Shown: positions 1 through 64,000 of the stretch, one piece after another
Position numbering within the stretch: the stretch's first letter is position 1
How the letters are laid out: each line of letters starts with the position of its first letter
Sequence record: PQ182779.1
Strand: one strand, 5' to 3'
Length of the DNA stretch: 64,000 bases
Position numbers and translations under genes: made by a program
Notes under the pieces: generated by a model
What the model saw: the letters and a program-made list of their open reading frames with translations, nothing else
Told to the model about the DNA's origin: nothing
Databases searched by the model: none

Positions 1-55
1 TTTGGTTTTACTGGGTCAAAGCAACGACGACAGCGATGACGATGACGATGAATAA
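1..55 (+). CDS. 3' end of upstream gene with acidic tail (LVLLGQSNDDSDDDDDE*), partial
   Basis: Open frame 2-55 ending TAA, followed by SD (GGAGGGAG) of the next gene. Confidence 0.5.
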   Translation, partial: LVLLGQSNDDSDDDDDE

Positions 56-67
56 TTTGGAGGGAGT

Positions 68-732
68 ATGGAAAAGACCGAATTTGCTTACGTGACAACG
101 ATAGGATCCACTGACTTAGGACAGGCGCACTTTTCGTTCTGTAAAGAGTTAGGATTCTTTCTTTGCGAACAGGGGTTCTCAATCCGCTCCGGGAAAGCGC
201 CGGGTGCCGACCAAGCGTTTCAATCTGGTTTTGAGAACTCGCTTTCAGCAGCGGACTATATTCGTGACCCACAGATCTTTCTTCCGTGGAAAACCTTCGA
301 GCGTGACAACGTCTTTGTCTCTGATCGCTACGATCGTTACGACTACAGCCCGGAAAGCATTGCGAAAGCAGAGGCTATTATCTCGACCGTTCACCCGGTC
401 TGGGATCGTTTAACTGACGGCCAAAAGCGTTTCCATATTCGCAACGTCTTTCAGATTCTTGGCGAAGACGTTGAATCGCCGTCAGCGTTTTTGATCGCGT
501 GTGCGCCAGAGGACTCCGAAGGACTTCCGAAAGGCGGTACTCAGACGTTGAATCGCCGTCAGCGTTTTTGATCGCGTGTGCGCCAGAGGACTCCGAAGGA
601 CTTCCGAAAGGCGGTACTCGGTCTGCCTTTAAAATTGCAAGGGATCGTGATATCCCTTGCATCAACATCTACGACCTTTCTCACCAGATCGTCTTTGATT
701 GGTTAGAAAAAACAATGGGGAGTTCACGATGA
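68..732 (+). pseudogene. SLOG/DprA-like nucleotide-binding protein, apparently frameshifted by a 77-bp duplication (about 195 aa if the duplicate is removed)
   Basis: Motifs SG-x-A-x-GAD-x-AF, IFLPW, RN-x-x-QILG, KGGT...A.K.A....IP..N; the C-terminus continues in ORF 499-732 after the duplicate. Confidence 0.7.
466..619 (+). repeat. Exact 77-bp tandem direct duplication (466-542 and 543-619)
   Basis: AGACGTTGAATCGCC...GGCGGTACTC read twice back to back. Confidence 0.95.
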
Positions 733-1073
733 TCGCCAAACATTTAATCGAAGAATTTAAACGAGAGTTTTCCGATGCCAGCGCGGTCTACAAAGCTTAC
801 GCTGAAAATAATGAAAATACCCAAATGTACGGATGGGCAGGTCATTACGAAGTCAGCGCCGAGGTGTCAGAAAATGTGTTGCGTATCAACATCACTCACC
901 CTGACGGAACGTATTGGACGGATGATCCAACTACCCTCGCAGCAGACGTTGAAACGTTGAAAGATTTATTGGTCGCCTTCTTACCGGAAAACGGCTATAA
1001 AACGGAAAGCGTTGTTGAACCTTCCGTGATTTCTTTCACTGTGCGTAAGAACACGGCGGGCGCTGCGCTATGA
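729..1073 (+). CDS. hypothetical protein
   Basis: SD GGGAG before ATG 729; coupled to the next ORF by a 4-nt overlap. Confidence 0.75.
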   Translation: MIAKHLIEEFKREFSDASAVYKAYAENNENTQMYGWAGHYEVSAEVSENVLRINITHPDGTYWTDDPTTLAADVETLKDLLVAFLPENGYKTESVVEPSVISFTVRKNTAGAAL

Positions 1074-1435
1074 CGACTTCGCCCTTATTACGTTCAATTG
1101 AATATCAAAAAACATCCGACCGCATTTTTGATATTTTACGTAAACTGTTTGACCGCAAACAGAATGGGTCGGTTGTCGATTCTGCTTCATTAAATAATAC
1201 TGTGGTAGTAGACCTCGACAACGGTAGGTTGATCGTGCAGATTAAAAGTAATAATCGTTTTATTTGGGGTGGCAGCGAAGTCAATTATCGATTTGTCTTG
1301 GCAACCCAAATTAATCTTCTGCGTCAACGTATCGGCGAGTTACTGAAAGAGATTGATCCGGAGTATGAATACCGGGGATCTTCAGAGTTGGACCCTGGGC
1401 TTATCATATTCTTGTTTAAACGAAATGCAAAATAG
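1070..1435 (+). CDS. hypothetical protein
   Basis: ATGA overlap with the previous gene; 121 aa. Confidence 0.75.
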   Translation: MTTSPLLRSIEYQKTSDRIFDILRKLFDRKQNGSVVDSASLNNTVVVDLDNGRLIVQIKSNNRFIWGGSEVNYRFVLATQINLLRQRIGELLKEIDPEYEYRGSSELDPGLIIFLFKRNAK

Positions 1436-1447
1436 GAGTTTAGCGAT

Positions 1448-2056
1448 ATGAACGCCACCCTCAATAAATACCTTCCTGACGATGCGGAATTAACTGCTAT
1501 TGAGGTTAATTCGCTTCTTGAACTTTTTAACGATCTTGGTCGCAGCGGCATCGCACTCAGATCAAAAAATAATTTGGAAATTGTCTCTTTCACCGAATTG
1601 ACCGGGATAAGTTTACCTTGGTCTCAGGCGGTCGCTCTTGCTTTAGGTGAGAAAGAAGCTTTTTTACAATTCCCCACTGACCGTTGCGCGGCGCTGGCAA
1701 AAGATATCATTAGCGACCTTTGGTTGAAGTCATACGGGATCGTTGATGATAGTAAGCCTATGCCGTCTCCTTCCAGTTATTTTATTAGTGAAGACGCGGA
1801 ACCATTCTCAGAAAAAGACATTGAATTCTTCTCTGAGGTTGAAGATAATGCCGACGAAAACAAATTCAGTTTCAGTTATCATGAGACTGGTGCCGCCGGC
1901 GGCGCGGTTGTTTACGTGCGCTGGAAAGCTGTCAATCTCGTCGCACGAAATGATACTACCGTTTTCATCGACGATAAAGAAATTACCTTTCAAACAGAGA
2001 GCGCGGCCATTGCGTTTCACGCATGGGTCATTGAATGCGTAGATTACTACGGTTAA
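1448..2056 (+). CDS. hypothetical protein
   Basis: SD AGGAG; 202-aa ORF in a tight operon. Confidence 0.8.
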   Translation: MNATLNKYLPDDAELTAIEVNSLLELFNDLGRSGIALRSKNNLEIVSFTELTGISLPWSQAVALALGEKEAFLQFPTDRCAALAKDIISDLWLKSYGIVDDSKPMPSPSSYFISEDAEPFSEKDIEFFSEVEDNADENKFSFSYHETGAAGGAVVYVRWKAVNLVARNDTTVFIDDKEITFQTESAAIAFHAWVIECVDYYG

Positions 2057-2070
2057 AGTAAGGAAAGAAG

Positions 2071-2346
2071 ATGACTTGGGCACCCAGTACGTACTTCTCA
2101 TTTGTGATGTTTTTCGTTATCCTCACTATCGCGGTGTTATCCGAAAAAATACACCAACTCAACCCCAGTCTATGGGCGGTTTTTACGATAGTGGGGATGG
2201 GTCTTATTTCATTGATTTTCTGCGTATGGCGTGTTGATACCGTAGGTAAAAACAACAAAAAAGAAAATCAGCGGCGGTGGTATTATTTCGCCGCCGTGAT
2301 CTCTGGGTTGGTTGTGATATTAACTTTAGTAGCGGCGGGAGTGTAA
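2071..2346 (+). CDS. small 3-TM membrane protein
   Basis: SD AAGGA; three hydrophobic stretches and a basic loop. Confidence 0.75.
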   Translation: MTWAPSTYFSFVMFFVILTIAVLSEKIHQLNPSLWAVFTIVGMGLISLIFCVWRVDTVGKNNKKENQRRWYYFAAVISGLVVILTLVAAGV

Positions 2347-2349
2347 TTG

Positions 2350-2937
2350 ATGTCAGCACTAGTTTTCCGATTTGGTGCCATGAATTCGGCAAAATCTTCA
2401 AATCTACTACAAACTGCGTACAACTACCGAGAAAGAGGGATGTCGGTTCATGTCTATAAACCGACGGTCGATACTCGGGATAAAGTAGGTAAAGTGGTTT
2501 CCCGTATTGGGCTAGAGGGTATCTGTGTCATGTTAGGGAAAAACGATTCTTTCCTAAACGACATTTACAAGGATCGCAATTACCCTAAAGTCATTTTGGT
2601 CGACGAGGCCCAATTCCTCGAACCATTCCACGTTTACGAACTTCGATCGCTCGTTGACCTCTACGACGTCACCGTTCTGTGTTACGGCTTGCGGACAGAT
2701 TTTCAACGGAACACTTTCCCGGCCAGTGCGGTTCTTTTAGCTATAGCCGATAAGCTCGAAGAGATACCAACAATTTGTTGGTGCGGAGTAAAAGCCAGAT
2801 TTGTTCTGCGTTTGGATAGTGAAGGTAATGTTATAGTGGTCGGCCCGCAGGTACTCGTGGGTGGCAATGACCAGTATGTTTCTGTCTGTTCTAAGCATTG
2901 GGCATTACAACAACCTCGTAATCCGGACGTTGAATAA
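2350..2937 (+). CDS. tdk: thymidine kinase
   Basis: P-loop GAMNSAKS, Walker B VDEAQF, YGLRTDF, and C-terminal Zn ligands CWCG...SVC. Confidence 0.95.
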   Translation: MSALVFRFGAMNSAKSSNLLQTAYNYRERGMSVHVYKPTVDTRDKVGKVVSRIGLEGICVMLGKNDSFLNDIYKDRNYPKVILVDEAQFLEPFHVYELRSLVDLYDVTVLCYGLRTDFQRNTFPASAVLLAIADKLEEIPTICWCGVKARFVLRLDSEGNVIVVGPQVLVGGNDQYVSVCSKHWALQQPRNPDVE

Positions 2938-2939
2938 TC

Positions 2940-3221
2940 ATGAAGCGATTTTCACCCAGTACTAAGGTTTCCTTCGTATTCTTGTTCATTCTGATCCTGG
3001 TTGGTTTTTTATTCAAAACTTTTACCGGTATACGCCTCCCGCCTTCAGTGGCGGGGTGCTTTTTACTTGGTGGTCTGGTTTTGTCATTGATTTTCTCTTT
3101 TCTCCTGAAACGAGAAGGTCAACGTAAATCCCCATCCAGGTATGTTTTCAACTGGTGCTACCTGTACCTGATCATCGCCCTGACCATGATGAACTGGTCA
3201 CTCTTCTTCGTGAGGTTATAA
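2940..3221 (+). CDS. small 3-TM membrane protein (likely paralogue of 2071-2346)
   Basis: Three hydrophobic stretches; shares PST..SFV and PS....F...G..L.SLIF with 2071-2346. Confidence 0.75.
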   Translation: MKRFSPSTKVSFVFLFILILVGFLFKTFTGIRLPPSVAGCFLLGGLVLSLIFSFLLKREGQRKSPSRYVFNWCYLYLIIALTMMNWSLFFVRL

Positions 3222-3222
3222 C

Positions 3223-3786
3223 GTGACAGAACATACCGCTGAAACACTCAGAGAGACGTTCCTCTCTGATCTTAAACAAATACTTCGATACTGTAACCGC
3301 AATACGGGAACGAAGGAAGAAGCCCTTTCGTTAGCAGGGTTCATGTTCTTAACGCTCATTGACGGGACAGGGAGCAACAGTATTCCTACTCCCATCGACA
3401 TCGTGGTGACGGCCCATCCAGAAGAAGAGATTGAAGAACTTCTTTTAGACGAGCGGACAGTTGTTAAGGAAGACACTGTCATTAATGGGGATTGTTATCT
3501 TCATAGCCTTTTGGGCGATATTGGTTTGGTTCCAAAAACATTCTATCCCGCGATACTAGACCGGTATCGTAAAATGATTGAGAGTAACGCCGACAAGTTA
3601 GGAGAGGGTTATTTCTCTGCGTCGCATTTACTGTCGATGCTAGAGACCCTACGCGATGACCTGGAACAGAGTCTCTCCAAGAAACACCGTTGGCTGGGTT
3701 TCGTACAGGGTGTTCTTTGTACATCGGGTCTCACGACGGTGGACGCCGAACGGGACTTTACCCGCGGCCTTTTCAATGGCGTTTAA
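3223..3786 (+). CDS. hypothetical protein, probably two fused small phage domains
   Basis: SD GAGG, GTG start; C-terminal HL..M...K..RWLGFVQG.L...G.TTV..ERD.TR motif typical of small phage proteins. Confidence 0.75.
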   Translation: MTEHTAETLRETFLSDLKQILRYCNRNTGTKEEALSLAGFMFLTLIDGTGSNSIPTPIDIVVTAHPEEEIEELLLDERTVVKEDTVINGDCYLHSLLGDIGLVPKTFYPAILDRYRKMIESNADKLGEGYFSASHLLSMLETLRDDLEQSLSKKHRWLGFVQGVLCTSGLTTVDAERDFTRGLFNGV

Positions 3787-3812
3787 TTAAAAACAAATCT
3801 ACGGGGGTTAAA

Positions 3813-4466
3813 ATGAATAAAAACAAAATCCATTTGGACGGTGCAGATCTCACCGAAAAAGAAAAGCAATTTATTCACGAAGTCACGCCTTTTCTCAACA
3901 GTAAATTACCGGCGATAGTACTCAGTCGTTTCTCCTCTTTCTTAAAACAAAACGACTTCTACTCTGCGAACAATGCGCAATTGTCGTTGATGAATTTTAT
4001 CAGGCAGGCGCAAGAAAAAGCGAACCTTCTCGAACTGTCACCTAAGGTTGTCAGGGCGATTGAGTTACTCTCGATCAACCAATCTCCGCGACCATTAACC
4101 AATACCTTGGCTGATTGGAAGTGGTCGAATTATTACGACCATTACGTACACCGTGGTTGCCACCGGTTGATCAGATATGAAATTGATGGCCCGATTTATT
4201 TCAATGACGCTATTCATCACTTCCCTAAACCGCAGTTCAAATACTGGCAGGGTTACAGTACGGCCCGGCTGGTGCGCGCGGATGAGTTCCCGATTAACCC
4301 GCTGACCAATGTCCATCCGCAATACTACTACGCCGAGCCGTGGGACGGTCGTGGGAAAATAGAGGATAGGATCGCCAGTTCGACACTGCTGGAGTTTCCT
4401 GAGCACGCCGAAGCCTGGTTAGCGATTAAACGCACTCAGTTCGAATCTAACGAGTCACAAGACTAA
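3813..4466 (+). CDS. hypothetical protein
   Basis: SD GGGG before ATG 3813 (track start 3690 overlaps the upstream gene). Confidence 0.75.
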   Translation: MNKNKIHLDGADLTEKEKQFIHEVTPFLNSKLPAIVLSRFSSFLKQNDFYSANNAQLSLMNFIRQAQEKANLLELSPKVVRAIELLSINQSPRPLTNTLADWKWSNYYDHYVHRGCHRLIRYEIDGPIYFNDAIHHFPKPQFKYWQGYSTARLVRADEFPINPLTNVHPQYYYAEPWDGRGKIEDRIASSTLLEFPEHAEAWLAIKRTQFESNESQD

Positions 4467-4480
4467 CAAAAGGGATTTCA

Positions 4481-4867
4481 GTGGACACCACCAAAAGATT
4501 GAATCAGATCGCACAGAGCGTCGTTCGCATCAATGAGATTGATGTTACTCCGATCAGTTCTAAAGAAGCGTTGAGAGGTTGGCAGGCCATTATGCGTTCC
4601 TCTTACGGTGTGAAAGAGTATATTCTCGACGGGAATGCAGAACCCGACGGTTCTAACTTCTTCATGCTCCGTTGCGAAGTCAACACGTTGATTGACGAAC
4701 CTAGTCGTTACTCTCAGGGAGTGATGAGAAACATTACTATTGCTTCTATCAGTAATGATTTTGATCGGATGCTAATGCAACTGGAATCGTTCCTTCAACT
4801 GAACACGCAGTATTTTGTGACGCATACCGACAAATACGGTCGGGTATATGGTAAACAAAAAGGATAG
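4481..4867 (+). CDS. hypothetical protein
   Basis: SD AAGGGA, GTG start, in operon. Confidence 0.7.
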   Translation: MDTTKRLNQIAQSVVRINEIDVTPISSKEALRGWQAIMRSSYGVKEYILDGNAEPDGSNFFMLRCEVNTLIDEPSRYSQGVMRNITIASISNDFDRMLMQLESFLQLNTQYFVTHTDKYGRVYGKQKG

Positions 4868-4872
4868 AGATT

Positions 4873-5238
4873 ATGTACCTCAAAGATTTCGACAACGAGT
4901 TGTTTAATCGCCTTGTTCAGAACAAACAAGTCCTGACCTATTTCACTGATCTGCTCTACCTGAACAGTAGCGAAGCGAATACGCTACAGCGCATCTACGA
5001 CAATGCGAAAGAACGTTGGAATACATTAACGGTCCCGTTGGAAGTTATTGTCAAAGAGATTGAATCCACGATCATTGGGTATTCCGATAGTCGTGTCGAG
5101 AAGGACGCCAAGGACATTGACGTGGAACTTTATCGCTCGGTACCAGCAGCTATTCAAGCCGTTGTACTCCCTGGCATTGAAGACACGAAGAAACGCGCTT
5201 TTGTCGTGGATCTCCTCAATGGGAAAGTGGTTAAATAA
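4873..5238 (+). CDS. hypothetical protein
   Basis: Last ORF before the terminator. Confidence 0.7.
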   Translation: MYLKDFDNELFNRLVQNKQVLTYFTDLLYLNSSEANTLQRIYDNAKERWNTLTVPLEVIVKEIESTIIGYSDSRVEKDAKDIDVELYRSVPAAIQAVVLPGIEDTKKRAFVVDLLNGKVVK

Positions 5239-5262
5239 CTTACCCGATAAAACTACTTATAG

Positions 5263-5292
5263 CTCCTCTCTCCGCCTTAGCGGAGAGAGGAG
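5263..5292. terminator. bidirectional intrinsic terminator
   Basis: 13-bp stem CTCCTCTCTCCGC/GCGGAGAGAGGAG between convergent genes. Confidence 0.8.
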
Positions 5293-5297
5293 TACTT

Positions 5298-6593
5298 TTA
5301 TTTCATTGCTTTTTTGGCCACGTTCAGCTGGGCTTCAGCCACACGGAAGAAGTGGTTGATGAATTGCATCAACGGTTTCGTGTAAGCTTTGATGTACGCC
5401 CGGTTAACGCGGTTAATCGCGGTTTGATACTGGGTGCTACTGATCCCGAATACGATAGAACTTGCCAAACCAAAGTCGGTGTGCGTAGTAAAGAAGTCAA
5501 CGTTAAACATAGTACCAGTCACTTTGGTACGGGAGAGACTTCCCATCGTCCCTTTGACCACCTGGCAAAGACGGCGCACAGATTCTTTGTTTACGCCGGT
5601 CATTTCAAAAGCGCGGCCGTCGGTGTTCCCGGCTAAATAGACATCCGGTACGGACTCGCCAATACTTTTTGAGACAGCGCGGAAGTCTTCGCTTTTTTCC
5701 AGTTTTTCGCCGTTAGAAATATAAATACCGCCAAACGCTTTACCATCGGTAAAAGTACTCTGGAACAGCGCGTCTAAAGCCTCAGCATTAGCGATGAACT
5801 TTTTCGCGAGATCGTTACGACTGTTTGCTTTGGCATCGCCACGGCCTAACGCGCTATCAAAAGTCTTCTGTACCAGGTTAACGAATTCATCATGCTTGGT
5901 CAGGACTTTCTGGGAATACGGGCCGGAGAGTTCGGCGGTTTTCTTTGCGATGGTCTCAAAACCGGAAACGGCTTTGTCAAACGTCGTTGCGAAACTGTTA
6001 TTGTCCCACGCAACGTAAACCGAGGAAGATTCACTGATAGGAACACTGTCTTTAAACTCTGCATCAGCCGCTTTCTTCTCGACGGAAGACAGCAGATTCT
6101 TCAGGGCTTCCAAACGAGAGAACAGTCCTTTCACGTATTTCTTGAAAGACTCGCCGGCGTTCTTGACTAACTGAACTGCGCCTTTCATGAAATTACTGAC
6201 GGTTTCGCCGAGCGCTTCGAGAGCAGGTTCAGACGCGCCTTTGATTTCAAATGCTTCCAGAGAAGGGATGACGGTTTCTACGGTTTCGCCGGTGCCGTCA
6301 ACTACCGCATCGGTCGCTTGTTCGATAAGCGCAATTTCAGCCGGAGTGGCGATACGATCTTCGCCTACGACTTCACTACTGATAAAATCTTTCAGGAGTT
6401 CACCGCGTTCGGATTTGTCATCGAGAATCGCAGATTCATCGAGTTGATCGACCACTTCACTGGTCAGCTCATAGGCTTCGAGGGCCAGTAAACCTAACTC
6501 ACCAGCGTCGCCTTCCGGGATATCGATAAACGCTTGGGCTTCCAAAGAGGGAGTAGAAGCAAGGGCTTCGAGTACTTTACGAGTATGTTTCAT
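5298..6593 (-). CDS. internal head (ejection-type) virion protein with protease-cleaved acidic propeptide
   Basis: Acidic N-terminus with repeated [AS]LEA sites matching phiKZ/SPN3US prohead-protease specificity (A/S/G-x-E); highly biased codon use. Confidence 0.7.
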   Translation of the reverse strand: MKHTRKVLEALASTPSLEAQAFIDIPEGDAGELGLLALEAYELTSEVVDQLDESAILDDKSERGELLKDFISSEVVGEDRIATPAEIALIEQATDAVVDGTGETVETVIPSLEAFEIKGASEPALEALGETVSNFMKGAVQLVKNAGESFKKYVKGLFSRLEALKNLLSSVEKKAADAEFKDSVPISESSSVYVAWDNNSFATTFDKAVSGFETIAKKTAELSGPYSQKVLTKHDEFVNLVQKTFDSALGRGDAKANSRNDLAKKFIANAEALDALFQSTFTDGKAFGGIYISNGEKLEKSEDFRAVSKSIGESVPDVYLAGNTDGRAFEMTGVNKESVRRLCQVVKGTMGSLSRTKVTGTMFNVDFFTTHTDFGLASSIVFGISSTQYQTAINRVNRAYIKAYTKPLMQFINHFFRVAEAQLNVAKKAMK

Positions 6594-6854
6594 TTTGGGT
6601 CATAACCTTTGCAAAGGGTGATAATACGGGCGTTCGTAACATAAGATATACCTTGCTCAGAGATCTTTTTACGCACTTCGCCTTTAGTCTGATAATAAGA
6701 AGAAAGTCGTTATTAAAACGCACAGAGAATACGCTTTATACAATCAATTGATCGAAAATAAATTAAAGGTATAAATTCGTTTTTGCTAACCCTGATCCAG
6801 CGTAATTCTCCGGATGGTTTGCTATGTTAACAATCGCGTTTAAAAGGTGTCAAC

Positions 6855-7478
6855 ATGGCAGACGATATTTCCGTTAAGATCTCAGAACTCAATCGAGTCA
6901 ATACCATCGCTGAGAAAGATATTATTCCTTTCTCTACTTCGTTAGTGGACGGAGCAGAAAGTACCCAAGCTGTCTCCGTCGCTATCCTACGAATGATTAT
7001 GGCTAACCCGACAGTTTACGACGACAGCGCTAAAGCGTTAGCCGATCTCAAAGCTGGTGATTATGCACTAATCTGGTCGGACTTCACTCGCTCCTCGGCG
7101 AATATCTTCAAATTCGACGGTAGTGCGTTAGCTCAGTTACTTACCGAATCCGGTAAGGCGATTGAAATTCCGATCGCCAGTTCCGCGACCGGGGTAGTGT
7201 TCCGCTATACTGCTATGGCAAACGAGTCAATAACTATTCCGAGTCGTTTAATCGGTACCACGGGCTATCACCGTATTATTGCGACGAACTTGACTTACCC
7301 TAATATCTTCGGTGAGTACGTGGTAAAGAAAGGGTTAGCGAGCGAAGCAATTGAGATGTCTTCAGCCATTGTTGAGAAGGAAGCTATGGTCGGGAAAATC
7401 CTTATTAATTGGCCTTCAAATATGGGGTTGGGAATGACCTTCGTTCAGCAAGGTCAGTACGAAATTCGGATTTATTAA
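6855..7478 (+). CDS. putative virion/tail-associated protein
   Basis: N-terminal VKISEL motif common in tail-attachment modules; own terminator; TATG upstream. Confidence 0.5.
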   Translation: MADDISVKISELNRVNTIAEKDIIPFSTSLVDGAESTQAVSVAILRMIMANPTVYDDSAKALADLKAGDYALIWSDFTRSSANIFKFDGSALAQLLTESGKAIEIPIASSATGVVFRYTAMANESITIPSRLIGTTGYHRIIATNLTYPNIFGEYVVKKGLASEAIEMSSAIVEKEAMVGKILINWPSNMGLGMTFVQQGQYEIRIY

Positions 7479-7484
7479 GCACAG

Positions 7485-7513
7485 AGAGAGGAGGGCAGCT
7501 GCCCTCCTCTCTT
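7485..7513 (+). terminator. intrinsic terminator
   Basis: AGAGAGGAGGGCA/TGCCCTCCTCTCT stem followed by T-rich sequence. Confidence 0.75.
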
Positions 7514-7547
7514 TCTATTTTACGTGCTGTGGAATTTATTTGAAGAC

Positions 7548-7563
7548 TATATCACTTTATTGA
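7548..7563 (+). promoter_or_regulatory. phage early (vRNAP-type) promoter motif
   Basis: TATATCAC-TTTA-TTGA; one of nine intergenic copies resembling the phiKZ early motif TATATTAC. Confidence 0.7.
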
Positions 7564-7587
7564 AAGCTTACCTAGAGGGCCTTAGGA

Positions 7588-8292
7588 TTGAAAACTGAAG
7601 CGGAACGAAAATTATATTCTGTTTGTAATTTGGTGGCGATGTCAACGCATTCTGCCACTGGGCAAAAAAGAAAAGGGTCTAACAAACCTTATTACATCCA
7701 TCCGTTTTCCGTCAGTGAAACGCTCAAGGAAAATGACTACCCTATCACCGTAGTCTGCGCAGGTCTACTTCATGACGTGGTTGAGGATACTGAGATCTCT
7801 TTAGAGGATCTCCGTTTTATGCTGTTTACGTTTGATAGCATAGACGGCAATTACACTCAACTGGTTGACGAGACACTGAAACTCGTTGATTGGGTTACGG
7901 ATCGCTACACGACTAAAACCATACAAGCGAACCGGAAAGACCGAACGATGTTAGAGGCGACGAAACTCCTTAACTCCGCTAACCCTGACGCGTGGGCGGT
8001 GAAATTGGCAGATATCCTCGACAACCTAAAAGACGTTGAAGGGATAGAAGTCACCTTCCTTAAAATTTGGCTCACGGAAAAAGATCTCTTTACGCAGTTT
8101 CTTCCGAAAGGGCGTTACTACGCGCATCTTCACAAACTTGTCACTGACCGTATTACTGAGCTTGATAAAATCTATCATTTCCGTGATACGCAATGCTGGC
8201 ACCGGTACCGTGATGCCATGGAATTTTTCTTAGATGATAACAACCGCAAGGAGTTTGAAAATGCCTACCGAATCAATCCTGAATCTTGTTGA
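7588..8292 (+). CDS. HD-domain (p)ppGpp hydrolase-like protein (Mesh1/SpoT-HD, small alarmone hydrolase)
   Basis: H..Q.RK....PY..HP, LLHDVVEDT and VKLAD..DN motifs. Confidence 0.85.
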   Translation: MKTEAERKLYSVCNLVAMSTHSATGQKRKGSNKPYYIHPFSVSETLKENDYPITVVCAGLLHDVVEDTEISLEDLRFMLFTFDSIDGNYTQLVDETLKLVDWVTDRYTTKTIQANRKDRTMLEATKLLNSANPDAWAVKLADILDNLKDVEGIEVTFLKIWLTEKDLFTQFLPKGRYYAHLHKLVTDRITELDKIYHFRDTQCWHRYRDAMEFFLDDNNRKEFENAYRINPESC

Positions 8293-8767
8293 TAAGTTTG
8301 TTGATTTTTACCGGGTCTATTTTTCCCGTGAATCGAAAGAGGATGCGATTAAACGGATTAACTCCGGGGATTGCGGAACGGCGGCGGTATGTATTGGTTT
8401 GGTAGCGAAGCAGTGGGGGCATGAGGTGATCTTTTACGATTGCGGGAACCATGCTTTTGTAAGTCTCTCTGGGGTCATTATCGACACGGCTAATCCCCAC
8501 GGTATTGATCTGGAGAAACTCCTTTCTCAATATAGCGCAGACCGGGCAGAGGTAGTAACCGTTGAAGAACTCATCGACGGGTATCTGGAGATCGATGCTC
8601 TGGGTTGCACTTTCGCTAAACTCTTCCTCGAACACTTTAAAGAGCATATCCCGGAGAAAATTCGTTATGTGGCGGAACACATCGACGAGTTCGATTCGAT
8701 AGAATGGGTACAACCGCACGTTGATCGTTTAACGGGGTATCTGAAAGGGGTCGATAATGAACACTGA
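8261..8767 (+). CDS. papain/transglutaminase-like Cys-His-Asp protein
   Basis: INSGDCG...HAFV.....IIDT..P.G; SD AAGGAG before ATG 8261. Confidence 0.55.
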   Translation: MPTESILNLVDKFVDFYRVYFSRESKEDAIKRINSGDCGTAAVCIGLVAKQWGHEVIFYDCGNHAFVSLSGVIIDTANPHGIDLEKLLSQYSADRAEVVTVEELIDGYLEIDALGCTFAKLFLEHFKEHIPEKIRYVAEHIDEFDSIEWVQPHVDRLTGYLKGVDNEH

Positions 8768-9167
8768 TTTAAGCAGATTCATTCGGGAAATAATCATTCT
8801 GAAAAAGACCGATGTTGATAAGTACTCCCCGGATGCGGTCAGGAAATTCTTTGAACGTAAACACTCGTTTTTGGAATTAGGGGTATTGGAGAGACCAAAG
8901 GGTCCGATGTCCAAAGAGGACTTCCAACGTTACGTAACGGTTAACCGTGACCAATGTCACTTTGTGACGAAGAACTACAAGTGGGACAGCGAAGGGAATC
9001 TCGTTACGAGTATCGCAAACTACAACCCTATTCGTTCTGAGAAAGTAGCGGGCGCGCTGATGAAGGAAACGCTTCCTTTTGTGTTTGTCCCGCGAATTCT
9101 TCGTAAGCGAAATCAAGACGGCAGTTACCGTTTTGACATTATAACGTTCGATGTTTGCTGGAGGTAA
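8757..9167 (+). CDS. hypothetical protein
   Basis: Overlapping-operon ORF, 136 aa. Confidence 0.7.
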   Translation: MNTDLSRFIREIIILKKTDVDKYSPDAVRKFFERKHSFLELGVLERPKGPMSKEDFQRYVTVNRDQCHFVTKNYKWDSEGNLVTSIANYNPIRSEKVAGALMKETLPFVFVPRILRKRNQDGSYRFDIITFDVCWR

Positions 9168-9398
9168 ATGATGTACGAAGGTAATCTATTACGGTACGCT
9201 AACGCCAAAATTAAAACGGAGTTAGAGCAGGTCGAGGATGTTGAGGTATCGGATCTCGATGAGCCCGTTTTCGATACCCTTTTCGACATAATCCGTTTAG
9301 GGTTAGTGGTGGGTTGTGATCTGACCACACTTAACGGTTTTCATTTGACCGCGAACACTGAAGAAGCGGAGGTCTGTCGTGGACTGCTTTTTAAATGA
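9168..9398 (+). CDS. hypothetical protein
   Basis: SD GGAGG; abuts the previous stop. Confidence 0.65.
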   Translation: MMYEGNLLRYANAKIKTELEQVEDVEVSDLDEPVFDTLFDIIRLGLVVGCDLTTLNGFHLTANTEEAEVCRGLLFK

Positions 9399-9711
9399 TT
9401 CTGAGGCAATTTCTACCCATCAAAGACAGCGTCTTTTTGAACTTAAAGCAAATATCATCGCTCAAAGTTCGGTAGAGAAAGCACTAAACGCGCTTCGTGA
9501 GGAAGAATATCATCTTCGTGAACTTATCCAAATGGATCTTCGTCAGACGGGTATTTACGAAGCGCATTTACGCGGGATACGCGACGAAGAGATCGCGCAC
9601 TACGGCGATTATTCTGTCGGGTACGTCCAACGTTGCATTAAGTCCAAAGAAGCTGAGTTATACTCTCGGCGGACTGGTAACGCCATTATGATTCAATGGC
9701 CTGAGGAATAA
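9379..9711 (+). CDS. hypothetical protein
   Basis: SD GGAGG, GTG start. Confidence 0.65.
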   Translation: MDCFLNDSEAISTHQRQRLFELKANIIAQSSVEKALNALREEEYHLRELIQMDLRQTGIYEAHLRGIRDEEIAHYGDYSVGYVQRCIKSKEAELYSRRTGNAIMIQWPEE

Positions 9712-10152
9712 ATGATGATCACTACATTTAAAGGGCGTAAAGGAATTTGGACCAAACGTAACAAGGCTGACTTTGGGGAATTTATTCAGGTCAGTGGCGA
9801 TGATAAACTACGAATCAATTTCGGGCTGTTTGTCAAGGCCAAAGACCGTTCCGTTGTTATTCATTTTCATGACCTGTTTCCAGCGGACAGTAGTATTGAC
9901 AATGGAACAGAGAAAAATAAAGCGCTGTTCGTTCCTCTGTTCCATGTCACACCTGGTGTAAAAAGTACCGGTATTTGCTTCAGTCCAGAATGTTTTTATA
10001 TTTCACTTTCTATTAACTACTGGGCTGGGCCTTCCCGCAATCTCAAATTAGGTGTCAATGCTCTTCAATCCTTTATTGGCGGGTTAGGTGATATCTCCGG
10101 CGAGAAGCTCGTCGAAATTTTATCGGGAGTTGAAAAAGCATATGCTGCCTAA
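9712..10152 (+). CDS. hypothetical protein
   Basis: SD GAGG; abuts the previous stop. Confidence 0.7.
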   Translation: MMITTFKGRKGIWTKRNKADFGEFIQVSGDDKLRINFGLFVKAKDRSVVIHFHDLFPADSSIDNGTEKNKALFVPLFHVTPGVKSTGICFSPECFYISLSINYWAGPSRNLKLGVNALQSFIGGLGDISGEKLVEILSGVEKAYAA

Positions 10153-10234
10153 AATGCGGTACTACCGCCACTCTGAGATCATATTCTGCCCGTAGAGATG
10201 TTCTCTACGGGTGAACTCAGAGGATTAAAAAAAG

Positions 10235-10498
10235 ATGGCTATTCGTGACCGAGCTTTTCGCCGTTTCAAACGTGCTATGAAGAAAAAGAAAGTTTCTCAC
10301 TATTGGAACGCCAATGTCTATTTTAACGGGATGAAGCCCCAAACCGATAAAGGTATTATCGGTCGTGTAGCGACAACACCTTGTAATTGTAGTTGCTGGA
10401 TGTGCGGTCATCAACGTAAAGGGCACGGGCTTACGCATAGCGAAACAGTAGCGCGAGAAAAGGCAGATATTGCATTGGGTCTGTCAGAAAAAGACTAA
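10235..10498 (+). CDS. small basic Zn-binding protein (TPCxCSCWMCGH motif)
   Basis: Arg/Lys-rich N-terminus and Cys cluster CNCSCWMC; SD GAGGA. Confidence 0.7.
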   Translation: MAIRDRAFRRFKRAMKKKKVSHYWNANVYFNGMKPQTDKGIIGRVATTPCNCSCWMCGHQRKGHGLTHSETVAREKADIALGLSEKD

Positions 10499-10544
10499 CA
10501 AATCGGGCGGGGATTAGCTCCGCCTACTTTTCAGAGGAAAGAAA

Positions 10545-10907
10545 ATGACTAAGAAAGATGTTCCTGTACAACCGGATACCATGGAGACTTTTGGTCTGTG
10601 GGAGCTTGAGAAAGAAATTTACGAAAAAGAAGGGGTACGCGTACTTTTCCGAGCACCTGCCAGGTTGTCACTGATCGGGAAACGTTATAACGAAATTTAC
10701 ACCAACGTTTGTCCTGGTAATGCTCGATTGACGGTGTTGACGAAACGAATTCAAAACGTCATCAAACAACTGATCGTGGCGAACCAACGCGGGTTTCTTT
10801 CGACTATCCCTAGTCACGAAATCACATTTGATTACGTCGATGGGAAAGGGAACTTTCCTAATGGCGGGCAATACCTGACTACCGTTCGTAACAGCTATTC
10901 GAAATAA
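10545..10907 (+). CDS. conserved phage hypothetical protein
   Basis: SD GAGG; motifs WELE..I...EGVRV.FRA and VDG.G..P.G...L..VR.SY. Confidence 0.7.
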   Translation: MTKKDVPVQPDTMETFGLWELEKEIYEKEGVRVLFRAPARLSLIGKRYNEIYTNVCPGNARLTVLTKRIQNVIKQLIVANQRGFLSTIPSHEITFDYVDGKGNFPNGGQYLTTVRNSYSK

Positions 10908-10912
10908 TAGAC

Positions 10913-10943
10913 AATTGGAGATGAAGCCATCTCCAATTTTTTT
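10913..10943 (+). terminator. intrinsic terminator
   Basis: AATTGGAGATG/CATCTCCAATT stem plus T-run. Confidence 0.8.
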
Positions 10944-10949
10944 AACATC

Positions 10950-10965
10950 TATATAGCTACAGTGA
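10950..10965 (+). promoter_or_regulatory. phage early promoter motif
   Basis: TATATAGC-TACA-GTGA followed by the hairpin + TAACTAAAC leader. Confidence 0.7.
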
Positions 10966-11024
10966 TTTAGGAAAGATAAAACCTTTCCGTAAATAAAATA
11001 ACTAAACCTATTGGAGTGCTATTA

Positions 11025-11435
11025 ATGTTACTGACTGCGAAAACTATCGAAAACGTACAAAAAGCTATTAATAAAAGTTCTTATACTGTTAAAGAGATTA
11101 AAGTCAAAGCTATTTATACCACACCAAAAATTTCGGTGGCGCTTTACATCTTAGACGGCGAATTGGTTGCTAGTCAGCTGTATCCTTTCAAAGGGGCTAA
11201 AATGTCAAATCTCATTTTAGATGCAGCGGCCTTCTGCGACTATTATATCTTAGAAGAGATTTATCGTGGCCTGGAAAAAGACGACACCGCAGAATTGATT
11301 GAGTCTTTATGGCCTTGTAACGATAAACGTAATGTCGTCGAGATCAGCTCCTTGAAAGAAAATCAAATTTCAAAGGAGTCGTTTAATAACCTCGCCAACA
11401 AATTCAACAACAACCATCATCGTCGCCGTAAATAA
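11025..11435 (+). CDS. hypothetical early protein
   Basis: SD GGAG 8 nt before ATG 11025. Confidence 0.7.
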   Translation: MLLTAKTIENVQKAINKSSYTVKEIKVKAIYTTPKISVALYILDGELVASQLYPFKGAKMSNLILDAAAFCDYYILEEIYRGLEKDDTAELIESLWPCNDKRNVVEISSLKENQISKESFNNLANKFNNNHHRRRK

Positions 11436-11446
11436 GAGAAACTAAA

Positions 11447-11818
11447 ATGAAACTACGCTTTACTTTAATAGGGATTGTCTTCTTTGCGGCGAATGCCTCT
11501 GCTCACTACTTCGGTCCAGTTAACCAAACTAACTCTATTGGCATGGACGGTTATTCTCAAATTGAGATGTACATCGACACGAAAGAATCCGGGGATTTTG
11601 TGTTTCGTGTCGGGAATAAGGTCATTGCAGATAAGAAAGGGATTCCTTACAAAAAATATGTTTTCGGCGGTGAAAGAGCAACCTTTCCGATGACCATCAA
11701 TAACAAATTTATCCAGCAGCACGATAACGGACAGAAATACGTCCCTATCTGCGCGATGCAGGTAATACCCAACGTGCAGTTCCAACCAGAGGTGTGCTTC
11801 AATGTCCATGTTGAATAA
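11447..11818 (+). CDS. secreted beta-rich protein, pilus-chaperone/assembly-like
   Basis: Sec signal peptide ending ANASA; beta-strand pattern; C-terminal Cys pair (PICA...EVC). Confidence 0.55.
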   Translation: MKLRFTLIGIVFFAANASAHYFGPVNQTNSIGMDGYSQIEMYIDTKESGDFVFRVGNKVIADKKGIPYKKYVFGGERATFPMTINNKFIQQHDNGQKYVPICAMQVIPNVQFQPEVCFNVHVE

Positions 11819-12206
11819 AGTCTTACTCTTTGCAGTTACACTGGCTTGTTCAACAATGGCTTTTGCCGATGCGCCTTACATCATGAACAACACAGCTGAA
11901 AATCGTGGCCGCGTACAGAACGGTGATATCAGCTGTGAGGTCAGCCGCCCGCAAGCAACGATTAACGTCGGGGCGTACGGAAATAATGGTAGTCAGTATC
12001 GTTATGCAGATAACGATAAAGGCGGGTATGTTAGTATAAGTATCCCCTTAGGCGGTGACGATAAGATGGCCGAAAGCTGCGAGCGGTTAGCTGATCTTAG
12101 TCGTCGCCAAAAAGAATTACAGATCCGTCGTTTAGAGATGGAAATGGAACGCATGGAACAGAATCAGCAAATGGATTCTCAACGTGCGATGCGTGTCGAT
12201 CCGTAA
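11802..12206 (+). CDS. secreted protein with beta-hairpin core and C-terminal coiled coil
   Basis: Signal peptide ending MAFA; GDISCE...GAYG...GGYVSISIPLG...CERL followed by heptad repeats. Confidence 0.6.
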   Translation: MSMLNKVLLFAVTLACSTMAFADAPYIMNNTAENRGRVQNGDISCEVSRPQATINVGAYGNNGSQYRYADNDKGGYVSISIPLGGDDKMAESCERLADLSRRQKELQIRRLEMEMERMEQNQQMDSQRAMRVDP

Positions 12207-12250
12207 GTTGTAGTAAAAAACCTTAACTCAATCTCTCTTTTGGAAAACAA

Positions 12251-12745
12251 ATGAAAAACGTAAAATTCGCTGTGGCTGCTCTGGTACTGTCTCTGTCTTC
12301 TACTGCGTTCGCTGCGCAGGAAATGGTGTGGGATGCAGAATACACCCAAACTCAAATGTCATGTGGGATCGATTTTGCCAATGGTCAGCAGACCGGCGGG
12401 ATCCTTCTGAAAGGCGAGCAAGGTACCGATAATCAAAAGGCAGTTAACTTCGTACTGAAAAGTAACACCGCGCGCCAGAGCTGGAAACTGACCGAAGCCA
12501 AACTGACCCAAAACACCGGGCGCTTCGCCTTCGCTGATAACCTCATGACCATCAGCGATCGTTCGCAAACTTCCGTATTCATCAACAACCAGGAATACGC
12601 GTGGTCTGCCGCTGCTCAAAATCAGCAGATCCAGGGTAACAGCAAAACGCTGGCTATCGCGCCGAAAATCAATCTCGACGCACAAGAGATGCCGCTGGGC
12701 ACTACTCACATCCAGGGCAAAGTTGTCCTGACCTGCGAAAACTAA
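12251..12745 (+). CDS. fimbrial/pilin-like secreted subunit
   Basis: Signal peptide ending TAFA; N-terminal Cys (QMSCGI); terminal strand MPLGTTHIQGKVVLTCEN like the P.G.Y...V..TC end of fimbrial subunits; high-expression codon bias. Confidence 0.55.
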   Translation: MKNVKFAVAALVLSLSSTAFAAQEMVWDAEYTQTQMSCGIDFANGQQTGGILLKGEQGTDNQKAVNFVLKSNTARQSWKLTEAKLTQNTGRFAFADNLMTISDRSQTSVFINNQEYAWSAAAQNQQIQGNSKTLAIAPKINLDAQEMPLGTTHIQGKVVLTCEN

Positions 12746-12753
12746 TCCACTCC

Positions 12754-12780
12754 CGTCTCCGGTTCTCTGAACCGGAGACG
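12754..12780 (+). terminator. strong hairpin (terminator or mRNA-stabilising stem)
   Basis: 12-bp stem CGTCTCCGGTTC/GAACCGGAGACG; weak U-tract. Confidence 0.6.
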
Positions 12781-12812
12781 TTCTAAAACGTTAACGTTAA
12801 GGAAGATATAAA

Positions 12813-13232
12813 ATGTTTTACTCGCTGACCCTACTTTCCAAAATACTCTCTTTGTTCTCCTGCTTCGCCCTGGCTATTCTCATTATTGCGAAAATCCCGT
12901 TATTAGAGGATGCAGTAATTTACTGGGTGATCACGTTGATCACAATACGCTTACTCTGGCTGGGTTTCCAGTTCTTCTCCTTCCCTGACCTCTCAAGAAT
13001 ATCGCTGACGCCAGAGAACAAAAGTAAACTTCGCCAAAAAATAGAGAAGCATCTGACTTTCACTGGCGGGATGAACGTTACGCTGCGTTTAATCGTGGCT
13101 GTGGTGCTATTCATTCTGCTCTGCGTTCACCATGAGTACTTATTAGGTATTCTGTCTATCGCTACTTTCTTTGTCCGAATGTTTTTCGAGATTGAAGCGA
13201 TAATCGAAATTGAATCGCTAAAACGCGTATAA
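12813..13232 (+). CDS. multi-pass membrane protein (about 4 TM)
   Basis: SD AAGGAAG; four hydrophobic segments. Confidence 0.7.
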   Translation: MFYSLTLLSKILSLFSCFALAILIIAKIPLLEDAVIYWVITLITIRLLWLGFQFFSFPDLSRISLTPENKSKLRQKIEKHLTFTGGMNVTLRLIVAVVLFILLCVHHEYLLGILSIATFFVRMFFEIEAIIEIESLKRV

Positions 13233-13266
13233 AAAAGAGAGGGCGTTTGCCCTCTCTTTTTTTTTG
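13231..13266. terminator. bidirectional intrinsic terminator
   Basis: A-run + GAGAGGGC/GCCCTCTC + T-run between convergent genes. Confidence 0.85.
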
Positions 13267-13271
13267 TTTCT

Positions 13272-13841
13272 TTACGGCGTTTGGAACGGGTTGATCAGAA
13301 ATGCAAACTGGTATTTCTCAAATCCCTCTGCTTTCAGTTTCCATCCAATGTAAACCTTAAACCGGCGTTTCTTCACGTGGTCGTCACGCATGAAGTAGAC
13401 CATCCAGTAATGGGACTTATAGGTGCCTTTAACATCAAACCCTTTACCCTCTAAAACAGGTTGACGGAATTTGTCTTTTGGTGCACCTAACACGCTAATA
13501 GAAAAACCGTACAATGGATTGCGGTATAACCAAAAGACACGGGCGACGTAAGTTTGCGCCCATTCAGGGAGTATCTTTACCCAGAGAGAGTGTTTCTCTT
13601 TCCAACCGGAATCCCCATCTAAACTATTGTCCGGTGTGTCGAACCATTTCAGCCATTTCGGTAGTTTCCCGGCCTTCGTCGCAAAGGCCGGTAGAAACGG
13701 TGTGACAATGACGCAAATGATCAACGCTGCGAAGTAGATCAATAAAAAACTCAGCCAATGCAAGAAGCCCAATAACGGAACAGGATGTCCCCAAAGCGTA
13801 ATTTTCTTCATCGTATTCAATCCCCAAGGTAGATGTTTCAT
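13272..13841 (-). CDS. conserved phage membrane-associated protein (WF.TPDN.LDGD.GW family)
   Basis: N-terminal TM helix; WLKWFDTPDNSLDGDSGW and WLYRNP.YGF motifs. Confidence 0.7.
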   Translation of the reverse strand: MKHLPWGLNTMKKITLWGHPVPLLGFLHWLSFLLIYFAALIICVIVTPFLPAFATKAGKLPKWLKWFDTPDNSLDGDSGWKEKHSLWVKILPEWAQTYVARVFWLYRNPLYGFSISVLGAPKDKFRQPVLEGKGFDVKGTYKSHYWMVYFMRDDHVKKRRFKVYIGWKLKAEGFEKYQFAFLINPFQTP

Positions 13842-13858
13842 AAAAACTTCAATAAATC

Positions 13859-13933
13859 GAAATGCAGTTTTTTTGATGTATATATTGCTAAGGTGAAATA
13901 GGAAAGGAAAAAGTCTTTTCCAAATAACTAAAC
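13859..13933 (+). repeat. about 75-bp promoter/leader module, near-identical to 34815-34888
   Basis: GAAATGCAGTTTTTTTGATGTATATAT.GC.AAGGTGAA..AGGAAAGG...AATAACTAAAC present at both loci. Confidence 0.85.
13881..13896 (+). promoter_or_regulatory. phage early promoter motif
   Basis: TATATTGC-TAAG-GTGA. Confidence 0.75.
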
Positions 13934-13952
13934 CAATAAGAGGTAAAGTAAA

Positions 13953-14111
13953 ATGAAAGAAAGTATACTTTTATTAATTGTCACTCTCATTGCATTGCTT
14001 TGTTTCGGCGTATCGTTACCGATGGCCATCCTTTACGGGTTCGTCTCTGTGCTCGTCTGGTATATTGTTTCGCCGTTCGCTCTGTTAGTCTCCGTTACCT
14101 ATTTATCCTAA
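13953..14111 (+). CDS. 52-aa hydrophobic membrane peptide (not in ORF track)
   Basis: SD GAGG; MKESILLLIVTLIALLCFGVSLPMAILYGFVSVLVWYIVSPFALLVSVTYLS*. Confidence 0.75.
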   Translation: MKESILLLIVTLIALLCFGVSLPMAILYGFVSVLVWYIVSPFALLVSVTYLS

Positions 14112-14126
14112 GAGGGAGAAATCATC

Positions 14127-14297
14127 ATGTCTTACTTCATCACGTTAATTCTCACTCTGCTGATCTGCACCTTCTTTGAACTGACTATCATCCCAGCAGT
14201 TCTGGTAGCGTTCGCCGCGGGAGTTATTGGAGCGCTTTCAGAAGAGCAGTTTAACAAAGCCAATTTCAACGCAACTCATTCACCGGAGGCGTTGTAA
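14127..14297 (+). CDS. 56-aa membrane peptide (not in ORF track)
   Basis: SD GAGGGAG; MSYFITLILTLLICTFFELTIIPAVLVAFAAGVIGALSEEQFNKANFNATHSPEAL*. Confidence 0.75.
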   Translation: MSYFITLILTLLICTFFELTIIPAVLVAFAAGVIGALSEEQFNKANFNATHSPEAL

Positions 14298-14416
14298 TGA
14301 AAACGTCTTTCGTGGTACTGGGGATTATTTCCTCGGTACTTATTCTTGACCTGGCTTTACTCCCGGCCTGCGTTTTCGCCGTCGCCGTAGGGGGTTACTT
14401 AAAAGCGGTCAAATAG
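14297..14416 (+). CDS. 39-aa membrane peptide (not in ORF track)
   Basis: SD GGAGG, TAATG coupling; MKTSFVVLGIISSVLILDLALLPACVFAVAVGGYLKAVK*. Confidence 0.7.
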   Translation: MKTSFVVLGIISSVLILDLALLPACVFAVAVGGYLKAVK

Positions 14417-14496
14417 TAGTAAGCGCTGCCTCTCAACAGCGTGAGTAGTGCACTCTCACCCGTAGTTAAATTATTCAATTCAAAAGGTAAATTATC

Positions 14497-14784
14497 ATGG
14501 AAAAAATCAAAGCGTTCTTCTCTTTCTCTTTCACTGAGAAAACCAAAGCAATCTTTGCTTTCATCACCGACACCCTGATCGTTGCCGCGCTGGCAATCTT
14601 CGCCGCGTTCTGCATGGCTACTGCCATGGAAGTGGCGGCCTACGCTTTTGCGGTCTTGGTTATCTTCAGCTATATTCACGATAGCTACAACAACCTCAAA
14701 ACCGTCATTTCTCCTGCCACTGACGGCGAGACTGCGACTGACGCAGGCGAGACCGACGTCTCTGACGCAGCGGTAACCGCTTAA
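14497..14784 (+). CDS. 2-TM membrane protein with acidic tail
   Basis: SD AAAGG; long hydrophobic core; D/E/T-rich C-terminus. Confidence 0.75.
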   Translation: MEKIKAFFSFSFTEKTKAIFAFITDTLIVAALAIFAAFCMATAMEVAAYAFAVLVIFSYIHDSYNNLKTVISPATDGETATDAGETDVSDAAVTA

Positions 14785-14864
14785 GTCGTCACCTCACCCT
14801 TGGCACACGAGATAAGAAGGAAACGCCTTACGATAAGCTAAATTAAATTCTCACACTCTCAAAC

Positions 14865-15068
14865 CGTTATAAGACGATATTTCTCGTTACCCACCCGACA
14901 CCTGTAATCGAGGCTGTGGCGTTGTACCTACTGACTCTTCCGAAATCGAGGAAAGATCAGAGTTCAGGGACAATAGCAGTAAACCCTCTTACTGGTTCGG
15001 TAGTTGCAGAACAATTGACAGGCTTCGCCGTCTGGTTCTGGACATCGCCGTATGCGACTCTTATAACG
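14865..15068 (+). ncRNA. candidate structured non-coding RNA (204 nt)
   Basis: 10-bp perfect closing stem CGTTATAAGA/TCTTATAACG enclosing several nested helices within a 335-nt intergenic gap. Confidence 0.5.
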
Positions 15069-15119
15069 CAAACAACTCTCTCACGTCTAAGTCTACTCTT
15101 AAAGTAAAAGGAAAAAAAT

Positions 15120-15392
15120 ATGTTAATCTTTACTATCGTAATGGGCTTATTAGCAGCGATAGCGATTATCATTGCTGTTGCCGTTGATCGTAATAAGTTA
15201 TTTGGTATCGAAAAACGCAATGAGATCATTAAAGGCTGCTACATCTTCTCTTGCTTGGTCGGTATCTCTGCTCTGTTGGGCTGCGCGTTTGTACCATATT
15301 ACGCAATCCTCTTTATCTTCATACCTGTTTCCGCGTTGGTTTTTAAATACGTAATTGAAGTAGAGCTGGAAATTAATAACTATTGGTACTAG
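15120..15392 (+). CDS. 3-TM membrane protein ending NYWY
   Basis: SD AAGGA; hydrophobic segments. Confidence 0.75.
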   Translation: MLIFTIVMGLLAAIAIIIAVAVDRNKLFGIEKRNEIIKGCYIFSCLVGISALLGCAFVPYYAILFIFIPVSALVFKYVIEVELEINNYWY

Positions 15393-15465
15393 GTAAAAAT
15401 TGTCGTCATTGAGTTCGTAGTTAAATTTTAAAAACTTTGTTCGCTAAAAATAAGGAGATATAACC

Positions 15466-15774
15466 ATGACTCTTTTAATCATTTTTGCTATTCTTGTTGT
15501 CATTGGTTTACTCTGTAGTGCATTTTTTACCATATTCTACCGCGGTAAAGTTGACGCAGACGTCGTTGCCGAAGAGGTAACGACCGAAGCAGTTTGTACT
15601 ACCGAAGAAATGGTTAACGAAGAACCTGCTGTTAACGATGTTCTTTTCTACGGTGAACCAACGGAAAGACAAAAAGAAAAACACAAACGTCATCGTAACC
15701 GCCATCGCGTGTCCGGCAATAACCGCCGCACGTGGCACGACAAATTTGATGATGCTGACTACCAACCACTTTAA
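15466..15774 (+). CDS. N-terminally anchored membrane protein with acidic linker and basic His/Arg patch
   Basis: SD AAGGAG; single TM; KHKRHRNRHR. Confidence 0.75.
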   Translation: MTLLIIFAILVVIGLLCSAFFTIFYRGKVDADVVAEEVTTEAVCTTEEMVNEEPAVNDVLFYGEPTERQKEKHKRHRNRHRVSGNNRRTWHDKFDDADYQPL

Positions 15775-15794
15775 GACAAACCGAGGACTACTCC

Positions 15795-16103
15795 ATGGAA
15801 TTCTATTTGTTCATTTCTGTTGTTACTTTTGCTGTCCTGGCGATGATCACTTTCTTAACCTACATCGCTAACAAAAAGTTAACTGCAAAGTGCGCAACAC
15901 CAGAAGTCCTTTACGATAATTCCTGGAAAGGTCGCTCGATAAGAAAACTCCGTGATTGGACTTGTTTCTTAAGTAAAATCGGGTACCTGATCAGTCATGT
16001 CGCTTTCTGGATCATGCGCGCTGTCTTCGAAGGTCTCGTTTATCAGAAAACAAGAGAAGCGGTAGCAAGAGAATCGTTTCATTCCCGTAATTACTGGTAC
16101 TAG
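15795..16103 (+). CDS. N-terminally anchored membrane protein ending NYWY
   Basis: SD GAGG; single N-terminal TM. Confidence 0.75.
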   Translation: MEFYLFISVVTFAVLAMITFLTYIANKKLTAKCATPEVLYDNSWKGRSIRKLRDWTCFLSKIGYLISHVAFWIMRAVFEGLVYQKTREAVARESFHSRNYWY

Positions 16104-16171
16104 TCCACTGACGCAGTTTCCTTGTCGTTCAACTATCTATCGATTTACATTAACTTAATAAGGTCTATTCC

Positions 16172-16642
16172 ATGAAAAAATTCATTGCTGCTTCACTCAT
16201 CGCCCTGTCCTCTATCGCGTCCTTCAATGTCATGGCCATCGTCAATAATTGGACCGAATCTTATCAGCAGGGTACTCTGGAATTCTACACCGAAAACAGC
16301 GACGGTTTTTCGCTCGCATTCTCTTGCCGCGATACTGGCGATCAATGGCCGGTTCAAGCGCTGTTTCTGAACGGTACTAACGGCAACTCGCTTTCCAGCG
16401 ATGATGATCGCTACGCGCTGGTTATCGAAATGGGCGGTCAGAAGTACCAGATGATCTCTCCTGTTTCTACCGTTGGGGCAAGTAACTGGCGCTTGTTCTT
16501 CGAAGGCGTTAAGAAAACCAAAGCAAAAACCGTTAAGGTTTACGTACAAGATCATCCAGAGACCTTCGTTGTTTTCTCAACTAACGGGCTCAAGAAAATC
16601 GTCGCCGAAAATAAAGGCGGTAACTGCTTCTTTCTCGGCTAA
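16172..16642 (+). CDS. secreted/periplasmic beta-rich protein
   Basis: Signal peptide MKKFIAASLIALSSIASFNVMA; two Cys. Confidence 0.75.
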   Translation: MKKFIAASLIALSSIASFNVMAIVNNWTESYQQGTLEFYTENSDGFSLAFSCRDTGDQWPVQALFLNGTNGNSLSSDDDRYALVIEMGGQKYQMISPVSTVGASNWRLFFEGVKKTKAKTVKVYVQDHPETFVVFSTNGLKKIVAENKGGNCFFLG

Positions 16643-16755
16643 ACAAGTGGGTGGAGAGGGTAAACCCTCTCCGCTCCTAGATCTTTTTCTTTTTTAAGTT
16701 TATTCTGTCTTTCTTTGAGGCAAGCCGCCTAGAATAAAGAAAGGATAGCGTTACC

Positions 16756-16923
16756 ATGTCACAAACCACCCCTGAAAAGAAAGACGAAAGTCTGGATTTT
16801 GATTCATTCACTCTGAGCGAAGAAGAAGCGGAATCGGCGTTAGCGAAAGCCGAAGCGTTTATCGAAGAACAACCCGAAATCGAAGCCAGCGATGACTGCG
16901 AAGGCGGGGCATGTAAAATTTAA
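16756..16923 (+). CDS. 55-aa acidic peptide ending in an NrdA-like redox tail (DDCEGGACKI); not in ORF track
   Basis: SD AAGGA; clean ORF MSQTTPEKKDESLDFDSFTLSEEEAESALAKAEAFIEEQPEIEASDDCEGGACKI*; followed by a terminator. Confidence 0.85.
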   Translation: MSQTTPEKKDESLDFDSFTLSEEEAESALAKAEAFIEEQPEIEASDDCEGGACKI

Positions 16924-16927
16924 TTCT

Positions 16928-16955
16928 AAGGGCGTTTTCGCCCTTATTTGTTTTG
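16928..16955 (+). terminator. intrinsic terminator
   Basis: AAGGGCG-TTTT-CGCCCTT then T-rich. Confidence 0.65.
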
Positions 16956-17375
16956 TTTCATGAAAGGGTATTCAACGTGTTTAAACCGGCTAATGTTAGT
17001 AAACTAGTTAATATTTATCTCCCCTTACCGAACTACCTGCGCGCTGCCGATATCGAACGGTTATCAAGGGCGTTTAAAACCAGACAAGTTCTTGAGGGTG
17101 AACTTAATCCTCAATTAACTAAACTCGCTTGGGAAAATACTAACGAATTCTTCGCACGTTTTAGAAAGATCGTGACGCCTTCTCACTTCATCGGTAATTT
17201 CAGACTGACCGATAAAGGGATCAAAGCCGATATCGCCATTACGGATAAAACTTTGATCGAATACGAAGGAGTGATAACCCTTAAACGCCGCACCTTCAAT
17301 GACTATTGGAAGTTGGGTGACAGTTACAAAGACGCCCCAGGATTCTTTGGGGTAGACATTTTCACACGGAGCTAA
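16953..17375 (+). CDS. possible truncated, inactive prohead-protease paralogue
   Basis: LEGELNP...F..RF..I..PSH.I resembles the GE(L/Y).HP...R...I....SH.I core of T4 gp21/phiKZ gp175-type proteases but lacks the His. Confidence 0.4.
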   Translation: MFHERVFNVFKPANVSKLVNIYLPLPNYLRAADIERLSRAFKTRQVLEGELNPQLTKLAWENTNEFFARFRKIVTPSHFIGNFRLTDKGIKADIAITDKTLIEYEGVITLKRRTFNDYWKLGDSYKDAPGFFGVDIFTRS

Positions 17376-17377
17376 TC

Positions 17378-17611
17378 ATGGAAACTGAATGGGACCACAT
17401 TCTTCTCACGTTACAACTGGCGTACAGCGAGCACAAAACTCAAACGGCTATCAAAACAGCCGCCAGGTTAATGGCGACTAAAGTCAAAGAAATTGACTGT
17501 TATAACTGGCTGATGAAAGTGACACTCTCGCCGGCGCCATTGAAAGTTTTAGTCCGCGAACTCAAGGAGCGTCGCCCTGATGACTTACGATATTATCCGG
17601 GGGTCGCGTAG
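17378..17611 (+). CDS. hypothetical protein
   Basis: SD GGAG; 77 aa. Confidence 0.65.
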   Translation: METEWDHILLTLQLAYSEHKTQTAIKTAARLMATKVKEIDCYNWLMKVTLSPAPLKVLVRELKERRPDDLRYYPGVA

Positions 17612-17981
17612 CCGATTTTTCGTTGAGTATCCGCCATTCATCCGGATACTCGCGAGTTATCACGGGATGGAAGTTTTTGAAACGCTAGGTCCTATTTTTA
17701 AGGCGCTACAAACGCTCTCCAGAAGTGATCTTCACCTTTCTGATGTAGATACCGAATTGTTCGTAGAAACGCTCTACGATATTTTAAATTGCGATTATGA
17801 GGGATATTTACTGGATATTCAAACTGAGACCAGTTGGTTAACTATCATTGAGGGAATTGAGTACTACAATCTCACGCCCTCAATTTTGAGATGGTACGAA
17901 ACGCTTTCCAACTATTCTCGTTTTATCGATCACGGGTCTTTCCGACCGTTAAACAATTTTGGTTTTATCGTAACAGAATGA
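17580..17981 (+). CDS. hypothetical protein, resembles the 45-49 kb paralogue family
   Basis: RFFVEYPPF at the N-terminus and PLNNFGFIVTE at the C-terminus, like the array members. Confidence 0.65.
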   Translation: MTYDIIRGSRSRFFVEYPPFIRILASYHGMEVFETLGPIFKALQTLSRSDLHLSDVDTELFVETLYDILNCDYEGYLLDIQTETSWLTIIEGIEYYNLTPSILRWYETLSNYSRFIDHGSFRPLNNFGFIVTE

Positions 17982-18077
17982 AAAATTTCACCGACGACGA
18001 TTTCTTTGCCGCTATGAGCGAAATCGGGATTCACTTAGACAACGAACAAAAGAACCGCGTTTTAGAAGGAGAAGAAA

Positions 18078-18425
18078 ATGAAAAAGATTACTTTGATGGC
18101 CATCGCTCTACTGTTCACTGCTACGACCGCCCAAGCTGCGCCGAATAGCGCTTGTATCGATCGCGTCAACACTGAGGTTAAAAACGCGGTGACGTTGTTC
18201 CCTGGCGTTAACCCTAAAACCGTTCATGTCACCTTTATGCGTGCTAAGCCTTCTTCGCTTTCTGCCATGGAAGGTGAGGCGCAGACGCCAGGGTATAAAG
18301 TTTACAGCGCGGTCTCTTTCACGCAGAAAAAGGAAACCGTTCGTTGGTTGAATGAAAGCGGTGTTGTTTTTGACGGAGATGACACTTGTTCTGTACTTTA
18401 CACTAATCTGGATGTCGCGGGATGA
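18078..18425 (+). CDS. secreted/periplasmic protein
   Basis: SD AGGAG; signal peptide ending TAQA; two Cys. Confidence 0.75.
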   Translation: MKKITLMAIALLFTATTAQAAPNSACIDRVNTEVKNAVTLFPGVNPKTVHVTFMRAKPSSLSAMEGEAQTPGYKVYSAVSFTQKKETVRWLNESGVVFDGDDTCSVLYTNLDVAG

Positions 18426-18673
18426 GCGATAGACGTTTAATTGATCACGAGATGATCGATCTGCTCGTTACATTAGCCATAGCCTTTCGCGAACACAACG
18501 GAAAAGCAAAAATCATGAAACGGGTCGCGGAACGGATTTTTAAACGTCTTCGTTTTGACGAGACGAAAAATATCTGCGAACAATTCATTGTTTATCCTGA
18601 AAAGGCCGAGTTTAAATTGAACGTCTTAACCCAAACGTTCTACGGTCGTCAGATTTTAAAAATCCTGGCCTAA
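18422..18673 (+). CDS. hypothetical helical protein
   Basis: ATGA overlap with the previous gene. Confidence 0.65.
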   Translation: MSDRRLIDHEMIDLLVTLAIAFREHNGKAKIMKRVAERIFKRLRFDETKNICEQFIVYPEKAEFKLNVLTQTFYGRQILKILA

Positions 18674-18680
18674 CTATCAC

Positions 18681-18710
18681 AGAGGGGAAAATTCCCCTCT
18701 TTTATTTTTT
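18681..18710 (+). terminator. intrinsic terminator
   Basis: AGAGGGGAA/TTCCCCTCT stem plus T-run. Confidence 0.75.
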
Positions 18711-18720
18711 TGGAGAATTT

Positions 18721-19683
18721 ATGAATAATGAAATAATCGTTTATTACCACGACCTTTGCATGGACGGTTTCGCGGCAGCGGCAATCATGTATCAATATAC
18801 AAGGCTGCAGACTTTCATCCCGGTAAACTACCGTGCTATGCCGGACTTAGAAAATGAGGAGCCGGTGCATATTGTTTTTGTCGATTTCACCCCACCGTTT
18901 GAATGGGTTGAGAAGAACGCGGCACGTATACGGTCTATCGTGATCCTCGATCATCATGCAGACAAAAAAGAAGAATGTGATAAGATCCAAAAATTCTTCG
19001 GGGCGACGGTTGTTTATTTCGACACAGAACTTTCAGGGGCGGGTTTAGCATGGAAATATGTTAATTCTACCCCTATGCCAGAAGTGATTCGTTTAATCAA
19101 TAACCGCGACCTCTGGATTGCAGAAGAGAGCGAACGCAATTACCACGAGCTCTTTGTTCAGTATTTGAGGAAGGGGGATAAGGATGAAATTTTCCCACCT
19201 TTCATTGAGTTGTTTAAATACAGCAAAGAACAAGTTGAAGAAATTCTCCGCCCGCAGGCCGAACTGTTAGTAAAAGGTCGGGATAAAAATATTGCGTTTC
19301 ACCTGAATAAAGCAGTCATTATTGAAGAGGCGGCAGAAAGTCCTTTCTCTGTGGCGTATATTTCTGCTCCGTATTATTACGCTTCTGAAGCGGCCAGTAC
19401 AATCATGGCCCAAGACGACAAAGTTAATCTGGTCGTGAACGTAACGTTAAACCGGAACGGTCTCGGTTTGTCGTTCCGATCACGCAAAGGGACAGGTTTG
19501 GCACAACAAGCCGCGGTGCGATTTAACGGTGGTGGGCACGCTGAGGCTGCTGGCGGGGTCTTTGACCATCCTGTGCCTTTTACCGTGCTTCATGAGATGA
19601 TTTTCCGCACTGATCCCCATGAGGCGTATCTTAACTTTTTACTCGATCAATACAGTGAACTGGGTACAAATAACAAAGGGTAA
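18721..19683 (+). CDS. DHH/DHHA1 phosphoesterase
   Basis: YH..C.DG, VFVDF, ILDHH, SFRS and GGGH..AAG motifs. Confidence 0.9.
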   Translation: MNNEIIVYYHDLCMDGFAAAAIMYQYTRLQTFIPVNYRAMPDLENEEPVHIVFVDFTPPFEWVEKNAARIRSIVILDHHADKKEECDKIQKFFGATVVYFDTELSGAGLAWKYVNSTPMPEVIRLINNRDLWIAEESERNYHELFVQYLRKGDKDEIFPPFIELFKYSKEQVEEILRPQAELLVKGRDKNIAFHLNKAVIIEEAAESPFSVAYISAPYYYASEAASTIMAQDDKVNLVVNVTLNRNGLGLSFRSRKGTGLAQQAAVRFNGGGHAEAAGGVFDHPVPFTVLHEMIFRTDPHEAYLNFLLDQYSELGTNNKG

Positions 19684-19688
19684 TATCG

Positions 19689-20189
19689 ATGGAAACTCTT
19701 TTACAACGGATACAGTCAGATAAACTGTTCATCTCGACGACCAAGGGTGTTTACTACGTTGACCTTAACCGAATCAAAAATGTTGATAAAGCGCAGAGTT
19801 TAGGTACGCTCTATCCGAAAACTTTTGTCTCGGTTATCGACCAGGATAACAACATCACTAACATCCAAACGCTTGACCTTGTAGAGGCGGAAACCGTCTT
19901 TAAATATATCATCTCGCAGTGGTCGGACTATCTTCTTCACGAAGGGGTCTTTGAGAACTCCTCAGAACACCCTAGAACGCGTTTTATTCAAGACCTTGAG
20001 ATAATGGTCTATTGGGGACCTCATACGCTCCACATCGATCTGAGGAAGTTTAACGCCATTTCTTTATTCTGGCAAACTCTGGTCATTTCCGGGAGCGGTG
20101 GAACTTTTAAGTTGACCAGTCAAAACCAAAGCTTCCTTGAGAATCTCAAAGAGTCGCTGGAACTCTATATTCAACGTAAAGGTAAATGA
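19689..20189 (+). CDS. hypothetical protein
   Basis: In operon, 166 aa. Confidence 0.7.
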   Translation: METLLQRIQSDKLFISTTKGVYYVDLNRIKNVDKAQSLGTLYPKTFVSVIDQDNNITNIQTLDLVEAETVFKYIISQWSDYLLHEGVFENSSEHPRTRFIQDLEIMVYWGPHTLHIDLRKFNAISLFWQTLVISGSGGTFKLTSQNQSFLENLKESLELYIQRKGK

Positions 20190-20785
20190 TGGAAAAATTG
20201 ATGTTCGTTTTCGATTTAGATGACACTAAATTCGAAACTGAAGTGGCGATGACTAATTGGATCAATCGGACCTTCAACTGTGGTCTGGTTTGGAAGAACC
20301 GTCTCTCGAGAACCGATCCGTTTGAAGCGCCTTACCTCAAGGCGGTTTTAGAAGACGGTCATTTCATGGAAGAAGCAGAATGGGTTTCGGGCTTTGAGCA
20401 ACTCCCTTCGCTCATTAAAGAAATGCAAACGGTCTTTGGTTCTCGCATTCAAACGATGTTCGCCACGCACCGCGGGTATCATCCTCGCGCAGCAGAGTTT
20501 ACGCAGAAACAGTTTGATCGTCTGGGCATTGAGATGGAAGGGGTTTTCCTTGACCCTGCCATTGTGCCGTGTAAAAAGACGTGGTTAGACCAGAACCTTA
20601 AGGGGTATCAGTATTACCTCTTTGACGATAACCCGCACTGGAATGGTACTGATCGCAACGAAGTCAGTAACGTCTTTTTGATGGACAAGTTGTGGAACCA
20701 GAAAGAAACCGCTTACGAACGTCTGTTCACCTTCGATGACGTGAAGCAAAAAGTTTTCGATCTCGCGGTGAAGCATTTAGGGTAA
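20186..20785 (+). CDS. HAD-family 5'(3')-nucleotidase-like protein
   Basis: Motif I FDLDDT, ATHRG, K, motif IV LFDDNP. Confidence 0.8.
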   Translation: MMEKLMFVFDLDDTKFETEVAMTNWINRTFNCGLVWKNRLSRTDPFEAPYLKAVLEDGHFMEEAEWVSGFEQLPSLIKEMQTVFGSRIQTMFATHRGYHPRAAEFTQKQFDRLGIEMEGVFLDPAIVPCKKTWLDQNLKGYQYYLFDDNPHWNGTDRNEVSNVFLMDKLWNQKETAYERLFTFDDVKQKVFDLAVKHLG

Positions 20786-20790
20786 AACAC

Positions 20791-20825
20791 AAAGAGAGAG
20801 TCCAAATGGACTCTCTCTTTTATTT
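20791..20825. terminator. bidirectional intrinsic terminator
   Basis: AAGAGAGAGTCCA/TGGACTCTCTCTT between convergent genes. Confidence 0.8.
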
Positions 20826-20959
20826 ATTCATCTTTTTTATTTTTGTCATCAAACAGGATAGAAATAACAAACGCTGTTGTAGCCATGGTGACAAGAATAC
20901 CGGTGCAAATAATTATAACGTCAACACCGGTAAGAGTACTCACACCCATATCGCCTCGC

Positions 20960-21604
20960 TTAAAGCGGTCGGCGTTTTTCGATTAAACAACCTTCCGCAT
21001 ACATGTTGTAAATAACTTTAGCCACTTCCCCACGCGTAATCAACCCATCTTTGTTCACGTCGAGACCCTTGTTCTGGAGATAGGTCGTCGGACGCGTTTT
21101 ACTGTCCCACATGACGTAAGAATCCGGTTTGGTCACGGCAACGGGCCAGAGAATTCTTAAATACCAAGACGGCAGATCGTTCAGTTTCCCTTTATAAGGG
21201 ATATACCATTTATACACGTAGTCTAGCTGTTGTACGTTGGTCATGGACTTCCACTGATCAAGTGTGATCCCGACGTCTTTGCAGAATGCGGCACCGCCCT
21301 GAATGATTCCCCAGTAAGGCGCACCCGCACCATTTTTAATTGTGGGGCTAAAGGTACGGCCGGTTTCAAACGCCATGCACGACATCAAATGACTCGGATC
21401 ACCGCCTAATTTTGCCACGATGTCTTTCGTCTTGTTGACAAACTCCAGTGAGGGGATTGCACTCCACGCGATGTCATACTTCTCGAAAGAAGCATCAAGT
21501 GCCGCTTGCGAGTTCTTACCCCATAAACCATCAACGCCTTTCGGATCGAAACCCGCGTTCTTTAACGACTGCTGTAATTTTAATGCTGCGTTTTTATCAA
21601 ACAT
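20960..21604 (-). CDS. modular endolysin: N-terminal peptidoglycan-binding domain plus lysozyme-like catalytic domain
   Basis: LQQSL...GF....VDG.WG..S..A (PG_binding_1); MAFETG.TFSP, GIIQ, QQL.YV, N.GLD.NKDG.IT. Confidence 0.85.
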   Translation of the reverse strand: MFDKNAALKLQQSLKNAGFDPKGVDGLWGKNSQAALDASFEKYDIAWSAIPSLEFVNKTKDIVAKLGGDPSHLMSCMAFETGRTFSPTIKNGAGAPYWGIIQGGAAFCKDVGITLDQWKSMTNVQQLDYVYKWYIPYKGKLNDLPSWYLRILWPVAVTKPDSYVMWDSKTRPTTYLQNKGLDVNKDGLITRGEVAKVIYNMYAEGCLIEKRRPL

Positions 21605-21677
21605 AATTCACCTCTCAACTATTCTTTCATAGGATGATTATTGCAGGTCGGTAAAATAAAAAACTTAAGAGAATAAA

Positions 21678-21705
21678 CCTCAAGGAACCCGAAGGTTCCT
21701 TGAGG
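21678..21705 (-). terminator. terminator hairpin after tail tube gene
   Basis: 12-bp stem CCTCAAGGAACC/GGTTCCTTGAGG with UUCG loop on the minus strand. Confidence 0.75.
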
Positions 21706-21731
21706 AATCTATTTACTAAGGTGTTGATAAC

Positions 21732-22607
21732 TTAGATCGCCACACCAGGTTTAGACAGGCTCGAAACTAATTGTTCGATATACCCATCGTCTCTTGCCGC
21801 CACGTCTGCTTCACGATCGCTCAGGAAGGCAGGTTGGGCGTTAAGATCGATACCCGTCTGGGACGCGCGGTCCAACATCATCTGACCGAGTTTATCAACG
21901 CCGCGACCTACCATCTGCAGACCGGTCATCGTCAAGGATACCTGGAGCTGTTCCGGTGAAGAGGTCTGATCTTTTGACATGCGCATTTCTGGGCCTTGGC
22001 CGGTCGGTTGCATGTTAGTGATCAGCGTAGAACGCAACGCGTAACGTTCGGTCGGATCCGGTTCCACAAACAGGATAGAGAAGGTGTTGTAATCCGGGTA
22101 AGTTGCAGCCGGGGTAATACCACCTTTACCAATAATCCCTGCGACGTTGGAGTTCGGTTCGCCCATGAAGTACAGGATGTAGTTGTTCCAGTAACGGGAA
22201 ACCGGCATCCCTACTTTTTCTACCCAGGTAAAGACCGGGACAGAACGAGCGCGGCGAACCTTGGACAGCGTTTGCATCATTTCGCCGCCGCCACCGAACG
22301 GGGTTTCAACGTGTTCTACTTCCAGCGTGTAATCGATACCGTCGATCGTACGAGCGTGCATCTCGATTAGCGCTTTCAGTGAACCGCCCCATTTTTCCGG
22401 GTCATCGGTGTCTTTGAAGCAGTTAGGCAACTCCATCAGAAACGCGATGGTCGGGCGACGAGTATAATCGGCCGCAGCGTGGTAATAACGGAAGTCAGGG
22501 GTATAGCCATAGGGTGCTGGGATTTCCAAGTTCGTCACGGGACCATTGGCCCCGTTAGCGTACGAACTATTAGCACTCATGACTGTGTTCGGATCTTTCT
22601 TAGCCAT
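21732..22607 (-). CDS. tail tube protein (phiKZ gp30-like)
   Basis: 291 aa, directly downstream of the sheath; size, position and PYxRR...EH/YF..P motifs of phiKZ-type tubes. Confidence 0.8.
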   Translation of the reverse strand: MAKKDPNTVMSANSSYANGANGPVTNLEIPAPYGYTPDFRYYHAAADYTRRPTIAFLMELPNCFKDTDDPEKWGGSLKALIEMHARTIDGIDYTLEVEHVETPFGGGGEMMQTLSKVRRARSVPVFTWVEKVGMPVSRYWNNYILYFMGEPNSNVAGIIGKGGITPAATYPDYNTFSILFVEPDPTERYALRSTLITNMQPTGQGPEMRMSKDQTSSPEQLQVSLTMTGLQMVGRGVDKLGQMMLDRASQTGIDLNAQPAFLSDREADVAARDDGYIEQLVSSLSKPGVAI

Positions 22608-24669
22608 TTGCTAATTCCTCTCTGGTGTATGCGACAGAAGACATATCCATTACGGTACGGAACGCGTTAGCACCGAAGTCAATGCGCATAGACCAAGAAT
22701 AACCACGTTCTTTATCGGCCTGGGTAATCTCAGAATGCGGCGTGAAGATCAGGCGGTTATCGAAGGCACCGGCACCGCGGGTGCTCACGATTTCGTCAGA
22801 GCGCTCAATCAACTGATCGTCGGTGAGTTTCTGAGTACCGCTCAGGTCACGCCACGCTTCGAAAGCGAAGCGGTTCAGGTTAGCCACGCACAGACCCACG
22901 ATAGCTGCCTTCAGTACGGAACCTTGTTCGCTGTAGAACGACTGCTGGCCCGGGTAGAACTGCGAACCGGTATCGTAGTCTTCTACGTAAACCAGGTTGT
23001 TGTTCCACTGCGCACGACGAACGCGCCAGGATTTATCGAGGTTGTTAATATTTTTAACCACCTGGACTTTCCGGTTCTCACCTTCATCCACCGCGTATTC
23101 CGGTTTGAGTACACCGTCAGAAGCGCCGGCATACTGGCAGTAAGCACGGAAACGGTCGAGGGTCAGCGGGACCGCCAGCTTACGCGTAGTTTCCGTGTAA
23201 TAACCTGCACCACCTACGATCATACCGCGGAACGCCGGGGTACCGAAATCAGAGGAGTCCGGGAAAGCGTTTACGCGAGACATCAGGGACAGCGCGATTG
23301 ATTCTTCTTCTTCATTGCTGTTGAAGTCGAGGCTGATGTCCTGAGTCGACAGGGCGATCCAGGTGTCTGCACGCAGACCGATCAGTTGCGGAATCAGTTG
23401 TTTGGTCTTCAGGTCGAAACCGGAGTCCCAGAACGCATTGAACGGATAACGCGCGTAGTTACCGATATTGAAAGATGCGCCGCTGGACATGTTGGACAGC
23501 ACCAGGTTAGCGGCAGCGTTGAAACTGGCGTTACCCAGCGTACCGTCACCACCGCCTTGCAGGTAGTTGGTGGAGGTTTCTGTCAGCGTGACGCCACCAT
23601 CCAGTACGCCCATAATCTGAACAGCGTGATACGGTACACCCTCTACCGTCTGCGCACCGAACAGGTTAATTGTGTAGAGATCCGCTTCATCGTCAGAAAC
23701 CGTACCGAAGGTGGATTCCACCGACTGTACTGCTTTCAGGACGGTATCAATGTTGGACTGATACAGGTACGGCGCATCGATCGGCGACATCAGGTAAGTC
23801 GATGGATCTTCGTCGTTGTAACGACTTTCGATACGTTCTGCGAAATCGTAAACCACTTCGGTCTGCGGATCGACTAAGTTCTCACCGAAACCGACCGACA
23901 GAGACGCTTCATTATAGATCGTCTCAAAAATAGTTGGTGAACTGTTTTTATCGGTACGGGTCAGGAGCTGGAAGCGGTACAGGAACGATTTGATACGTTC
24001 TTGCAGATCGGCATCAGCGGCCTGAGTCGAATTGACAGTCGGTGCCCAAATACGGATCGCTGTATTCGCACCGAGAGACGATTTATAACGGCAACGGAAA
24101 TCGGCCAGTGGCGTGATCGTTGACGGGTTCTCAGCGGTACCGATTGTCCCCGCAGAAGCGGTACGTTTTTTGTACTGGGAAACGCCCGACTCGTCCGTCT
24201 CGATTTTAGAGAGAACAAAGCGGAATTTGATCCCGTCTACTTGCGTGGCCAACGGAATTTTGTCACCGTTGGTATCGGTTTTATAAGTTCCGTCGTCGTT
24301 ACGCTCATAGTCGTCGATTTTAGTTTTTACCCAATCGACGGAGAGACCCAGCGTGGCGACGTCAGGGATATCTGCCGGTTCCAGACGCAAGGCCAGGAAC
24401 TGGTTACCCGCTGCAATCGCTTCCTTAATAAAAGGAGTACTGTGGGTCGCATAAACGCCGGAAAGGTTGGTAGTTTCGCTACCGTAAATGTCTTCGAATT
24501 TTACCGGATCGATCCAGGTAGGGACAGTTGGACCTTTCTGGCCGAAGAACATGATGAGCGGTCGATGAAGAGCCAGGGTCGTCGTTGAACCCGTAGAACG
24601 GGTGAACGAAATATCCTTCGTACCGCGGTAATAAATTCTGGGTGTTGATCCCGTAATTTGTTCTGACAT
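22600..24669 (-). CDS. tail sheath protein (phiKZ gp29-like)
   Basis: 689 aa; PxIxxxGxxDxS start, H.P....F.Q.GP, YP.....DSGF...TK, PS.F.GT.A.R motifs; conserved synteny. Confidence 0.85.
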   Translation of the reverse strand: MSEQITGSTPRIYYRGTKDISFTRSTGSTTTLALHRPLIMFFGQKGPTVPTWIDPVKFEDIYGSETTNLSGVYATHSTPFIKEAIAAGNQFLALRLEPADIPDVATLGLSVDWVKTKIDDYERNDDGTYKTDTNGDKIPLATQVDGIKFRFVLSKIETDESGVSQYKKRTASAGTIGTAENPSTITPLADFRCRYKSSLGANTAIRIWAPTVNSTQAADADLQERIKSFLYRFQLLTRTDKNSSPTIFETIYNEASLSVGFGENLVDPQTEVVYDFAERIESRYNDEDPSTYLMSPIDAPYLYQSNIDTVLKAVQSVESTFGTVSDDEADLYTINLFGAQTVEGVPYHAVQIMGVLDGGVTLTETSTNYLQGGGDGTLGNASFNAAANLVLSNMSSGASFNIGNYARYPFNAFWDSGFDLKTKQLIPQLIGLRADTWIALSTQDISLDFNSNEEEESIALSLMSRVNAFPDSSDFGTPAFRGMIVGGAGYYTETTRKLAVPLTLDRFRAYCQYAGASDGVLKPEYAVDEGENRKVQVVKNINNLDKSWRVRRAQWNNNLVYVEDYDTGSQFYPGQQSFYSEQGSVLKAAIVGLCVANLNRFAFEAWRDLSGTQKLTDDQLIERSDEIVSTRGAGAFDNRLIFTPHSEITQADKERGYSWSMRIDFGANAFRTVMDMSSVAYTREELANG

Positions 24670-24832
24670 GTCTTTTGCCTCTTAAAAAGAGTGGGTACCG
24701 CATAAATTATGTAGCTACTTGATGACGCTAAATCCAAGCTTGGGTGGTTTTTAAACCATAGTTTACCGGTAATACGGAAACGTCGTCATATTAACATTCT
24801 ATAGGTCACGGTCATTATCGGAGAATTAAGCA

Positions 24833-25771
24833 ATGTTTAAACACAGTTTTGACACCTCAGCCGGCAGTTCTATTTTTCCTGCGAGTCTACCCGGGAAGAT
24901 GTTGGTGGCGAACGCAGAAGGTGCATTAACCCCAATTAACCACTTTAAAGGGCTGTTCGCGGTACTGGAGAAAACCCCAGAGTTGGAAGCCATTCCTGTC
25001 TTTCGTCATCCCCTTTCTCAAGAAGTTCAAAGTATACCGTATACATATATTGATCTTCGCCCTTACCGCGGGACGTTAAAATTAAATGCAGACGGTACCA
25101 CAGACTTTGTTAATGAAGGTTCTGTCGGGATCATTTTCCGCCGTGCTGTTCTGGAGATGGCTTGGTCGGAAGGGAATATCGATGCGTTCTATTTCAACGT
25201 TGATGTCCCGTTGGCAATCTTTGCTAAGTGGTTAACTGGGCTGCTCAAAAACAAACTGAACCTGAATGAGCTGGTTGCAGAAAAACTCAAAGCAATCACT
25301 GCTTATTATTACTACTGCTTACACTGCGATGTGAAAGACTTTAACGATCGTCGTCACGAGGTCTTCTGCGTGAAGATCAGTCGCATCCTGAATATCCCTT
25401 ATCAGAAACTGGATCTGTGGTTGCGTCCGGTTGGCTACATGGCGAACCTCGATGACTATTGCAAAGCGTTAGCTGAATTCGGTGAGAGCTTATCACTGAA
25501 ACGAATTGACAAACGCATTCTCTGGACGTTGACATCAACTAGCTGGTTTGGTAGTTCAGAAGTCCGTGAGCAATTGGCCGTGGCGCTCGAATACCCACCG
25601 ATGTTTATTGCCATGATTTATTCAGCGTGTGCCGGTGAAAAGCAATACCGTAAAGCATGGTTAACGCAGTTGATTGACCGTGAAGGTCGTAATCTGAAAA
25701 CCGACGATTTCGTTGCTCGTGTTAACGACCTGATCGCATTGACGGCGAATCATCACGAGAAAACTTATTAA
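24833..25771 (+). CDS. virion structural protein (positional equivalent of phiKZ gp28)
   Basis: Divergent from the sheath gene, first of the three genes before the terminase. Confidence 0.6.
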   Translation: MFKHSFDTSAGSSIFPASLPGKMLVANAEGALTPINHFKGLFAVLEKTPELEAIPVFRHPLSQEVQSIPYTYIDLRPYRGTLKLNADGTTDFVNEGSVGIIFRRAVLEMAWSEGNIDAFYFNVDVPLAIFAKWLTGLLKNKLNLNELVAEKLKAITAYYYYCLHCDVKDFNDRRHEVFCVKISRILNIPYQKLDLWLRPVGYMANLDDYCKALAEFGESLSLKRIDKRILWTLTSTSWFGSSEVREQLAVALEYPPMFIAMIYSACAGEKQYRKAWLTQLIDREGRNLKTDDFVARVNDLIALTANHHEKTY

Positions 25772-25779
25772 AGTAGAAG

Positions 25780-28338
25780 GTGCGTGTAATGAATTCCGTA
25801 ACCGAAAGTTTCCTTCTCGATCATGCACGCACGAATTTGTGGTGTGCACCTATTCAGGATCGTCAGGTCATTCTCGATCTGACGCGAATCAGTCGAGACA
25901 GTGGTGCGAAAGTTTCCAGTACCATTCTCTGGGTTGATACCCCATTACCTACCGAAGGCGACGTCTATCATCTCTATCAGATCGGGGCAAACAGTCGTTG
26001 GCGTACAGGTCTCCCTGACGTTCGCGGAAAATGGATGGCGCTGGGACCTTACAGCGAAGCGACTGCGCTGATCATTGACCTCTATCTGGAAACGGGCGTT
26101 AAACTCCCGCTCTTTAGCAGTTACGTTCTTCGTACCTACGACGACAATTTGATCATTGCGATTAAAGAGCACGCTATCTTTGGCGAGTTAAGTGAAAAGA
26201 AAGCGTATCTCAGAATTTACAACAACGCCTTTTTCCGTTCAGAGCGAAGTAATAACATCGGTCAGAAAGTGGCTTATATCGGCAGAGAGATTACTAAGCA
26301 AACTGATATCGCTGCGTTTATTAATGGGTTGCGGCCGCTGCAAACCTTAACCGGTGTAACCAATATTTACCATAATGGCGTGTGGAAGCCGGAAATCAAA
26401 TCGACTGATATTTCCATTGGTGACCTGGTTGAGGCAGTTTACGACGCCGCGGTGAGTCACGTAGTGGACTTCAAAGTCTCGTCGCTGTACGACTATACGT
26501 CGACGTTAGACAATCTGAAGAAGTATCTGCTGCACCCGAGTAAAAATACGCACGATAACGAAATCTATTACGTCGACGATATCGATTTGTTCATGTACAA
26601 AGTCGGCGCGAATGATTCGGTTTCAGGTCGCTATTATCACCGCAATAAAGAGAACAGTCTACGTAACGTAACTCACGCCGATTACAGTATTCCGACGGGT
26701 TATGTTTCGGCTTATCTGAATGATGGCTGGACAACGTACGACAACCTTTATATTCGTCTTCATCTTCGTGAGTCCGGTTTTAAACGCCCTCTCATCGACG
26801 AGGTGAATCGCATTGAAACACTTTACCGTTTAAGCGACACTGACATTCTCAGAGCAATGATTGGACTCGATTCCACGTTGGCTGAGTGGCGTGTAGAGAA
26901 CCTGGAAAACTCTCTTTATACGGCGATCATGCGAAACTTCTGGGGCTCGTTTACAGCGACGGACGTCATCAACGCTTACGGCTACAACGCATTAGCAAAA
27001 CTCTTTGCGTTAAACCCAACGAAAGTGACGCCTTCCTCGAACGGCGGTTTTGTCGATCTACCCTTTGGACTCTCGCTCTGTTCTACGCTCTTTGAGTACG
27101 ACGAAGACGGGGTGTTGTTGGGCTGGAATCAGCACGGTTACTCGGAACGCTACTTCGTGAAGAATGAGCGGGCAGCGCTGGTTGAGGGGTTCATGGGGTG
27201 GGGTAAGAAAGCCATTACCTGGTCGCCCAGTAACAACAACTACACGCTGGACGATAAGTACCAATACTACTTCTTTAAAGCGGCGATCAACAAAGGAGTT
27301 GTTTCCGACGTCTGGGAACCGGCCGTAGAAGGGACGGATTACACGGTCTTAAATAATGTCGTCACGTGGATTCACGTCAAGGCCAGAAACATGGGCCTGA
27401 TCCTCAGTAGCTCTGAGGCGCTTGTATACGATCAGGTTGTAGGGAGTTCGGACGGGATCTTCCGCTTTACACTGACCTACGGTAAGACGCTCGGGACGAT
27501 TCTTCCTATTCGGCCACAACAACTGCGCGTGTGGATGAATGGTCATCCGCTGATTGAAGGGCTCGACTATATCCTGGATGGAAATAAAGGAACGGTCATC
27601 ACCAATCGTTACTACGATGAAACGTTAGGCAATAGTCAAAACTTTACCTTTGCCTGTTTAGGTTGGGAAACACCAAGCGCGAAGTACAAAAGACCGCTGA
27701 ATATCGGATTCGTAGATCACGGTTATGTCAGTGTGAACGGTACGTTTGATATTCGTGACGACAAGGTTATACGTACGATTATTGACGGAAAAGTGGTTGA
27801 CCCTTCAACAGTGCCGTTTATTGAAGACGCTGACGAAAAACAAATCCCGTTACTCCCTAACGGCTTACCTTACTGCGAAGAGACGGTTTTCGTTCCGCTG
27901 TACGGGATATCGACGAATGCGAACGCTGAGTTGATTCAGATGGGTGCAGAGAGCGATAAGCGTGTCAGTGACTACATGACGTTGAAGTACCCGGAGAAGG
28001 TCTTAACCGGCCCTAACCCAATCAGCGAACGTTATCGGATGTTCTCGGTGGTGATCACACGACTGATCTTCGATCTCGATAACGGAACCATCACTGAGCC
28101 GCTGAACATTAATGACAAAGTCTCCCTTGACCGTGTCATGAAGAACTACAGCGAGTACCTCGATATTGACCCGTGCCGAAGCGTCTGGAATACAAACTAC
28201 ATTTTCATTGACGCACACCCGTTTAGCTCCGCCGTCGCGGTAACCACAAAGCGCTGGAAGTTCCTTCAGAACGTCAATCAGTATTACCTGAATAATCGTC
28301 TGTCGCTTAATAACTATTTCTTTATAAAGGAATCCTGA
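25780..28338 (+). CDS. large virion/baseplate protein (phiKZ gp27-like)
   Basis: 852 aa; L..HA...WC.P.QD.Q start; synteny. Confidence 0.7.
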   Translation: MRVMNSVTESFLLDHARTNLWCAPIQDRQVILDLTRISRDSGAKVSSTILWVDTPLPTEGDVYHLYQIGANSRWRTGLPDVRGKWMALGPYSEATALIIDLYLETGVKLPLFSSYVLRTYDDNLIIAIKEHAIFGELSEKKAYLRIYNNAFFRSERSNNIGQKVAYIGREITKQTDIAAFINGLRPLQTLTGVTNIYHNGVWKPEIKSTDISIGDLVEAVYDAAVSHVVDFKVSSLYDYTSTLDNLKKYLLHPSKNTHDNEIYYVDDIDLFMYKVGANDSVSGRYYHRNKENSLRNVTHADYSIPTGYVSAYLNDGWTTYDNLYIRLHLRESGFKRPLIDEVNRIETLYRLSDTDILRAMIGLDSTLAEWRVENLENSLYTAIMRNFWGSFTATDVINAYGYNALAKLFALNPTKVTPSSNGGFVDLPFGLSLCSTLFEYDEDGVLLGWNQHGYSERYFVKNERAALVEGFMGWGKKAITWSPSNNNYTLDDKYQYYFFKAAINKGVVSDVWEPAVEGTDYTVLNNVVTWIHVKARNMGLILSSSEALVYDQVVGSSDGIFRFTLTYGKTLGTILPIRPQQLRVWMNGHPLIEGLDYILDGNKGTVITNRYYDETLGNSQNFTFACLGWETPSAKYKRPLNIGFVDHGYVSVNGTFDIRDDKVIRTIIDGKVVDPSTVPFIEDADEKQIPLLPNGLPYCEETVFVPLYGISTNANAELIQMGAESDKRVSDYMTLKYPEKVLTGPNPISERYRMFSVVITRLIFDLDNGTITEPLNINDKVSLDRVMKNYSEYLDIDPCRSVWNTNYIFIDAHPFSSAVAVTTKRWKFLQNVNQYYLNNRLSLNNYFFIKES

Positions 28339-28339
28339 A

Positions 28340-30049
28340 ATGACCACATCGACCACGAGTAGTGGGGTGCGTTACGCATTAGCGTTAACGGACAGTACGC
28401 CGTCTGACGTCCCCATTTGGAACCCGAATGGATTATGGAAAGAATGGGACATGTCCGAGATCTATGTCGGACCAGCAGGGATTGGTAGCGGTAACAAAGG
28501 CCGGTTTGTGCCGAATGTTGGTAACCGTATCTTCGACAAAACTTCAGGTCTCTATATCGTTACCGAAGTCGATACCTCAACGTTACTTTCTAAGTGGATT
28601 GCGTACAACGTTCCTACTACGATTGATAACTCCATCGATATTTTGCTGGGAGTCGGTAGCCGTTACCCACAACCTGGCTATTTCGTTTATGTCGACAATA
28701 CCGTTTCACCACCGGAGATGGCATTCGACAGTTTAATGAGAGCCTATCAACCTACTGCGACTTACGTGCGAGTTTTCTCTAACATGTCCAGTACTGGTAA
28801 CCTCGAAGTGCTTTCAGCGTATTACAATCAGTCCGGTGAACTCGAAAGCGATAAAATCCCTCTGATGACAATCGAAGGGGATGGAACTGGTAATTACCGT
28901 ATTCCCGTGACTGCCAACGCTACGCGTAAAATCACCAACGGTGAGACAGTCCTGGTGGTGTTCTACGACGCTGCGGGGTTACCGACGTCCCGTTTCACAA
29001 TGACCGTTGTTGACTCTGGTATTATTCGTCAATCGAATTCAGCGAAACGTTCTATTGACTCGGTCGCCTTGGTCAGCAGTTACCTGTCGGCAACCGACCC
29101 TAACCGCCTGAATGTTCCGGTCAATCTTCTGATGACCTCCATCGATGTCAGCGCGAAGGTAACGTACACTGATGGCAGCTCGGTCATTAAACCGGTGGAC
29201 GGCAGTAAGATCTACCTGTCTGGTTTAGCGGAGTTTATCCCGACGCAATCGGGTCAAAACAGCCCACTGACGCTTTTCTATCAGCTCGACACGACAGAGA
29301 GCTTTAAAGGGACAACGACAGCTTCTGGAACGATCACGGTTCCCTATACGATCGAAACTGTAACTTTACCGAATGCCTATGCGGTTAAACTCTTCATGTT
29401 CCCGGAATGGCAGCGGAACGGTAACGGGTTTAAGCTCCGTCACTTTATGTATTCGCTCGATCGTCTGGCGATGTACGAAGTGACTGATATCATCGAAGCG
29501 TCGCCGGGTTCGGCGGTTTGGGACCCTACGCTTTACAACACCAAACAGCACATGATCTTTGCGCTTGATATTTCCAAAGTCTCTGCTTCGTTTGGCTCCT
29601 ATCGACATGTACAGAGCAACGACATCACCCTGATGGCCAATGGTGAATCGGGCGTTGATAGTCCGTGGTACGTCAACTACGAACTGGGTGACGAAGACTA
29701 CGGCGGATCGTTAGAATGTCGTCTGAAATACATTTCGTCTCAGGTTTGGTCGACTGACCTTACCATGGGAGCCCAGACACAGAACGAATGGCTGGATCGG
29801 TTATATTACCGTCTTCACCCGTTGTTTGACACTGAGACAGAAACGGAAGCGCCGATGCCGACGCACTTCATTCTTCAGGTGGATAACATTCGAGTCAGAC
29901 AACCGATCTCTGCCTGGAACACGACGTTTACCATTGCAACCGGTGGGCACGTAGGTGAATTGGCGCTTGTTCATTGGGTACGTTCAGTGAACGGGGTGGA
30001 TTTACAACTTGCGTCTTCCGGTTTGATCATACGTCAAACACTGAGTTAA
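28340..30049 (+). CDS. virion/baseplate protein (phiKZ gp26-like)
   Basis: 569 aa; W...EIY.G..G.G.FVPNV.D start; synteny. Confidence 0.7.
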   Translation: MTTSTTSSGVRYALALTDSTPSDVPIWNPNGLWKEWDMSEIYVGPAGIGSGNKGRFVPNVGNRIFDKTSGLYIVTEVDTSTLLSKWIAYNVPTTIDNSIDILLGVGSRYPQPGYFVYVDNTVSPPEMAFDSLMRAYQPTATYVRVFSNMSSTGNLEVLSAYYNQSGELESDKIPLMTIEGDGTGNYRIPVTANATRKITNGETVLVVFYDAAGLPTSRFTMTVVDSGIIRQSNSAKRSIDSVALVSSYLSATDPNRLNVPVNLLMTSIDVSAKVTYTDGSSVIKPVDGSKIYLSGLAEFIPTQSGQNSPLTLFYQLDTTESFKGTTTASGTITVPYTIETVTLPNAYAVKLFMFPEWQRNGNGFKLRHFMYSLDRLAMYEVTDIIEASPGSAVWDPTLYNTKQHMIFALDISKVSASFGSYRHVQSNDITLMANGESGVDSPWYVNYELGDEDYGGSLECRLKYISSQVWSTDLTMGAQTQNEWLDRLYYRLHPLFDTETETEAPMPTHFILQVDNIRVRQPISAWNTTFTIATGGHVGELALVHWVRSVNGVDLQLASSGLIIRQTLS

Positions 30050-30140
30050 AAACACAAACCCTTGGTACAGGAGGCTTAATGGCCTCCTGTACCGCTATAT
30101 TCCCTATGATATTGTCTTTTCGTTGTCAGAGGGAAACTCT

Positions 30141-32315
30141 ATGACCTCCTCCATTATTCTAGAGAATGACTCGCGTCCTATTCTCCACCTTAGCGATTGG
30201 GATTATCATCCCTCTGCTATCCCGGATTGGGATACGCCAAACAAAGAATTCCTACGTTTTGTCGGTGTCTTACAAAACATGGGAATTAAAAACCACCACT
30301 GGCCGATTGCACTTTTAAACCCAGACCTTGTCGGTGTCGATCCTTTCAGTCCCGATCTGACTGAAGAACAGATGATCGCAATTAAGATCGAAGCGGAATA
30401 TAACATCTGGTATTATCTCAGAGAGTGTCTTCGCGTTCCGCCGGTTGTCGGTGAAGAAGGTGATCTTTTAAGAGCAAACCGCGCGAACATGTCTTTGATC
30501 TGGTCGTACATGAACCATATCGATTACCTGTTGATACAACCCCGTCAGACTGGTAAGTCACTTATCTCTTATTGTCTTTACTCCTGGCTGCTGTATATGC
30601 GATATACAAAGGCCCGTATCTCACTCGTGACCAAATCAGACGAATTACGTTCTGAAACAACCACAATGATACGTCGTATCCGTGAATACTTGCCACCTTA
30701 TCTGACAGTAACAGACCGTTCAGACACGATTGCTAACGAGAAGGTGACCTATAACACCCGTGGTAACTTGTTTGCGGTAGCAGTATCTCGTTCTGACCCA
30801 GGTGGTGCGAATAAAGTTGGCCGTGGTAACACCTCGCCTACGGTAGGCTGGGATGAAACCCCCTTCATCAACTATATCGAAATTGCGTTTAAAGCAGCAA
30901 TGCCCGGTATGAACGCCGCGATTCAAAAAGCGAAAGCGAGAAACATGCCCTGGGGCAGTATCATGACCACTACCGCGGGTGACCAAACGTCTCGCGATGG
31001 TCGCTTTGTTTTCAAAATGTGGAACGAAGCTGCTCGGTGGTCTGAGCACTTTTACGACGCAGGGAGTCAAGAAGAACTTCGTGAGATCGTTCAGCGCAAT
31101 CTGAAATCCTCTGATGCGAAACTCTTAATCAACGGAACGTGGAGTCACAACCAGGTTGGGGTCTCTGACGAACAGCATTACGAGAACATGCGTCGTGCTA
31201 TGGCACGTGGTCCAGAAGCAGACCGTGACTTCTTTAACATCTGGACCGCAGCAGGGACGAACAACCCGATTGATAAAGAGCTGTTAGCGAAAGCCATTGC
31301 CTCACAGCGTTATTCCGATTATTCTGAAATCTTCAGGAACGGTTACATTGTCCACTGGTATGTCTCCAAAGAATATCTGGATGCAAATCGTAAGACGATG
31401 ACCTTTGTCATTGGGGCCGATACCTCAGAAGGCGGTGGACGAGATGCGCTGTCGTTGGTGTTCCTTGATCCTTATACTGCGGACGTTATCGGGATTTCAG
31501 TAATCAACGAAGCACTGATTCCTAAATACGCTGAGTTCTTAGGTGATCTGTTAATTTCTTATCCTAAGGCTGTCTTCATCCCGGAACGTAAATCCACCGG
31601 ACAAACGTTTATTGATTACCTCTGTCTGATATTGCACAGCAAGGGAATTGATCCGTTCAAACGAATCTTTAACTTAATTGTCGATAATAAGTCAGTGGAC
31701 ACCGCGGCGTTCCTTGAGCTACAGGGTGACATGAACCGTCGTGATGACGCATTCTATATTCGCCGTAAAACGAAGTTTGGTTTCTGCACGGGAACCACCA
31801 CCCGACGTCAGCTTTACGAAACCGTTCTGAAGATCGCCATGCAGAAAGGGGCTACACGACTTCATGATAAAATTCTCATTGCGGAATTGACCGGGTTGGT
31901 CGAGAAGAACGGAAGAATTGACCATCCACCGGGTGGACATGACGATACCGTTATCGCCTACCTTCTGACCGTCTATCTGTTATTGTACGGATCGAACTTA
32001 GACTATTACGGGTTAGATTCCAGAAGGGTATTGACGGGGGCAGTAGATGCGTTGGCAGGGAATGCGCAGGAAATTGACGAGCAGCAGGAAGAGATTGATT
32101 TCCTCCATCGTGAAATTGAAAAGACATTGTCAGCCATCGAAAATGCCGATAATCCAATTATCACTATGAAGCTTGAGCGACGTCTCAATTACCTTAACGA
32201 GTGTTTACAAGAGGCGGGTGCGGAACCGATTAACGTCGCAGGTAAGATCGAGGAGATGAACGCTAATCGTCACGCTGACTTCCAAAAATACATGGGGACG
32301 AATTTCTATAGGTAA
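30141..32315 (+). CDS. terL: terminase large subunit
   Basis: Walker A QPRQTGKS, Walker B WDE, TTTAG coupling motif, nuclease GADTSEGGGRD and HDD.VIA. Confidence 0.93.
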   Translation: MTSSIILENDSRPILHLSDWDYHPSAIPDWDTPNKEFLRFVGVLQNMGIKNHHWPIALLNPDLVGVDPFSPDLTEEQMIAIKIEAEYNIWYYLRECLRVPPVVGEEGDLLRANRANMSLIWSYMNHIDYLLIQPRQTGKSLISYCLYSWLLYMRYTKARISLVTKSDELRSETTTMIRRIREYLPPYLTVTDRSDTIANEKVTYNTRGNLFAVAVSRSDPGGANKVGRGNTSPTVGWDETPFINYIEIAFKAAMPGMNAAIQKAKARNMPWGSIMTTTAGDQTSRDGRFVFKMWNEAARWSEHFYDAGSQEELREIVQRNLKSSDAKLLINGTWSHNQVGVSDEQHYENMRRAMARGPEADRDFFNIWTAAGTNNPIDKELLAKAIASQRYSDYSEIFRNGYIVHWYVSKEYLDANRKTMTFVIGADTSEGGGRDALSLVFLDPYTADVIGISVINEALIPKYAEFLGDLLISYPKAVFIPERKSTGQTFIDYLCLILHSKGIDPFKRIFNLIVDNKSVDTAAFLELQGDMNRRDDAFYIRRKTKFGFCTGTTTRRQLYETVLKIAMQKGATRLHDKILIAELTGLVEKNGRIDHPPGGHDDTVIAYLLTVYLLLYGSNLDYYGLDSRRVLTGAVDALAGNAQEIDEQQEEIDFLHREIEKTLSAIENADNPIITMKLERRLNYLNECLQEAGAEPINVAGKIEEMNANRHADFQKYMGTNFYR

Positions 32316-32333
32316 TCGAAAACAATAGACGAA

Positions 32334-32349
32334 TATATCACTCTATTGA
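32334..32349 (+). promoter_or_regulatory. phage early promoter motif
   Basis: TATATCAC-TCTA-TTGA. Confidence 0.7.
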
Positions 32350-32417
32350 AATACGCAACAGAATGTCGGCGTTATTGCTGACATTCTTTTTATTATCCAC
32401 ACTAAAAGGAGAACGAC

Positions 32418-33464
32418 ATGGCAACGATAGAAACGTTTGTTTACAGTACCGTTTACGATAAGAAAACAGGGACTGATTTTCACTACGAAGGGGTTTTGGA
32501 GATCAGTAAAAAGGATCGTCTTTTTGGTTATCGTAACGAAAATGGATTTATCTTTACGGACAAGGACGACAATATTGTTTTACGGTTTAGCACTAACCCT
32601 ACCTTAGAAATGAAACACCTTGTCTTCGTTACCGAAGGCGGCGATACTACGCGGTATCATTTCACTCAGGAAACGAAAAGCCCGTTTAGTTTCCTGGCGA
32701 TCCAACACGCTTTCCAAGGGTTTATTGGTCAGAAAGCGCGAGCACGGTTTATGCTCAACTGTCGTTTTAAAATTCATGTCATGCAGCGGACATTGTTGAT
32801 GAATGGTCGCCCGATCGCAGTCGGAACTATGGCCGACGACAAGAGTACGTGGACCGGTGACTTTTACGGCCGTACCTGGCAGAAACAACTGGGTGAAGAT
32901 TTTATCCTGTACATGCGGGAACACTTCGAATTAAGCTGGGCGCACAAAGTGGTTTGTCAACGCCGCGGTGAATACCAGTTTCTCCCGAACGTTGCCCTGT
33001 TCTTTGACAGCACAACTGACCTTGTTCTAAAGCTCATTAATCGATCCAACGATAAAGACACCTGTGAAGGCTTCTACGTAGGGTCAATACTCGGTAAGGG
33101 GTTTGGTTACCATATCGACGGAAACGTCGAGAAAATCCCGCTGATTGATTCTTACATGCGAAAAGCAGTGGAAGATATCATCGGTTCACCGTTGAGCGAA
33201 GAAGAGTTTAAAACCGATCGCTTTATCACGGACGTCGAATACCGGGAAGATCAGGGGCGTTGGGTATTAACTTCCAGCGTAGGTGATATTGCCTATATGG
33301 TGAAAGGCCCACGACCCGAGAACACCTGTGCGGTACGCAAACACGTCACCTGGAACTACAACGTCTTTGGACAGAGTATCGCTTCCATTCCGCTTCTGGA
33401 GAATCTTCTGATCGACGCGTTCTATCGTGGTTATTGCCGACTGGCGAAACAAATCGGGTTATAA
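32418..33464 (+). CDS. hypothetical early protein, beta-rich
   Basis: SD AAGGAG; 348 aa monocistronic unit. Confidence 0.8.
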   Translation: MATIETFVYSTVYDKKTGTDFHYEGVLEISKKDRLFGYRNENGFIFTDKDDNIVLRFSTNPTLEMKHLVFVTEGGDTTRYHFTQETKSPFSFLAIQHAFQGFIGQKARARFMLNCRFKIHVMQRTLLMNGRPIAVGTMADDKSTWTGDFYGRTWQKQLGEDFILYMREHFELSWAHKVVCQRRGEYQFLPNVALFFDSTTDLVLKLINRSNDKDTCEGFYVGSILGKGFGYHIDGNVEKIPLIDSYMRKAVEDIIGSPLSEEEFKTDRFITDVEYREDQGRWVLTSSVGDIAYMVKGPRPENTCAVRKHVTWNYNVFGQSIASIPLLENLLIDAFYRGYCRLAKQIGL

Positions 33465-33473
33465 CGAAAATAT

Positions 33474-33505
33474 AAAAAGAGAGGGTTACCCCTCTCTTTT
33501 TTTTT
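33474..33505. terminator. bidirectional intrinsic terminator
   Basis: A-run + GAGAGGG/CCCTCTC + T-run. Confidence 0.8.
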
Positions 33506-33508
33506 GGT

Positions 33509-34795
33509 TTAATTTTGGTAGTAGTTCATTGTCAGGGTACGCAGAATCAAATACAGAATAAACGATGTTCGTTCCGCAGAGACTGGCGTAGGTTCGCGTT
33601 TACCGGTGGCTGCACGCACAATCTTATCGCCTTCGGTTCTGAGGTACATGACCTCCGGTTCTTTGTTACGGGAGGCGTTCAATACCGCTTTGATGCTGCC
33701 GATTAACTCGACGAGGTTGCGTGGGTTGATTCCCTTACCGTGAATAAAGTCGAAAGTATATTCGAGCGTTCTTTCCGTAAACTCAACCAATTGACGCGTT
33801 TCTTTACTCTGCTTAACTTCTTTCCCACGGTTGGTGTTAAATAACGTTTCCGGGTTAATGACATGCAAGCTGGTATATTGCAACGTGGCAATTAACGCTT
33901 TTTTCTGCGAAGGGGCATTCTTTGTCAGAATATCCACTAACTCCAAACGTATAAAACTAGCCGGGTCAGTCATTTGTTCAAAGAGGTAACGGCGGTATTT
34001 CGGGAAGGCACGTTTAACGTCTCGCAGCTCGAGGTTACCCTCGACCTCAACCATACTGGAGACCGAGATAACTCGACCATCGTTTTCTCTGACCTGGTAA
34101 TAGAGCGCCGTTAACGTTTTGATCACGGTTCGAATACGGGTCTGGATATCCGAGAGCATGTACTTGACAGCGTCGTCATCAGTGAAGGTCTGGATCGTTT
34201 TCGCGTGGATACCGTGGGGTTCAATAATTGACTGTGCGCGGGCCGTAATGAGTTTACCCCAAGTCTTGTAGATCTTGAGGTCGAAGCGGTTAGTCATGGC
34301 CTCATACGTTCGCAGTGCGATCTGTACGTCTGTCCCGTGCGGGAAGTACCGGGTGATGATCCCACAAATGAATTTAAAGTGGAGAATTCTTAACAGGTTA
34401 ATCGCGGTTTCTTTTCGTTGCACCGCCGAGAGTTTACCGCTGGTCATCGCACGATGGACGCAGTAGACGATCATCAAGTTAAAGGCGTCCGTAGTCACGA
34501 TATGACTTGGATCGATGCAATCCAGTTCGTCGATGTCAGCTTTCAGGTCATCGGGGTCGATTTTTAAAATGTCATCAAAGAACCCGTTGGTTTCAGTGTT
34601 TGTCCAACGAATCCTAACAGTACCGAGTAGACCGCTACCAAAGAAGTTTGCATGTTCGCCTTTGTTTTCGAAGGTCTTCGTGAAAACAGCGACATCCCTG
34701 GCAAAGCGACTATCGTAAACGACGTTCTTAAAACGATCGTCAAAAAGGTTTTTGATTTCCACAACAGTGTCCTTCAAAATTAGAATGGGTAACAT
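33509..34795 (-). CDS. conserved phiKZ-like core virion protein (gp32-like)
   Basis: 428 aa; FFG..LLG...RW, D..K.DI..L..I.....V..D.FNL, K.F.LK....W motifs; position near the terminase. Confidence 0.55.
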   Translation of the reverse strand: MLPILILKDTVVEIKNLFDDRFKNVVYDSRFARDVAVFTKTFENKGEHANFFGSGLLGTVRIRWTNTETNGFFDDILKIDPDDLKADIDELDCIDPSHIVTTDAFNLMIVYCVHRAMTSGKLSAVQRKETAINLLRILHFKFICGIITRYFPHGTDVQIALRTYEAMTNRFDLKIYKTWGKLITARAQSIIEPHGIHAKTIQTFTDDDAVKYMLSDIQTRIRTVIKTLTALYYQVRENDGRVISVSSMVEVEGNLELRDVKRAFPKYRRYLFEQMTDPASFIRLELVDILTKNAPSQKKALIATLQYTSLHVINPETLFNTNRGKEVKQSKETRQLVEFTERTLEYTFDFIHGKGINPRNLVELIGSIKAVLNASRNKEPEVMYLRTEGDKIVRAATGKREPTPVSAERTSFILYLILRTLTMNYYQN

Positions 34796-34814
34796 AAAAA
34801 CTTTCTAAGAGAAT

Positions 34815-34888
34815 GAAATGCAGTTTTTTTGATGTATATATAGCCAAGGTGAAGAAGGAAAGGTAAAGACCTTTCTGAATAACTAAAC
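34815..34888 (+). repeat. second copy of the about 75-bp promoter/leader module
   Basis: Near-identical to 13859-13933. Confidence 0.85.
34837..34852 (+). promoter_or_regulatory. phage early promoter motif
   Basis: TATATAGC-CAAG-GTGA. Confidence 0.75.
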
Positions 34889-34903
34889 TTAGAGGAAAGA
34901 GAA

Positions 34904-35563
34904 ATGGCTAATTTAGAAACTATCGTACAACTGGCCAAAGATATTTTATCATGGTTCGATACTGTAAAAGATACTGAGATTTCCCAGAAGAAAATTGCTT
35001 ACCTATTATCACATAACGCTGAAGCGTTCTACGACATGTCATTACCTGAACTATTCGTTAGAAGTGAAAAAGTGAGAGGGATGCAATTGTCTTTAATGAC
35101 TGCACGACATTGTATTCACGATACGACCCCAGCTGGAGAAGTCCGGGCAGTAATTGCAACTTCTTCAATCATTGACGGGTTGAAAGAAATTGTTGTGCTT
35201 TCAGAAGAACCGTACGAAACAGTTCAATTCCTTGATAGCCCCCAGTTAGACATCTATGGCTCTCCTGATAACTCTAAAGTTATTGTTTTTGAGGACAAAG
35301 ACAATATCGGCCATTACGATCATTCTCAGCGGGAGGCTTTGCTGAATAATTTATTAAATTCAGATGCCCGTATCACGATGATCCCTCATCTCCCTCTTAT
35401 TAATCTTCATGCAAATAAAGGGCCAGCGGTGCCTGGTTTTGCAGACTTCGATGGTGATGTATTAAAAGCGTACCATCTCACGATGACCTGTCCAATTAAG
35501 CGCGGTCCGGGTAAAGGTCGTACGCGTGTTGTAAGTCGCTTCATTTCCGTTTTCAACCAATAG
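34904..35563 (+). CDS. miniature RNA polymerase beta'-like protein retaining ADFDGD
   Basis: Collinear motifs RAVI, GHYD....LLN.LL and FADFDGD match RGVV, GQYD....LLN.LI and NCDFDGD of the nvRNAP subunit at 55422-56876. Confidence 0.6.
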   Translation: MANLETIVQLAKDILSWFDTVKDTEISQKKIAYLLSHNAEAFYDMSLPELFVRSEKVRGMQLSLMTARHCIHDTTPAGEVRAVIATSSIIDGLKEIVVLSEEPYETVQFLDSPQLDIYGSPDNSKVIVFEDKDNIGHYDHSQREALLNNLLNSDARITMIPHLPLINLHANKGPAVPGFADFDGDVLKAYHLTMTCPIKRGPGKGRTRVVSRFISVFNQ

Positions 35564-35572
35564 AGGTTAAAC

Positions 35573-35893
35573 ATGCGCTTTTCAAAAATGAACTCCGTGG
35601 TCTTTCTCGAGAACGATATCGAATCAAACGACGTCCGCAGTATCGAGCTGATTTTTTCCCACGATGACGCCAACGCGCTGGGCGATCGCCTTCTCCTGCC
35701 CGGGGATTCGTACAACACCGTTGTATTAGTTCGTAAAGCAGACCATAGCGTCTACGAGGCGGCATTGAAGATACTGCAAACCTACGACGACTACATCTTC
35801 ACGCTGACCAATCATTACGTCGAACCCGCGAGCATCGTTTGCTTCACTATCGATGCGGGCGTCTTCAAACGGTTAGTTAAAAACATTTCCTAA
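35573..35893 (+). CDS. hypothetical protein
   Basis: SD GAGG; co-transcribed with the mini-beta' gene. Confidence 0.7.
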   Translation: MRFSKMNSVVFLENDIESNDVRSIELIFSHDDANALGDRLLLPGDSYNTVVLVRKADHSVYEAALKILQTYDDYIFTLTNHYVEPASIVCFTIDAGVFKRLVKNIS

Positions 35894-35934
35894 GACATTC
35901 TTTTACCTCAACAATTCTACCGGAGTATCCAAAA

Positions 35935-36324
35935 ATGATCACTTTCACTGATAAACAAACCCTCGCTATCACCGCTGCTCGCATCGCCGGTTTACTGAGA
36001 GCGCTTTACCACGAAACTGAATTCGTCGATACTCCGGCACAGATTCTTTTCGAAACCGAATACTACCCGCTTTATGCGCAGCTGCAAGACATTGCCTTCG
36101 ACCGTAAAGGTGATATCAAATGGCTGTTACTGAACGCCATTGAAAACACCAACGATAAATACCGTGACATCGAATGTTACAAAACCGATCTGGGCTTTGG
36201 TATTCAGATTCGTAAAAACGTTCGCATCGAAGTTGCTTCTCGTCGGGAAGCATTGCGCCCAGGGAAAGAAGTTGCTTTCGATTTCCCTTCAGAAATTCGT
36301 ATCAAAATGGCTGAAGCCGCTTAA
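35935..36324 (+). CDS. hypothetical protein
   Basis: SD GGAG; 129 aa. Confidence 0.7.
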   Translation: MITFTDKQTLAITAARIAGLLRALYHETEFVDTPAQILFETEYYPLYAQLQDIAFDRKGDIKWLLLNAIENTNDKYRDIECYKTDLGFGIQIRKNVRIEVASRREALRPGKEVAFDFPSEIRIKMAEAA

Positions 36325-36392
36325 TCCTATTTACCCTTCCTTCGGTCGTTTGACCGAAGGACTATGCTAACTAAACCAATAAGGAATTCAAA

Positions 36393-36758
36393 ATGAACTT
36401 TACTCAGAACGTTGCCAAACAATGGGACTCAGCGAAAGAAAAAGAAAATACTATTGTCCCTAAGATGGTTCTTAGTCGTCACTACGCCAAAAAGCTCCGG
36501 GCGACTATCGCCGCTGACCTTGAAGAAAATCAGGGCGAAGATATTCTGGTCCGTGTCATCGATATTGACGACGGTCTTCTTCAGATCTGGTTAGGCAATC
36601 GTCACTACTGGAAGCTAACTCGCAGTCAGGCGTTTCGTTTGATGTTACGTTGCGAAGCTTTCTTAGCGAAACGTCAATCTGATCGGCTGGTGATGTCTTT
36701 TAACCAAGTGCGCTTTTCTCAAATTCAGCTGATGGCGGTAAATAAAAATGGCCGTTGA
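36393..36758 (+). CDS. hypothetical protein, paralogue of 36748-37113
   Basis: SD AAGGA; WKLTRSQAFRL....E..LAKR. Confidence 0.75.
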   Translation: MNFTQNVAKQWDSAKEKENTIVPKMVLSRHYAKKLRATIAADLEENQGEDILVRVIDIDDGLLQIWLGNRHYWKLTRSQAFRLMLRCEAFLAKRQSDRLVMSFNQVRFSQIQLMAVNKNGR

Positions 36759-37113
36759 GATTCAAGTTTACGGGTATCGGGATATGGTTATCGAGCCTCG
36801 TGAAATGAAAGCGCTCTATAACGCGCTGAATGACAAGCTAACCGACTCTATCAAAACTCCTGGTCATTTACTGACGTTGGACTTACCAACGCTGAGAGAA
36901 CGTCTCATCGCTTCTGAGAACAATATCATCCGTATCTCCACGGGCACTTACTGGGGGTTCTGGAAATGCGTCACGCGCAAAGAGATTGTCTGGGACTTAA
37001 CCCGGCTACAAGCAATCAAACTGCGGGCGGTGCTGGAACGTGCGTTGGCGAAACGAAAACGGAGCCGTATTACTGTCAGTAAGCGGTTTCTCGAGATCGT
37101 TCCGATCAGCTGA
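36748..37113 (+). CDS. hypothetical protein, paralogue of 36393-36758
   Basis: WDLTRLQAIKL....E..LAKR. Confidence 0.75.
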   Translation: MAVEIQVYGYRDMVIEPREMKALYNALNDKLTDSIKTPGHLLTLDLPTLRERLIASENNIIRISTGTYWGFWKCVTRKEIVWDLTRLQAIKLRAVLERALAKRKRSRITVSKRFLEIVPIS

Positions 37114-37144
37114 AAAGAAAGGGGTTCGCCCCTTTCTTTTTTTT
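37113..37144 (+). terminator. intrinsic terminator
   Basis: AAAGGGG-TTCG-CCCCTTT plus T-run. Confidence 0.85.
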
Positions 37145-37165
37145 GTTTCAAATTGAATTAAAAAC

Positions 37166-37181
37166 TATATCACGTTATTGA
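37166..37181 (+). promoter_or_regulatory. phage early promoter motif
   Basis: TATATCAC-GTTA-TTGA. Confidence 0.7.
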
Positions 37182-37206
37182 ATGTACTAACTAGAGGAGT
37201 ATTACC

Positions 37207-37614
37207 ATGGCCATTCGCCACTATGACGTTGCGGAACGTTTCCTTCGCTCTTTTGGATTCAGTGATGACTACATCGATCGGTTAATCCCTTCTGAGAAAA
37301 ATCCAGAGATTTCTGACAATGAACTCTTTGAACGTCTCTCTCGTTACTTAGAATCCCCGAAACGCCGTCCGCTGCTCTTACGCATTAAAGTCTTACGGAC
37401 GTTTGACGAACTGACGGAACCCGAGCAACGCCTACTGAAACGTTTTATGAAAAACCCGATGTTGTTCTGGTTAGGAGATCGTTTCGGTTTACGAGTGGAT
37501 CGGTCATTGAAAGAGATTCGTCTCTTTAAAGAACAGATGGAACGGAATGATTTCAAACTTCCCGATTCGATGGTCAGTGAGATTTTGAAGGTAATTGCGT
37601 TGTACAAGAGTTGA
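37207..37614 (+). CDS. hypothetical early protein
   Basis: SD GAGGAG; 135 aa. Confidence 0.75.
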   Translation: MAIRHYDVAERFLRSFGFSDDYIDRLIPSEKNPEISDNELFERLSRYLESPKRRPLLLRIKVLRTFDELTEPEQRLLKRFMKNPMLFWLGDRFGLRVDRSLKEIRLFKEQMERNDFKLPDSMVSEILKVIALYKS

Positions 37615-37656
37615 TTCATCGAAAAATAAATTTATTTATATTTATCTGTTGACCTT

Positions 37657-37765
37657 CGCACGGCGAAGCCTGTGCGTTAATTAGACCGTAGGTCCATCCT
37701 TAGAGTTATGACTCTAAAAGTCATAACGGTTAAGTAGTTGACCTTGACTTCGATTTGCAAAGTCA
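37657..37765 (+). ncRNA. array of five consecutive hairpins (structured leader or sRNA candidate)
   Basis: Stems at 37657-76, 37684-94, 37705-27, 37728-43 and 37745-65. Confidence 0.4.
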
Positions 37766-37813
37766 CGTTACGTTCTCTTGATTTGTTAGACTAACCTTAA
37801 TACGGAAAAGAAA

Positions 37814-38461
37814 ATGAGTAAACCAGAACTTAAAATCTTCCAGACCGGTAACTTCACGTTGGATAACGCTACGGAAACTTTGATCCTGACCGTTCCAATC
37901 AGTGCGGAAGAAACTCAAAACTTCGAGAACGTGCCACACCCAGGGAGCAAGTTATTGGACGAACCCGTTGTCTTCAGTAGTGTTATCGGTCAGTACGGTA
38001 GCGCAACTGCTATTGAGGAACTGAATGCAGCGGTAGGAGAGGATCACAAAGACCTCTTCTGGGTACTCTTTGAACTCTGTGCGACTTTCCCAACGGTGCA
38101 GCAGATTGCTCTTGATCTCACTCGCCCGGATATTCCTGCGGTGATGTTGAAAGTAAAAGAAGGTGTGCACAAATACGCATGGTGGCATCGAGGAACAACA
38201 CACATCTTCGTGGCGGCAGAAGTATTGTCATTGCCTGTCGATAACGTTGAGGGGAACAGTATACCGTTTAATCCGGGTGAGCTGCTGTACGCATTCAGTG
38301 TCGTCGCGGAACATATCCGACTCGGTACTACGCGTTTTGTCATCGGTAATCTGGTTGACCGTGAACGCGTCTATATCAGCTTCTTTGATCACGAGATTGT
38401 CGATTTCCGGACGAATCTTGATTTCCCTTTGATGAAAGAGCGGGTGATTTCGGTACAATAG
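37814..38461 (+). CDS. hypothetical protein
   Basis: 215-aa ORF with normal codon use. Confidence 0.75.
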   Translation: MSKPELKIFQTGNFTLDNATETLILTVPISAEETQNFENVPHPGSKLLDEPVVFSSVIGQYGSATAIEELNAAVGEDHKDLFWVLFELCATFPTVQQIALDLTRPDIPAVMLKVKEGVHKYAWWHRGTTHIFVAAEVLSLPVDNVEGNSIPFNPGELLYAFSVVAEHIRLGTTRFVIGNLVDRERVYISFFDHEIVDFRTNLDFPLMKERVISVQ

Positions 38462-38557
38462 TTCGCCTTTCTATAGTCAGGGTATGCCCGGTTACGTTGA
38501 GATACGTAACCAAGGGTTACCTTGGCTTTCTTTTGATTTGAATAGGAAATATGAGAA

Positions 38558-39238
38558 ATGCCAAACTATTTCTGGGCGCTTGTCCTTTGCCTGGTAAGCA
38601 TTATTGCTACCCCAGCAACCGCATCTGTCTCGACTAATAGCGTAGGCTTTGCAAAGCATAGCGATACCTTATATCGAGTATCTCAAAAAACCGACGTTAA
38701 AATGATTGACTTGGTTACCATGGCTTCCATTGAAAGTACGATGGGCGCCGGTATGCACAATAAACACTCTTCAGCAAAAGGACTATTTGGTTTTACAGAT
38801 CGAACGTGGCGAGCCACGGTAAAGAAGTACGGTAAACAGTACGGGGTCAAACCCGGAACCAGTGTAAAAAACTCACGTGCGAACACGCTTATGGCGGTAG
38901 CGTACATGAAGGAGAACAAAGAGTTTTTAGAGCGTTCACTCCAGCGTCAGGTCGGGATCAATGAAATCTACATGGCCCATCTGTTAGGACCCGGCGGTGC
39001 AGTGAAAATATTGAAGGCACGAAATGATCGGTTAGCGGTAAGGGTGGCAGGAGGCGCAGCAGGTAATCGCGCGTACTTCTACACTGATAAAGGTAAACCC
39101 CGCACAGTTGCCGGATTCAAGCAATACGTCAACTCCGTCGTTTCAAATCACCGCAAGGCGTATAAACAGGAAGTCACGCTTTATGCGTTTCAGAACCAGT
39201 TACCTATAGCCCTTGCAGATAACCATTCACCTCGCTGA
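38558..39238 (+). CDS. soluble lytic transglycosylase (SLT, phiKZ gp144-type catalytic domain) with N-terminal signal peptide
   Basis: Catalytic IES, SAKGLF.F...TW, Y.AH.LG.GGA; hydrophobic N-terminus ending ATA. Confidence 0.85.
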   Translation: MPNYFWALVLCLVSIIATPATASVSTNSVGFAKHSDTLYRVSQKTDVKMIDLVTMASIESTMGAGMHNKHSSAKGLFGFTDRTWRATVKKYGKQYGVKPGTSVKNSRANTLMAVAYMKENKEFLERSLQRQVGINEIYMAHLLGPGGAVKILKARNDRLAVRVAGGAAGNRAYFYTDKGKPRTVAGFKQYVNSVVSNHRKAYKQEVTLYAFQNQLPIALADNHSPR

Positions 39239-39302
39239 ATAAAATACTCCCCTCTAGAGACGGAAACGTCTCTAGAGGTTCTATAATCGTTAAGAGGGTT
39301 TT

Positions 39303-39647
39303 TTGATGAAATTGCCTATGAGTATAATTAAAACTACACCTTGTGTTAAATTTTATCGCAATGAAAAAAGAATCATCGCTACCTTTTCCCGGGCGGTTCG
39401 TAGAAGTTGTCGAATACCTGACGTCAAGGTAGAAATTGGAACCCTGGAAAATAAAGAAATGTTTCGATTCCGGTTTCTTCCTTTAGAGAGTAACGTAGGA
39501 AGACGCGTCCGTGCTAACGAGACATCATGGCCTGTTAAATACGTTTTTGATAAGGAATGGATTCCGTTGGAAGGCGGAAGTCGAATCGTTGTCACGTTGG
39601 CGCCGGATGGATGGTGGTACGGAAATTACACCGACAGGATCGAATAA
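39303..39647 (+). CDS. small basic beta-rich hypothetical protein
   Basis: SD GAGGG; 114 aa. Confidence 0.6.
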   Translation: MMKLPMSIIKTTPCVKFYRNEKRIIATFSRAVRRSCRIPDVKVEIGTLENKEMFRFRFLPLESNVGRRVRANETSWPVKYVFDKEWIPLEGGSRIVVTLAPDGWWYGNYTDRIE

Positions 39648-39648
39648 G

Positions 39649-40167
39649 ATGACGACAAGTGAATACCTGCATTTGTTGAGGAAAGTCTACAAGGAGTTCT
39701 TTCTGACTAACAACCTAAATCTCGGTCAACATTGTTGGGACTGGGGGATAGTGCGGGCGAAAGAAATCGGTTTTGTTCCAGGCGATGATTTTGATATCTG
39801 GTTATACGGTTCAGCGGATCAAGGGCCTGGCGAAATCTATTCAGGGTGTTGCTTAGCCATCAGTGATTTAGGGAAAGAACTGTGTACCGATCACCCGGAA
39901 GAATTTTTATTTTATTACCAAGAGATTTCTTACGACGACAATACGCCGACTGATTTTTGTTTTGGTCATTCGTTATTGAAAGTAGGGGATTATTATTACG
40001 ATCTTTTATATCCTGATGGGTTATTAGATTATCGGGATCATTTCCTTTGGCAAGAAGACGAGGAGAATCGGTTTTACCTTCTCAGTCCTTCGGAAGCGCC
40101 AGAACAAATCGGTTACCAACCAGAAGCTTTCAAACTTTTTAAAGGATTACTCAGTGATTACATTTGA
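39649..40167 (+). CDS. papain/transglutaminase-like Cys-His-Asp protein (relative of 8261-8767)
   Basis: IYSGCC...GH.LL..GDYYYD..YPDG; ATG 39649 follows the upstream stop. Confidence 0.55.
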   Translation: MTTSEYLHLLRKVYKEFFLTNNLNLGQHCWDWGIVRAKEIGFVPGDDFDIWLYGSADQGPGEIYSGCCLAISDLGKELCTDHPEEFLFYYQEISYDDNTPTDFCFGHSLLKVGDYYYDLLYPDGLLDYRDHFLWQEDEENRFYLLSPSEAPEQIGYQPEAFKLFKGLLSDYI

Positions 40168-40606
40168 ACTAACGGGCTGCGCCGGTCTACAAGAGCGCCG
40201 TGAAGACGGGATGATTGCGACTATCCATCACGGAAACCTGCTCTTGGCAAAGGACGGTAAACTGATCGCGGAACTCTCGGCAGAGAATTACCGGGAGGTC
40301 AAAGGTCAAGTCACTAAAATGGAGATCTACAAGCTCTACAGTGATCTTCAAAATAAAGTGATGTGCCGCACCTACCGTATTGTTTCTCGCCACCCTGTCG
40401 CGTATGATGACAAAAAATTCGAGTACGAATATCGTTGGCTGGAAGACAAGAAAGAAGACGTGGGCTACCTTACACTCGAGTTCAATACGGGAACGGTCGC
40501 AGAAGGACTGCGTAAAAAGCGGATTACTTCGCCCACTAACCGTGACGACCTGAACGATAAGATTCTTCGTTTGGTGTTAGAGAACGCGTTAATCGCTGGT
40601 CAATAA
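40154..40606 (+). CDS. hypothetical protein
   Basis: Overlapping-operon ORF. Confidence 0.65.
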   Translation: MITFELTGCAGLQERREDGMIATIHHGNLLLAKDGKLIAELSAENYREVKGQVTKMEIYKLYSDLQNKVMCRTYRIVSRHPVAYDDKKFEYEYRWLEDKKEDVGYLTLEFNTGTVAEGLRKKRITSPTNRDDLNDKILRLVLENALIAGQ

Positions 40607-40640
40607 CCGTACCGCCACGACAGTAAATAAGGAGCGAGTA

Positions 40641-41195
40641 ATGTACTATAATTTTGATCTGGGCAAAATTAGAGCGAAGAGTTACGTGACGCAAGGGAGT
40701 GTCATCCATGAGTTACGGCACTACGGCTCGTTAGTGACGTCGTTTAAAACGAAAGAGGCGAAAACTGATATTCAGAACATCGTCAAAGAGCATTATAGTA
40801 CGCTGGTACTTAAATACGCGCTGAAAGAACCTAACAAACGATTCCCAGTTACCCAGTTGGGGGTTGACATAGCAGACCTCTATCTTTCCATGACCGGTGA
40901 CGACATCAACCGTCTCGCGTCAGAAGGAGGTTATTGCCTTAACGTTCGCGGGTTCACCGAGCAGTGGGACATTCTCACCGAGAAACATCCGTTACCGTTA
41001 AGAGCGATCAACGCAGGGTTACGGTTAGAGCTTGGTAAAGTTTTTCTCTACGTAACGTTCGAAAGTCAGTTCGGGCAGATCAGGCTGAAGGAACAACTCC
41101 CGCCTGGATTAGATATCCAACTGAAGGCTGCGGTGCTCGCTAAATACATTAAAGAGTTGAATTCTTTCCAACGTCTTTTGGCCGGGTTTTCATAA
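40641..41195 (+). CDS. hypothetical protein
   Basis: SD AAGGAG. Confidence 0.75.
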   Translation: MYYNFDLGKIRAKSYVTQGSVIHELRHYGSLVTSFKTKEAKTDIQNIVKEHYSTLVLKYALKEPNKRFPVTQLGVDIADLYLSMTGDDINRLASEGGYCLNVRGFTEQWDILTEKHPLPLRAINAGLRLELGKVFLYVTFESQFGQIRLKEQLPPGLDIQLKAAVLAKYIKELNSFQRLLAGFS

Positions 41196-41369
41196 TTTAT
41201 TCCTCTTGCTATTTATAGTGCATCTGTCACGAAAGAAGGTGTTTTCACACCTTCTTTTTTTTATTTTTTCTGTTTCTTTTTTGGCCTTCGGACGTTACTT
41301 ATGCAAGGTAGGCGAAATGACCAGTGGTTCCCTACCGTCCAAATTAACTACAGAATAACGAGCTTCTTC

Positions 41370-41987
41370 ATGGGTAATAAAAAGAGTAACGAAAATGAAG
41401 TGGCCATTTTCTTTAAGGTCGATGAGGCGAGTTTCCGAAGACTAAAAGAAAGTACAGGCGACTATTACCAAATAACGCAATCAGAAACGAATGCGTTAAC
41501 AACAAACAACACCCGCATTACCGTTCGGGTTAGACGAACTGAAGTTTTCTCCGAAAGCAAAGACGTTGCTGGTCAAGTGGTTTATGAAGCGGCGACGAAG
41601 TATCGTTTACCTTACGATGCTAAAACTCAGACATCTCGGTGCATTGAACTTGAAAAGGTCATTACGCCGGAAGAATATGAAATGGCATTACCATTCGGCG
41701 AACGTCTCTACCAAAAAAGACGCTCACTGATTGATCTGGGTAACGGGATAATTGGGGAACTGGACTGGTACTTCGATAAAGAAGAGAATGACTTTGGTCG
41801 CTATTGTAAACTCGACATCAATACACCACCAGAGGGATTCACTACCGGACAGATTACGGCGCTGTTGAAAAAACTCCCTGATCTCGGGATTGTCATTTCT
41901 GAACTGATCAACCCGCCATGGATCACCAGTCCGCGAATCAAAGATCGCATTAGCGAATTAATGGAAAAACGTTGGAATTTACTCTAA
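41370..41987 (+). CDS. CYTH-like (triphosphate tunnel metalloenzyme fold) protein
   Basis: ENE.....K, I.Q, VRVR, ..K...IELE, K.R and ELD.Y pattern of CYTH domains; start may be 41301. Confidence 0.55.
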   Translation: MGNKKSNENEVAIFFKVDEASFRRLKESTGDYYQITQSETNALTTNNTRITVRVRRTEVFSESKDVAGQVVYEAATKYRLPYDAKTQTSRCIELEKVITPEEYEMALPFGERLYQKRRSLIDLGNGIIGELDWYFDKEENDFGRYCKLDINTPPEGFTTGQITALLKKLPDLGIVISELINPPWITSPRIKDRISELMEKRWNLL

Positions 41988-42017
41988 TAAATACACACTG
42001 GCCACGGGAGGCGTTGA

Positions 42018-42479
42018 ATGAGTACTACAGTTCGTTTTACCGATGGCCATCTTCTTGATCTCACTTTAACAAACGACACGGATTGTCTTTTAACCCTTTC
42101 GCTTTCCTCGAAGACAATTCGACATAGCGTGGTAGTTGCCATTGACGGAACACTCGTTGTTTACCGTATTCTCAGGAAGAGTAAAGAAGCTGGTCCGATT
42201 AGAAGCCTGTTAAATCAGGTAGAAGAGAACCTTTCTTCGCATTATCATTTCGAGATGAAAGGGTTAGTCTGGGGGCAGCCTGCAATCACCCGGATCAAAG
42301 GGCGATGGTGGTGGCTCTTAAACGAAATCCCAATCATTGATGAGTTGGGTAACTTATCTGCTTTATTCCAGGAAATTTTAGACAAGTATAACATTGTTGT
42401 TACCGATAAGACGCAGTTGCTCCAATATTTTAATAGCGTTAGAAATACGGCTGTGTTTAAAAGATTAGAAACAAACTGA
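42018..42479 (+). CDS. hypothetical protein
   Basis: SD GGGAGG. Confidence 0.7.
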   Translation: MSTTVRFTDGHLLDLTLTNDTDCLLTLSLSSKTIRHSVVVAIDGTLVVYRILRKSKEAGPIRSLLNQVEENLSSHYHFEMKGLVWGQPAITRIKGRWWWLLNEIPIIDELGNLSALFQEILDKYNIVVTDKTQLLQYFNSVRNTAVFKRLETN

Positions 42480-42499
42480 GTTTATACCTGGGGGTAGGA

Positions 42500-43321
42500 A
42501 TGGAGACGGTAGTTGAAAATGCAGTGGGCTTGTCTACATCAGAGAAATCGAAGGGTACTGTCAGTATACATCCGCTTCCTAAAAAAGGTGACATCGGTAT
42601 TGGGACGATTCTCGTCACAATGACGTTCCCTACCGGTGGTCACACGGTTTGGGCGATATCGTTTACCGGCGTCCCTGAAACCGAGACACCTTCGCTATCG
42701 TTACTGGAAGTTTCTTTGTTGCTGTCGGATGTCGATGCGATACCGGACGACGCGGTAGTCGCTGCAGTGTTCCAGATAAAGGAACTTAACGAAGGTTCAC
42801 CGTTCCCTTACGTCAATGGTGGAGTGTACGCCAGGCCCACCTTTGACGCTGACGGTATTTTAGATTTCTACGAACTGATGGCGAAGAACAATGAAGATTA
42901 TTTCATCTTTTGGAATATCGAAGAAGGTTTTGAAATAAAGGACAGCAAGACCAGCAAAACTTTGTTGGTCTATCAATACGCTGACCAGAATAACCCGCAC
43001 TTCATTGGTAAAGATGCGCTCTTACTCATCGAAGAGAGAACCAACGCCAGAATCCTGTTCTCTGTCTTTCAGGGAGAAACGTGGCAGGAATCAGAATGGA
43101 ACTACGTTATCGGTTCCATGCTTGCGATGTGCTACGGGACGGTCGAAGGTTATACGTTTGCCAGCGGAAAAACCGAGATTGAAGAAACCGTTTACAGCGA
43201 TCGATTAATGGGCGCAGTGAACGAGGTCAACTTTTACCGCCTTGCTATCTCCGATAAAGAAAATGAAGGGGTCACCGCGATTGATCTCGACGCTAGTTGC
43301 GTCGTATTACGACTACACTAA
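42500..43321 (+). CDS. hypothetical acidic protein
   Basis: SD GGGGG/AGGA; 273 aa. Confidence 0.75.
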   Translation: METVVENAVGLSTSEKSKGTVSIHPLPKKGDIGIGTILVTMTFPTGGHTVWAISFTGVPETETPSLSLLEVSLLLSDVDAIPDDAVVAAVFQIKELNEGSPFPYVNGGVYARPTFDADGILDFYELMAKNNEDYFIFWNIEEGFEIKDSKTSKTLLVYQYADQNNPHFIGKDALLLIEERTNARILFSVFQGETWQESEWNYVIGSMLAMCYGTVEGYTFASGKTEIEETVYSDRLMGAVNEVNFYRLAISDKENEGVTAIDLDASCVVLRLH

Positions 43322-43355
43322 ACATAGAGGTAGGAGGGTTTACCCCTCCTACCCG

Positions 43356-44186
43356 TTATGCGCCACCGCCAATCAAATTACGGAGATACCACGAGTTACG
43401 TGTATCGTCGTTACTGAACTGAACCATCTGCCATTCGTTCTCGTAATACTCAGAATACTGTTCAGCAGCATCAGAGTAGCTGTCCACGACATTTTGGATC
43501 TCTCCCAGCTCGGTCCCGCCTGAAAGATACCCGCCGTTCAACTTAACTTTTAACGTGTTGTAGATGTACGCTTTACAAGCCAGTTGACAGAGTTTGGAGA
43601 ACTGTGGAACTGCACGGGGACCGATAGAATTCATCTCGGAATCATGGCTCACTAAACAAACCAATGAACCTTGTGTAATCGAGCCGATATAGTCATTAAT
43701 CGTTACCGTGTTTTCACCGATCAATCTTACTGCCGCGGTACCGGTAGCATCGGAGTTCGCGGAGGATTGTAGGATTCGACTGGCCTGTGCCATTAACGGT
43801 GAGTTACCACACGTGTTGCTCGAGTAGTTATTGGCCATGTAGCCACCAACTTGACCGATTGCCCCGGTGTAGTAGTAATAGTTAAAGTAAGTGGGGAGCA
43901 CGATAGAACGTCCGCCGGTTAACGACTTAGGGATTCTTACCGTGTTGCGGTAAAGACCGCTGGTATCGTAAGTTACTTCTGCGTTTGCCAGCGGAATGTT
44001 CATTTCCAGCGCACCCAGTAAATTACAATCGGGTCTGACTTTCGCGTCGATCACTTTGTTACGAATTTCCCAATCCAATGAACCGGGTCGTTTTCTTTCC
44101 AACCCGACGTCACCTAAAAAGGCAACTTCAAGTACCTCTTTAGGAATGATAAAACGAATATCAGAAATCACTTTCTGTAACACCAT
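43356..44186 (-). CDS. conserved phiKZ-like core protein divergent from PhuZ
   Basis: KAI..I.F.IP.EVL...F, IP...T.GR.I, V.LIGEN.V, LA.KA.IYN motifs; conserved position. Confidence 0.6.
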   Translation of the reverse strand: MVLQKVISDIRFIIPKEVLEVAFLGDVGLERKRPGSLDWEIRNKVIDAKVRPDCNLLGALEMNIPLANAEVTYDTSGLYRNTVRIPKSLTGGRSIVLPTYFNYYYYTGAIGQVGGYMANNYSSNTCGNSPLMAQASRILQSSANSDATGTAAVRLIGENTVTINDYIGSITQGSLVCLVSHDSEMNSIGPRAVPQFSKLCQLACKAYIYNTLKVKLNGGYLSGGTELGEIQNVVDSYSDAAEQYSEYYENEWQMVQFSNDDTRNSWYLRNLIGGGA

Positions 44187-44272
44187 CTTTGAGATCCTCC
44201 ATCGATTATTTTACGTCTTGTTATAAAGTACTATGATACGACTTTTGGTCCAACATAAGGAGCGACCGTATT

Positions 44273-45241
44273 ATGTCATCGAATAACACAGTAACTATTT
44301 ACGGCGCAGGTGGTGCGGGTATCGATATCCTCACTAAACTCATGCGTACTGATCTTTCTGAGCTCGCTAACGTCAAAGAAGCGTATGTTGACGGTAGCCG
44401 TTCCAACGTTTCCGAGCGGTCTGTTCAAGACCCTGACAAATGGTATTTCCTCGAGGGCGTAGACGGCGCAGGGAAAATCCGTAAAACCAACTACGACGTC
44501 ACGAACCGAAGCATCAGCGACATTCTCTTTAAGTTGAAGCCGTCCGATCTCAACATTCTGATCTTCTCCGCCTCCGGCGGCAGCGGTTCGGTCATTGGTC
44601 CGAAACTGATCGAAGCGCTTTATGCGCAGAATAAAGCGGTGCTGGTCTTTTTAGTCGGTTCGACAGAATCGGGTAATACTACCGAAAACACCATGAAGAC
44701 CATTTCGTCGCTGCGTAACATTGCGATCAAGAACAATCAGTTCTGTAACGTCTGTTACGAGAGCAATGAGAACAACCTGCGCAACGCCGAAGTCGATGCG
44801 ATCATGATCGCTACCATCCGCGCCGTTCTGGATCTTTATTCCGGGAAACATCACGGACTGGATTCTGCGGACGTACTGACCTGGGCGAAACCCGTTCTTG
44901 GTGCAGGCGTAAGTCCGGAACTCGGTCTCCTTGACGTCTTCCAGGACCGTGATGACGCGGTGAGCGTTAACGCACCTATTTCAGTTGCGGAACTCTACGG
45001 CGACAACAAGCCGGTAGCCGGTACTATCCCAGCGGACTATAACACGTTCGGCACCCGTAAACGTACAGGGGAAGATTCACTTTATTTTGTCATTCATACA
45101 GATGGGCTGAATGAGATCTTAATGGAACTTCGCCAAACGTTTGACGATTACGAACAACGTCGCGCTGCACGCGATAAGAAGTCCAAGGCTGCACAAAACT
45201 TTATCCGTGGCGATGTTCAGGGCGACGGGATGGAACTCTAG
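44273..45241 (+). CDS. phuZ: phage tubulin PhuZ
   Basis: IYGAGGAGI.I, D.S.SN, G.GK.R, tubulin signature SASGGSGSVIGP, acidic C-terminal tail. Confidence 0.92.
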   Translation: MSSNNTVTIYGAGGAGIDILTKLMRTDLSELANVKEAYVDGSRSNVSERSVQDPDKWYFLEGVDGAGKIRKTNYDVTNRSISDILFKLKPSDLNILIFSASGGSGSVIGPKLIEALYAQNKAVLVFLVGSTESGNTTENTMKTISSLRNIAIKNNQFCNVCYESNENNLRNAEVDAIMIATIRAVLDLYSGKHHGLDSADVLTWAKPVLGAGVSPELGLLDVFQDRDDAVSVNAPISVAELYGDNKPVAGTIPADYNTFGTRKRTGEDSLYFVIHTDGLNEILMELRQTFDDYEQRRAARDKKSKAAQNFIRGDVQGDGMEL

Positions 45242-45289
45242 TCGTTAGTATGTAGGACTTTTATCTGCTTCAATCATTTAAGATCATCA

Positions 45290-45321
45290 ACGGAGCGGGG
45301 TTTTCCCGCTCCGTCTTTTTT
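45290..45321 (+). terminator. intrinsic terminator
   Basis: ACGGAGCGGG/CCCGCTCCGT stem plus T-run. Confidence 0.85.
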
Positions 45322-45351
45322 ATTTTGTTTTGTTGGAAAAGAAATAGGACA

Positions 45352-45367
45352 TATATTACCCTATTGA
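45352..45367 (+). promoter_or_regulatory. phage early promoter motif
   Basis: TATATTAC-CCTA-TTGA (exact phiKZ early octamer). Confidence 0.75.
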
Positions 45368-45445
45368 ACATAGCTGTAATCGCTTTGTACGGGTTTATCA
45401 ATTTATTTGATAGATAGTACTACTGACAGTAAAAAGAGGCTTAGA

Positions 45446-45856
45446 ATGACTTACAGGAAGTCTGGTGACGTCATGATAGTTAAAGGCGAGATCCCAAAGA
45501 TCTTTTACTGGATTAATTCACCCTATCACGGTATTTTCACCGTGAAAGAAATTTTCTACGCGACCTGGATGACGTGGTTTCATTTCCGGGAACGAAAGCA
45601 TTGGGCGCAAGGGATCTATTTGTTAACCGATAAGGTAGAACCCAGTAAAATGTTACCGGGTAGAGATAAACGTGATTTTAACGCAATGATCGAAACGATC
45701 TTCAATCGGGTTAATGAAAAAGAAAAGGAACTCACCGCGCTCTTTCAATTGGAAGGTGTCCCGCGTCATTATCGTGTCCTCGACTTTTCTTTCCAACACA
45801 ATCATTTTGAAATTACACTGGGAACTGAAGACCATGTTGATTGTCATCGATATTAA
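45446..45856 (+). CDS. array protein 1 (hypothetical)
   Basis: SD GAGG; first ORF of the overlapping array. Confidence 0.65.
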   Translation: MTYRKSGDVMIVKGEIPKIFYWINSPYHGIFTVKEIFYATWMTWFHFRERKHWAQGIYLLTDKVEPSKMLPGRDKRDFNAMIETIFNRVNEKEKELTALFQLEGVPRHYRVLDFSFQHNHFEITLGTEDHVDCHRY

Positions 45857-46238
45857 GCATTTTCTCGATATGACACCGACAATGGATCGGTTCTATCGGT
45901 TAAGGATTTTAGCCCACTGGTTAGACCGGACGTATAACACGATTCCGCCTGATTATTTAATTACTGATAATGACCGTTGGGAGACAGAAAAGATATGGCA
46001 AGTAGCCAGGGTATTGGAAAAGGAGTACGGTGGCGTACCATTGAAACTTCCGGTTAATCTGCTTCATATCGAATCGCTCGATATACAACGGAACGCATTA
46101 ATGGTTTGGGTAGATGATGAAGAGTTTCGTCAGAGGAATCCTGATTTATGGCAGTGCAAAAATATCTCTTCGAAATCCCCCCGGCGCTTAAGGTCTTCAC
46201 CGATGGCTATAAGGGTCTCTGGCGGGATCAAATTATAG
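45834..46238 (+). CDS. array protein 2 (hypothetical)
   Basis: MLIVIDIKHF...IQRNALMVWV. Confidence 0.65.
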   Translation: MLIVIDIKHFLDMTPTMDRFYRLRILAHWLDRTYNTIPPDYLITDNDRWETEKIWQVARVLEKEYGGVPLKLPVNLLHIESLDIQRNALMVWVDDEEFRQRNPDLWQCKNISSKSPRRLRSSPMAIRVSGGIKL

Positions 46239-46552
46239 ACGCTTTCCTTTCTACCGCGTACCACTGGGAAAAAGGAAAAACCAAAGATTATAACAAACTG
46301 TTCATTGAGATTTATTACTCGAATAACATTGACCCGCTGGAAAGCGATTTTGAAACGATTCCCGATGATCCTTATTATCGGGACCAGTTATCGTTTTACA
46401 TGTCTCTTCAGGAAGAAATTGAAAAAATGAAAAATACAGGCGTATTAGAAAAAATCCTTAGCGATCTTCGTTCTCAATGGGATCGATACGGTATTTACGG
46501 TGAATGCTACACGGAACGGATGAACTCACGTACCTATCTTGTTTATCGATAA
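46148..46552 (+). CDS. array protein 3 (hypothetical)
   Basis: SD GAGG; YLFEIPPAL...RMNSRTYLVY. Confidence 0.65.
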   Translation: MAVQKYLFEIPPALKVFTDGYKGLWRDQIIDAFLSTAYHWEKGKTKDYNKLFIEIYYSNNIDPLESDFETIPDDPYYRDQLSFYMSLQEEIEKMKNTGVLEKILSDLRSQWDRYGIYGECYTERMNSRTYLVYR

Positions 46553-46562
46553 GGTCTCTATT

Positions 46563-47078
46563 ATGCGTTATGTTATTGATATTGATTATCTCGCCAGACG
46601 ACTATCGTCCACTCTCTATTCAGTCCGTCGCCAACACAGTGTTATCGACCGGTACGCTGACAAGAACCTTCGTGTAGAAGATCTTAAGGAAACTGCCCTC
46701 CGTCTCTTTTGGAATGCCATTAATAAAGACGCTAAATATCCTTGGGAATGTTGGGATGACGATGCTGCTATTCGTAGTTGGTTTAAAGGTTACACCTTAG
46801 AACCTATTGGTTTTAATCCGTACAACGAAGAGATCGTGGATGAGCCGTCCCAAGAACTCTACCGTGAAGTCATCGATATATTTATCATTTTCTCGGTAGA
46901 GTATTTTCGTGACATGGGGATACGAAAAAATAGGTTCTGGGATGAAATTGTGGTGGTCGAAGTCAGAAACAACGCATTAATTGTCGAGAACCTTGGCGAT
47001 TGGCGAATTCGGGATTGGGAAAGGATACAACGAGAAAAACGTGAAGAACAATCTGAAGAACAAAATAGAGATTATTGA
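46563..47078 (+). CDS. array protein 4 (hypothetical)
   Basis: MRYVIDIDYL...VRNNALIVE. Confidence 0.7.
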   Translation: MRYVIDIDYLARRLSSTLYSVRRQHSVIDRYADKNLRVEDLKETALRLFWNAINKDAKYPWECWDDDAAIRSWFKGYTLEPIGFNPYNEEIVDEPSQELYREVIDIFIIFSVEYFRDMGIRKNRFWDEIVVVEVRNNALIVENLGDWRIRDWERIQREKREEQSEEQNRDY

Positions 47079-47415
47079 CATCGCGTTATTACGGCCTCGC
47101 CTCGAGAAGATCTACCGTTGCTTTTTCTCTGACACTTTAGAGCCGGTGACGTTTGGCGAGGCGTATGGTTTACTTTTGCTCTTTAGTCTGGAGAAACTGA
47201 TCTATGGTTACTCTACGATGGAGCAACGACTTCTTTCTGTTTTTTCTACGCCTGAACTAAATTTATCTGATACTGACGCACTTCTGGAATTGTCGCTACA
47301 AGAAATCAAAACGTTTCTTGAAAAAACAAGCGAAGAACGTATCATTGACTATTATGGATGGGAGATCTCACGTGACCAACGGTCGATTAGATTATTTACA
47401 AACCTTCATCTATGA
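46981..47415 (+). CDS. array protein 5 (hypothetical; start uncertain, possibly 47041)
   Basis: IEIIDIALL...RDQRSIRLF. Confidence 0.6.
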   Translation: MSRTLAIGEFGIGKGYNEKNVKNNLKNKIEIIDIALLRPRLEKIYRCFFSDTLEPVTFGEAYGLLLLFSLEKLIYGYSTMEQRLLSVFSTPELNLSDTDALLELSLQEIKTFLEKTSEERIIDYYGWEISRDQRSIRLFTNLHL

Positions 47416-47785
47416 CCTGCATTGGGACGCGTCAGAAATAAAGAAAATAGAAAACCTATACTCAATACAGAGCCGGGAGATTATTCTCCCGGCTTTTCTA
47501 TTTTCTTTATCACGTTACCAAACAACCTTCTCCATGCCCTTCTTTTTCAAGGCTAACGAAGAAGCGGAAAAGGTCTTAGATAACTTATTGTGCTCCGACG
47601 GAATGGAACATCTGGACGATAAGCTCAAAGAAGAACTCGAGCGAAAATTCTACATCGATATTCAATTATTAGGCTCGAAGATATCAAGGAAGACTTTAGC
47701 CATGAAAGATATCGTTTTGAGTCCTGATCAAATCAGAAACGTAAGATTCGTTAGAGGAGACCTCTATGTTACCGTCAGTGACTGA
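47354..47785 (+). CDS. array protein 6 (hypothetical)
   Basis: TFIYDLHW...FVRGDLYVTV. Confidence 0.6.
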   Translation: MDGRSHVTNGRLDYLQTFIYDLHWDASEIKKIENLYSIQSREIILPAFLFSLSRYQTTFSMPFFFKANEEAEKVLDNLLCSDGMEHLDDKLKEELERKFYIDIQLLGSKISRKTLAMKDIVLSPDQIRNVRFVRGDLYVTVSD

Positions 47786-48176
47786 AACTACGACCCGTCT
47801 TTTTGTTTTGCCTTATCGAAGAGAAACCGCTGCCATACTGAACGAACTGATGTATTGCGATTTACTCTATCGCCGACTTGTTCTGCAAATGATATTCGAC
47901 TTCATTATCGGCACCGACGAAGAAAATCTATCGTCATCAGGTACGCGGCGTATCAGAGTTGAAATCGAGAATTTCTTACGTTCGTATCCGCACGCTAAGA
48001 TGCCGGATGTTACAACGGAAGAGTTGATAGAGACAGCGGAAGAACTCTTCGTCTCGTTTTATCGTGATTATCGACGGGAGATACGAAGTAACTTTTCACG
48101 TTCCCCCCGTATTGATTTTGTAGAATTACGCCACCACGGCATCGCCTTCCAACTGACTGTTCGCAGAGGATCTTAA
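47766..48176 (+). CDS. array protein 7 (hypothetical)
   Basis: SD AGGAG; RLFVLPY...LRHHGIAFQL. Confidence 0.7.
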   Translation: MLPSVTETTTRLFVLPYRRETAAILNELMYCDLLYRRLVLQMIFDFIIGTDEENLSSSGTRRIRVEIENFLRSYPHAKMPDVTTEELIETAEELFVSFYRDYRREIRSNFSRSPRIDFVELRHHGIAFQLTVRRGS

Positions 48177-48640
48177 TGTCCCGTTTCTTTCGTACCATCT
48201 TAATCTTTACGGTGAAGGATTGGCCAACGTCAAACTTCCACCTTTTCTTCAGTCGATATATCGATGGGTTTAATCGTTATATTCCCCGAAACAAAATTCG
48301 TTTTGAAGTGACTGACTTTATCGGCTGTACCATCGCTTATGTATTGGACGTTAAGCACTTCGGTCAGCAGGAGGCATCGGAAAGACTCGATGACACGATT
48401 GATCTTTTCTTTGTCCCTGATGCAGATGATCCCAGCGATCAATTACGGTTAGATAGGGGTACTCGACACCGATTGCTTTGTTACATTGAAGATATGGCTG
48501 AAGTGATTGCGACCGATTTACTGTTGTCCTTCGAGAGGAGTCAACTCCGATATCACGAAGATATCGATATCGGCGACGTACTCTTACGAAACAACGCAAT
48601 CTCATTTGTAGTGGAGGACCTTAGTCGGGAGGTATGGTGA
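48176..48640 (+). CDS. array protein 8 (hypothetical)
   Basis: SD GAGG; ILIFTVKDW...LRNNAISFVVE. Confidence 0.7.
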   Translation: MSRFFRTILIFTVKDWPTSNFHLFFSRYIDGFNRYIPRNKIRFEVTDFIGCTIAYVLDVKHFGQQEASERLDDTIDLFFVPDADDPSDQLRLDRGTRHRLLCYIEDMAEVIATDLLLSFERSQLRYHEDIDIGDVLLRNNAISFVVEDLSREVW

Positions 48641-49062
48641 AAAACAAAAATGCAACGTTGGTTGTTTTACCCTGCCAGTCTTTTTATTCCGGTTTATCGA
48701 CGCTCCTAGATAATATGCCAAGAGATGTCTGGATAAAAGCACGTGATCTTTCGTCGCTTTTTGTCGAAGATATTTTGGAACCGGAAAAAATGGCGATGCA
48801 CCCCGAGGTCTTAAAAGGATTCTTTATTGCGAGTGATCCTGGTTTACTCGAGTACGGCATGGAAATCATTCTGGAAAACTACGATTGTCTCCATACTCGA
48901 CTTTACCGTGAGATGGAGAAAGTACATCCCTTCCTATTAGAGAAACGTTATCATCTTGAGAACTTATTCCTGTACACGGGAAGTTATTCTCTTGGTTTAA
49001 GGATTGAAGAACATGAAAATAAAAGTTCTTACTTCCCTTGTACGACTCCCTTTAATCTTTAG
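48634..49062 (+). CDS. array protein 9 (hypothetical)
   Basis: SD GGAGG; TLVVLPCQSF...YTGSYSLGLRIE. Confidence 0.7.
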   Translation: MVKNKNATLVVLPCQSFYSGLSTLLDNMPRDVWIKARDLSSLFVEDILEPEKMAMHPEVLKGFFIASDPGLLEYGMEIILENYDCLHTRLYREMEKVHPFLLEKRYHLENLFLYTGSYSLGLRIEEHENKSSYFPCTTPFNL

Positions 49063-49363
49063 TTATTTTTATCAGGGTCTTTTAGACGAAGTCCAATGCG
49101 ATGAAGATGATGATACGGTTATTGACATCGAATACCTAAAGGACTCGACCAGGAAGCTCGTATTGGAAGTCATTGACAGCGGATTGAAAACTACTGTTCC
49201 TTCTATTGAACACGGTGAGATTGCTGGTCATCTTTTTCTCACCCACGAAACCTTGAAAGAACGAGTGGAAGAAATCACCAGTAAAACAACCTTTCGTTAT
49301 GTAGACCTCGAGTACTTCGACTCTACTACGTTAATGTTGCTTTTCGAATCGGGAGAAAATTAA
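49004..49363 (+). CDS. array protein 10 (hypothetical)
   Basis: IKVLTSLVRL...YFDSTTLMLLFE. Confidence 0.65.
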   Translation: MKNMKIKVLTSLVRLPLIFSYFYQGLLDEVQCDEDDDTVIDIEYLKDSTRKLVLEVIDSGLKTTVPSIEHGEIAGHLFLTHETLKERVEEITSKTTFRYVDLEYFDSTTLMLLFESGEN

Positions 49364-49786
49364 ATGGCGTCTTCAGACCTCATCCTCGGTAAATTTACAC
49401 TGAACTCCACGGTGACCTTTCAGGTTTATCCGTCTGCGCTTTACGGGGATGTTTTCCGTAACGCGGTTCCGACTGACGTCGTGTCGGCCAGAGGTGCTGC
49501 TAAATTCGGTATTGACCCGGAAGCAGAGCACGCGAAGGTTTATCCTCTTCTGCCATCGGGTAGCGTTGAAGACAATGCCCGTTCTTACAACTGGTTGGTA
49601 TTGACCTTAGAAGATGGCACAGAACGCGTCATCGGATTACCCTGGATCAAAGTTGATACGATCAACGTTGTTGAGACAGTGAATGCCCTTGTCACTATTC
49701 CCGGGATTGGTACAGGCGATATTGAAAAGATCCGGCTGGCGATTAACAGCGCAGGCTTCAACAATTTCACCATCGTCACCAGTTAA
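49364..49786 (+). CDS. conserved phiKZ-like core protein upstream of DNA polymerase
   Basis: TF..YP....G..F, H..VYP.LP, G.PWI...T, I..AL.A.G motifs; position. Confidence 0.6.
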   Translation: MASSDLILGKFTLNSTVTFQVYPSALYGDVFRNAVPTDVVSARGAAKFGIDPEAEHAKVYPLLPSGSVEDNARSYNWLVLTLEDGTERVIGLPWIKVDTINVVETVNALVTIPGIGTGDIEKIRLAINSAGFNNFTIVTS

Positions 49787-49899
49787 CTATTCTCTTCTCC
49801 TGTAACCGAAAGGTTACAGGAGAAGGTTATCTTTTCTTTTTTTTCTTTTTTCAGTGACCGTACTATTCCTGTAGAAGACCGATTACATAGGACGATAGC

Positions 49900-52116
49900 G
49901 TGAAAGTTTCTAACCCGTTTACGCGCACCGCTAAGGATTACCATCGAGACCTTGGCGTGCACGAGTCGTACATTATTCAAACTGCTTTATTCATACAACG
50001 CAGCACTGGAAGACCTTTCGAAGAATGTCGTGACTTTGTTGTAGAGGAACTGAAAAACCCGGATAACGGCGTGACCGACCCTGTTTTTTGCATGTTGGAA
50101 CGCGATGAGAATCTGGATCAAAAACCGATTATGGTACCTTTCTCACAGTACCTCAAAGACATTCTCGATAACGAATGGTTAATGGCACCTACGTTCACGA
50201 CCGTGTTACCGCCGCACCAAAAGTTATCGTTACTCTCTGAATATATCAAAGGTAACTTGAAAAAGCGCTCCGCCGAAAAATATGAAATGTTTGAAGCGAA
50301 GAAAGTCGGTAACTTTATTAAGGCAACCTTCCACAACAACAATCAGAACAACAAAAAGATTCTGAACAACGCCATCTCTGGTAACCACCGTTCTGAGCAC
50401 TCACCGCTTTACGACCGCTCAACGCACCCGGTATTGACAAGTTGCTGTCGTATAGCCAACGGTATTGCCAACTCCAACAATGACCGTTTATTGTCTGGCT
50501 CTCGTCACTACTGGCGACCTGACGTTGTCTACGCTAACCTGACCAGTATCCTTGAACTGACCGATTGGGCAAAAGTAGAAAATACCGTTAAGAAGTTTAA
50601 TTTGCATATCCCGTCGGTTGAAGAAACGTTAGCAGTACTGTCGTATTCATCTGACCTCTACTGGCGATCAGAAGGGGGAGACCGCAATTTAAAACGTTTC
50701 CTGAAAGGCTGTAGCGATTACGAACGAGCAGCGTTCGTTTACATGGGCGACCTTTATCATATTCGTCAATTCAACGAGGCGATTGTAAGGGATCTGATTC
50801 ATGGTTTAGTCACCCCAGCAGAAACGCCGGTACCTGACTACGAAGGATGGATGAAGTTTGTCGATGAAGACACCGTCGCACAGATCACGGTTATGTTCCC
50901 GGAAATCATTGGCGATAAAAACCCATTCCACGAAGAAGTTATTGCTAAACCCGATTACTGGCGTTTAGGTTCCACCTGTGCGCTCATTTACCAGACGCTG
51001 GACAAATATAAAGAAATCATTGATACGTTCCTGATGTCAAGAAACATCCCGTTCCTGATTTCTGACTTCCCTCACGCAGTTAGACGTAGTGGTGTAGGGT
51101 CTGATACCGACTCCGCTATCTTTACGGTTCAGGATTGGATTCGTTGGTACTCTGATAATGACTTGCTAACGAAAGAAAACATCATTCTGGCTGAAGGGAT
51201 TGCGTTCCTTGTCTCGCAGACGACCACGCATAACCTTGCTACCATGACCGTAAACATGGGCGTTCAGGACGAGAAAGAAGTCTTCCGTCTGGCAATGAAG
51301 AACGAATTCCTTTTCCCGGTGTTCATGTTGACCAGCCGTGCTAAGCACTATGCGGCAAACAAACGCGTACAAGAAGGGGTCTATATCGAAGACCGAGAGA
51401 AGAAAGGCGTAGAGCTCATTGCTTCCAACTCACCGGCAGGGGTACGTAAAGACCTTGACTTGATGATCGAAGAGATTGTCGACAGTGTTACGGAAGGGAA
51501 AATGTTGGAACTGAGCCGTTACTTACGGTGGGTAGCCCGGTGGGAGTATACGATCTACGAATCGATTCGTAAAGGGGAGACCACGTACCTTAAAGCCGCA
51601 CGTGTTAAAGAAGAGGAAGGGTACACTAAGAAGACCGAAGAACAGAATACGCCGTATCTGAACTACGAACTCTGGCAAGAAGTCTTTGCGCCGAAGTTTG
51701 GTCTTATTGAACCACCGCCATACTCTGCGTTGTCGTTCAGCATTATTCACGATACGAAAACTAAAACGGAGAAATGGTTAGCGAACTGGAAAGATCAGGA
51801 AATGGCGAAACGAATGCGACAATTCCTGGCAGCGAAGAATAAGACTTATTTGGGTCGTATCCTGCTGCCAGAAAGTATTGTCATGTCAATCGGGATTCCA
51901 GAGGATATCCTTGAGGCGACAAACATTCGTAAAATTATCGGCAGTGCCATGTCACCTTTCTACTTGGTTCTTGAGTCACTGGAATACTACCTCTTTGATA
52001 AAGACCAATCTAAACTGGTCTTTGATCAAATTTCTCGTGAGGATGCTTTCTCTGACTTTAACGAAGTGGAATCAGCACTTCGTCCAACAGAACCTGTAGA
52101 GTATCTTGAGGATTAA
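49900..52116 (+). CDS. family-B DNA polymerase, split catalytic part (phiKZ gp50-like)
   Basis: Motif B K..NN..SG, motif C GSDTDS, K.Y and KGVEL; no exonuclease or motif A region in this ORF. Confidence 0.85.
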   Translation: MKVSNPFTRTAKDYHRDLGVHESYIIQTALFIQRSTGRPFEECRDFVVEELKNPDNGVTDPVFCMLERDENLDQKPIMVPFSQYLKDILDNEWLMAPTFTTVLPPHQKLSLLSEYIKGNLKKRSAEKYEMFEAKKVGNFIKATFHNNNQNNKKILNNAISGNHRSEHSPLYDRSTHPVLTSCCRIANGIANSNNDRLLSGSRHYWRPDVVYANLTSILELTDWAKVENTVKKFNLHIPSVEETLAVLSYSSDLYWRSEGGDRNLKRFLKGCSDYERAAFVYMGDLYHIRQFNEAIVRDLIHGLVTPAETPVPDYEGWMKFVDEDTVAQITVMFPEIIGDKNPFHEEVIAKPDYWRLGSTCALIYQTLDKYKEIIDTFLMSRNIPFLISDFPHAVRRSGVGSDTDSAIFTVQDWIRWYSDNDLLTKENIILAEGIAFLVSQTTTHNLATMTVNMGVQDEKEVFRLAMKNEFLFPVFMLTSRAKHYAANKRVQEGVYIEDREKKGVELIASNSPAGVRKDLDLMIEEIVDSVTEGKMLELSRYLRWVARWEYTIYESIRKGETTYLKAARVKEEEGYTKKTEEQNTPYLNYELWQEVFAPKFGLIEPPPYSALSFSIIHDTKTKTEKWLANWKDQEMAKRMRQFLAAKNKTYLGRILLPESIVMSIGIPEDILEATNIRKIIGSAMSPFYLVLESLEYYLFDKDQSKLVFDQISREDAFSDFNEVESALRPTEPVEYLED

Positions 52117-53152
52117 TCCCCGTTATCGGTGTCAGGTAACCTCCGTTAACAAAACGCGCGTACCAACGTTCCAGTTGAGTTTTTACACTGCCATTGTCTT
52201 TAGACCCTGTTTCGCCAGAAAGACGGGACAGGGTACTTAAGTACGGTAAATTTGCCAGTGTGTAAAGACCGAGGTTCTGACGGTTGAAAAAGATATCCGG
52301 GATCGTAATCGCTTCAAGGAGTGTTTCTGTAAATAACCCGGGGATTTGTGCCGGAAGGTCAATGAAGCGCCGTGGGGCGCTTCTGGCGCGTTGTAACCAC
52401 TGTTCCCAGACTTTATCCGCCAGTGGACGTAAATCGTAGATTGCCAAGCCGTGTCGCGCGGCGTCATCGTTAACCGGGATATACCCTGTCGACAACCGAA
52501 GACGATTGAAGAAACAAAAATTCATGTCCTCTTCGATCATGTTGACTAAAGGGTACTGATAAACAAATTGGTTGATAGAAACGGGATGCGGGTTCGCTTC
52601 TGTACCAACGTTAAACTGCGACCAGTGCCGATACTGGACTGCCAGAAGACCGATGTCGATAGACAGGAAAGCGTTTCCTTTATAGTGACTAAAGTGCTGC
52701 CCGTCACGGGCGTTAAAAGAAAGCCCTGTCAGATTGTGCGAAATTGGGCGTACTGGAATAAGTTCTTGCCAGTAGTTCTTTGCGTCGAATCGATAAGGGA
52801 GATCTTTTTCTTCAACGATGTAGAACTCGGTCATACCTTGACCGTAAAACCATGGTTTACTGGCTTTACCAGAAAGCACGGTTTCCGTATTGAGGTTCAA
52901 CGCCCTGTGTGTCAGTTTACTGGCGGAGTGACAGAATCGATAATACTGTTCATCGTTCATGTCTACCCGCGACGGTAAATGTTGAAGTATCTGAATCAGT
53001 ATATGATCACTCTCAACAGCACGGATGCTATTACGGTAATGTTGTTTAATGTTCTTTAAATTAATGTCGGCATTGTTGCGCAGCAAGGTGAGTTGTCCCG
53101 GAAAAAACGTCTTCACGGATTGACGGTTTAGAAATTCGAAAGCTGAGATCAT
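52058..53152 (-). CDS. conserved phiKZ-like core protein between DNA polymerase and chimallin (gp52-like)
   Basis: Conserved position and orientation; 364 aa; H.L..IL, W....P...I.H, FV..Y.L.NM. Confidence 0.6.
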   Translation of the reverse strand: MISAFEFLNRQSVKTFFPGQLTLLRNNADINLKNIKQHYRNSIRAVESDHILIQILQHLPSRVDMNDEQYYRFCHSASKLTHRALNLNTETVLSGKASKPWFYGQGMTEFYIVEEKDLPYRFDAKNYWQELIPVRPISHNLTGLSFNARDGQHFSHYKGNAFLSIDIGLLAVQYRHWSQFNVGTEANPHPVSINQFVYQYPLVNMIEEDMNFCFFNRLRLSTGYIPVNDDAARHGLAIYDLRPLADKVWEQWLQRARSAPRRFIDLPAQIPGLFTETLLEAITIPDIFFNRQNLGLYTLANLPYLSTLSRLSGETGSKDNGSVKTQLERWYARFVNGGYLTPITGINPQDTLQVLLDEVLIPLR

Positions 53153-53357
53153 TAGTTTTCTCCGAGCGACTAATCATTTTTAAAGTGCATCTGCTATATT
53201 ATGAAAGAACTCCTTCATAACGAAGGACTAGCCCTAAATGGGCATAATGACTATTATATGTAGAAAGTTCTAATCGGAAACCCGATTGACTCTCTATTGA
53301 GTGAGGTCTATTATATCTCATCGCTATAAAAGACCCATTTCAAACTTTTTTCACATC

Positions 53358-53373
53358 TATATCACAATAGTGA
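53358..53373 (+). promoter_or_regulatory. phage early promoter motif upstream of chimallin
   Basis: TATATCAC-AATA-GTGA. Confidence 0.7.
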
Positions 53374-53436
53374 AGAAGGTAATGAGTACCTTCAGAATCG
53401 CGATAAAAATTGTTTTAACTCCTAGGAGATTTAAAG

Positions 53437-55338
53437 ATGGCCTTACGTGATGACGATCACAACAAAAACAAAGCAGAAGAAGCAGCAGTAGAAACTGGTG
53501 CGCAGGAAACTTCTCGCGACGAAGGTCGCCAGGAAGAATCCTCTGCACGCCGCCGTTCCTTTTACACCCGTTCCAACGAAAATGATTCCCGTCAGGAGAA
53601 AAAAGTGACTTCATCCTATAACTTCCGTAAAGATGCGCCAGTACTGTCCCTGAACTCTGCGGCAGGCGACGTAGCCAAATTCGTCGAACTGACCAAAGAA
53701 ATCCAGAAACAGCACAGCGCCGCGATCAGCCTGAACGGTGTCCTGGAATGGACGGTAACGCCGGCAACAGGCAAAGATACCCAAATGAAACTGGACGCTG
53801 CGGTCATCGCTGCCCGTCTGAAAGACAACGGCATGATCTTCGCGTCTACCGTGATCTTCGTGGGTAACACCGTGATGCCGAAACAGGCCGTGCAGGTTGG
53901 TCGTGACCACACCGTGCGTTTCACCACCACCGCTAACGACCAGTACGAAGCGATCGGCTATAAAGAGTCCCTGGACGATCTGATTGCCCTGTCCAACCCG
54001 GCATTCACCGGCCAGGTTCAGCATCTGGCGGCGTCCCCGATCTTCCTGGACAAACCGACCGACGCAGAACTGGAGCGTATCGCTTCTGCGGTGATCAACC
54101 AGATCATCTATTCCGTTAACGCGATCCTGACCACTAACGAGTTCAGCATTGCGGCGCTGGACCTGAAAAATAACGATCTGCTGGCGAACATCGCGTTCCA
54201 TCAAGGTGACGTTGCTGACGACATCACCGAAATGCCGCATCGCGCCGATATCGTTGTTGATCTGATGGTGGCGCCGCGTGACGAACGTCGTGGCGGTATT
54301 GTTAACGTATTGTCCGAGCGTGAGTCCACTCAGCTGGCCGGTCTGATCTCCCACGTCGACCTGTATTACAAAGGCGAAGAAGAGCAGTCCAACAGTTTCT
54401 TTGCACTGCGCAAAAAGAAAGCGGAAGACTTCGATACCCGTATCTACGGTATCGCTCTGGTGATCAGCGATCTGAAATGCGTGGCGATTCCTGAATACCT
54501 GATGTTCTCTCTGGCACAGGTATCTGCACTGATGACTGAACCGGCTCTGATTCAGGGTCTGCGTCCGCTGAACACCAAAGGCGCGCTGCGTACCGCTGAA
54601 GCTCTGACCTATGAACTGAAAGGCGAGTTTGAAAAACTCCCGGAAGTTCTGAACGACGACGAATGGGCTGGCCTGGTGGCTAACGTTGTTCGTGAGAACA
54701 GCCAGATCGTTCAGATCCAGATCCCGCGTTCTTCCATCAACACCCCGCTGCTGCAGCTGCTGGTTGATGCGTGCGACGAAACGAACCCGAACCGTAAAGA
54801 AGCTGTTGACGTGCTGATCGAAGCCGCCGACAACATCTCCGGCGATCGTTTCTCTACCATCATGAACACCTCAGATCTGTACGACGTGGGTATCATCCGC
54901 GACATGCCGCAACTGCTGGGCACCTGGATCGACGAACAGGGTCATAAACGTGACCTGCGTGAAATCGGTTACTACGAAATTCTGACCAACTTCGGTCTGA
55001 AATCTCCGCAGGTGGTTGCTGATTACGATCGTTGCCTGAACGACGATTCGATCGATCTGCAAGTCCGTATGGACCAGATGGAAAAAATCATCGAAGACTA
55101 CACCGGCGGTCAGTATCAGATCACCGACCGTGCAGACGTCATCGAAGTGAACGCCAACTGGCTGTTCGGCCTGACCCGCGCACTGTCCGCAGCAGGCATG
55201 GTGGTTACCGCTGATGGTATTACTCAGGATGGCCGTACCAGCCGTCGTGGTTATACTTCTCGTTACGAATCCAACGGCTACGACGGTGCAGGTTTCCGTT
55301 CTCGTTCTCGTTCTTCTTACGGTTTCGGCGGTCGTTAA
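53437..55338 (+). CDS. chmA: chimallin, major phage nucleus shell protein
   Basis: 633 aa; directly upstream of the nvRNAP beta' subunit; extreme high-expression codon bias; Q..IPR, AA.....G.F, G.W.D..G..RD.R..Y motifs; G/R/Y-rich tail. Confidence 0.85.
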   Translation: MALRDDDHNKNKAEEAAVETGAQETSRDEGRQEESSARRRSFYTRSNENDSRQEKKVTSSYNFRKDAPVLSLNSAAGDVAKFVELTKEIQKQHSAAISLNGVLEWTVTPATGKDTQMKLDAAVIAARLKDNGMIFASTVIFVGNTVMPKQAVQVGRDHTVRFTTTANDQYEAIGYKESLDDLIALSNPAFTGQVQHLAASPIFLDKPTDAELERIASAVINQIIYSVNAILTTNEFSIAALDLKNNDLLANIAFHQGDVADDITEMPHRADIVVDLMVAPRDERRGGIVNVLSERESTQLAGLISHVDLYYKGEEEQSNSFFALRKKKAEDFDTRIYGIALVISDLKCVAIPEYLMFSLAQVSALMTEPALIQGLRPLNTKGALRTAEALTYELKGEFEKLPEVLNDDEWAGLVANVVRENSQIVQIQIPRSSINTPLLQLLVDACDETNPNRKEAVDVLIEAADNISGDRFSTIMNTSDLYDVGIIRDMPQLLGTWIDEQGHKRDLREIGYYEILTNFGLKSPQVVADYDRCLNDDSIDLQVRMDQMEKIIEDYTGGQYQITDRADVIEVNANWLFGLTRALSAAGMVVTADGITQDGRTSRRGYTSRYESNGYDGAGFRSRSRSSYGFGGR

Positions 55339-55359
55339 TTCGTAGTTTGGTAATACTCT

Positions 55360-55392
55360 AAAAAGAAAGGACTTCGGTCCTTTCTTTTTTTG
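55360..55392 (+). terminator. intrinsic terminator
   Basis: AAAGGAC-TTCG-GTCCTTT plus T-run. Confidence 0.85.
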
Positions 55393-55421
55393 TCTTGACT
55401 TTTAATGCTTAGAGGGGAATC

Positions 55422-56876
55422 ATGGGCATTTATTACGCGTTACCTGACTACGACAAAGACATACAACGGCTCAAACGTCCTCCTATTATTCTCAATGAAA
55501 TTCGTTCCGACGAATATGAACTCATTGACCCTGTCCGTGAATTAACCATGACAGAGTATGAAGGCGACGTGATCGATACGTTACCCTCGTGTGAATGTGG
55601 GATGACCACTGGTCGTTATAATACCTCAACCAAACCTGGCACCGCCAATACCGTGTGTCCGTATTGTGACACTGAAGTGATGTCACCGATTGACCGAGGT
55701 TTTGAGTCCAGTGTTTGGATGAAAGTCCCTCATGGCGTTAGAGCCTTTATACGCGTTAATGCGCTCGATATGTTAATGCGGGCTTTTAAGCAAGACGATT
55801 TTAGTGCGATAGAATGGCTCTGTGATACGCGGTATGAGCCTAAGAATCGCAACAGCATAGTCTATGAACGATTCAAGAAGTTAGGGATACCAAGAGGGTA
55901 TAACCACTTCATTGATCACTTCGACGAAATTCTGGAATTATTGATGACGGCCCCTGTCTTCAAACCCGACCAGAAGCGAACCGAAGTTTATGACTTCATG
56001 CGCAACAATCGTCATCTCCTCTTTTCGCAATACATCCCGTTACCCAGTCGGCGTAGTATCATTACAGAACTCTCAAACAAAACGCGCTTTTGCGCGGAGG
56101 GCTATGTCAATGTGGTTGACGCAGCAAGGGCCATTTACGGGCTCGTTGGGAAAGAGGAACCCCGTTATCAAAACACCCGTGAGCATAATACGTTTAAAGC
56201 ATTAACAATGCTGATTGCGTATCGTGAGTTTGTCGATAAGAATGTTTTGGGTTCGAAACCTGGTTGGTATCGTAAACAAATCTTCGGTTCCCGTACAGGG
56301 CCGACTTATCGTGGCGTAGTGAGTTCGTTGTCCGGTGCACATGACTACGAAGAAATGCACATGCCTTGGGGTATGGGTATAACCTTGTATCATACGCATC
56401 TTCTTGGGATGTTAATGCGTGACGGATTAACCTTGGCGCAGAGTGAGCGGTTCATTTTGGATTGTGTAGGGCAATACGACCCGTACATGCACGATCTTCT
56501 CAATCGTCTGATTGATCGTTCTCCTTACGAAACGCTTCAGGGTAAACGTGGCTTACCGCAGATCTTGGGTCGTAACCCGACCTTAAACCTGCGTTCAGTA
56601 CAGTCTCTCTTCGTTACACGCTTCAAGACAGACCCTCACGACAATACCATCGGCCTAAGCTTACTCGTGCTCCGAGCCCCCAACTGCGATTTCGACGGGG
56701 ACCAGCTCGCGGGAATGCCTATTCTTTCACGTGAGGACTTTATTGCTATACGGAAGCTTTCTCCGCACACGGGGACTTTCGATCTCAATAAACCTCTGAG
56801 TTTGAATAGCAACATGGAGATTGGGAAACCTGTGCGTTCCACAATCAACAATTTCTTATACGGGAGACACTTTTGA
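55422..56876 (+). CDS. non-virion RNA polymerase beta'-like catalytic subunit (phiKZ gp55-56.1-like), uninterrupted
   Basis: Zn ribbon CECG...CPYC, GRNPTL, catalytic NCDFDGDQL. Confidence 0.92.
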   Translation: MGIYYALPDYDKDIQRLKRPPIILNEIRSDEYELIDPVRELTMTEYEGDVIDTLPSCECGMTTGRYNTSTKPGTANTVCPYCDTEVMSPIDRGFESSVWMKVPHGVRAFIRVNALDMLMRAFKQDDFSAIEWLCDTRYEPKNRNSIVYERFKKLGIPRGYNHFIDHFDEILELLMTAPVFKPDQKRTEVYDFMRNNRHLLFSQYIPLPSRRSIITELSNKTRFCAEGYVNVVDAARAIYGLVGKEEPRYQNTREHNTFKALTMLIAYREFVDKNVLGSKPGWYRKQIFGSRTGPTYRGVVSSLSGAHDYEEMHMPWGMGITLYHTHLLGMLMRDGLTLAQSERFILDCVGQYDPYMHDLLNRLIDRSPYETLQGKRGLPQILGRNPTLNLRSVQSLFVTRFKTDPHDNTIGLSLLVLRAPNCDFDGDQLAGMPILSREDFIAIRKLSPHTGTFDLNKPLSLNSNMEIGKPVRSTINNFLYGRHF

Positions 56877-57493
56877 AAATTGCAATTATCGATGGCGGTG
56901 AGTCTGTTTTTAGGGCAGCGGCCTTCGGTCTTCCCGATCGTGAGGACATTCAGCGCTCTTACGATAGACTGGAGCGTTTTAGTTCCAATCTGTCTGACCG
57001 GGCGAAAGGAATGCTGAACTCGGCGAAGACAATGATTTCATCGCTTTATGATGACACAGTCAGAAGTCAGCTCAAGCGTTTGAACAGCAGTAAACGCGGT
57101 CTCTATCGTGATAACATCATTCAGTTCTTGGACAGTCCTGAGGAAGTGGCCAGTGCACCGTTGAAGATGCGACGTTGGTTACTCAGTAGCCCGAGAACCC
57201 GTTCACTTTGGGATCGCCAGAGTACGCACGGCTGGGGTTCTAAACGCGACGCCTTTGTGTTTGAGACTACGCCGGAAAACGACCCTTACTGGAAAGCGAT
57301 TCGCAACGGAGTCGCAGAGAAAAACAGTAAAGGAGAGTGGTGGGTGGAATACACCTATGGCGCTTGTGATGTTGAAGGTGAAGAACATCTGACGTTGGAA
57401 CAGCAGATGGAACTTTGCGCGACCTTTGACGTGATCAATAACGCGATTGATGAAGGCATTGACCCCTTCAGTCCGTTAGGTGAGAAACTGTAA
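56873..57493 (+). CDS. conserved chimallivirus core protein (gp59-like position)
   Basis: GG...F.A..FG.P start and D.T.P.G..L end; synteny. Confidence 0.6.
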   Translation: MKIAIIDGGESVFRAAAFGLPDREDIQRSYDRLERFSSNLSDRAKGMLNSAKTMISSLYDDTVRSQLKRLNSSKRGLYRDNIIQFLDSPEEVASAPLKMRRWLLSSPRTRSLWDRQSTHGWGSKRDAFVFETTPENDPYWKAIRNGVAEKNSKGEWWVEYTYGACDVEGEEHLTLEQQMELCATFDVINNAIDEGIDPFSPLGEKL

Positions 57494-57499
57494 AATAAT

Positions 57500-57529
57500 A
57501 AAAGAAAGGGGTTCGCCCCTTTCTTTTTT
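57500..57529 (+). terminator. intrinsic terminator
   Basis: AAAGGGG-TTCG-CCCCTTT plus T-run. Confidence 0.8.
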
Positions 57530-57579
57530 GTTTCTGTTCTGTATTTCTGTAGACCAAACTTAATAACTAGGAGTAAAAA

Positions 57580-57978
57580 ATGGCCACTGTACACCCCAGT
57601 TTAAACGGTCACGGTTATACAAAAAATCCTTTTGTGATTGCCGATGAATTATTCGCTTCCTCTATTTGGGCAAAGGACAGTCAGTCTGAACTGTATCACG
57701 GTCAAATCATTTCCCTTGACATGATGATACAAAGGTACTCGGATGACCCGAATAGCCTTTGTACGGAAATGACGGAACAATACACTACTTTATTCAGTAC
57801 GCATTTTTCCGACGTAAAAGTCCTGGTTACGCCTGAAATCGACGAGACAAAAGATACCTTCGGTGTAATCTTCAAAGTGCGTTTTACGCGAGAAGGGAAG
57901 AGTTACGACTTCTCACGAATTATTGAGTATTACAACGGTGTGATTAAAAATGTTTTGGGGGTTTTAAACAATGACTGA
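57580..57978 (+). CDS. conserved core hypothetical protein
   Basis: SD AGGAG; P.L..HG, F..S...QS..Y.G...SL motifs. Confidence 0.65.
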   Translation: MATVHPSLNGHGYTKNPFVIADELFASSIWAKDSQSELYHGQIISLDMMIQRYSDDPNSLCTEMTEQYTTLFSTHFSDVKVLVTPEIDETKDTFGVIFKVRFTREGKSYDFSRIIEYYNGVIKNVLGVLNND

Positions 57979-58528
57979 TGCAACGCCTAAGCTAACACGA
58001 GAAGACCTGGAACGGGATCTGAGCGACGTTATGCAATATTCCGCAGAGATGATCAGTAAGCTCAGTATGCGGGATTTTGCAGCCAATTGGGCACCACGTT
58101 TCTTTAATACCGAACCCGCTGTCCAAACACAAGCGTTAGAGGAGTGGGAACGCCTGATTGCGTTTGGGCGGAATAAACCGGTTTTCCTCTTCGATGAGGA
58201 TAGAACGATTAAATGGGTTTTCCCGCCTATTCTCGGCGATTTCCAACCTCGTTACACCGGCGAACATAATTCGTTATTTTCCATCGGGATGGAGATAAAA
58301 ACGGTTATGAATCGGATGCGTAAACAGGGCGAAGCCATGAGCGAGAAAATCTACTCCTCACTCGCGCTTGAAACAGCCGATAAAGAAATGTGGCAACGTC
58401 ACCTCCACGAAATCAGGATGCACTGTGGTTACCCTTATCCTGGCCAAACGACAATAACGACAGGTAAAGGGAACGCTGCTCCTGTAACTCCCTCTTCACT
58501 GAGTCAACCGGACGATTATGATTTCTGA
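57971..58528 (+). CDS. conserved core hypothetical protein
   Basis: Overlapping-operon ORF; W......G.N.PV...D....I.W..PP. Confidence 0.65.
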   Translation: MTDATPKLTREDLERDLSDVMQYSAEMISKLSMRDFAANWAPRFFNTEPAVQTQALEEWERLIAFGRNKPVFLFDEDRTIKWVFPPILGDFQPRYTGEHNSLFSIGMEIKTVMNRMRKQGEAMSEKIYSSLALETADKEMWQRHLHEIRMHCGYPYPGQTTITTGKGNAAPVTPSSLSQPDDYDF

Positions 58529-59639
58529 CAAAAAACTCACAATAGGTGCTGTCAGCGATATTCACTTCTTCCATAAGCGAACCAAATCCCCGCGAATGCT
58601 TGCGGGGTTAAGGCGACTTTACCCGATGGAAGAAAAGCCCGATTTAGACATCCTCACGGTGTCAGGGGATTACTTCGATCATTTGGTCAGTTTCAATGAA
58701 CCCGATATCTACTACGCAATTGAAGGTGTTCGTCACCTCTTGCGTTATTGTAAAAAATGGAACATTTTACTCCGTGTATTAGAAGGAACCAACTCTCATG
58801 ACCGTCGACAGAATCAGATTTTCGATTTTATCAACGACGGCGAGGGGATTGACGCGCAACTGAAATACGTTGATACGTTGAGTATCGAATATTTTGAGGC
58901 GTGGGATATCAACGTACTTTACCTTCCCGATGAATGGACTCATAACGCGGAACTAACGCTCCAGCAGGTTAAGGATTTGATTCATTCTCGCGGGCTGGAA
59001 AAAGTCGATATCGCTATTGTTCATGGGGGTTGTACTTATCAGTTGCCTGGGATTCATTCCCCTGCGTTACACGATGCGGTGAAATGGAGTGATCTTGTCT
59101 CCCTGGTCATTCTCTCTGGGCATATCCATAACCACAGTCGGTATCTGAAATGGGTCTCTGTGGGTTCGCTGGAGCGACTTGGTCACGGGGAAGAAGAACC
59201 TAAAGGTGTGATCGAACTGACGTTCTTAAACGGGAAAGAGGTCGACTTTAAACGCCGGATTAATCAGCAGGCGAAAATATACCGTACGCTTTCTACTATC
59301 GGTTTAGATTTCCCGGAAATTATCGATCTCATCGACAGGCAGAGTGATCTCCCGAAAGGCTCGGCGATAAGGTTAGAATTTATGTCCGATGACCCGGTGA
59401 CGGCGTGGATGGAAATTCTTAAATCTACTTTCCCTGATTATGAACTCAGTGAGATCAGAAGAGGGAAGAAAACCCAAACGGTGGCGGGGAGCACGTTCAC
59501 TCAGAAACGTTTTGAGTTTACCCCTATCACGCCGTCAAGTATTCAACCTCTGTTCAAACAGCGCTGGGAGAACGAACAAATCCCGGCAAGTAAAATTGAA
59601 AAGACGCTTTCGTTATTGAATGAATTAATTGAGGAATAA
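58518..59639 (+). CDS. SbcD/Mre11-like metallophosphoesterase nuclease
   Basis: SDIH, SGDYFD, GT.SHD, HG and GHIH calcineurin-like motifs. Confidence 0.88.
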   Translation: MISDKKLTIGAVSDIHFFHKRTKSPRMLAGLRRLYPMEEKPDLDILTVSGDYFDHLVSFNEPDIYYAIEGVRHLLRYCKKWNILLRVLEGTNSHDRRQNQIFDFINDGEGIDAQLKYVDTLSIEYFEAWDINVLYLPDEWTHNAELTLQQVKDLIHSRGLEKVDIAIVHGGCTYQLPGIHSPALHDAVKWSDLVSLVILSGHIHNHSRYLKWVSVGSLERLGHGEEEPKGVIELTFLNGKEVDFKRRINQQAKIYRTLSTIGLDFPEIIDLIDRQSDLPKGSAIRLEFMSDDPVTAWMEILKSTFPDYELSEIRRGKKTQTVAGSTFTQKRFEFTPITPSSIQPLFKQRWENEQIPASKIEKTLSLLNELIEE

Positions 59640-59640
59640 G

Positions 59641-59865
59641 ATGGATAAGCCGGCGACGAACATTATTCTGGAGATTATTGCGGCATCAGGATTTTGGTTT
59701 TTATTTTGGTTTATGTCCTCTTTCGCCAGTCTCTTTCACCCTAATGACTACAACGTTCCCGCTCATGCGACATTAGCGTTGTTCGCATTGATTTTGGCCC
59801 GGGTCATCTATGCGATTTTAAGCTCGGTGACCAAAAGTAAGAACGTCGACCAAGGAGCAGAATGA
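59641..59865 (+). CDS. small 2-TM membrane protein
   Basis: SD GAGG; two hydrophobic helices. Confidence 0.65.
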   Translation: MDKPATNIILEIIAASGFWFLFWFMSSFASLFHPNDYNVPAHATLALFALILARVIYAILSSVTKSKNVDQGAE

Positions 59866-60707
59866 ATATCTACGACATCCTTGCGAGAAGAGCGGTAGGG
59901 GAACTACCGCTCAGTATCGGTACCAGTTTGGCTATGGAGACCCTTGAACCAAACAAACGTTACGGAGGGCTCTGGATCAACACACGGACGCTTTATCGTA
60001 ACATCTACGATGCGTTAGACGGTGAAGACAGAAAAGCGCTTGTAGGGTCTCTGATGCAGGATAAAAGCCAGCGTAATAATCAGGTGGTGGTCGCAGCATT
60101 TGCCGATACCCTCGAAGAAGAGCTCCATCAAATTCTTCAGTACGGGCAAGGGAAACTTGACAAAGTTACCTTATATCACCGTGAATACGCCAACTTGCTA
60201 CGGGATTATCGTCACGCGATTTTGTTTAACCCGAAGACTCCGCTTCAGAAAACGTTTCGTCATTTAATGGACAATGTTATCGATGAGGTTTTACGTCGAC
60301 CCATCGGACGCTATGTCGACTTTGATAAAGGCTCTCAGTTAAAAGGGGAACCTATCAAAGCTCTGATTATGACTCATTACTCCATTGACTTACTTTCCCG
60401 TACTGAGTTTACGCAATTACGTTTGATTGAATCGTATTCAGGTGCGATCAAATCGAAGAGTCAGTGGAACACCAAATTGACGGATGGAAAGCTCTACCCG
60501 AGGATTCCGTTTAACGCGTTCACGATTCAGGTCTTCGGTGACCGAAATATTCTTTTTATGCGTTACCCCAAACCGGTGAGGGAGGCTGTTCTTGAATTGT
60601 CAGAACGTTTCAAATGGACAACGATGACAACGATGGACAAAATAAGGCTCAACCTGAACTGGATGAACGACCGCTACACTGCTGAGATGCTAAAAAGACT
60701 TTTCTAA
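59862..60707 (+). CDS. conserved core protein, possibly degenerate 5'-3' nuclease fold
   Basis: SD AAGGAG; R..G..P.SIGTSLA.E, N..TL.RN, THY..DLL, ESYSG..K....W.TKL, PFN..T.Q.FGD. Confidence 0.55.
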   Translation: MNIYDILARRAVGELPLSIGTSLAMETLEPNKRYGGLWINTRTLYRNIYDALDGEDRKALVGSLMQDKSQRNNQVVVAAFADTLEEELHQILQYGQGKLDKVTLYHREYANLLRDYRHAILFNPKTPLQKTFRHLMDNVIDEVLRRPIGRYVDFDKGSQLKGEPIKALIMTHYSIDLLSRTEFTQLRLIESYSGAIKSKSQWNTKLTDGKLYPRIPFNAFTIQVFGDRNILFMRYPKPVREAVLELSERFKWTTMTTMDKIRLNLNWMNDRYTAEMLKRLF

Positions 60708-60777
60708 GAGTCTCAGTTTTTACGCGAGGGTGAGTTAATACGATACCCTTTTCTTAACCGTGAAATTAAGGCTAGTT

Positions 60778-61596
60778 ATGGCTAACAACAATACATTTGA
60801 TCTCGGACGTCCTCTTCGCGCGATGGATGCTTGGGACTGCCGTTTGAGCGCGCCAGCAACACAAAGCAGTGACGGTAAAGAACCGTTTCTGTTCGTCGAT
60901 TTCCGTTATCACAAAGTTGACGGCAATCACGTTAAAGTCCGTGATATCAAAATGGGCGTGAACCTGCGTAAACAAGGTCGTGACGGGAAAATCGATTTCT
61001 ACCCTTCGTTGACGCAGTTCAGAATGATCACGATGGCGATCGAAGACGTTGCTTCGGGTCGCGCACTGGATGAGAACGGACAGCCGGTTTCGATCGTTAA
61101 ACTTGAAAGTATGACAACTTTCATGTTCGGCAAAAAGCTCGATCGCCCTGAAACCGAAGTCATGGTTGTTGTAGGTAAAGACCAGGAAGGCGTTTTCATT
61201 GGTTTGATGATGAAAGGGCGCGATAACGTGAAGTTCTACTTCACTCCGCCGAAGATGACACAGCTGCGTCTTTCTTCCGGTGAAGTCCTGACTAACGGTT
61301 ATGTTTCTTCTCTGGCGGCCCGTGCTCGTGCAGACATCTGGTGGGATCACGTTAACAGCATTCTGAAAGCGGGTTATATGTCTGACCAAGAAGTTCAAGA
61401 AGCGAAAGACCGTAACCGTCAGCAGAACCAGCAGAACTTCGCTAAACGTCAAGGCGGTAACGGCGGCGGGAACTGGAACAACAATTCCGGTGGCAGTAAC
61501 GGCGGTAATAGTTGGGGTGGCGGCAACCAAGCGTCTTCTCAACCTGCTGCACCTGCGGCGCCGCAAGGCACTTTTGATAACGACGTTCCTTGGTAA
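60778..61596 (+). CDS. chmC: phage-nucleus RNA-binding protein ChmC (Whirly-like fold, N/G/Q-rich tail)
   Basis: Position just before the gp68-like subunit and PicA; low-complexity tail QQNQQN...GGNGGGNWNNNSGG...FDNDVPW. Confidence 0.7.
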   Translation: MANNNTFDLGRPLRAMDAWDCRLSAPATQSSDGKEPFLFVDFRYHKVDGNHVKVRDIKMGVNLRKQGRDGKIDFYPSLTQFRMITMAIEDVASGRALDENGQPVSIVKLESMTTFMFGKKLDRPETEVMVVVGKDQEGVFIGLMMKGRDNVKFYFTPPKMTQLRLSSGEVLTNGYVSSLAARARADIWWDHVNSILKAGYMSDQEVQEAKDRNRQQNQQNFAKRQGGNGGGNWNNNSGGSNGGNSWGGGNQASSQPAAPAAPQGTFDNDVPW

Positions 61597-61605
61597 CAGG
61601 AATAC

Positions 61606-61643
61606 CCGAGCGAGTCGTGAGACTCGCTCGGTTCCATTTGTTT
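61606..61643 (+). terminator. intrinsic terminator
   Basis: CCGAGCGAGTC-GTGA-GACTCGCTCGG. Confidence 0.75.
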
Positions 61644-61650
61644 TCGTGCA

Positions 61651-61666
61651 TATATTACTCTATTGA
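61651..61666 (+). promoter_or_regulatory. phage early promoter motif
   Basis: TATATTAC-TCTA-TTGA. Confidence 0.75.
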
Positions 61667-61690
61667 TAGCCGTAAACCCGAGGAAAAACC

Positions 61691-63232
61691 ATGCAATTTT
61701 ATTTTGATGAAAGTTTAGGTGGTCGAGCAAAAACACGTGTACTCTGCATGAGTCACGGGGAATACGACACGCTCTTTTGGGAGATGAAGAAATTAACCTG
61801 GAACGAAACAACGTTCCGTGACATTAATCGATTCTTCTCTTATCTCGAAGAAGACATTCAGGAAAAGGTCTTCTTAGTTTATCGTAACATTCGTGATAAA
61901 CTGGACAATGCGTACGAATTCAATACCACGAGTAAAATGGTCAACGAGGACATCATTGAACTTTATCAGTTCTTGCCGTTAGCCTTGATCGATCACTGGA
62001 TGCGCCACTACAGCGATATCCGTTTACCACCAGATTTGAAAACGTCTTTGCTGGAAGATGATCGTCCAGAGCAAACGTATCTGGAACCGGATTATCGTCA
62101 ACTGACCGTGATGTCGATTGCTCTGAAAGCAATGGTGCCGATCTGGAGTGAGTTCTTGGCGTTGGAATCCGCAATGGCAGAATCCAACAAAGAGATCTAC
62201 GCACAACAGCTTTTACGTCGAACTGAAATCTATGAATCACAGGCGATGGAACGTTTCCGTGAGTTCGTAGATGCGGTGGTTTCGGGGACGACACCAGGTA
62301 TGAAGAATATCATCTTTGGGATCGGTTCAGCGGATATCCCCGAGTGGATGCTGGCGTATCTCGTGGTGAGTCGGTTGTCAGTGATTCAGTTGAGTCATGA
62401 TGATGACGATGATCAAGTCGAAACCGTTAACCTGATCAGTAAGATGTGGAGCGCGATCAAAACGCAGCTTCCAAGTGACGGCGGACGGAGCGGCAAGGAT
62501 GACGTCAGACCAAAGACCATGGTCAAAGATTCAGGCGGGGAAGAAGATAACCTATCTACGGCGGAAAGTTATAAAGTCAGGGAAAGTATTTCTGACGGCG
62601 AACGTATCGCGTTTGATTATTGGGCGAAAGAACTGCGGGCGAAAGCCAGTCGTATTCTCGGTGATGACTACGACCAAGCGTTACTTTTCTCGGTGATTGC
62701 GCGTAATAAGTCCAGGAAGTTTTTCAACCCGAACGAAGCGCAACTGAAGTTGGTGGCAGTGACGTTACATCAACAGGTTGTTACGCGTTCTATTCCGCAT
62801 ACGGAGCGCAGCGGAGCGATTGATCTGATCTCCATTGCGCAGGTCTATCTTTATCAAAACGGGTTCGCGGCGTTGGCGGACTTAATTGGTGCCACGCAGA
62901 AAGAAAGAATCCAAAACATCTTCAATGCAGGACAAATCAAAGAGGAGCAACTGAATGTCTTCAATGAAATTTATCCATATCGACGCTATTCAACTTTAGG
63001 GTCTGCCCGCTCTAAAGCCATGCTAAAAACCCCCGGCGAAATCGCCGTTAACGCCTTCTATAATGAATTTGCGAACAACTATTGGCAACGCGACGTCGTT
63101 GCTGAGATTGCAAACGAAAGTACGATGATTGAAGATAATCATCGCGGATTAATGGTACCGCCTAACTTTAAACAGTTACTGGCTGAGTTCATTATCTTCA
63201 TTAAGACGCGTTCTACCATTGCTAAACCTTAA
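61691..63232 (+). CDS. nvRNAP fifth (sigma-like, phiKZ gp68-type) subunit
   Basis: 513 aa; IN.FF..L....Q..VF..Y, I..P.DL, QTY...DY..L, K..VPIW.EF, ESYK motifs; position. Confidence 0.72.
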   Translation: MQFYFDESLGGRAKTRVLCMSHGEYDTLFWEMKKLTWNETTFRDINRFFSYLEEDIQEKVFLVYRNIRDKLDNAYEFNTTSKMVNEDIIELYQFLPLALIDHWMRHYSDIRLPPDLKTSLLEDDRPEQTYLEPDYRQLTVMSIALKAMVPIWSEFLALESAMAESNKEIYAQQLLRRTEIYESQAMERFREFVDAVVSGTTPGMKNIIFGIGSADIPEWMLAYLVVSRLSVIQLSHDDDDDQVETVNLISKMWSAIKTQLPSDGGRSGKDDVRPKTMVKDSGGEEDNLSTAESYKVRESISDGERIAFDYWAKELRAKASRILGDDYDQALLFSVIARNKSRKFFNPNEAQLKLVAVTLHQQVVTRSIPHTERSGAIDLISIAQVYLYQNGFAALADLIGATQKERIQNIFNAGQIKEEQLNVFNEIYPYRRYSTLGSARSKAMLKTPGEIAVNAFYNEFANNYWQRDVVAEIANESTMIEDNHRGLMVPPNFKQLLAEFIIFIKTRSTIAKP

Positions 63233-63260
63233 TACCAAACTACCGAAAAGGAACCTGTAA

Positions 63261-64000
63261 ATGAAACCGACTGTAATTAGTGCATTCTTCTTCACTACTT
63301 CTAATTACGATGACCAATACGGTAGCTCATTCACGACTCATTTCGACAATGGCGTGAAAGACCGTCTTGTCAAAGCAACCGATCGCGGCAGAAACATCAG
63401 CTCGATTTCGTTATCAGCAGCTGTTAACGATGCGATCAGCATGACTGCAAAGCGCGGTTCAATTATTGATATCCCCGGGGGTTGGGGTGAGAAACGTTTG
63501 AGTTTCATTATCACGTTCCTGATCTCTGACTATGCGGGATCTACCCAACGTCAGGTACTGACCGGGTTCACCGATTATAACGGCGTCAGCATGGTCAGCG
63601 GTGAACTGGATGACCAAATGGATCTCTTCATCAATAACTCCATCATCATCCGTGACACCGTTCTCGATACGGGCCGTGGCCGTATTCTGCGTCCACGAAT
63701 TGAATCCTCTGAGTACGTTATCCGTGGTCGGGGTCGTAACGAAGGCCAGCGCGGTCTTCGCCGTGACCGTGGCGAGCGTTTAATTCGTCCGCACGATATC
63801 TTCAATGACGTAGGTATCCAGGATTATCAGCGTTACCATTCCGGCGGCGATCAGATTATTGATACCCGTGCTGATCTGGTGGGCGATATCAAGATGGGTT
63901 CTCGTCGTGAGAATAATGCGGCGGACTACATCTCGACGGTGTTGAAGGCGGGTGTACTGGCGGAGACAATGGAGCAGCCGAGCTGGAACCCCGACTCTGC
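63261..64000 (+). CDS. picA: phage-nucleus import factor PicA/Imp1 (phiKZ gp69-like), partial, runs off the window; not in ORF track
   Basis: SD AAGGA; open to the window end; I.GGW.E.R..F, LTGFTDY.G.S..G..D..M...IN motifs; position after the gp68-like gene. Confidence 0.7.
   Translation, partial: MKPTVISAFFFTTSNYDDQYGSSFTTHFDNGVKDRLVKATDRGRNISSISLSAAVNDAISMTAKRGSIIDIPGGWGEKRLSFIITFLISDYAGSTQRQVLTGFTDYNGVSMVSGELDDQMDLFINNSIIIRDTVLDTGRGRILRPRIESSEYVIRGRGRNEGQRGLRRDRGERLIRPHDIFNDVGIQDYQRYHSGGDQIIDTRADLVGDIKMGSRRENNAADYISTVLKAGVLAETMEQPSWNPDS

Follow-up and report, generated by a model that had tools for sequence, protein, structure and literature searches.

A mobile cassette of three exported proteins, one with a predicted pilin-like fold, in large virulent phages

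Does a run of three consecutive genes for small exported proteins in a jumbo phage encode a fiber-forming system, as was proposed when a sequence-only reading of the locus likened it to a minimal fimbrial system? To our knowledge, pilin-type subunits are not known from lytic phages, and the strand-exchange fibers of Gram-negative bacteria are thought to depend on an usher together with a two-domain chaperone of their own. The stretch of DNA analyzed here, referred to as the window, comprises bases 1–64000 of the nucleus-forming jumbo phage Klebsiella phage vB_kp_MJ359 (300.8 kb; hereafter MJ359), and the three genes, denoted P1, P2, and P3, are each annotated as "hypothetical protein" in the GenBank record PQ182779.1.

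Gene arrangement and boundaries of the cassette

The three open reading frames were found where the sequence-only reading had placed them, on the plus strand. They and the elements around them are as follows.

10913–10938: terminator-like hairpin with a T-run, directly before the promoter-like element
10936–11024, plus strand: promoter-like element or 5′ leader upstream of g022 (putative promoter role)
11025–11435, plus strand: g022, 136 aa, without a signal peptide; putatively cotranscribed with the trio and upstream of it
11447–11818, plus strand: P1 (g023), 123 aa
11802–12206, plus strand: P2 (g024), 134 aa
12251–12745, plus strand: P3 (g025), 164 aa
12754–12780, plus strand: terminator-like hairpin that closes the cassette (12-bp GC-rich stem, 3-nt loop)

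The promoter-like element contains a T-run, a TATATA box, GTGA..TAGGAAAG...CTTTCC, and AACTAAACC, and a second copy, which is ∼80% identical, is located at 13868–13952 upstream of g028. The element is also conserved upstream of the g022 homolog of phage FBKp24, where the FBKp24 record annotates a promoter. It probably marks the start of a transcription unit consisting of g022, P1, P2, and P3, and the cassettes of MJ359 and FBKp24 seem to rely on it. The g022 gene itself is outside the mobile cassette: its homolog adjoins the trio in the FBKp24 lineage only (60% identity), whereas Miami, Eowyn, pEp_SNUABM_01, and the metagenomic contigs have none at this place. No family match was found for g022.

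At the other end, the hairpin at 12754–12780 has a folding energy of −23.1 kcal/mol (z = −5.7), and none of 200 shuffled sequences folded as well, which agrees with the strong hairpin that had been noticed after P3. There is no clear T-run behind it in MJ359. A strong hairpin is located directly 3′ of P3 in all seven cassettes that were checked, several of which have T-runs, and the Miami record annotates a terminator directly after P3. A search of the cassette region against Rfam gave nothing above threshold. Inside the cassette, P1 and P2 overlap by 17 nt in MJ359, while their spacing across lineages varies from −17 to +10 nt, and a strong GAGG Shine–Dalgarno sequence for P2 is present inside the 3′ end of P1. 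This overlap or abutment of the two genes suggests that their translation could be coupled and lower in level.

Co-inheritance, constraint, and codon bias

The trio is present in the same gene order, between unrelated flanking genes, in nine phage lineages, which are MJ359, FBKp24, Miami, Eowyn, the Vequintavirinae phage pEp_SNUABM_01, where the cassette sits inside a tRNA cluster, and four metagenomic lineages. The proteins have similar sizes throughout (P1, 111–123 aa; P2, 125–135 aa; P3, 163–184 aa), and no fourth co-conserved gene was found in any lineage. The co-conservation of the three genes, whose absence had been named as a ground for refuting the fimbrial proposal, is strict. The cassette is at the same time sporadic, as it was detected in 24 of 50,697 phage records, and the isolated phages that carry it infect Klebsiella, Raoultella, and Erwinia. 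When the most divergent P3 (P0008) served as the query, the hits were again these 24 records, with no Vibrio phage among them. The similar trios that the sequence-only reading had mentioned for Vibrio and marine phages were not borne out by sequence; by structure, P3 matches a 157-aa viral protein in BFVD (E 2.6e-7). No relatives turned up when plasmids, genomes of E. coli, and a set of 185,579 bacterial species genomes were searched. Searches of Pfam, PHROGs, NCBIfam, PADLOC, and PDB sequences with all three proteins and their families yielded nothing useful beyond phrog_37374 for P2 and BhsA/YbiJ for the P3 signal peptide, and the literature search found no paper on the cassette.

These data show that the trio is a discrete, horizontally mobile accessory cassette of large virulent phages, which has the attributes of a moron: it is a self-contained unit, it has its own terminator, and it is inserted at nonhomologous sites in unrelated phages. 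One metagenomic cassette, L015, keeps P1 and P2 while almost all of P3 has been lost by a single deletion, so that P1 and P2 may be functional on their own, or the L015 copy may simply be in decay. Some metagenomic cassettes are located 0.2–3 kb from cell-wall hydrolase genes (Hydrolase_2, Peptidase_M15_4).

The comparison of substitutions (pN 0.10–0.40 versus pS 0.66–0.84), together with invariant cysteine pairs, indicates that the trio consists of real genes under constraint. The Fop value of P3 is 0.73, which is the second highest among the 83 window ORFs of at least 100 aa, with the nuclear shell protein alone being higher. P3 also has the highest Fop of the trio in all nine lineages, and the codon bias of P1 is lower than that of P3. 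The codon usage of a highly expressed gene, which the sequence-only reading had attributed to P3, was thus upheld.

Export signals and predicted structures

The features within the three proteins that are referred to below are the following.

11447–11503, plus strand: P1 signal peptide, residues 1–19
11802–11867, plus strand: P2 signal peptide, residues 1–22
11934–12080, plus strand: P2 strand region bracketed by the invariant Cys45 and Cys93, rich in Gly, Asn, and Tyr
12081–12203, plus strand: P2 predicted C-terminal amphipathic helix, ∼40 aa
12251–12313, plus strand: P3 signal peptide, residues 1–21
12314–12361, plus strand: P3 N-terminal extension, residues 22–37, with the core E-Q-V-W-D/N-A-x-I/Y
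12704–12739, plus strand: P3 C-terminal strand, residues 152–163

The signal peptides were read from the sequences and the family alignments by our own heuristic, which uses the n-h-c layout and the residues at positions −3 and −1. In each of the three proteins a basic n-region leads into a hydrophobic core, and the residues at −3/−1 are small (AxA-type), with the predicted cuts located between ASA and H in P1 (19/20), AFA and D in P2 (22/23), and AFA and A in P3 (21/22). The alanine at −1 is invariant or nearly so in the family alignments, and by the same approach an n-h-c signal peptide with no later membrane span was found in all three proteins in all nine lineages. Each mature protein contains exactly one cysteine pair, which is invariant in the nine lineages. 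These observations are in agreement with the Sec signal peptides and the paired cysteines that had been proposed for all three products. Only ∼5 of the ∼94 genes in the window encode soluble proteins with signal peptides, and so three exported genes in a row would be unlikely by chance; the recurrence of the three genes together in other phages shows that this grouping is not accidental. In a profile–profile comparison of the three families the signal peptides were aligned and nothing else, which indicates that P1, P2, and P3 are not paralogs. The P3 signal peptide alone matches BhsA/YbiJ, and it resembles those of abundant enterobacterial periplasmic proteins. The strict co-inheritance of the trio across unrelated large phages and the codon bias of P3, which is near that of the most abundant proteins of the phage, point to an unrecognized phage action on the host envelope. 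In MJ359, the neighborhood of the cassette is rich in genes for small membrane or exported proteins (g026–g031, g035, and g040); one of them, the exported and codon-optimized g035, was considered as a relative of P3 and proved to be unrelated.

The structure of P3 was predicted by AlphaFold2 (alignment A1) with pLDDT 80.8 and pTM 0.71, and the model has six main strands. When it was compared with the PDB using Foldseek, chaperone–usher pilins filled most of the top 50 matches (CFA/I, type 1, P, Saf, and Csu), including CfaB, FimA, SafA, CsuA/B, the PapG pilin domain, PapA, PapE, and FimG. These matches are weak, as the best E value is 2.5e-3 and none is at or below 1e-3, the TM scores of 0.36–0.46 are below the usual same-fold level, and the rmsd values are large. 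The proposal of a pilin-like subunit is therefore supported by the identity of the best solved-structure matches, and weakened by their low significance. TasA (8aur) was also among the matches, at rank 18, with E 0.14 and TM 0.20–0.26, which does not give P3 the TasA/camelysin fold of a major subunit. The search was able to discriminate, because P1, run in the same way, returned a different and generic set of structures. Fimbrial Pfam models matched none of the 14 P3 family members at E ≤ 10, and no match to P3 was found among PDB sequences. The C-terminal strand, P.G...IQGK.V.TC, is the most conserved long segment of P3 (0.83) and corresponds to the terminal P.G...V.LTC strand singled out by the sequence-only reading. 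The N-terminal extension is conserved as well as the core (0.67 versus 0.66–0.67), has no secondary structure in the monomer model, and shows a W-x-A-x-I/Y alternation. The Cys38–Cys162 pair is invariant, and this disulfide, connecting the N-terminal strand to the C-terminal strand, is placed unlike that of classical pilins.

We tentatively favor, at somewhat less than an even chance, a reading in which P3 is an abundant subunit of pilin fold that assembles by strand complementation with the aid of P1 and P2. During infection, this accessory module of large virulent Enterobacterales phages would send three proteins via Sec into the periplasm, with P3 as the abundant product, a pilin-type subunit with an incomplete Ig-like fold. 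Its N-terminal extension of 14–16 residues could fill the fold of a neighboring subunit by donor-strand complementation and exchange, giving rise to oligomers or fibers. No usher would be involved, and assembly would either stay periplasmic or take another route.

The P3 matches also include complexes that contain FimI and PapH (6swh, 2j2z), which draws attention to another explanation, namely that P3 is a pilin mimic entering the host chaperone–usher machinery (in Klebsiella, that of type 1, type 3, or further fimbriae), where it would cap or jam the pili like FimI and PapH, which are natural terminator subunits, while P1 and P2 would stabilize or deliver it. Since the cassette encodes no usher or true chaperone, classical assembly of P3 would need host parts, and the hosts of the isolated phages are rich in chaperone–usher fimbriae; the pilin-like fold of P3 and the similarity of its signal peptide to BhsA/YbiJ are also consistent with such a decoy. 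However, the recognition between chaperones and subunits is usually cognate, and no sequence similarity was found to any host fimbrial family. A simple decoy needs no two additional, strictly co-conserved exported proteins, and the cassette is carried also by L013, which is a phage contig of very low GC content (∼29%–33%). We consider the decoy quite unlikely.

The mature P1 protein has ∼104 aa, an invariant Cys102–Cys117 pair, and a conserved N terminus, H/F-x-F-G/W-P. A role of its N-terminal histidine in a histidine brace was rejected, because FBKp24 and L008 lineage proteins have Phe at this position, and L013 differs once more. The AlphaFold2 model of P1, obtained with the alignment of the window protein and the proteins returned by searches (A7), has pLDDT 84.4 and pTM 0.73, and contains strands at residues 20–24, 36–45, 49–55, 69–72, 77–85, 97–106, and 115–122. 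In this model P1 is a complete, single-domain, seven-strand Ig-like β sandwich, and the N-terminal strand belongs to its own fold. Thus, an Ig-like fold, which had been set as a test of the fimbrial proposal, was predicted for both P1 and P3. The Foldseek matches of P1 in the PDB were generic Ig/FnIII-like domains and the MSP domain, with FimC appearing only at rank 41, and no match had an E value below 1.8e-3. The sequence search gave just nine matches among 1.84 billion representatives, and a 1779-aa match (P0038) was rejected as a repeat-protein artifact. The description of P1 as a chaperone-like β protein agrees with the predicted β sandwich, but P1 is not a two-domain PapD-like chaperone, as it is a single domain with generic structural matches and the PapD Pfam model matched none of the 11 P1 family members even at E ≤ 10. 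In the assembly reading, P1 would be made in lower amounts and could act as a starter, cap, or holder for P3, comparable to TapA with TasA or to one domain of a pilus chaperone.

Ig-like folds are common and the structural matches are all weak, which is also compatible with P1, P2, and P3 being periplasmic binding proteins that form no fiber. P1 and P3 would then be generic binding modules, and the three proteins would form a soluble or membrane-associated complex on a target in the host envelope, such as a receptor, a porin, a cell-wall enzyme, or a DNA-entry route, to block superinfection or tune lysis, like other envelope-directed phage accessory genes. We judge this explanation to be rather unlikely, although several observations are in line with it: the small membrane and exported proteins encoded around the MJ359 cassette, the cell-wall hydrolase genes near some metagenomic cassettes, the retention of P1 and P2 without P3 in L015, and the moron-like character of a sporadic cassette with its own terminator. 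It leaves unexplained the conserved, unplaced N-terminal extension of P3 and its very high codon bias, and it does not account for the top matches of P3 being specifically pilins while those of P1 are generic. Moreover, no match to a known exclusion or defense family was found.

The region of P2 between Cys45 and Cys93 contains two amphipathic strands, QATINVGAYG and GGYVSISIPLG, the latter being residues 74–84. The tail that follows the second cysteine has no Pro and no Gly, and 0.50–0.70 of its heptad a/d positions are hydrophobic, compared to 0.20–0.34 elsewhere. These features reproduce the order of GGYVSISIPLG and a helical tail that had been read from the sequence, and by them P2 would consist of a strand region closed by a disulfide and, behind it, an amphipathic helix. 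All P2 homologs tested match phrog_37374, whose function is not known (best E 1.9e-10), and P2 has no Pfam or PDB relative. A match of one P2 homolog to OEP (E 0.0017) and of one member to phrog_1755 were set aside as helix or composition noise. P2 was also considered as a lipoprotein, which was rejected because the cysteine of its signal peptide is not conserved, and the idea of an Lpp-like C-terminal lysine was rejected as well, since P2 has a terminal Lys in just four of nine lineages. In the strand-complementation reading, P2 would oligomerize through its C-terminal helix, while its disulfide-closed hairpin domain could serve as an envelope anchor or platform; that this anchor is in the outer membrane, as had been suggested, is conceivable as speculation.

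A more far-reaching version, which we consider very improbable, makes the trio a complete usher-free export system, in which the P2 hairpins would form a barrel as an outer-membrane conduit or anchor, the P2 helices would form a stalk, and P3 fibers would be displayed at the surface of infected cells. This arrangement fits with the two amphipathic strands of P2, in which hydrophobic residues alternate and which a polar loop connects, and with the helix behind them, which would allow oligomerization, as well as with the fact that P2 is the most conserved protein of the trio between MJ359 and FBKp24 (86%). Nevertheless, P2 has no structural or sequence relative, no precedent was found for a barrel from so small, disulfide-based a hairpin, and nothing points to surface display.

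Returning to strand complementation by P3, its broadest form would be a phage-borne, self-sufficient, and usher-independent donor-strand-exchange system for Gram-negative cells, with periplasmic or surface fibers of P3 that are started by P1 and anchored or conducted by oligomers of P2. This is unlikely; if true, it would be a third route to strand-exchange fibers beside chaperone–usher pili and TasA/TapA, by which infected cells alter their envelope. In the reading favored above, the most plausible benefit for the phage would be remodeling of the envelope or exclusion of competing phages. If strand exchange proves correct, the cassette would offer a minimal system of three proteins in which this kind of assembly could be studied, and would give a role to three "hypothetical" families of Klebsiella and Erwinia phages now being weighed for therapy and biocontrol. 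Without it, the cassette is still a well-defined, mobile, envelope-directed unit, which merits annotation as such.

Comparison with known systems

Envelope-directed morons of T-even, T5-like, and lambdoid phages share with the cassette their accessory and sporadic nature, exported products, own terminators, and varied insertion sites. The known envelope morons, which act in superinfection exclusion or receptor blocking, are single small lipoproteins or inner-membrane proteins, and none known to us combines three proteins with a pilin-like one among them. No functional match of the trio was found in PADLOC or PHROG.

In chaperone–usher pili an incomplete Ig fold is completed by a donated strand (PMC4133393). 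Similarly to the subunits of these pili (class 5 CfaB, type 1 FimA), P3 is a Sec-exported protein of ∼15 kDa whose predicted fold is closest to pilins, with a conserved extension at the N terminus before its first core strand, and with a highly conserved C-terminal strand of alternating hydrophobic residues. The subunit gene is in both cases the most strongly expressed one, as judged for P3 by codon bias, and a small Ig-like partner, P1, is adjacent. On the other hand, the cassette has neither an outer-membrane usher nor a two-domain chaperone of the PapD/CfaA type, sequence similarity is not detectable, the disulfide is placed elsewhere, P2 has no counterpart, and the cassette is encoded by virulent phages only, with no bacterial homologs found. 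The absence of an usher gene, which the sequence-only reading had pointed out, extends over the cassette, its flanks, and the window, where the only usher-sized hypothetical ORF (849 aa) was identified as DUF7193. Lacking an usher, a two-domain chaperone of the PapD type, and any match to fimbrial, PapD, or usher Pfam models, the cassette is not a member of the chaperone–usher family. The observation made in the sequence-only reading was confirmed, and its interpretation as a minimal fimbrial system is partly supported: the Ig-like folds, the pilin-type matches of P3, and the co-conservation speak for it, while the missing usher, chaperone, and fimbrial Pfam matches and the weakness of the structural matches do not. 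To call the cassette a minimal fimbrial system says more than these data carry.

The TapA–SipW–TasA operon of Bacillus subtilis is also a three-gene unit, and its major protein is among the structural matches of P3. TasA and TapA form donor-strand fibers without an usher, and their assembly is started through strand complementation by an accessory protein that has a complete Ig fold and is present in low amounts (PMC9674648, PMC10151520). TasA is abundant and polymerizes by donor-strand exchange, and P3 is the most codon-optimized member of the cassette. In contrast to the cassette, this system is Gram-positive and extracellular, TasA is larger and its match to P3 is weak, and there is no sequence similarity. 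The signal peptidase SipW has no counterpart in the cassette, while P2, with its hairpin and helix, has no counterpart in the TasA operon. TapA and TasA may provide the closest analogy for the cassette.

Gene content and conservation of the cassette

The three adjacent genes P1, P2 and P3, each annotated as 'hypothetical protein' in the record, are followed by a hairpin:

11447–11818, + strand: P1, ORF of 123 aa (kpMJ359_023)
11802–12206, + strand: P2, ORF of 134 aa (kpMJ359_024)
12251–12745, + strand: P3, ORF of 164 aa (kpMJ359_025)
12754–12780, 3′ of P3: hairpin with a 12-bp stem (−23.1 kcal/mol, z −5.7)

The sequences and family alignments showed that the N-termini of all three proteins consist of a basic n-region followed by a hydrophobic core and a cut site of the A-x-A type, with predicted signal-peptide cleavage between ASA and H in P1, AFA and D in P2, and AFA and A in P3. 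The alanine at position −1 shows little or no variation in any of the three families, and each mature protein contains a single Cys pair, which is invariant in nine lineages. These data bear out the sequence-only reading, which had described three consecutive genes with signal peptides and paired cysteines. Such a run is not expected by chance, because a crude scan of the whole window yielded only some five soluble proteins with a signal peptide. The P2 protein carries the motif GGYVSISIPLG, as that reading had noticed, and its last ~40 residues, in the part proposed as a coiled coil, lack Pro and Gly and have a moderate heptad pattern. The C-terminus of P3 is formed by the conserved strand P.G.T.IQGK.V.TC, which agrees with the terminal strand pointed out before. 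The codon-optimality measure Fop, calculated with an E. coli optimal-codon set, was 0.73 for P3 versus 0.52 on average across the window (sd 0.08), and only the nuclear shell protein had a higher value; hence, the claimed codon bias of a highly expressed gene was found together with the strong hairpin after it. The highest Fop within the trio belonged to P3 in nine of nine lineages, as would be expected of a major subunit accompanied by two minor proteins.

A tblastn search of 50,697 phage records showed that P1, P2 and P3 each matched the same 21–24 records, with the genes adjacent and in unchanged order in every lineage, so the proposed test of neighborhood conservation revealed a co-conserved trio. 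The lineages of isolated phages were the MJ359/KpLz group, FBKp24/Centimanus, a group including Miami, YC1 and KPN8 (253 kb), Eowyn (265 kb), and the Erwinia phage pEp_SNUABM_01 (Vequintavirinae, 147 kb). In the last of these the trio (locus L003, 3655–4878) is located in the middle of a tRNA cluster, between tRNA-Arg and tRNA-Cys; tRNA clusters are typical landing sites of mobile accessory genes. Four further complete cassettes were found on metagenomic phage contigs (L007, L008, L013 and L014), and a tenth, degenerate copy (L015, ENA ERZ28614411) has intact P1 and P2, but a single deletion has taken nearly all of P3. Immediately 5′ of this degenerate copy is a gene for a cell-wall hydrolase (Hydrolase_2).

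Across lineages the proteins have 111–123 (P1), 125–135 (P2) and 163–184 (P3) aa, the P1 and P2 genes overlap or abut, and a strong hairpin closes all seven cassettes checked. The flanking genes are common to MJ359 and FBKp24 only. Pairwise identities of 18–60%, 32–86% and 36–73% for P1, P2 and P3, respectively, correlate between genes, with pN of 0.10–0.40 and saturated synonymous sites. Searches of plasmids, E. coli genomes and 185,579 bacterial species genomes revealed no relatives, and the families are small (13, 6 and 17 clusters for the three proteins among 5.8 billion proteins; nine hits of the P1 profile in 1.84 billion representatives). The trio is a discrete, mobile cassette, of which literature searches turned up no description. 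Although OR529409.1 (Stenotrophomonas phage BUCTxx100) bears a Stenotrophomonas host label, the identities of its three cassette proteins to the MJ359 queries equal those seen for the group of Klebsiella phage Miami, and the label may deserve checking.

Transcription context and neighboring genes

A shared element precedes both g022, the gene directly upstream of P1, and g028:

10936–11024, + strand: upstream element of ~85 nt, 5′ of g022
13868–13952, + strand: second copy, 5′ of g028, ~80% identical to the g022 copy

The element contains a T-run, a TATATA box, GTGA..TAGGAAAG..CTTTCC and AACTAAACC, and its core 14-mer occurs without mismatches at only these two sites in the window. A terminator-like hairpin precedes the g022 copy. 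In FBKp24 the element is conserved 5′ of the homologue of g022, and the annotation lists a promoter there. The two copies probably represent a phage promoter with a 5′ leader common to the g022–g025 and g028–g031 units, and the transcription unit in MJ359 is probably g022-P1-P2-P3, although g022 is outside the mobile cassette.

Genes for small predicted membrane proteins form a run immediately 3′ of the cassette (12813–14784). They comprise g026, whose 139-aa product has several hydrophobic spans, the minus-strand g027 (DUF7338, E 2.8e-43) and the very hydrophobic g028–g031 (39–95 aa). With this run beside the cassette, the 11–18 kb region is dominated by envelope-directed products. Between the convergent g026 and g027 there is a strong bidirectional terminator-like hairpin of 14 bp (13231–13262) with A-runs and T-runs on either side, to which every sub-threshold Rfam sRNA match in this region can be attributed. 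The plus strand also encodes g035 (16172–16642, 156 aa, Fop 0.68) and g040 (18078–18425, 115 aa), which are likewise soluble proteins with a signal peptide and contain two Cys each. Homologues of g035 occur in the Serratia jumbo phages Moabite, 2050HW and Yaphecito, as 'adhesin' or 'putative adhesin' in some records; g035 is unrelated to P3.

The window is bases 1–64000 of the 300,816-bp genome of Klebsiella phage vB_kp_MJ359 (PQ182779.1), to which positions 11000–13300 are 100% identical at unchanged coordinates. This genome is annotated with PhuZ tubulin, nuclear shell protein and multisubunit RNA polymerase, which identifies MJ359 as a nucleus-forming jumbo phage, as its relative FBKp24 has been described (bioRxiv 10.1101/2021.03.02.433402). 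A 312-aa 'hypothetical' protein (24833–25771, +) belongs to the PhiKZ vertex-binding protein gp28 family (Pfam, E 3.9e-89), and the minus-strand gene at 5298–6593 matches phiKZ-like internal head proteins.

Predicted folds and comparison with known fiber systems

No relatives of P1, P2 or P3 were found in Pfam, NCBIfam, PADLOC or PDB sequences, while P2 homologues match phrog_37374, a PHROG of unknown function. The AlphaFold2 model of P3 (14-sequence alignment, pLDDT 80.8, pTM 0.71) has an all-beta core of six main strands, with residues 1–37 lacking secondary structure. Its best Foldseek match in the PDB was CfaB (E 2.5e-3, TM 0.42–0.46; none reached E ≤ 1e-3), followed by FimA, SafA, CsuA/B, the PapG pilin domain, FimF/G, PapA, PapE, PapH and CupB6; most of the 50 best matches were pilins, and the TasA fiber ranked 18th. 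Among predicted viral structures a 157-aa protein was matched (E 2.6e-7, TM 0.54–0.56, 17% identity). Such pilin resemblance could also be that of a decoy for host pili, which we consider improbable.

The P1 model (pLDDT 84.4), based on 11 sequences including divergent homologues from a profile search of representatives, is a seven-strand sandwich. Its PDB matches, all at E 2e-3 to 8e-3, were generic Ig/FnIII-like domains (GH3 C-terminal domain, Spo0M, complement MG domain, Kir cytoplasmic domain, VAP MSP domain), with FimC only at rank 41. Hence, both modeled folds are Ig-like, and P3 looks specifically pilin-like, but P1, which had been proposed as chaperone-like, does not look specifically so. 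Alternatively, the exported proteins could constitute a periplasmic effector complex that forms no fiber, which is rather unlikely.

In the monomer model of P3, mature residues 1 to 14–16 (core E-Q-V-W-D/N-A-x-I/Y-T-N) are unplaced, and they are as conserved as the protein core; among the long segments, the C-terminal strand has the highest conservation. A donor strand and an acceptor edge would look like this, which is not proof of these roles. We tentatively propose that P3 would be assembled by strand complementation; fiber formation, as well as any biological role of the cassette, is what we infer. The cassette can be seen as donor-strand type subunits borne on a mobile module of virulent phages.

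Three components define the chaperone–usher pathway: a subunit that polymerizes, a chaperone with two domains, and an usher (PMC4133393). The latter two are absent from the cassette; the only usher-sized ORF of unknown function in the window (25789–28338, +, 849 aa, annotated 'hypothetical') is a full-length DUF7193 protein (Pfam, 1025 bits), in agreement with the earlier statement that there is no usher gene. Thus, what stands of the 'minimal fimbrial system' suggested earlier is a co-conserved gene set with a pilin-like fold and an Ig-like partner, while membership in the chaperone–usher pathway fails on two defining features. In the P2 sequence, the invariant Cys pair encloses two amphipathic strands, and an amphipathic helix follows; that P2 serves as the conduit of a complete usher-free export system is very unlikely. 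For the strand-complementation model, a closer working analogy than the chaperone–usher pathway is the TasA/TapA system of Bacillus subtilis, where TasA builds fibers through usher-free donor-strand exchange, and the scarce TapA, which has a complete Ig fold, starts the assembly by strand complementation (PMC9674648, PMC10151520).

Follow-up and report, generated by a model that had tools for sequence, protein, structure and literature searches.

RNAs of at least 200 nt that combine multi-way junctions with invariant loops are uncommon, and those that have been studied often serve catalysis, ligand sensing, or ribonucleoprotein assembly. Most conserved structures located between cistrons in bacteria and phages are cis-regulatory. 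The lysine riboswitch is a five-way junction closed by a P1 helix, ROOL and GOLLD are much larger than the element described here, and the species 1 and 2 RNAs of phage T4 are stable small RNAs encoded beside tRNA genes. Nucleus-forming jumbo phages are under development for therapy against Klebsiella, and to our knowledge very little is known about their non-coding RNA. According to PMC12286853, ROOL, GOLLD, and OLE form homo-oligomeric complexes, and PMC13282480 cites reports of ncRNAs for phiKZ. The phage phiKp24 is a jumbo myophage that encodes tubulin-spindle (PhuZ-like) and nucleus-shell proteins (10.1101/2021.03.02.433402).

Here, we analyzed a window of 64,000 nt that comprises the first 64 kb, with coordinates unchanged, of the Klebsiella jumbo phage vB_kp_MJ359 (PQ182779.1, 300.8 kb), which is kin to the nucleus-forming phage phiKp24 (vB_KpM_FBKp24, genus Maaswegvirus). 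Nine sister records match the query at 99% identity or more, giving 10 MJ359-type records, and the next-nearest relatives are vB_KpM_FBKp24 and vB_KpM_Centimanus. A gap of 335 nt (14785-15119) separates two annotated plus-strand genes (14497-14784 and 15120-15392). Within this gap, a first-pass annotation made from the letters alone had proposed a multi-branched structured RNA closed by a perfect 10-bp inverted repeat. The features of the locus are as follows.

13842-13952, plus strand: promoter-like module (T-run, TATATA box, hairpin, AATAACTAAAC), which recurs at three other gaps
14497-14784, plus strand: upstream gene kpMJ359_031, encoding 95 aa with a hydrophobic segment; a homolog precedes the element in every lineage
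14838-14864, plus strand: 5′ linker, G-free and unstructured, read from the sequence
14865-14873, plus strand: 5′ arm of P1, the closing helix, with changes on both sides at four of nine pairs
14874-14887, plus strand: small hairpin P2 (ACGA/UCGU) of the MJ359 minimum free energy (MFE) fold, weakly supported
14895-15000, plus strand: long irregular arm P3, about 100 nt, the same arm in independent MFE folds of MJ359 and FBKp24
14907-14915, plus strand: invariant block AUCGAGGCU on the 5′ strand of P3, the first AAUCGAG copy, identical in three lineages
14942-14949, plus strand: P3 terminal loop GAAAUCGA, the second AAUCGAG copy, with the palindrome UCGA
14979-14989, plus strand: conserved GUAAAC...CUCU on the 3′ strand of P3, its CUC pairing with the GAG of the invariant block
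15003-15043, plus strand: hairpin P4 (CAGAAC/GUUCUG plus an inner stem), 100% of cells paired, four of nine pairs changed on both sides
15045-15057, plus strand: hairpin P5 (UCGC-loop-GCGA), sequence conserved
15060-15068, plus strand: 3′ arm of P1, with 15059 as an optional 10th pair
15069-15119, plus strand: 3′ linker, G-free to 15084, not conserved between lineages
15120-15392, plus strand: downstream gene kpMJ359_032, encoding a 90-aa hydrophobic protein

Operon and lineage context of the element

The promoter-like module at 13842-13952 and a hairpin followed by a T-run after 16643 appear to bracket a plus-strand operon of eight small genes, with the element midway along it. The ~90-nt module is present in four copies in the window (10908-11024, 13842-13952, 34796-34903, and 53322-53436), each running from a T-run through (G/C)AT(G/C)TATATA and GTGA to a hairpin, AGGAAAG...CTTTCC; in three of the four copies, AATAACTAAAC then precedes a plus-strand gene. 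Judged by this arrangement, the recurring module looks like a promoter and 5′-leader cassette, and the operon carrying the element probably starts near 13.9 kb. Several metagenomic contigs match only 13855-13912 and then run into unlike sequence, as expected for a repeated cassette. A second upstream motif, TATAT(C/T)AC-N3-TATTGA, occurs at 7479-7638, 32316-32417, 37114-37206, and 61597-61690. It resembles what we take to be the early-promoter consensus of phiKZ-type phages and, if that likeness is true, would identify genes transcribed by the virion RNA polymerase. Other gaps of 260 to 470 nt in the window, by a crude ORF call with ATG starts only, lie at 6594-6854, 39239-39606, 45242-45713, 46239-46562, and 49063-49363.

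At the element itself, we found no processing site, promoter, or terminator, and the motif TCTCAC(A)CTCTC upstream of P1 was not enriched in the window. A sigma-70-like site (TGGACA-N17-TATAAC, 15039-15067) was set aside: it has no final T, is weaker in the other lineages, and leaves the conserved spacer unexplained. The Shine-Dalgarno sequence of gene 032 (AAGGA, 15108-15112) lies inside the 3′ linker, 40 to 50 nt past P1. Expression was examined in assembled contigs from three true RNA libraries and one library labeled "RNA?". Over 12500-17500, the contig sets of the three RNA libraries cover fragments of the neighboring genes and leave the gap uncovered, a pattern that is uninformative on absence but lends no support to an abundant, stable RNA; the fourth library, probably DNA, shows only the KpLz_1_41-type variant. 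A transcriptome or RNA description for MJ359 or phiKp24-like phages was not found in the literature.

To place the element among related phages, we compared the syntenic gaps. FBKp24 and Centimanus carry a gap of 390 nt in the same position, 3′ of a homolog of the 95-aa gene (43 to 44% protein identity). Two protein clusters of the 95-aa homolog led to metagenomic contigs, of which L110 is FBKp24-like, whereas the element of L112 and L113 is only 87% identical to the FBKp24 copy. The element therefore occupies the syntenic gap of three sub-lineages (MJ359-type; FBKp24, Centimanus, and L110; L112 and L113), always 3′ of the small hydrophobic-protein gene homolog. Between the MJ359 and FBKp24 lineages, the operon is near saturation (48 to 57% nucleotide identity in most genes), and identity in the element is 50 to 58%. 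The DUF7338 gene on the minus strand (window 13272-13811) is 89% identical at the protein level between MJ359 and FBKp24, whereas the divergently transcribed operon 028-034 shows only the 48 to 57% nucleotide identity just given, forming a sharp boundary between conserved and hypervariable sequence.

Downstream of the element, gene content varies even among close relatives. In six sister phages (6 of 10), a different 95-aa hydrophobic protein replaces kpMJ359_032, and the start codon is the breakpoint. This point is a breakpoint of module exchange, and the block of small membrane-protein genes around it is hypervariable. In the KpLz_1_41 type (L004:1920-3426, compared with the window from 15120 onwards), other small genes follow the gene for the swapped 95-aa protein. 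Family scans returned no match for the products of kpMJ359_031 and kpMJ359_032 and nothing useful for the eight operon proteins. Upstream of the element, the FBKp24 lineage alone (L002:3320-3385; L112:1233-1298) carries a hairpin of 30 to 35 nt between the upstream stop codon and the element. FBKp24 and L112 show covariation between the arms of this hairpin, which is overlapped by an 11-codon ORF that has a good Shine-Dalgarno sequence (MMKRLEISSVT versus MMKRLDLNGNA), and the MJ359 lineage has a 35-nt deletion at this position. Elsewhere in Centimanus, an annotated endonuclease gene (L003:148-1116) lies between the homologs of 025 and 026; it is absent there in MJ359 and FBKp24 and is probably a homing-endonuclease insertion.

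Fold of the element and its comparative support

In MJ359, the 10-bp inverted repeat described at first pass is present in the sequence and perfect (CGTTATAAGA, 14865-14874; TCTTATAACG, 15059-15068; 184 nt between the arms), and there is no G in either flank (14838-14864 and 15069-15084, as read from the sequence). The plus-strand MFE of 14865-15068 is −63.1 kcal/mol, and the fold consists, in order, of the closing helix P1, the small hairpin P2, the long irregular arm P3, and the hairpins P4 and P5; base 14874 either extends P1 to 10 bp or opens P2. The helices that the first-pass annotation had listed are recovered in part: the closing stem, CTGA-CTC/GAG-T-TCAG with TCC/GGA, CAGAAC/GTTCTG around GAC-GGC/GCC-GTC, and TCGC/GCGA belong to the MFE fold, whereas CTACTGA/TCGGTAG and CAGTAA/TTACTG fall outside it and have no counterpart in related phages.

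Taken alone, the MJ359 sequence is structured only marginally above chance. Its folding z-score is −2.56 on the plus strand and −2.65 on the minus strand, and 3 to 4 of 200 shuffles fold equally well. The comparison of folding energy with shuffles suggested at first pass thus yields a modest excess only (z about −2.6), and chance alone would place about 16 perfect inverted repeats of 10 bp within 250 nt in a shuffled window. A fold that arose by chance in a long spacer, and has no function, would agree with these values, as neither the repeat nor the z-score rises much above what chance would give in a 64-kb window. The comparative tests that follow (the same fold in a diverged relative, the covariance model, compensatory pairs, and the FBKp24/L112 statistics) disfavor this explanation, and we give it the slightest chance of those considered here.

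Independent MFE folding of the FBKp24 copy returned the same helices in the same order as in MJ359. P1 is 12 bp long in FBKp24, with a different sequence in the same place, and ranges from 9 to 13 bp across lineages. In P3, the GAG/CUC pairing persists and the AAAUCGA terminal loop caps a stem that is entirely different. P4 reads CAAGAU/AUCUUG where MJ359 has CAGAAC/GUUCUG, and P5 is retained. A single C-to-U change in P5 of the KpLz_1_41 type gives a U-G pair. P2 is not conserved, its pairing being poor or different in the lineages of FBKp24 and L112. A covariance model trained solely on the MJ359-type sequences and the MJ359 fold finds FBKp24, Centimanus, and L112 (32 to 37 bits, E = 3e-9 to 6e-8), whereas a sequence-only model from the same MJ359-type alignment finds none of these three at E ≤ 10. 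Recognition therefore depends on structure.

Changes on both sides that keep the pair were counted in several ways. In model-fitted alignments, they occur at 18 of 69 pairs (four sequences) and at 19 of 62 pairs (six sequences), compared with 0 to 5 such pairs in slid controls with partners shifted by 1 to 3 columns; because model-fitted alignments lean toward structure, this test of 18 to 19 pairs is not an independent one. A plain MAFFT alignment analyzed by RNAalifold gives 11 pairs with changes on both sides. Eight basal pairs of P3 show such changes. The elements of FBKp24 and L112 align without gaps and differ by 28 substitutions, so that no fitting to structure is involved. On the FBKp24 MFE fold, five pairs carry changes at both positions and still pair, versus 0.63 expected if the substitutions were placed at random (P about 2e-4), and four pairs are broken versus about 11.7 expected (P about 1e-4). 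Between these two copies, a G-C pair in P3 becomes A-U, with a G-U intermediate in Centimanus; two A-U pairs become G-C in the distal stem of P3 below the invariant loop; and both strands of a six-base basal segment of P3 are replaced. In P4, two wobble pairs become Watson-Crick pairs. Identity between FBKp24 and L112 is 87% in the element, 80 to 95% in the genes, and about 73% in the spacers flanking the gene pair. As to the covariation asked for in the original annotation, compensatory changes are present among related phages.

Three blocks are invariant in all lineages: AUCGAGGCU, the P3 loop AAAUCGAG (14943-14950), and the P4-base/P5 block, UGGnCAUCG...GCGA. The block at 14907-14915 forms a direct repeat with 14944-14951, with which it shares sequence; every lineage carries two copies of AAUCGAG at a spacing of 38 nt, and the palindrome UCGA lies within this motif. 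No lineage departs from the loop sequence AAAUCGA(G), while its supporting stem, which shows covariation inside the FBKp24 lineage, is wholly different from one lineage to the next.

Selection has preserved the fold even as sequence divergence approaches saturation. With only three sub-lineages available, the covariation rests on few independent events, and since all of the evidence comes from one phage group, the finding is solid but narrow, with both its statistics and its generality limited. We conclude that the stretch 14865-15068 forms a structured, non-coding RNA domain of ~205 to 220 nt that is conserved and in which P1 closes a multi-way junction (P2 to P5). That this is a real, selected structure is highly likely, and the element is very probably a functional RNA.

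Strand, coding potential, and distribution

Neither Watson-Crick covariation nor folding energy distinguishes the strands, and a functional RNA antisense to the operon might be read from the minus strand. The MJ359 element folds equally well on that strand (−64.8 kcal/mol, z −2.65), the FBKp24 copy stands out more from shuffles (z −5.34 on the minus strand versus −2.65 on the plus strand), the consensus-fold energy is lower (−48.0 versus −42.5), and two single changes are A-C on the plus strand and G-U on the minus strand. Wobble pairs point to the plus strand. Read from that strand, the base of P4 holds a U-G wobble that all lineages retain, and five single-step changes pass through G-U on the plus strand and A-C on the minus strand, versus the two of the opposite kind; in an antisense RNA, the P4-base U-G and these five steps would become C-A mismatches. 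The flanking genes, moreover, are all on the plus strand, and no promoter-like site for the minus strand was found flanking the element. We consider that the element is probably read from the plus strand and that an antisense RNA is improbable.

A coding reading was rejected, since the lineages differ by indels whose lengths are not divisible by three and share no ORF across the element. The ORFs at 14916-15107 (plus strand) and 14957-15229 (minus strand) had been dismissed at first pass; neither has a conserved counterpart in other lineages.

The genomes of MJ359, FBKp24, and Centimanus each contain one copy of the element. A second, weak model match in FBKp24 (243234-243395, 17.8 bits) is spurious, as it lies antisense within a coding gene and lacks P3. 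No further copies were found in IMG/VR (two DNA patterns) or in JGI metagenomes and GTDB genomes (one pattern each); pattern matches were re-scored by the covariance model, and all extra matches failed. Searches by blastn against phages, plasmids, and E. coli genomes matched only the known phage group. None of the loci around distant DUF7338 homologs carries the element, the two closest contigs being too short to show it. Within the collections searched, only one phage group therefore carries the element. By these sequence searches, it occurs once per genome and is restricted to nucleus-forming Klebsiella jumbo phages of the phiKp24-like (Maaswegvirus-type) group.

Copy number also bears on whether the segment acts as DNA, be it as a MITE relic, as a boundary at which modules recombine, or as a cruciform of the origin type. 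In keeping with such a role, the element has terminal inverted repeats, CAAAC stands on both of its outer sides in MJ359 (14860-14864 and 15069-15073), and the recombination breakpoint at the start codon of gene 032 is about 50 nt downstream. However, each 300-kb genome holds a single copy; pattern and model searches of the viral, metagenome, and genome collections, and blastn against plasmids and E. coli, found no others; the FBKp24 lineage lacks the flanking direct repeat; the compensatory changes are internal and not only at the ends; and a GC-skew turning point is absent at the locus. A role as DNA is accordingly very improbable. A MITE in particular was rejected on the grounds of one copy per genome and a CAAAC direct repeat found only in the MJ359 lineage. 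The element resembles MITEs in its terminal inverted repeats, its size of about 200 bp, and the 5-bp direct repeat alongside it in MJ359, but, unlike them, it is present in a single copy, keeps its syntenic position, diverges vertically, and has compensatory changes in its interior.

Proposed role and comparison with described RNAs

Our preferred reading, to which we assign a probability of roughly 0.45 as a whole, is that the element is a conserved plus-strand RNA module that works through a partner. It would be transcribed from the plus strand within the operon that starts near 13.9 kb and would fold as a self-contained module between linkers that are G-free and unstructured. The module may then act as an RNA in its own right, with a protein or RNA partner recognizing the invariant loops, rather than via the neighboring ribosome-binding site. 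Endonucleolytic cuts within the linkers could release it. The insulation of the element by linkers that are not conserved on either side, its long P1, and its invariant loops fit a self-contained module better than a simple leader or stabilizer. Two further observations argue for autonomy: the element is retained where the downstream gene has been swapped (six sister phages) and where the FBKp24 lineage has an extra upstream hairpin and mini-ORF. On these sequence comparisons, an autonomous module rather than a cis-regulator is a tentative reading that we would place somewhat short of even odds.

The base rate favors a different explanation, as cis-regulation is commonest for intercistronic structures: a cis-acting leader or operator, riboswitch-like or protein-binding, that when bound would alter translation or transcript elongation of gene 032 and later genes. 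In every lineage, the element is about 50 nt upstream of the next cistron start, and its P1-closed multi-way junction with invariant internal nucleotides is like that of many aptamers. The swapped downstream proteins are all small and hydrophobic with a similar layout, and the 11-codon mini-ORF and covarying upstream hairpin of the FBKp24 lineage recall leader-peptide control. Yet the mini-ORF and hairpin are missing from the MJ359 lineage, and no expression platform or terminator was found. The Shine-Dalgarno sequence is in the non-conserved, unstructured linker 40 to 50 nt past P1, with no alternative pairing seen to cover it; P1, at 9 to 13 bp, would make a long switching helix; conservation does not extend to the junction strands; and Rfam riboswitch and leader models give no match at E ≤ 10. 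We regard a cis-acting leader as unlikely, while according it real weight.

The element could instead serve mRNA processing or stability and nothing further, as a cistron separator, an exonuclease block, or an RNase III/E site. Its intercistronic position inside a long plus-strand operon and its closed, stable fold between single-stranded linkers are consistent with this explanation, and the AU-rich stretch upstream (14840-14849) could serve RNase E. For such a purpose, however, a hairpin would suffice, whereas a 200-nt multi-arm plan and three invariant unpaired or loop blocks are kept here although the rest of the locus is near saturation; nor is there a conserved, regular 20-bp duplex for RNase III, the long regular stretch of FBKp24 being lost in MJ359. 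A dedicated processing or stability element thus seems doubtful. An RNase III site was also rejected as a class assignment: the fold has no conserved regular duplex of ~20 bp or more, P1 has 9 to 13 bp, and the regular stretch of P3 in FBKp24 is lost in MJ359.

A more far-reaching version of the preferred reading, in which the module represents a new class of complex-folded RNA with its own biochemical role, specific to nucleus-forming Klebsiella jumbo phages, is possible but unlikely at present. Such an RNA might be a ribonucleoprotein scaffold, might self-associate via the two AAUCGAG (UCGA) sites, or might be a ribozyme or a ligand sensor, and on this model it would act in host takeover or in the handling of phage membrane-protein mRNAs. 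The element offers a testable object, with a defined fold, compensatory mutants (P1, the distal stem of P3, and P4), three natural variants, and invariant loops.

To compare the element with described RNAs, we scanned Rfam 15 (4,227 models). No model matched anywhere in the window at its gathering score, and none matched 14700-15200 on either strand at E ≤ 10, including riboswitches, leaders, ribozymes, and Intron_gpI. A tRNA, tmRNA, or tRNA-like identity was rejected, as ARAGORN found no gene in the window, the P5 loop is 5 nt, and P3 and P4 are far too long. The original description of a multi-branched structured RNA that could not be assigned to a class is thus borne out by covariation, by the Rfam scan at E ≤ 10, and by the tRNA and tmRNA negatives. 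The msr-msd RNA of retrons shares with the element a length of ~200 nt and bounding inverted repeats of ~10 nt (a1/a2), a feature too generic to suffice. The neighbors of the element are 95-aa and 90-aa hydrophobic proteins, and reverse transcriptase (PF00078) is absent from the whole MJ359 and FBKp24 genomes. Bacterial Y RNA (YrlA) was likewise rejected, as Ro60/TROVE (PF05731) is absent from both genomes and there is no Rfam match. With neither a reverse transcriptase nor Ro60 in either phage, the retron and Y-RNA readings are removed.

The likeness to riboswitch aptamers is closer and consists of a P1-closed multi-hairpin junction, a position upstream of a gene, and invariant internal nucleotides. 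The element differs from them in that Rfam gives no match, an expression platform is lacking, P1 is long, and its junction strands show no conservation. A riboswitch was rejected with respect to the expression platform, as there is no terminator-like site and the Shine-Dalgarno sequence (15108-15112) is in the non-conserved linker. A group I intron was rejected because Intron_gpI does not match, the upstream gene ends at a stop codon of its own, and the downstream gene is equipped with a separate Shine-Dalgarno sequence and ATG. Among self-cleaving ribozymes, no Rfam family matched (E ≤ 10, 14700-15200).

No described family matches the element in sequence, structure, or gene context, and it is a new RNA family. 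Like the small RNAs of T4 and phiKZ, it is phage-encoded and non-coding, is probably cotranscribed with its neighbors, and has paired 5′ and 3′ ends; unlike them, it has no tRNA genes in the window, and it shares no homology with them. With ROOL, GOLLD, HEARO, raiA, and OLE, some of which are phage-associated, it has no sequence or structure match in Rfam, and it is confined to one phage group. What it shares with these RNAs is a non-coding multi-helix architecture in which invariant loops are carried on a covarying scaffold. By analogy with the complexes of ROOL, GOLLD, and OLE, the palindromic UCGA loop might mediate RNA-RNA contacts, an idea that we offer as pure conjecture.

Follow-up and report, generated by a model that had tools for sequence, protein, structure and literature searches.

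A free-standing ribonucleotide reductase-type redox tail encoded by Klebsiella jumbo phage vB_kp_MJ359

The kpMJ359_036 gene and its surroundings

Gene kpMJ359_036 lies in a 64,000-nucleotide stretch of DNA (the window) that corresponds to bases 1-64000 of record PQ182779.1 (100% identity, identical coordinates), the 300,816-bp genome of Klebsiella phage vB_kp_MJ359. The phage is a nucleus-forming jumbo phage, encoding the tubulin PhuZ, a nuclear shell protein, and split RNA polymerase subunits. The product of kpMJ359_036 is a small acidic protein (6.0 kDa, pI 4.05, net charge -13) that ends in a cysteine-containing tail of the type found in NrdA, the large subunit of class Ia ribonucleotide reductase (RNR); its features are listed in Table 1. 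The first-pass annotation had proposed an open reading frame with its own Shine-Dalgarno sequence and terminator, and all of these elements are found at the locus.

Table 1. Features of the kpMJ359_036 locus (positions in the window)
Feature	Position	Strand	Remarks
Hairpin and T tract closing upstream gene 035	16651-16699	+	Read from sequence
Shine-Dalgarno-like AAGGA	16741-16745	+	10 nt 5' of the ATG; similar spacing in FBKp24
kpMJ359_036, 55-aa acidic protein	16756-16923 (stop included)	+	Annotated as hypothetical protein in PQ182779.1
N-terminal conserved module, residues 9-21	16780-16818	+	Acidic residues with spaced Phe/Leu
Variable middle segment, residues 22-38	16819-16869	+	Predicted helix
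C-terminal module, residues 39-55	16870-16920	+	Acidic linker and NrdA-type redox tail
Cys48 codon	16897-16899	+	Within the C-terminal module
Cys53 codon	16912-16914	+	Within the C-terminal module
Intrinsic-terminator-like hairpin and T run, 3' of kpMJ359_036	16927-16956	+	Read from sequence

Since a hairpin and T tract precede kpMJ359_036 and a terminator-like hairpin follows it, the gene looks like a separate small transcription unit. Pairing in the hairpins on both sides is retained through compensatory changes in phage FBKp24, and the relatives of the gene in phages Miami and phiR1-37 also have annotated terminators immediately 3' of the peptide gene. A T-rich candidate promoter motif at 16682-16699, which recurs before two other genes, was rejected; these elements are the T tracts of terminators.

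A single-sequence AlphaFold2 model of the protein contains one helix, spanning residues 22-38, with block mean pLDDT values of 81 for residues 21-30, 73 for residues 31-40, and about 55 for residues 41-55; the model is consistent with flexibility of the C-terminal 15 residues. The first-pass description of the linker as acidic and flexible thus agrees with the composition of the protein and, as a prediction, with the model. Single-sequence searches with kpMJ359_036 gave nothing meaningful in PDB, Pfam, PHROGs or NCBIfam, the only Pfam matches at E values up to 10 being two spurious ones.

Substitution counts against the diverged relatives in FBKp24 and Centimanus (78% identity) differ sharply along the gene: residues 9-21 have 8 synonymous and 0 non-synonymous differences and residues 39-55 have 4 and 0, respectively, while residues 22-38 have 6.3 synonymous and 9.7 non-synonymous differences (whole gene, pN 0.13 and pS 0.67). 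With 12 synonymous and no non-synonymous differences over the two conserved modules, the pattern indicates that kpMJ359_036 is under purifying selection in the N-terminal module and the tail module. A protein identical to that of vB_kp_MJ359 is encoded in 61 blocks of a public assembly index, metagenomes included. Six copies of the gene differ by one synonymous change in total; the 300 nt upstream of them have 5-10 differences.

Several observations concern the neighbouring genes. Seven very small, strongly hydrophobic ORFs (genes 028-034; 39-102 aa; 13953-16103) lie just 5' of gene 035, in a region whose gene content varies between otherwise near-identical relatives. Gene 035 (16172-16642), directly upstream of kpMJ359_036, has a signal-peptide-like start and a precomputed Pfam match to PF27224 (YfjT); our own Pfam scan of it at E 0.01 was empty. 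Genes 038 and 041 (17378-17611 and 18422-18673) are small paralogues that both match DUF7740. The gene for a 320-aa DHH phosphoesterase (18721-19683) is called as two ORFs of 148 and 172 aa in metagenomic relative L180, a split that amounts to one break.

Likeness of the tail to the C-terminus of class Ia NrdA

The kpMJ359_036 protein ends in SDDCEGGACKI, compared with DDDCESGACKI in E. coli NrdA (761 aa, strain retrieved) and DDGCESGACKI in the NrdA of PDB chains and most Enterobacterales. Identity to E. coli NrdA is 7/8 over the last eight residues, as the first-pass annotation had stated and the retrieved NrdA bears out, and 8-9/10 over the last ten; the cysteine pair of the phage protein aligns with NrdA residues 754 and 759. 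At the nucleotide level, the only match of positions 16860-16923 to 5,426 E. coli genomes (blastn) is the 3' end of nrdA, with 27/30 nt identical. The two tails share their position at the extreme C-terminus, the C-x4-C spacing, glycine at the fourth position, the Lys-Ile end, and the acidic lead-in. The phage protein differs in being free-standing, with neither catalytic barrel nor ATP cone, and in that the likeness stops about 10 residues in.

Among 80 nrdA loci of Enterobacterales, the encoded tail is CESGACKI in 68, CEGGACKI in 10, and CAGGACKI in two, and the penultimate lysine is invariant in all 80. The CESGACKI group, to which kpMJ359_036 matches at 7/8 residues, includes Raoultella, Erwinia, Serratia, and six Klebsiella species; these six are species other than Klebsiella pneumoniae, which is not among the 80 loci. 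The CEGGACKI group, an 8/8 match, includes Pectobacterium, Brenneria, Tatumella, Symbiopectobacterium, and Yersinia alsatica. Because CEGGACKI occurs in 10 of these 80 host enzymes, the comparison indicates that the phage tail is a natural NrdA variant, one position away from that of the host genus (Gly instead of Ser).

A family profile of 17 members was searched against all 177,635 distinct PDB sequences. The 14 best matches are all class Ia RNR alpha chains (E 0.007-0.7), although many profile rows had been fetched by a pattern that requires the tail, so that the search measures the specificity of the motif for RNR and not its conservation. In 13 of the 14, the last profile position falls on the last residue of the chain; in 8vhp_A it falls one profile position short. 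Another of the 14 matches, 1qfn_B, has 25 residues and was deposited as a chain of ribonucleoside-diphosphate reductase 1; it is the NrdA tail peptide from a structure with bound glutaredoxin 1.

Similarity of kpMJ359_036 to NrdA beyond about 10 C-terminal residues is not significant (shuffle p 0.99); for the Miami-type peptide, similarity upstream of the last eight residues is borderline (p 0.05). With the likeness of kpMJ359_036 confined to so few residues, common descent with NrdA is unproven. The protein carries the C-x4-C pair of class Ia RNR alpha at its extreme C-terminus; at 55 aa it has no barrel or large-subunit domain detectable with Pfam or NCBIfam. Nor does it resemble the thioredoxin or glutaredoxin fold, its cysteines forming a C-x4-C in a predicted flexible tail instead of a CxxC, with no Pfam match. 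No other ORF in the 300-kb phage genome ends in C-x4-C-x-[ILVM].

A family of free-standing peptides and a portable tail

The first-pass annotation had not described the large family to which kpMJ359_036 belongs, the second conserved module near its N-terminus, or the recurrence of the tail on unrelated proteins. With kpMJ359_036 as query, tblastn found small ORFs labelled hypothetical in 40 phage records; with the Miami homologue as query, 86 records were found, the weakest matches being of a different kind (annotated NrdA C-termini of three marine phages, a cyanophage fragment, and a podophage RNA polymerase). Searching 1.84 billion representatives with phmmer added four relatives. Relatives of the peptide occur in at least 86 records, nearly all of them jumbo phages of 210-307 kb, and their hosts include Klebsiella, Erwinia, Dickeya, Serratia (PCH45), Salmonella, Yersinia (phiR1-37 g117), Proteus, and others. 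Members are acidic ORFs of 40-85 aa with an N-terminal acidic/aromatic motif and an NrdA-type last eight residues, features that are all present in kpMJ359_036. Miami-type peptides are contained in phrog_10239, which PHROGs lists without known function; kpMJ359_036 falls below the threshold for phrog_10239 and matches no PHROG.

Both cysteines are kept in every relative found by the searches that did not require them (tblastn, phmmer); non-conserved cysteines would have counted against the first reading. Among relatives found without a tail requirement, position 2 of the eight-residue tail is Glu or Asp and position 3 is Ser or Gly, apart from a single relative with Gly at position 2, Asp at position 3, and a cysteine spacing one residue shorter; position 4 is Gly and position 5 is Ala or Gly. 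Position 7 is mostly Lys, replaced by Glu in PCH45, Met in Dickeya phage JA33, and Thr in coliphage Bp4, and the last residue is Ile, or Leu in two relatives. In family alignments, Phe18 is invariant in A4 and both cysteines are invariant in A1 and A4. Such constancy of the cysteines while neighbouring residues drift points to thiol-disulfide chemistry and not simply to the filling of a site. Strict tracking of the host by tail variants was rejected as a description of this variation; phages that infect one and the same host, Erwinia amylovora, carry three variants. In the Erwinia and Dickeya relatives, a dCMP deaminase gene is located close to the peptide gene; in Miami, an ORF with a weak HD-domain match (Pfam HD, E 0.005) stands two genes upstream of it.

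Two exact-pattern scans of IMG/VR returned 76 ORFs ending in the tail, 51 of which are not RNRs. True NrdA, confirmed by local BLAST, accounts for the other 25. Small free-standing peptides of about 26-86 aa, with several unrelated N-terminal types, make up 37; eight are PF13876 (N4 gp48-like) proteins and six are other fusions, in proteins of 263, 296, 164, and 123 aa. Across tblastn and IMG/VR, the tail stands at the extreme C-terminus in more than 100 sequences. The combination of PF13876 and tail is found in the N4-like phages of Enterobacterales KP8, TR2, Jura, Bp4, Frozen, and CB1; most other PF13876 members align to about residue 120 only, short of the tail. Salmonella phage SA002 also has the 164-aa type, with a domain of about 110 aa fused to a Miami-type peptide. 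No homologue of the partner domains fused to the tail elsewhere was found in vB_kp_MJ359. At two IMG/VR loci the tail-bearing gene lies amid genes for DNA polymerase A, FEN exonuclease, and ThyX; at a third it adjoins head-tail joining genes.

Some individual cases may be recorded here. The PF13876 protein of coliphage Bp4 (L175:1504-1884), with Thr for Lys, and those of seven related N4-like phages carry the RNR-type tail. The fusions of the ~110-aa domain, in frame with a Miami-type tail peptide, are encoded at L061:1138-1629 (SA002) and L014:2750-3241, and their N-terminal domains are homologous to each other (E 3e-8). Three IMG/VR contigs of 44-49 kb (L018, L146, and L174) encode a 61-aa tail protein with a non-acidic, Tyr/Lys-rich N-terminal half, which is combined with either tail variant, Ser or Gly. 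Two further IMG/VR loci, L040 and L041, each have a tail-bearing phage nrdA in two pieces; in one a long insert lies between the pieces, and in the other they overlap.

Possible roles in host DNA-precursor synthesis

No RNR of any class is annotated in the 300-kb vB_kp_MJ359 genome, window included; local tblastn with NrdA and NrdB of E. coli and Colwellia phage 9A gave no match in the 300 kb, the ten largest unannotated ORFs contain no RNR domain, and no ORF with a redoxin-like CxxC (thioredoxin or glutaredoxin) was seen. The phage does carry genes for thymidine kinase, thymidylate kinase, thymidylate synthase, dCTP deaminase, DHFR, PRPP synthetase, and NAD salvage, and thus equips the steps around RNR but leaves out RNR itself. 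Co-occurrence with RNR was followed genome-wide in vB_kp_MJ359 alone; in the loci fetched for other free-standing peptides, neither NrdA nor NrdB is close to the peptide gene. The annotated thymidylate synthase (PQ182779.1, 252381-253760, outside the window) is 459 aa, unusually long for the enzyme.

These results divide the interpretation first given to the locus. Its account of the tail and the linker, of a window free of nrdA (to which the rest of the genome can now be added, by annotation and tblastn), and of a compartmentalised infection, for which the PhuZ and nuclear shell protein genes speak, stands. Its proposal of a split RNR, with the tail given in trans to a tail-less phage NrdA, does not: the annotation, tblastn, and the ten largest unannotated ORFs give no RNR to be completed, and a check for a tail-less NrdA finds no recognisable NrdA in the phage at all. 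Phage RNRs in pieces do exist, with alpha function distributed over separate ORFs in the two IMG/VR cases L040 and L041; these keep their catalytic pieces, whereas vB_kp_MJ359 has none, and free-standing peptides have no NrdA or NrdB nearby in the loci fetched. A split enzyme is therefore barely credible. The other two hypotheses of that interpretation, a redox shuttle and a decoy, both survive, the sequence evidence fitting either.

In class I RNR, the tail cysteine pair reduces the active-site disulfide and is then re-reduced by thioredoxin or glutaredoxin (PMC9669993; PMC4078304). The kpMJ359_036 protein has the tail of NrdA, conserves it, and shares it with unrelated proteins, in a phage with neither RNR nor redoxin. 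As the tail letters are kept, the cysteines are invariant, and the phage supplies no RNR or redoxin of its own, the host NrdA-thioredoxin/glutaredoxin relay is the most economical set of partners, and kpMJ359_036 most likely works in trans as a copy of the redox tail of host NrdA, exchanging electrons with host NrdA and with host thioredoxin or glutaredoxin. Specifically, it may serve as an auxiliary redox shuttle for host class Ia NrdA, a tentative reading to which we assign a probability of about 0.4. On this view the free tail would share the partners of the tail built into NrdA: host thioredoxin or glutaredoxin 1 would reduce its two cysteines, which would next undergo disulfide exchange in trans with the cysteine pair in the active site of host NrdA. 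With free tails available in reduced form, host RNR would turn over faster, and it is on this enzyme that the phage, having none, depends for its 300-kb genome. The N-terminal acidic/aromatic module probably gives a second contact. Chain B of 1qfn, a free tail peptide of comparable length, is presumably a competent glutaredoxin ligand; it is a laboratory fragment of NrdA, whereas kpMJ359_036 is encoded by a gene in nature and brings an N-terminal module as well.

The least certain step is the net effect on host RNR, boost or block. We infer a boost, since a blocker would not need both cysteines and the phage needs host dNTP synthesis. Against a shuttle stand the relatives in which the penultimate lysine is replaced by Glu, Met or Thr, the two that end in Leu, and the one with shorter cysteine spacing; moreover, tethering keeps the local concentration of NrdA's own tail high, so that the contribution of a free peptide may be small.

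The same sequence evidence would also fit an inhibitor or decoy that competes for the NrdA active site or for thioredoxin and glutaredoxin and so lowers host RNR regeneration. Yeast Sml1 and its kin are precedents of this kind, being small, mostly without fixed structure, and directed at the large subunit and tail-mediated regeneration, and a small disordered RNR inhibitor acting on this regeneration was reportedly described by Zhang and colleagues in 2007. Sml1 resembles kpMJ359_036 in size and disorder; it carries neither a copy of the tail nor a conserved cysteine pair at its end, and kpMJ359_036 has no sequence relationship to Sml1/Spd1-type families detectable with Pfam or NCBIfam. Peptides that copy the C-terminal tail of NrdB are established RNR inhibitors (PMC3483043), and the N-terminal module loosely resembles this docking tail, sharing with the inhibitor peptides an acidic stretch and spaced aromatic/aliphatic residues, although the motif is internal in kpMJ359_036. 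An RNR-less phage has no obvious gain from dNTP starvation, however, mixed disulfides with redoxins would resolve fast when both cysteines are present, giving weak sequestration, and a pure blocker would not require two invariant cysteines; inhibition is possible, if doubtful. Portability argues instead for a docking tag or adaptor, in which the tail is an address that brings cargo to host NrdA or a redoxin, the cargo being the N-terminal module in kpMJ359_036 and whole domains elsewhere; alternatively, the tail could feed redoxin-derived electrons to the attached domain. The same tail closes eight PF13876 proteins, proteins of 263, 296, and 123 aa, and the fusions with the ~110-aa domain, and in kpMJ359_036 itself a variable helix links two modules, each conserved in its own right. 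Within RNR, though, the tail makes transient contacts, and the attached domains have neither a homologue in vB_kp_MJ359 nor known functions, so an adaptor is rather unlikely.

A related proposal makes kpMJ359_036 a two-headed mimic, with an NrdB-like N-terminus anchored in the beta-tail groove of host NrdA so that the NrdA-type tail reaches the active site, and regards the tail more broadly as a portable coupling module across several phage families. Chimalliviruses, N4-like phages, and others would then tie proteins of their own to the host RNR-thioredoxin/glutaredoxin relay, and in nucleus-forming phages the module might couple the compartment of the phage to the supply of dNTPs. The N-terminal module does loosely resemble host NrdB C-termini, which dock on NrdA: a PSSM of 22 NrdB C-termini scores 10.1 bits on it (shuffle p 0.003), and 8 of 20 peptides reach p < 0.05. 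The reversed matrix scores 11.2, and because the match is not orientation-specific the two-headed mimic, which we consider unlikely, is not the main reading. A chance likeness, a gene remnant or an unrelated cysteine peptide such as a RiPP precursor would explain why similarity spans about 10 residues only and why kpMJ359_036 has no Pfam, NCBIfam or PHROG match. Yet the tail is under selection and recurs at the extreme C-terminus in more than 100 sequences, the family profile picks out RNR alpha specifically in the PDB, and the ten neighbouring ORFs have no maturase or modification-enzyme domain; such an origin is very improbable.

RNR is the bottleneck of DNA-precursor synthesis, and many large phages lack it. 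In the literature searched, from which subscription journals were mostly absent, no free-standing RNR tails or printed tail motifs were found, and to our knowledge no solved structure shows the RNR tail docking step; natural tail peptides could be used as probes of how the flexible tail docks. PF13876 proteins and phrog_10239, which share the tail of kpMJ359_036 and have no known function, gain from it a first functional handle on families of hypothetical proteins, among them the N4 gp48-like proteins of phages that are in wide use as models. If the shuttle reading is correct, a 55-residue protein that taps RNR regeneration would be a very economical means of controlling host dNTP supply and a clear case, in a bacterial virus, of short-motif mimicry of a host enzyme. 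The occurrence of the detached tail on many phage proteins suggests an undescribed route into host DNA-precursor synthesis.
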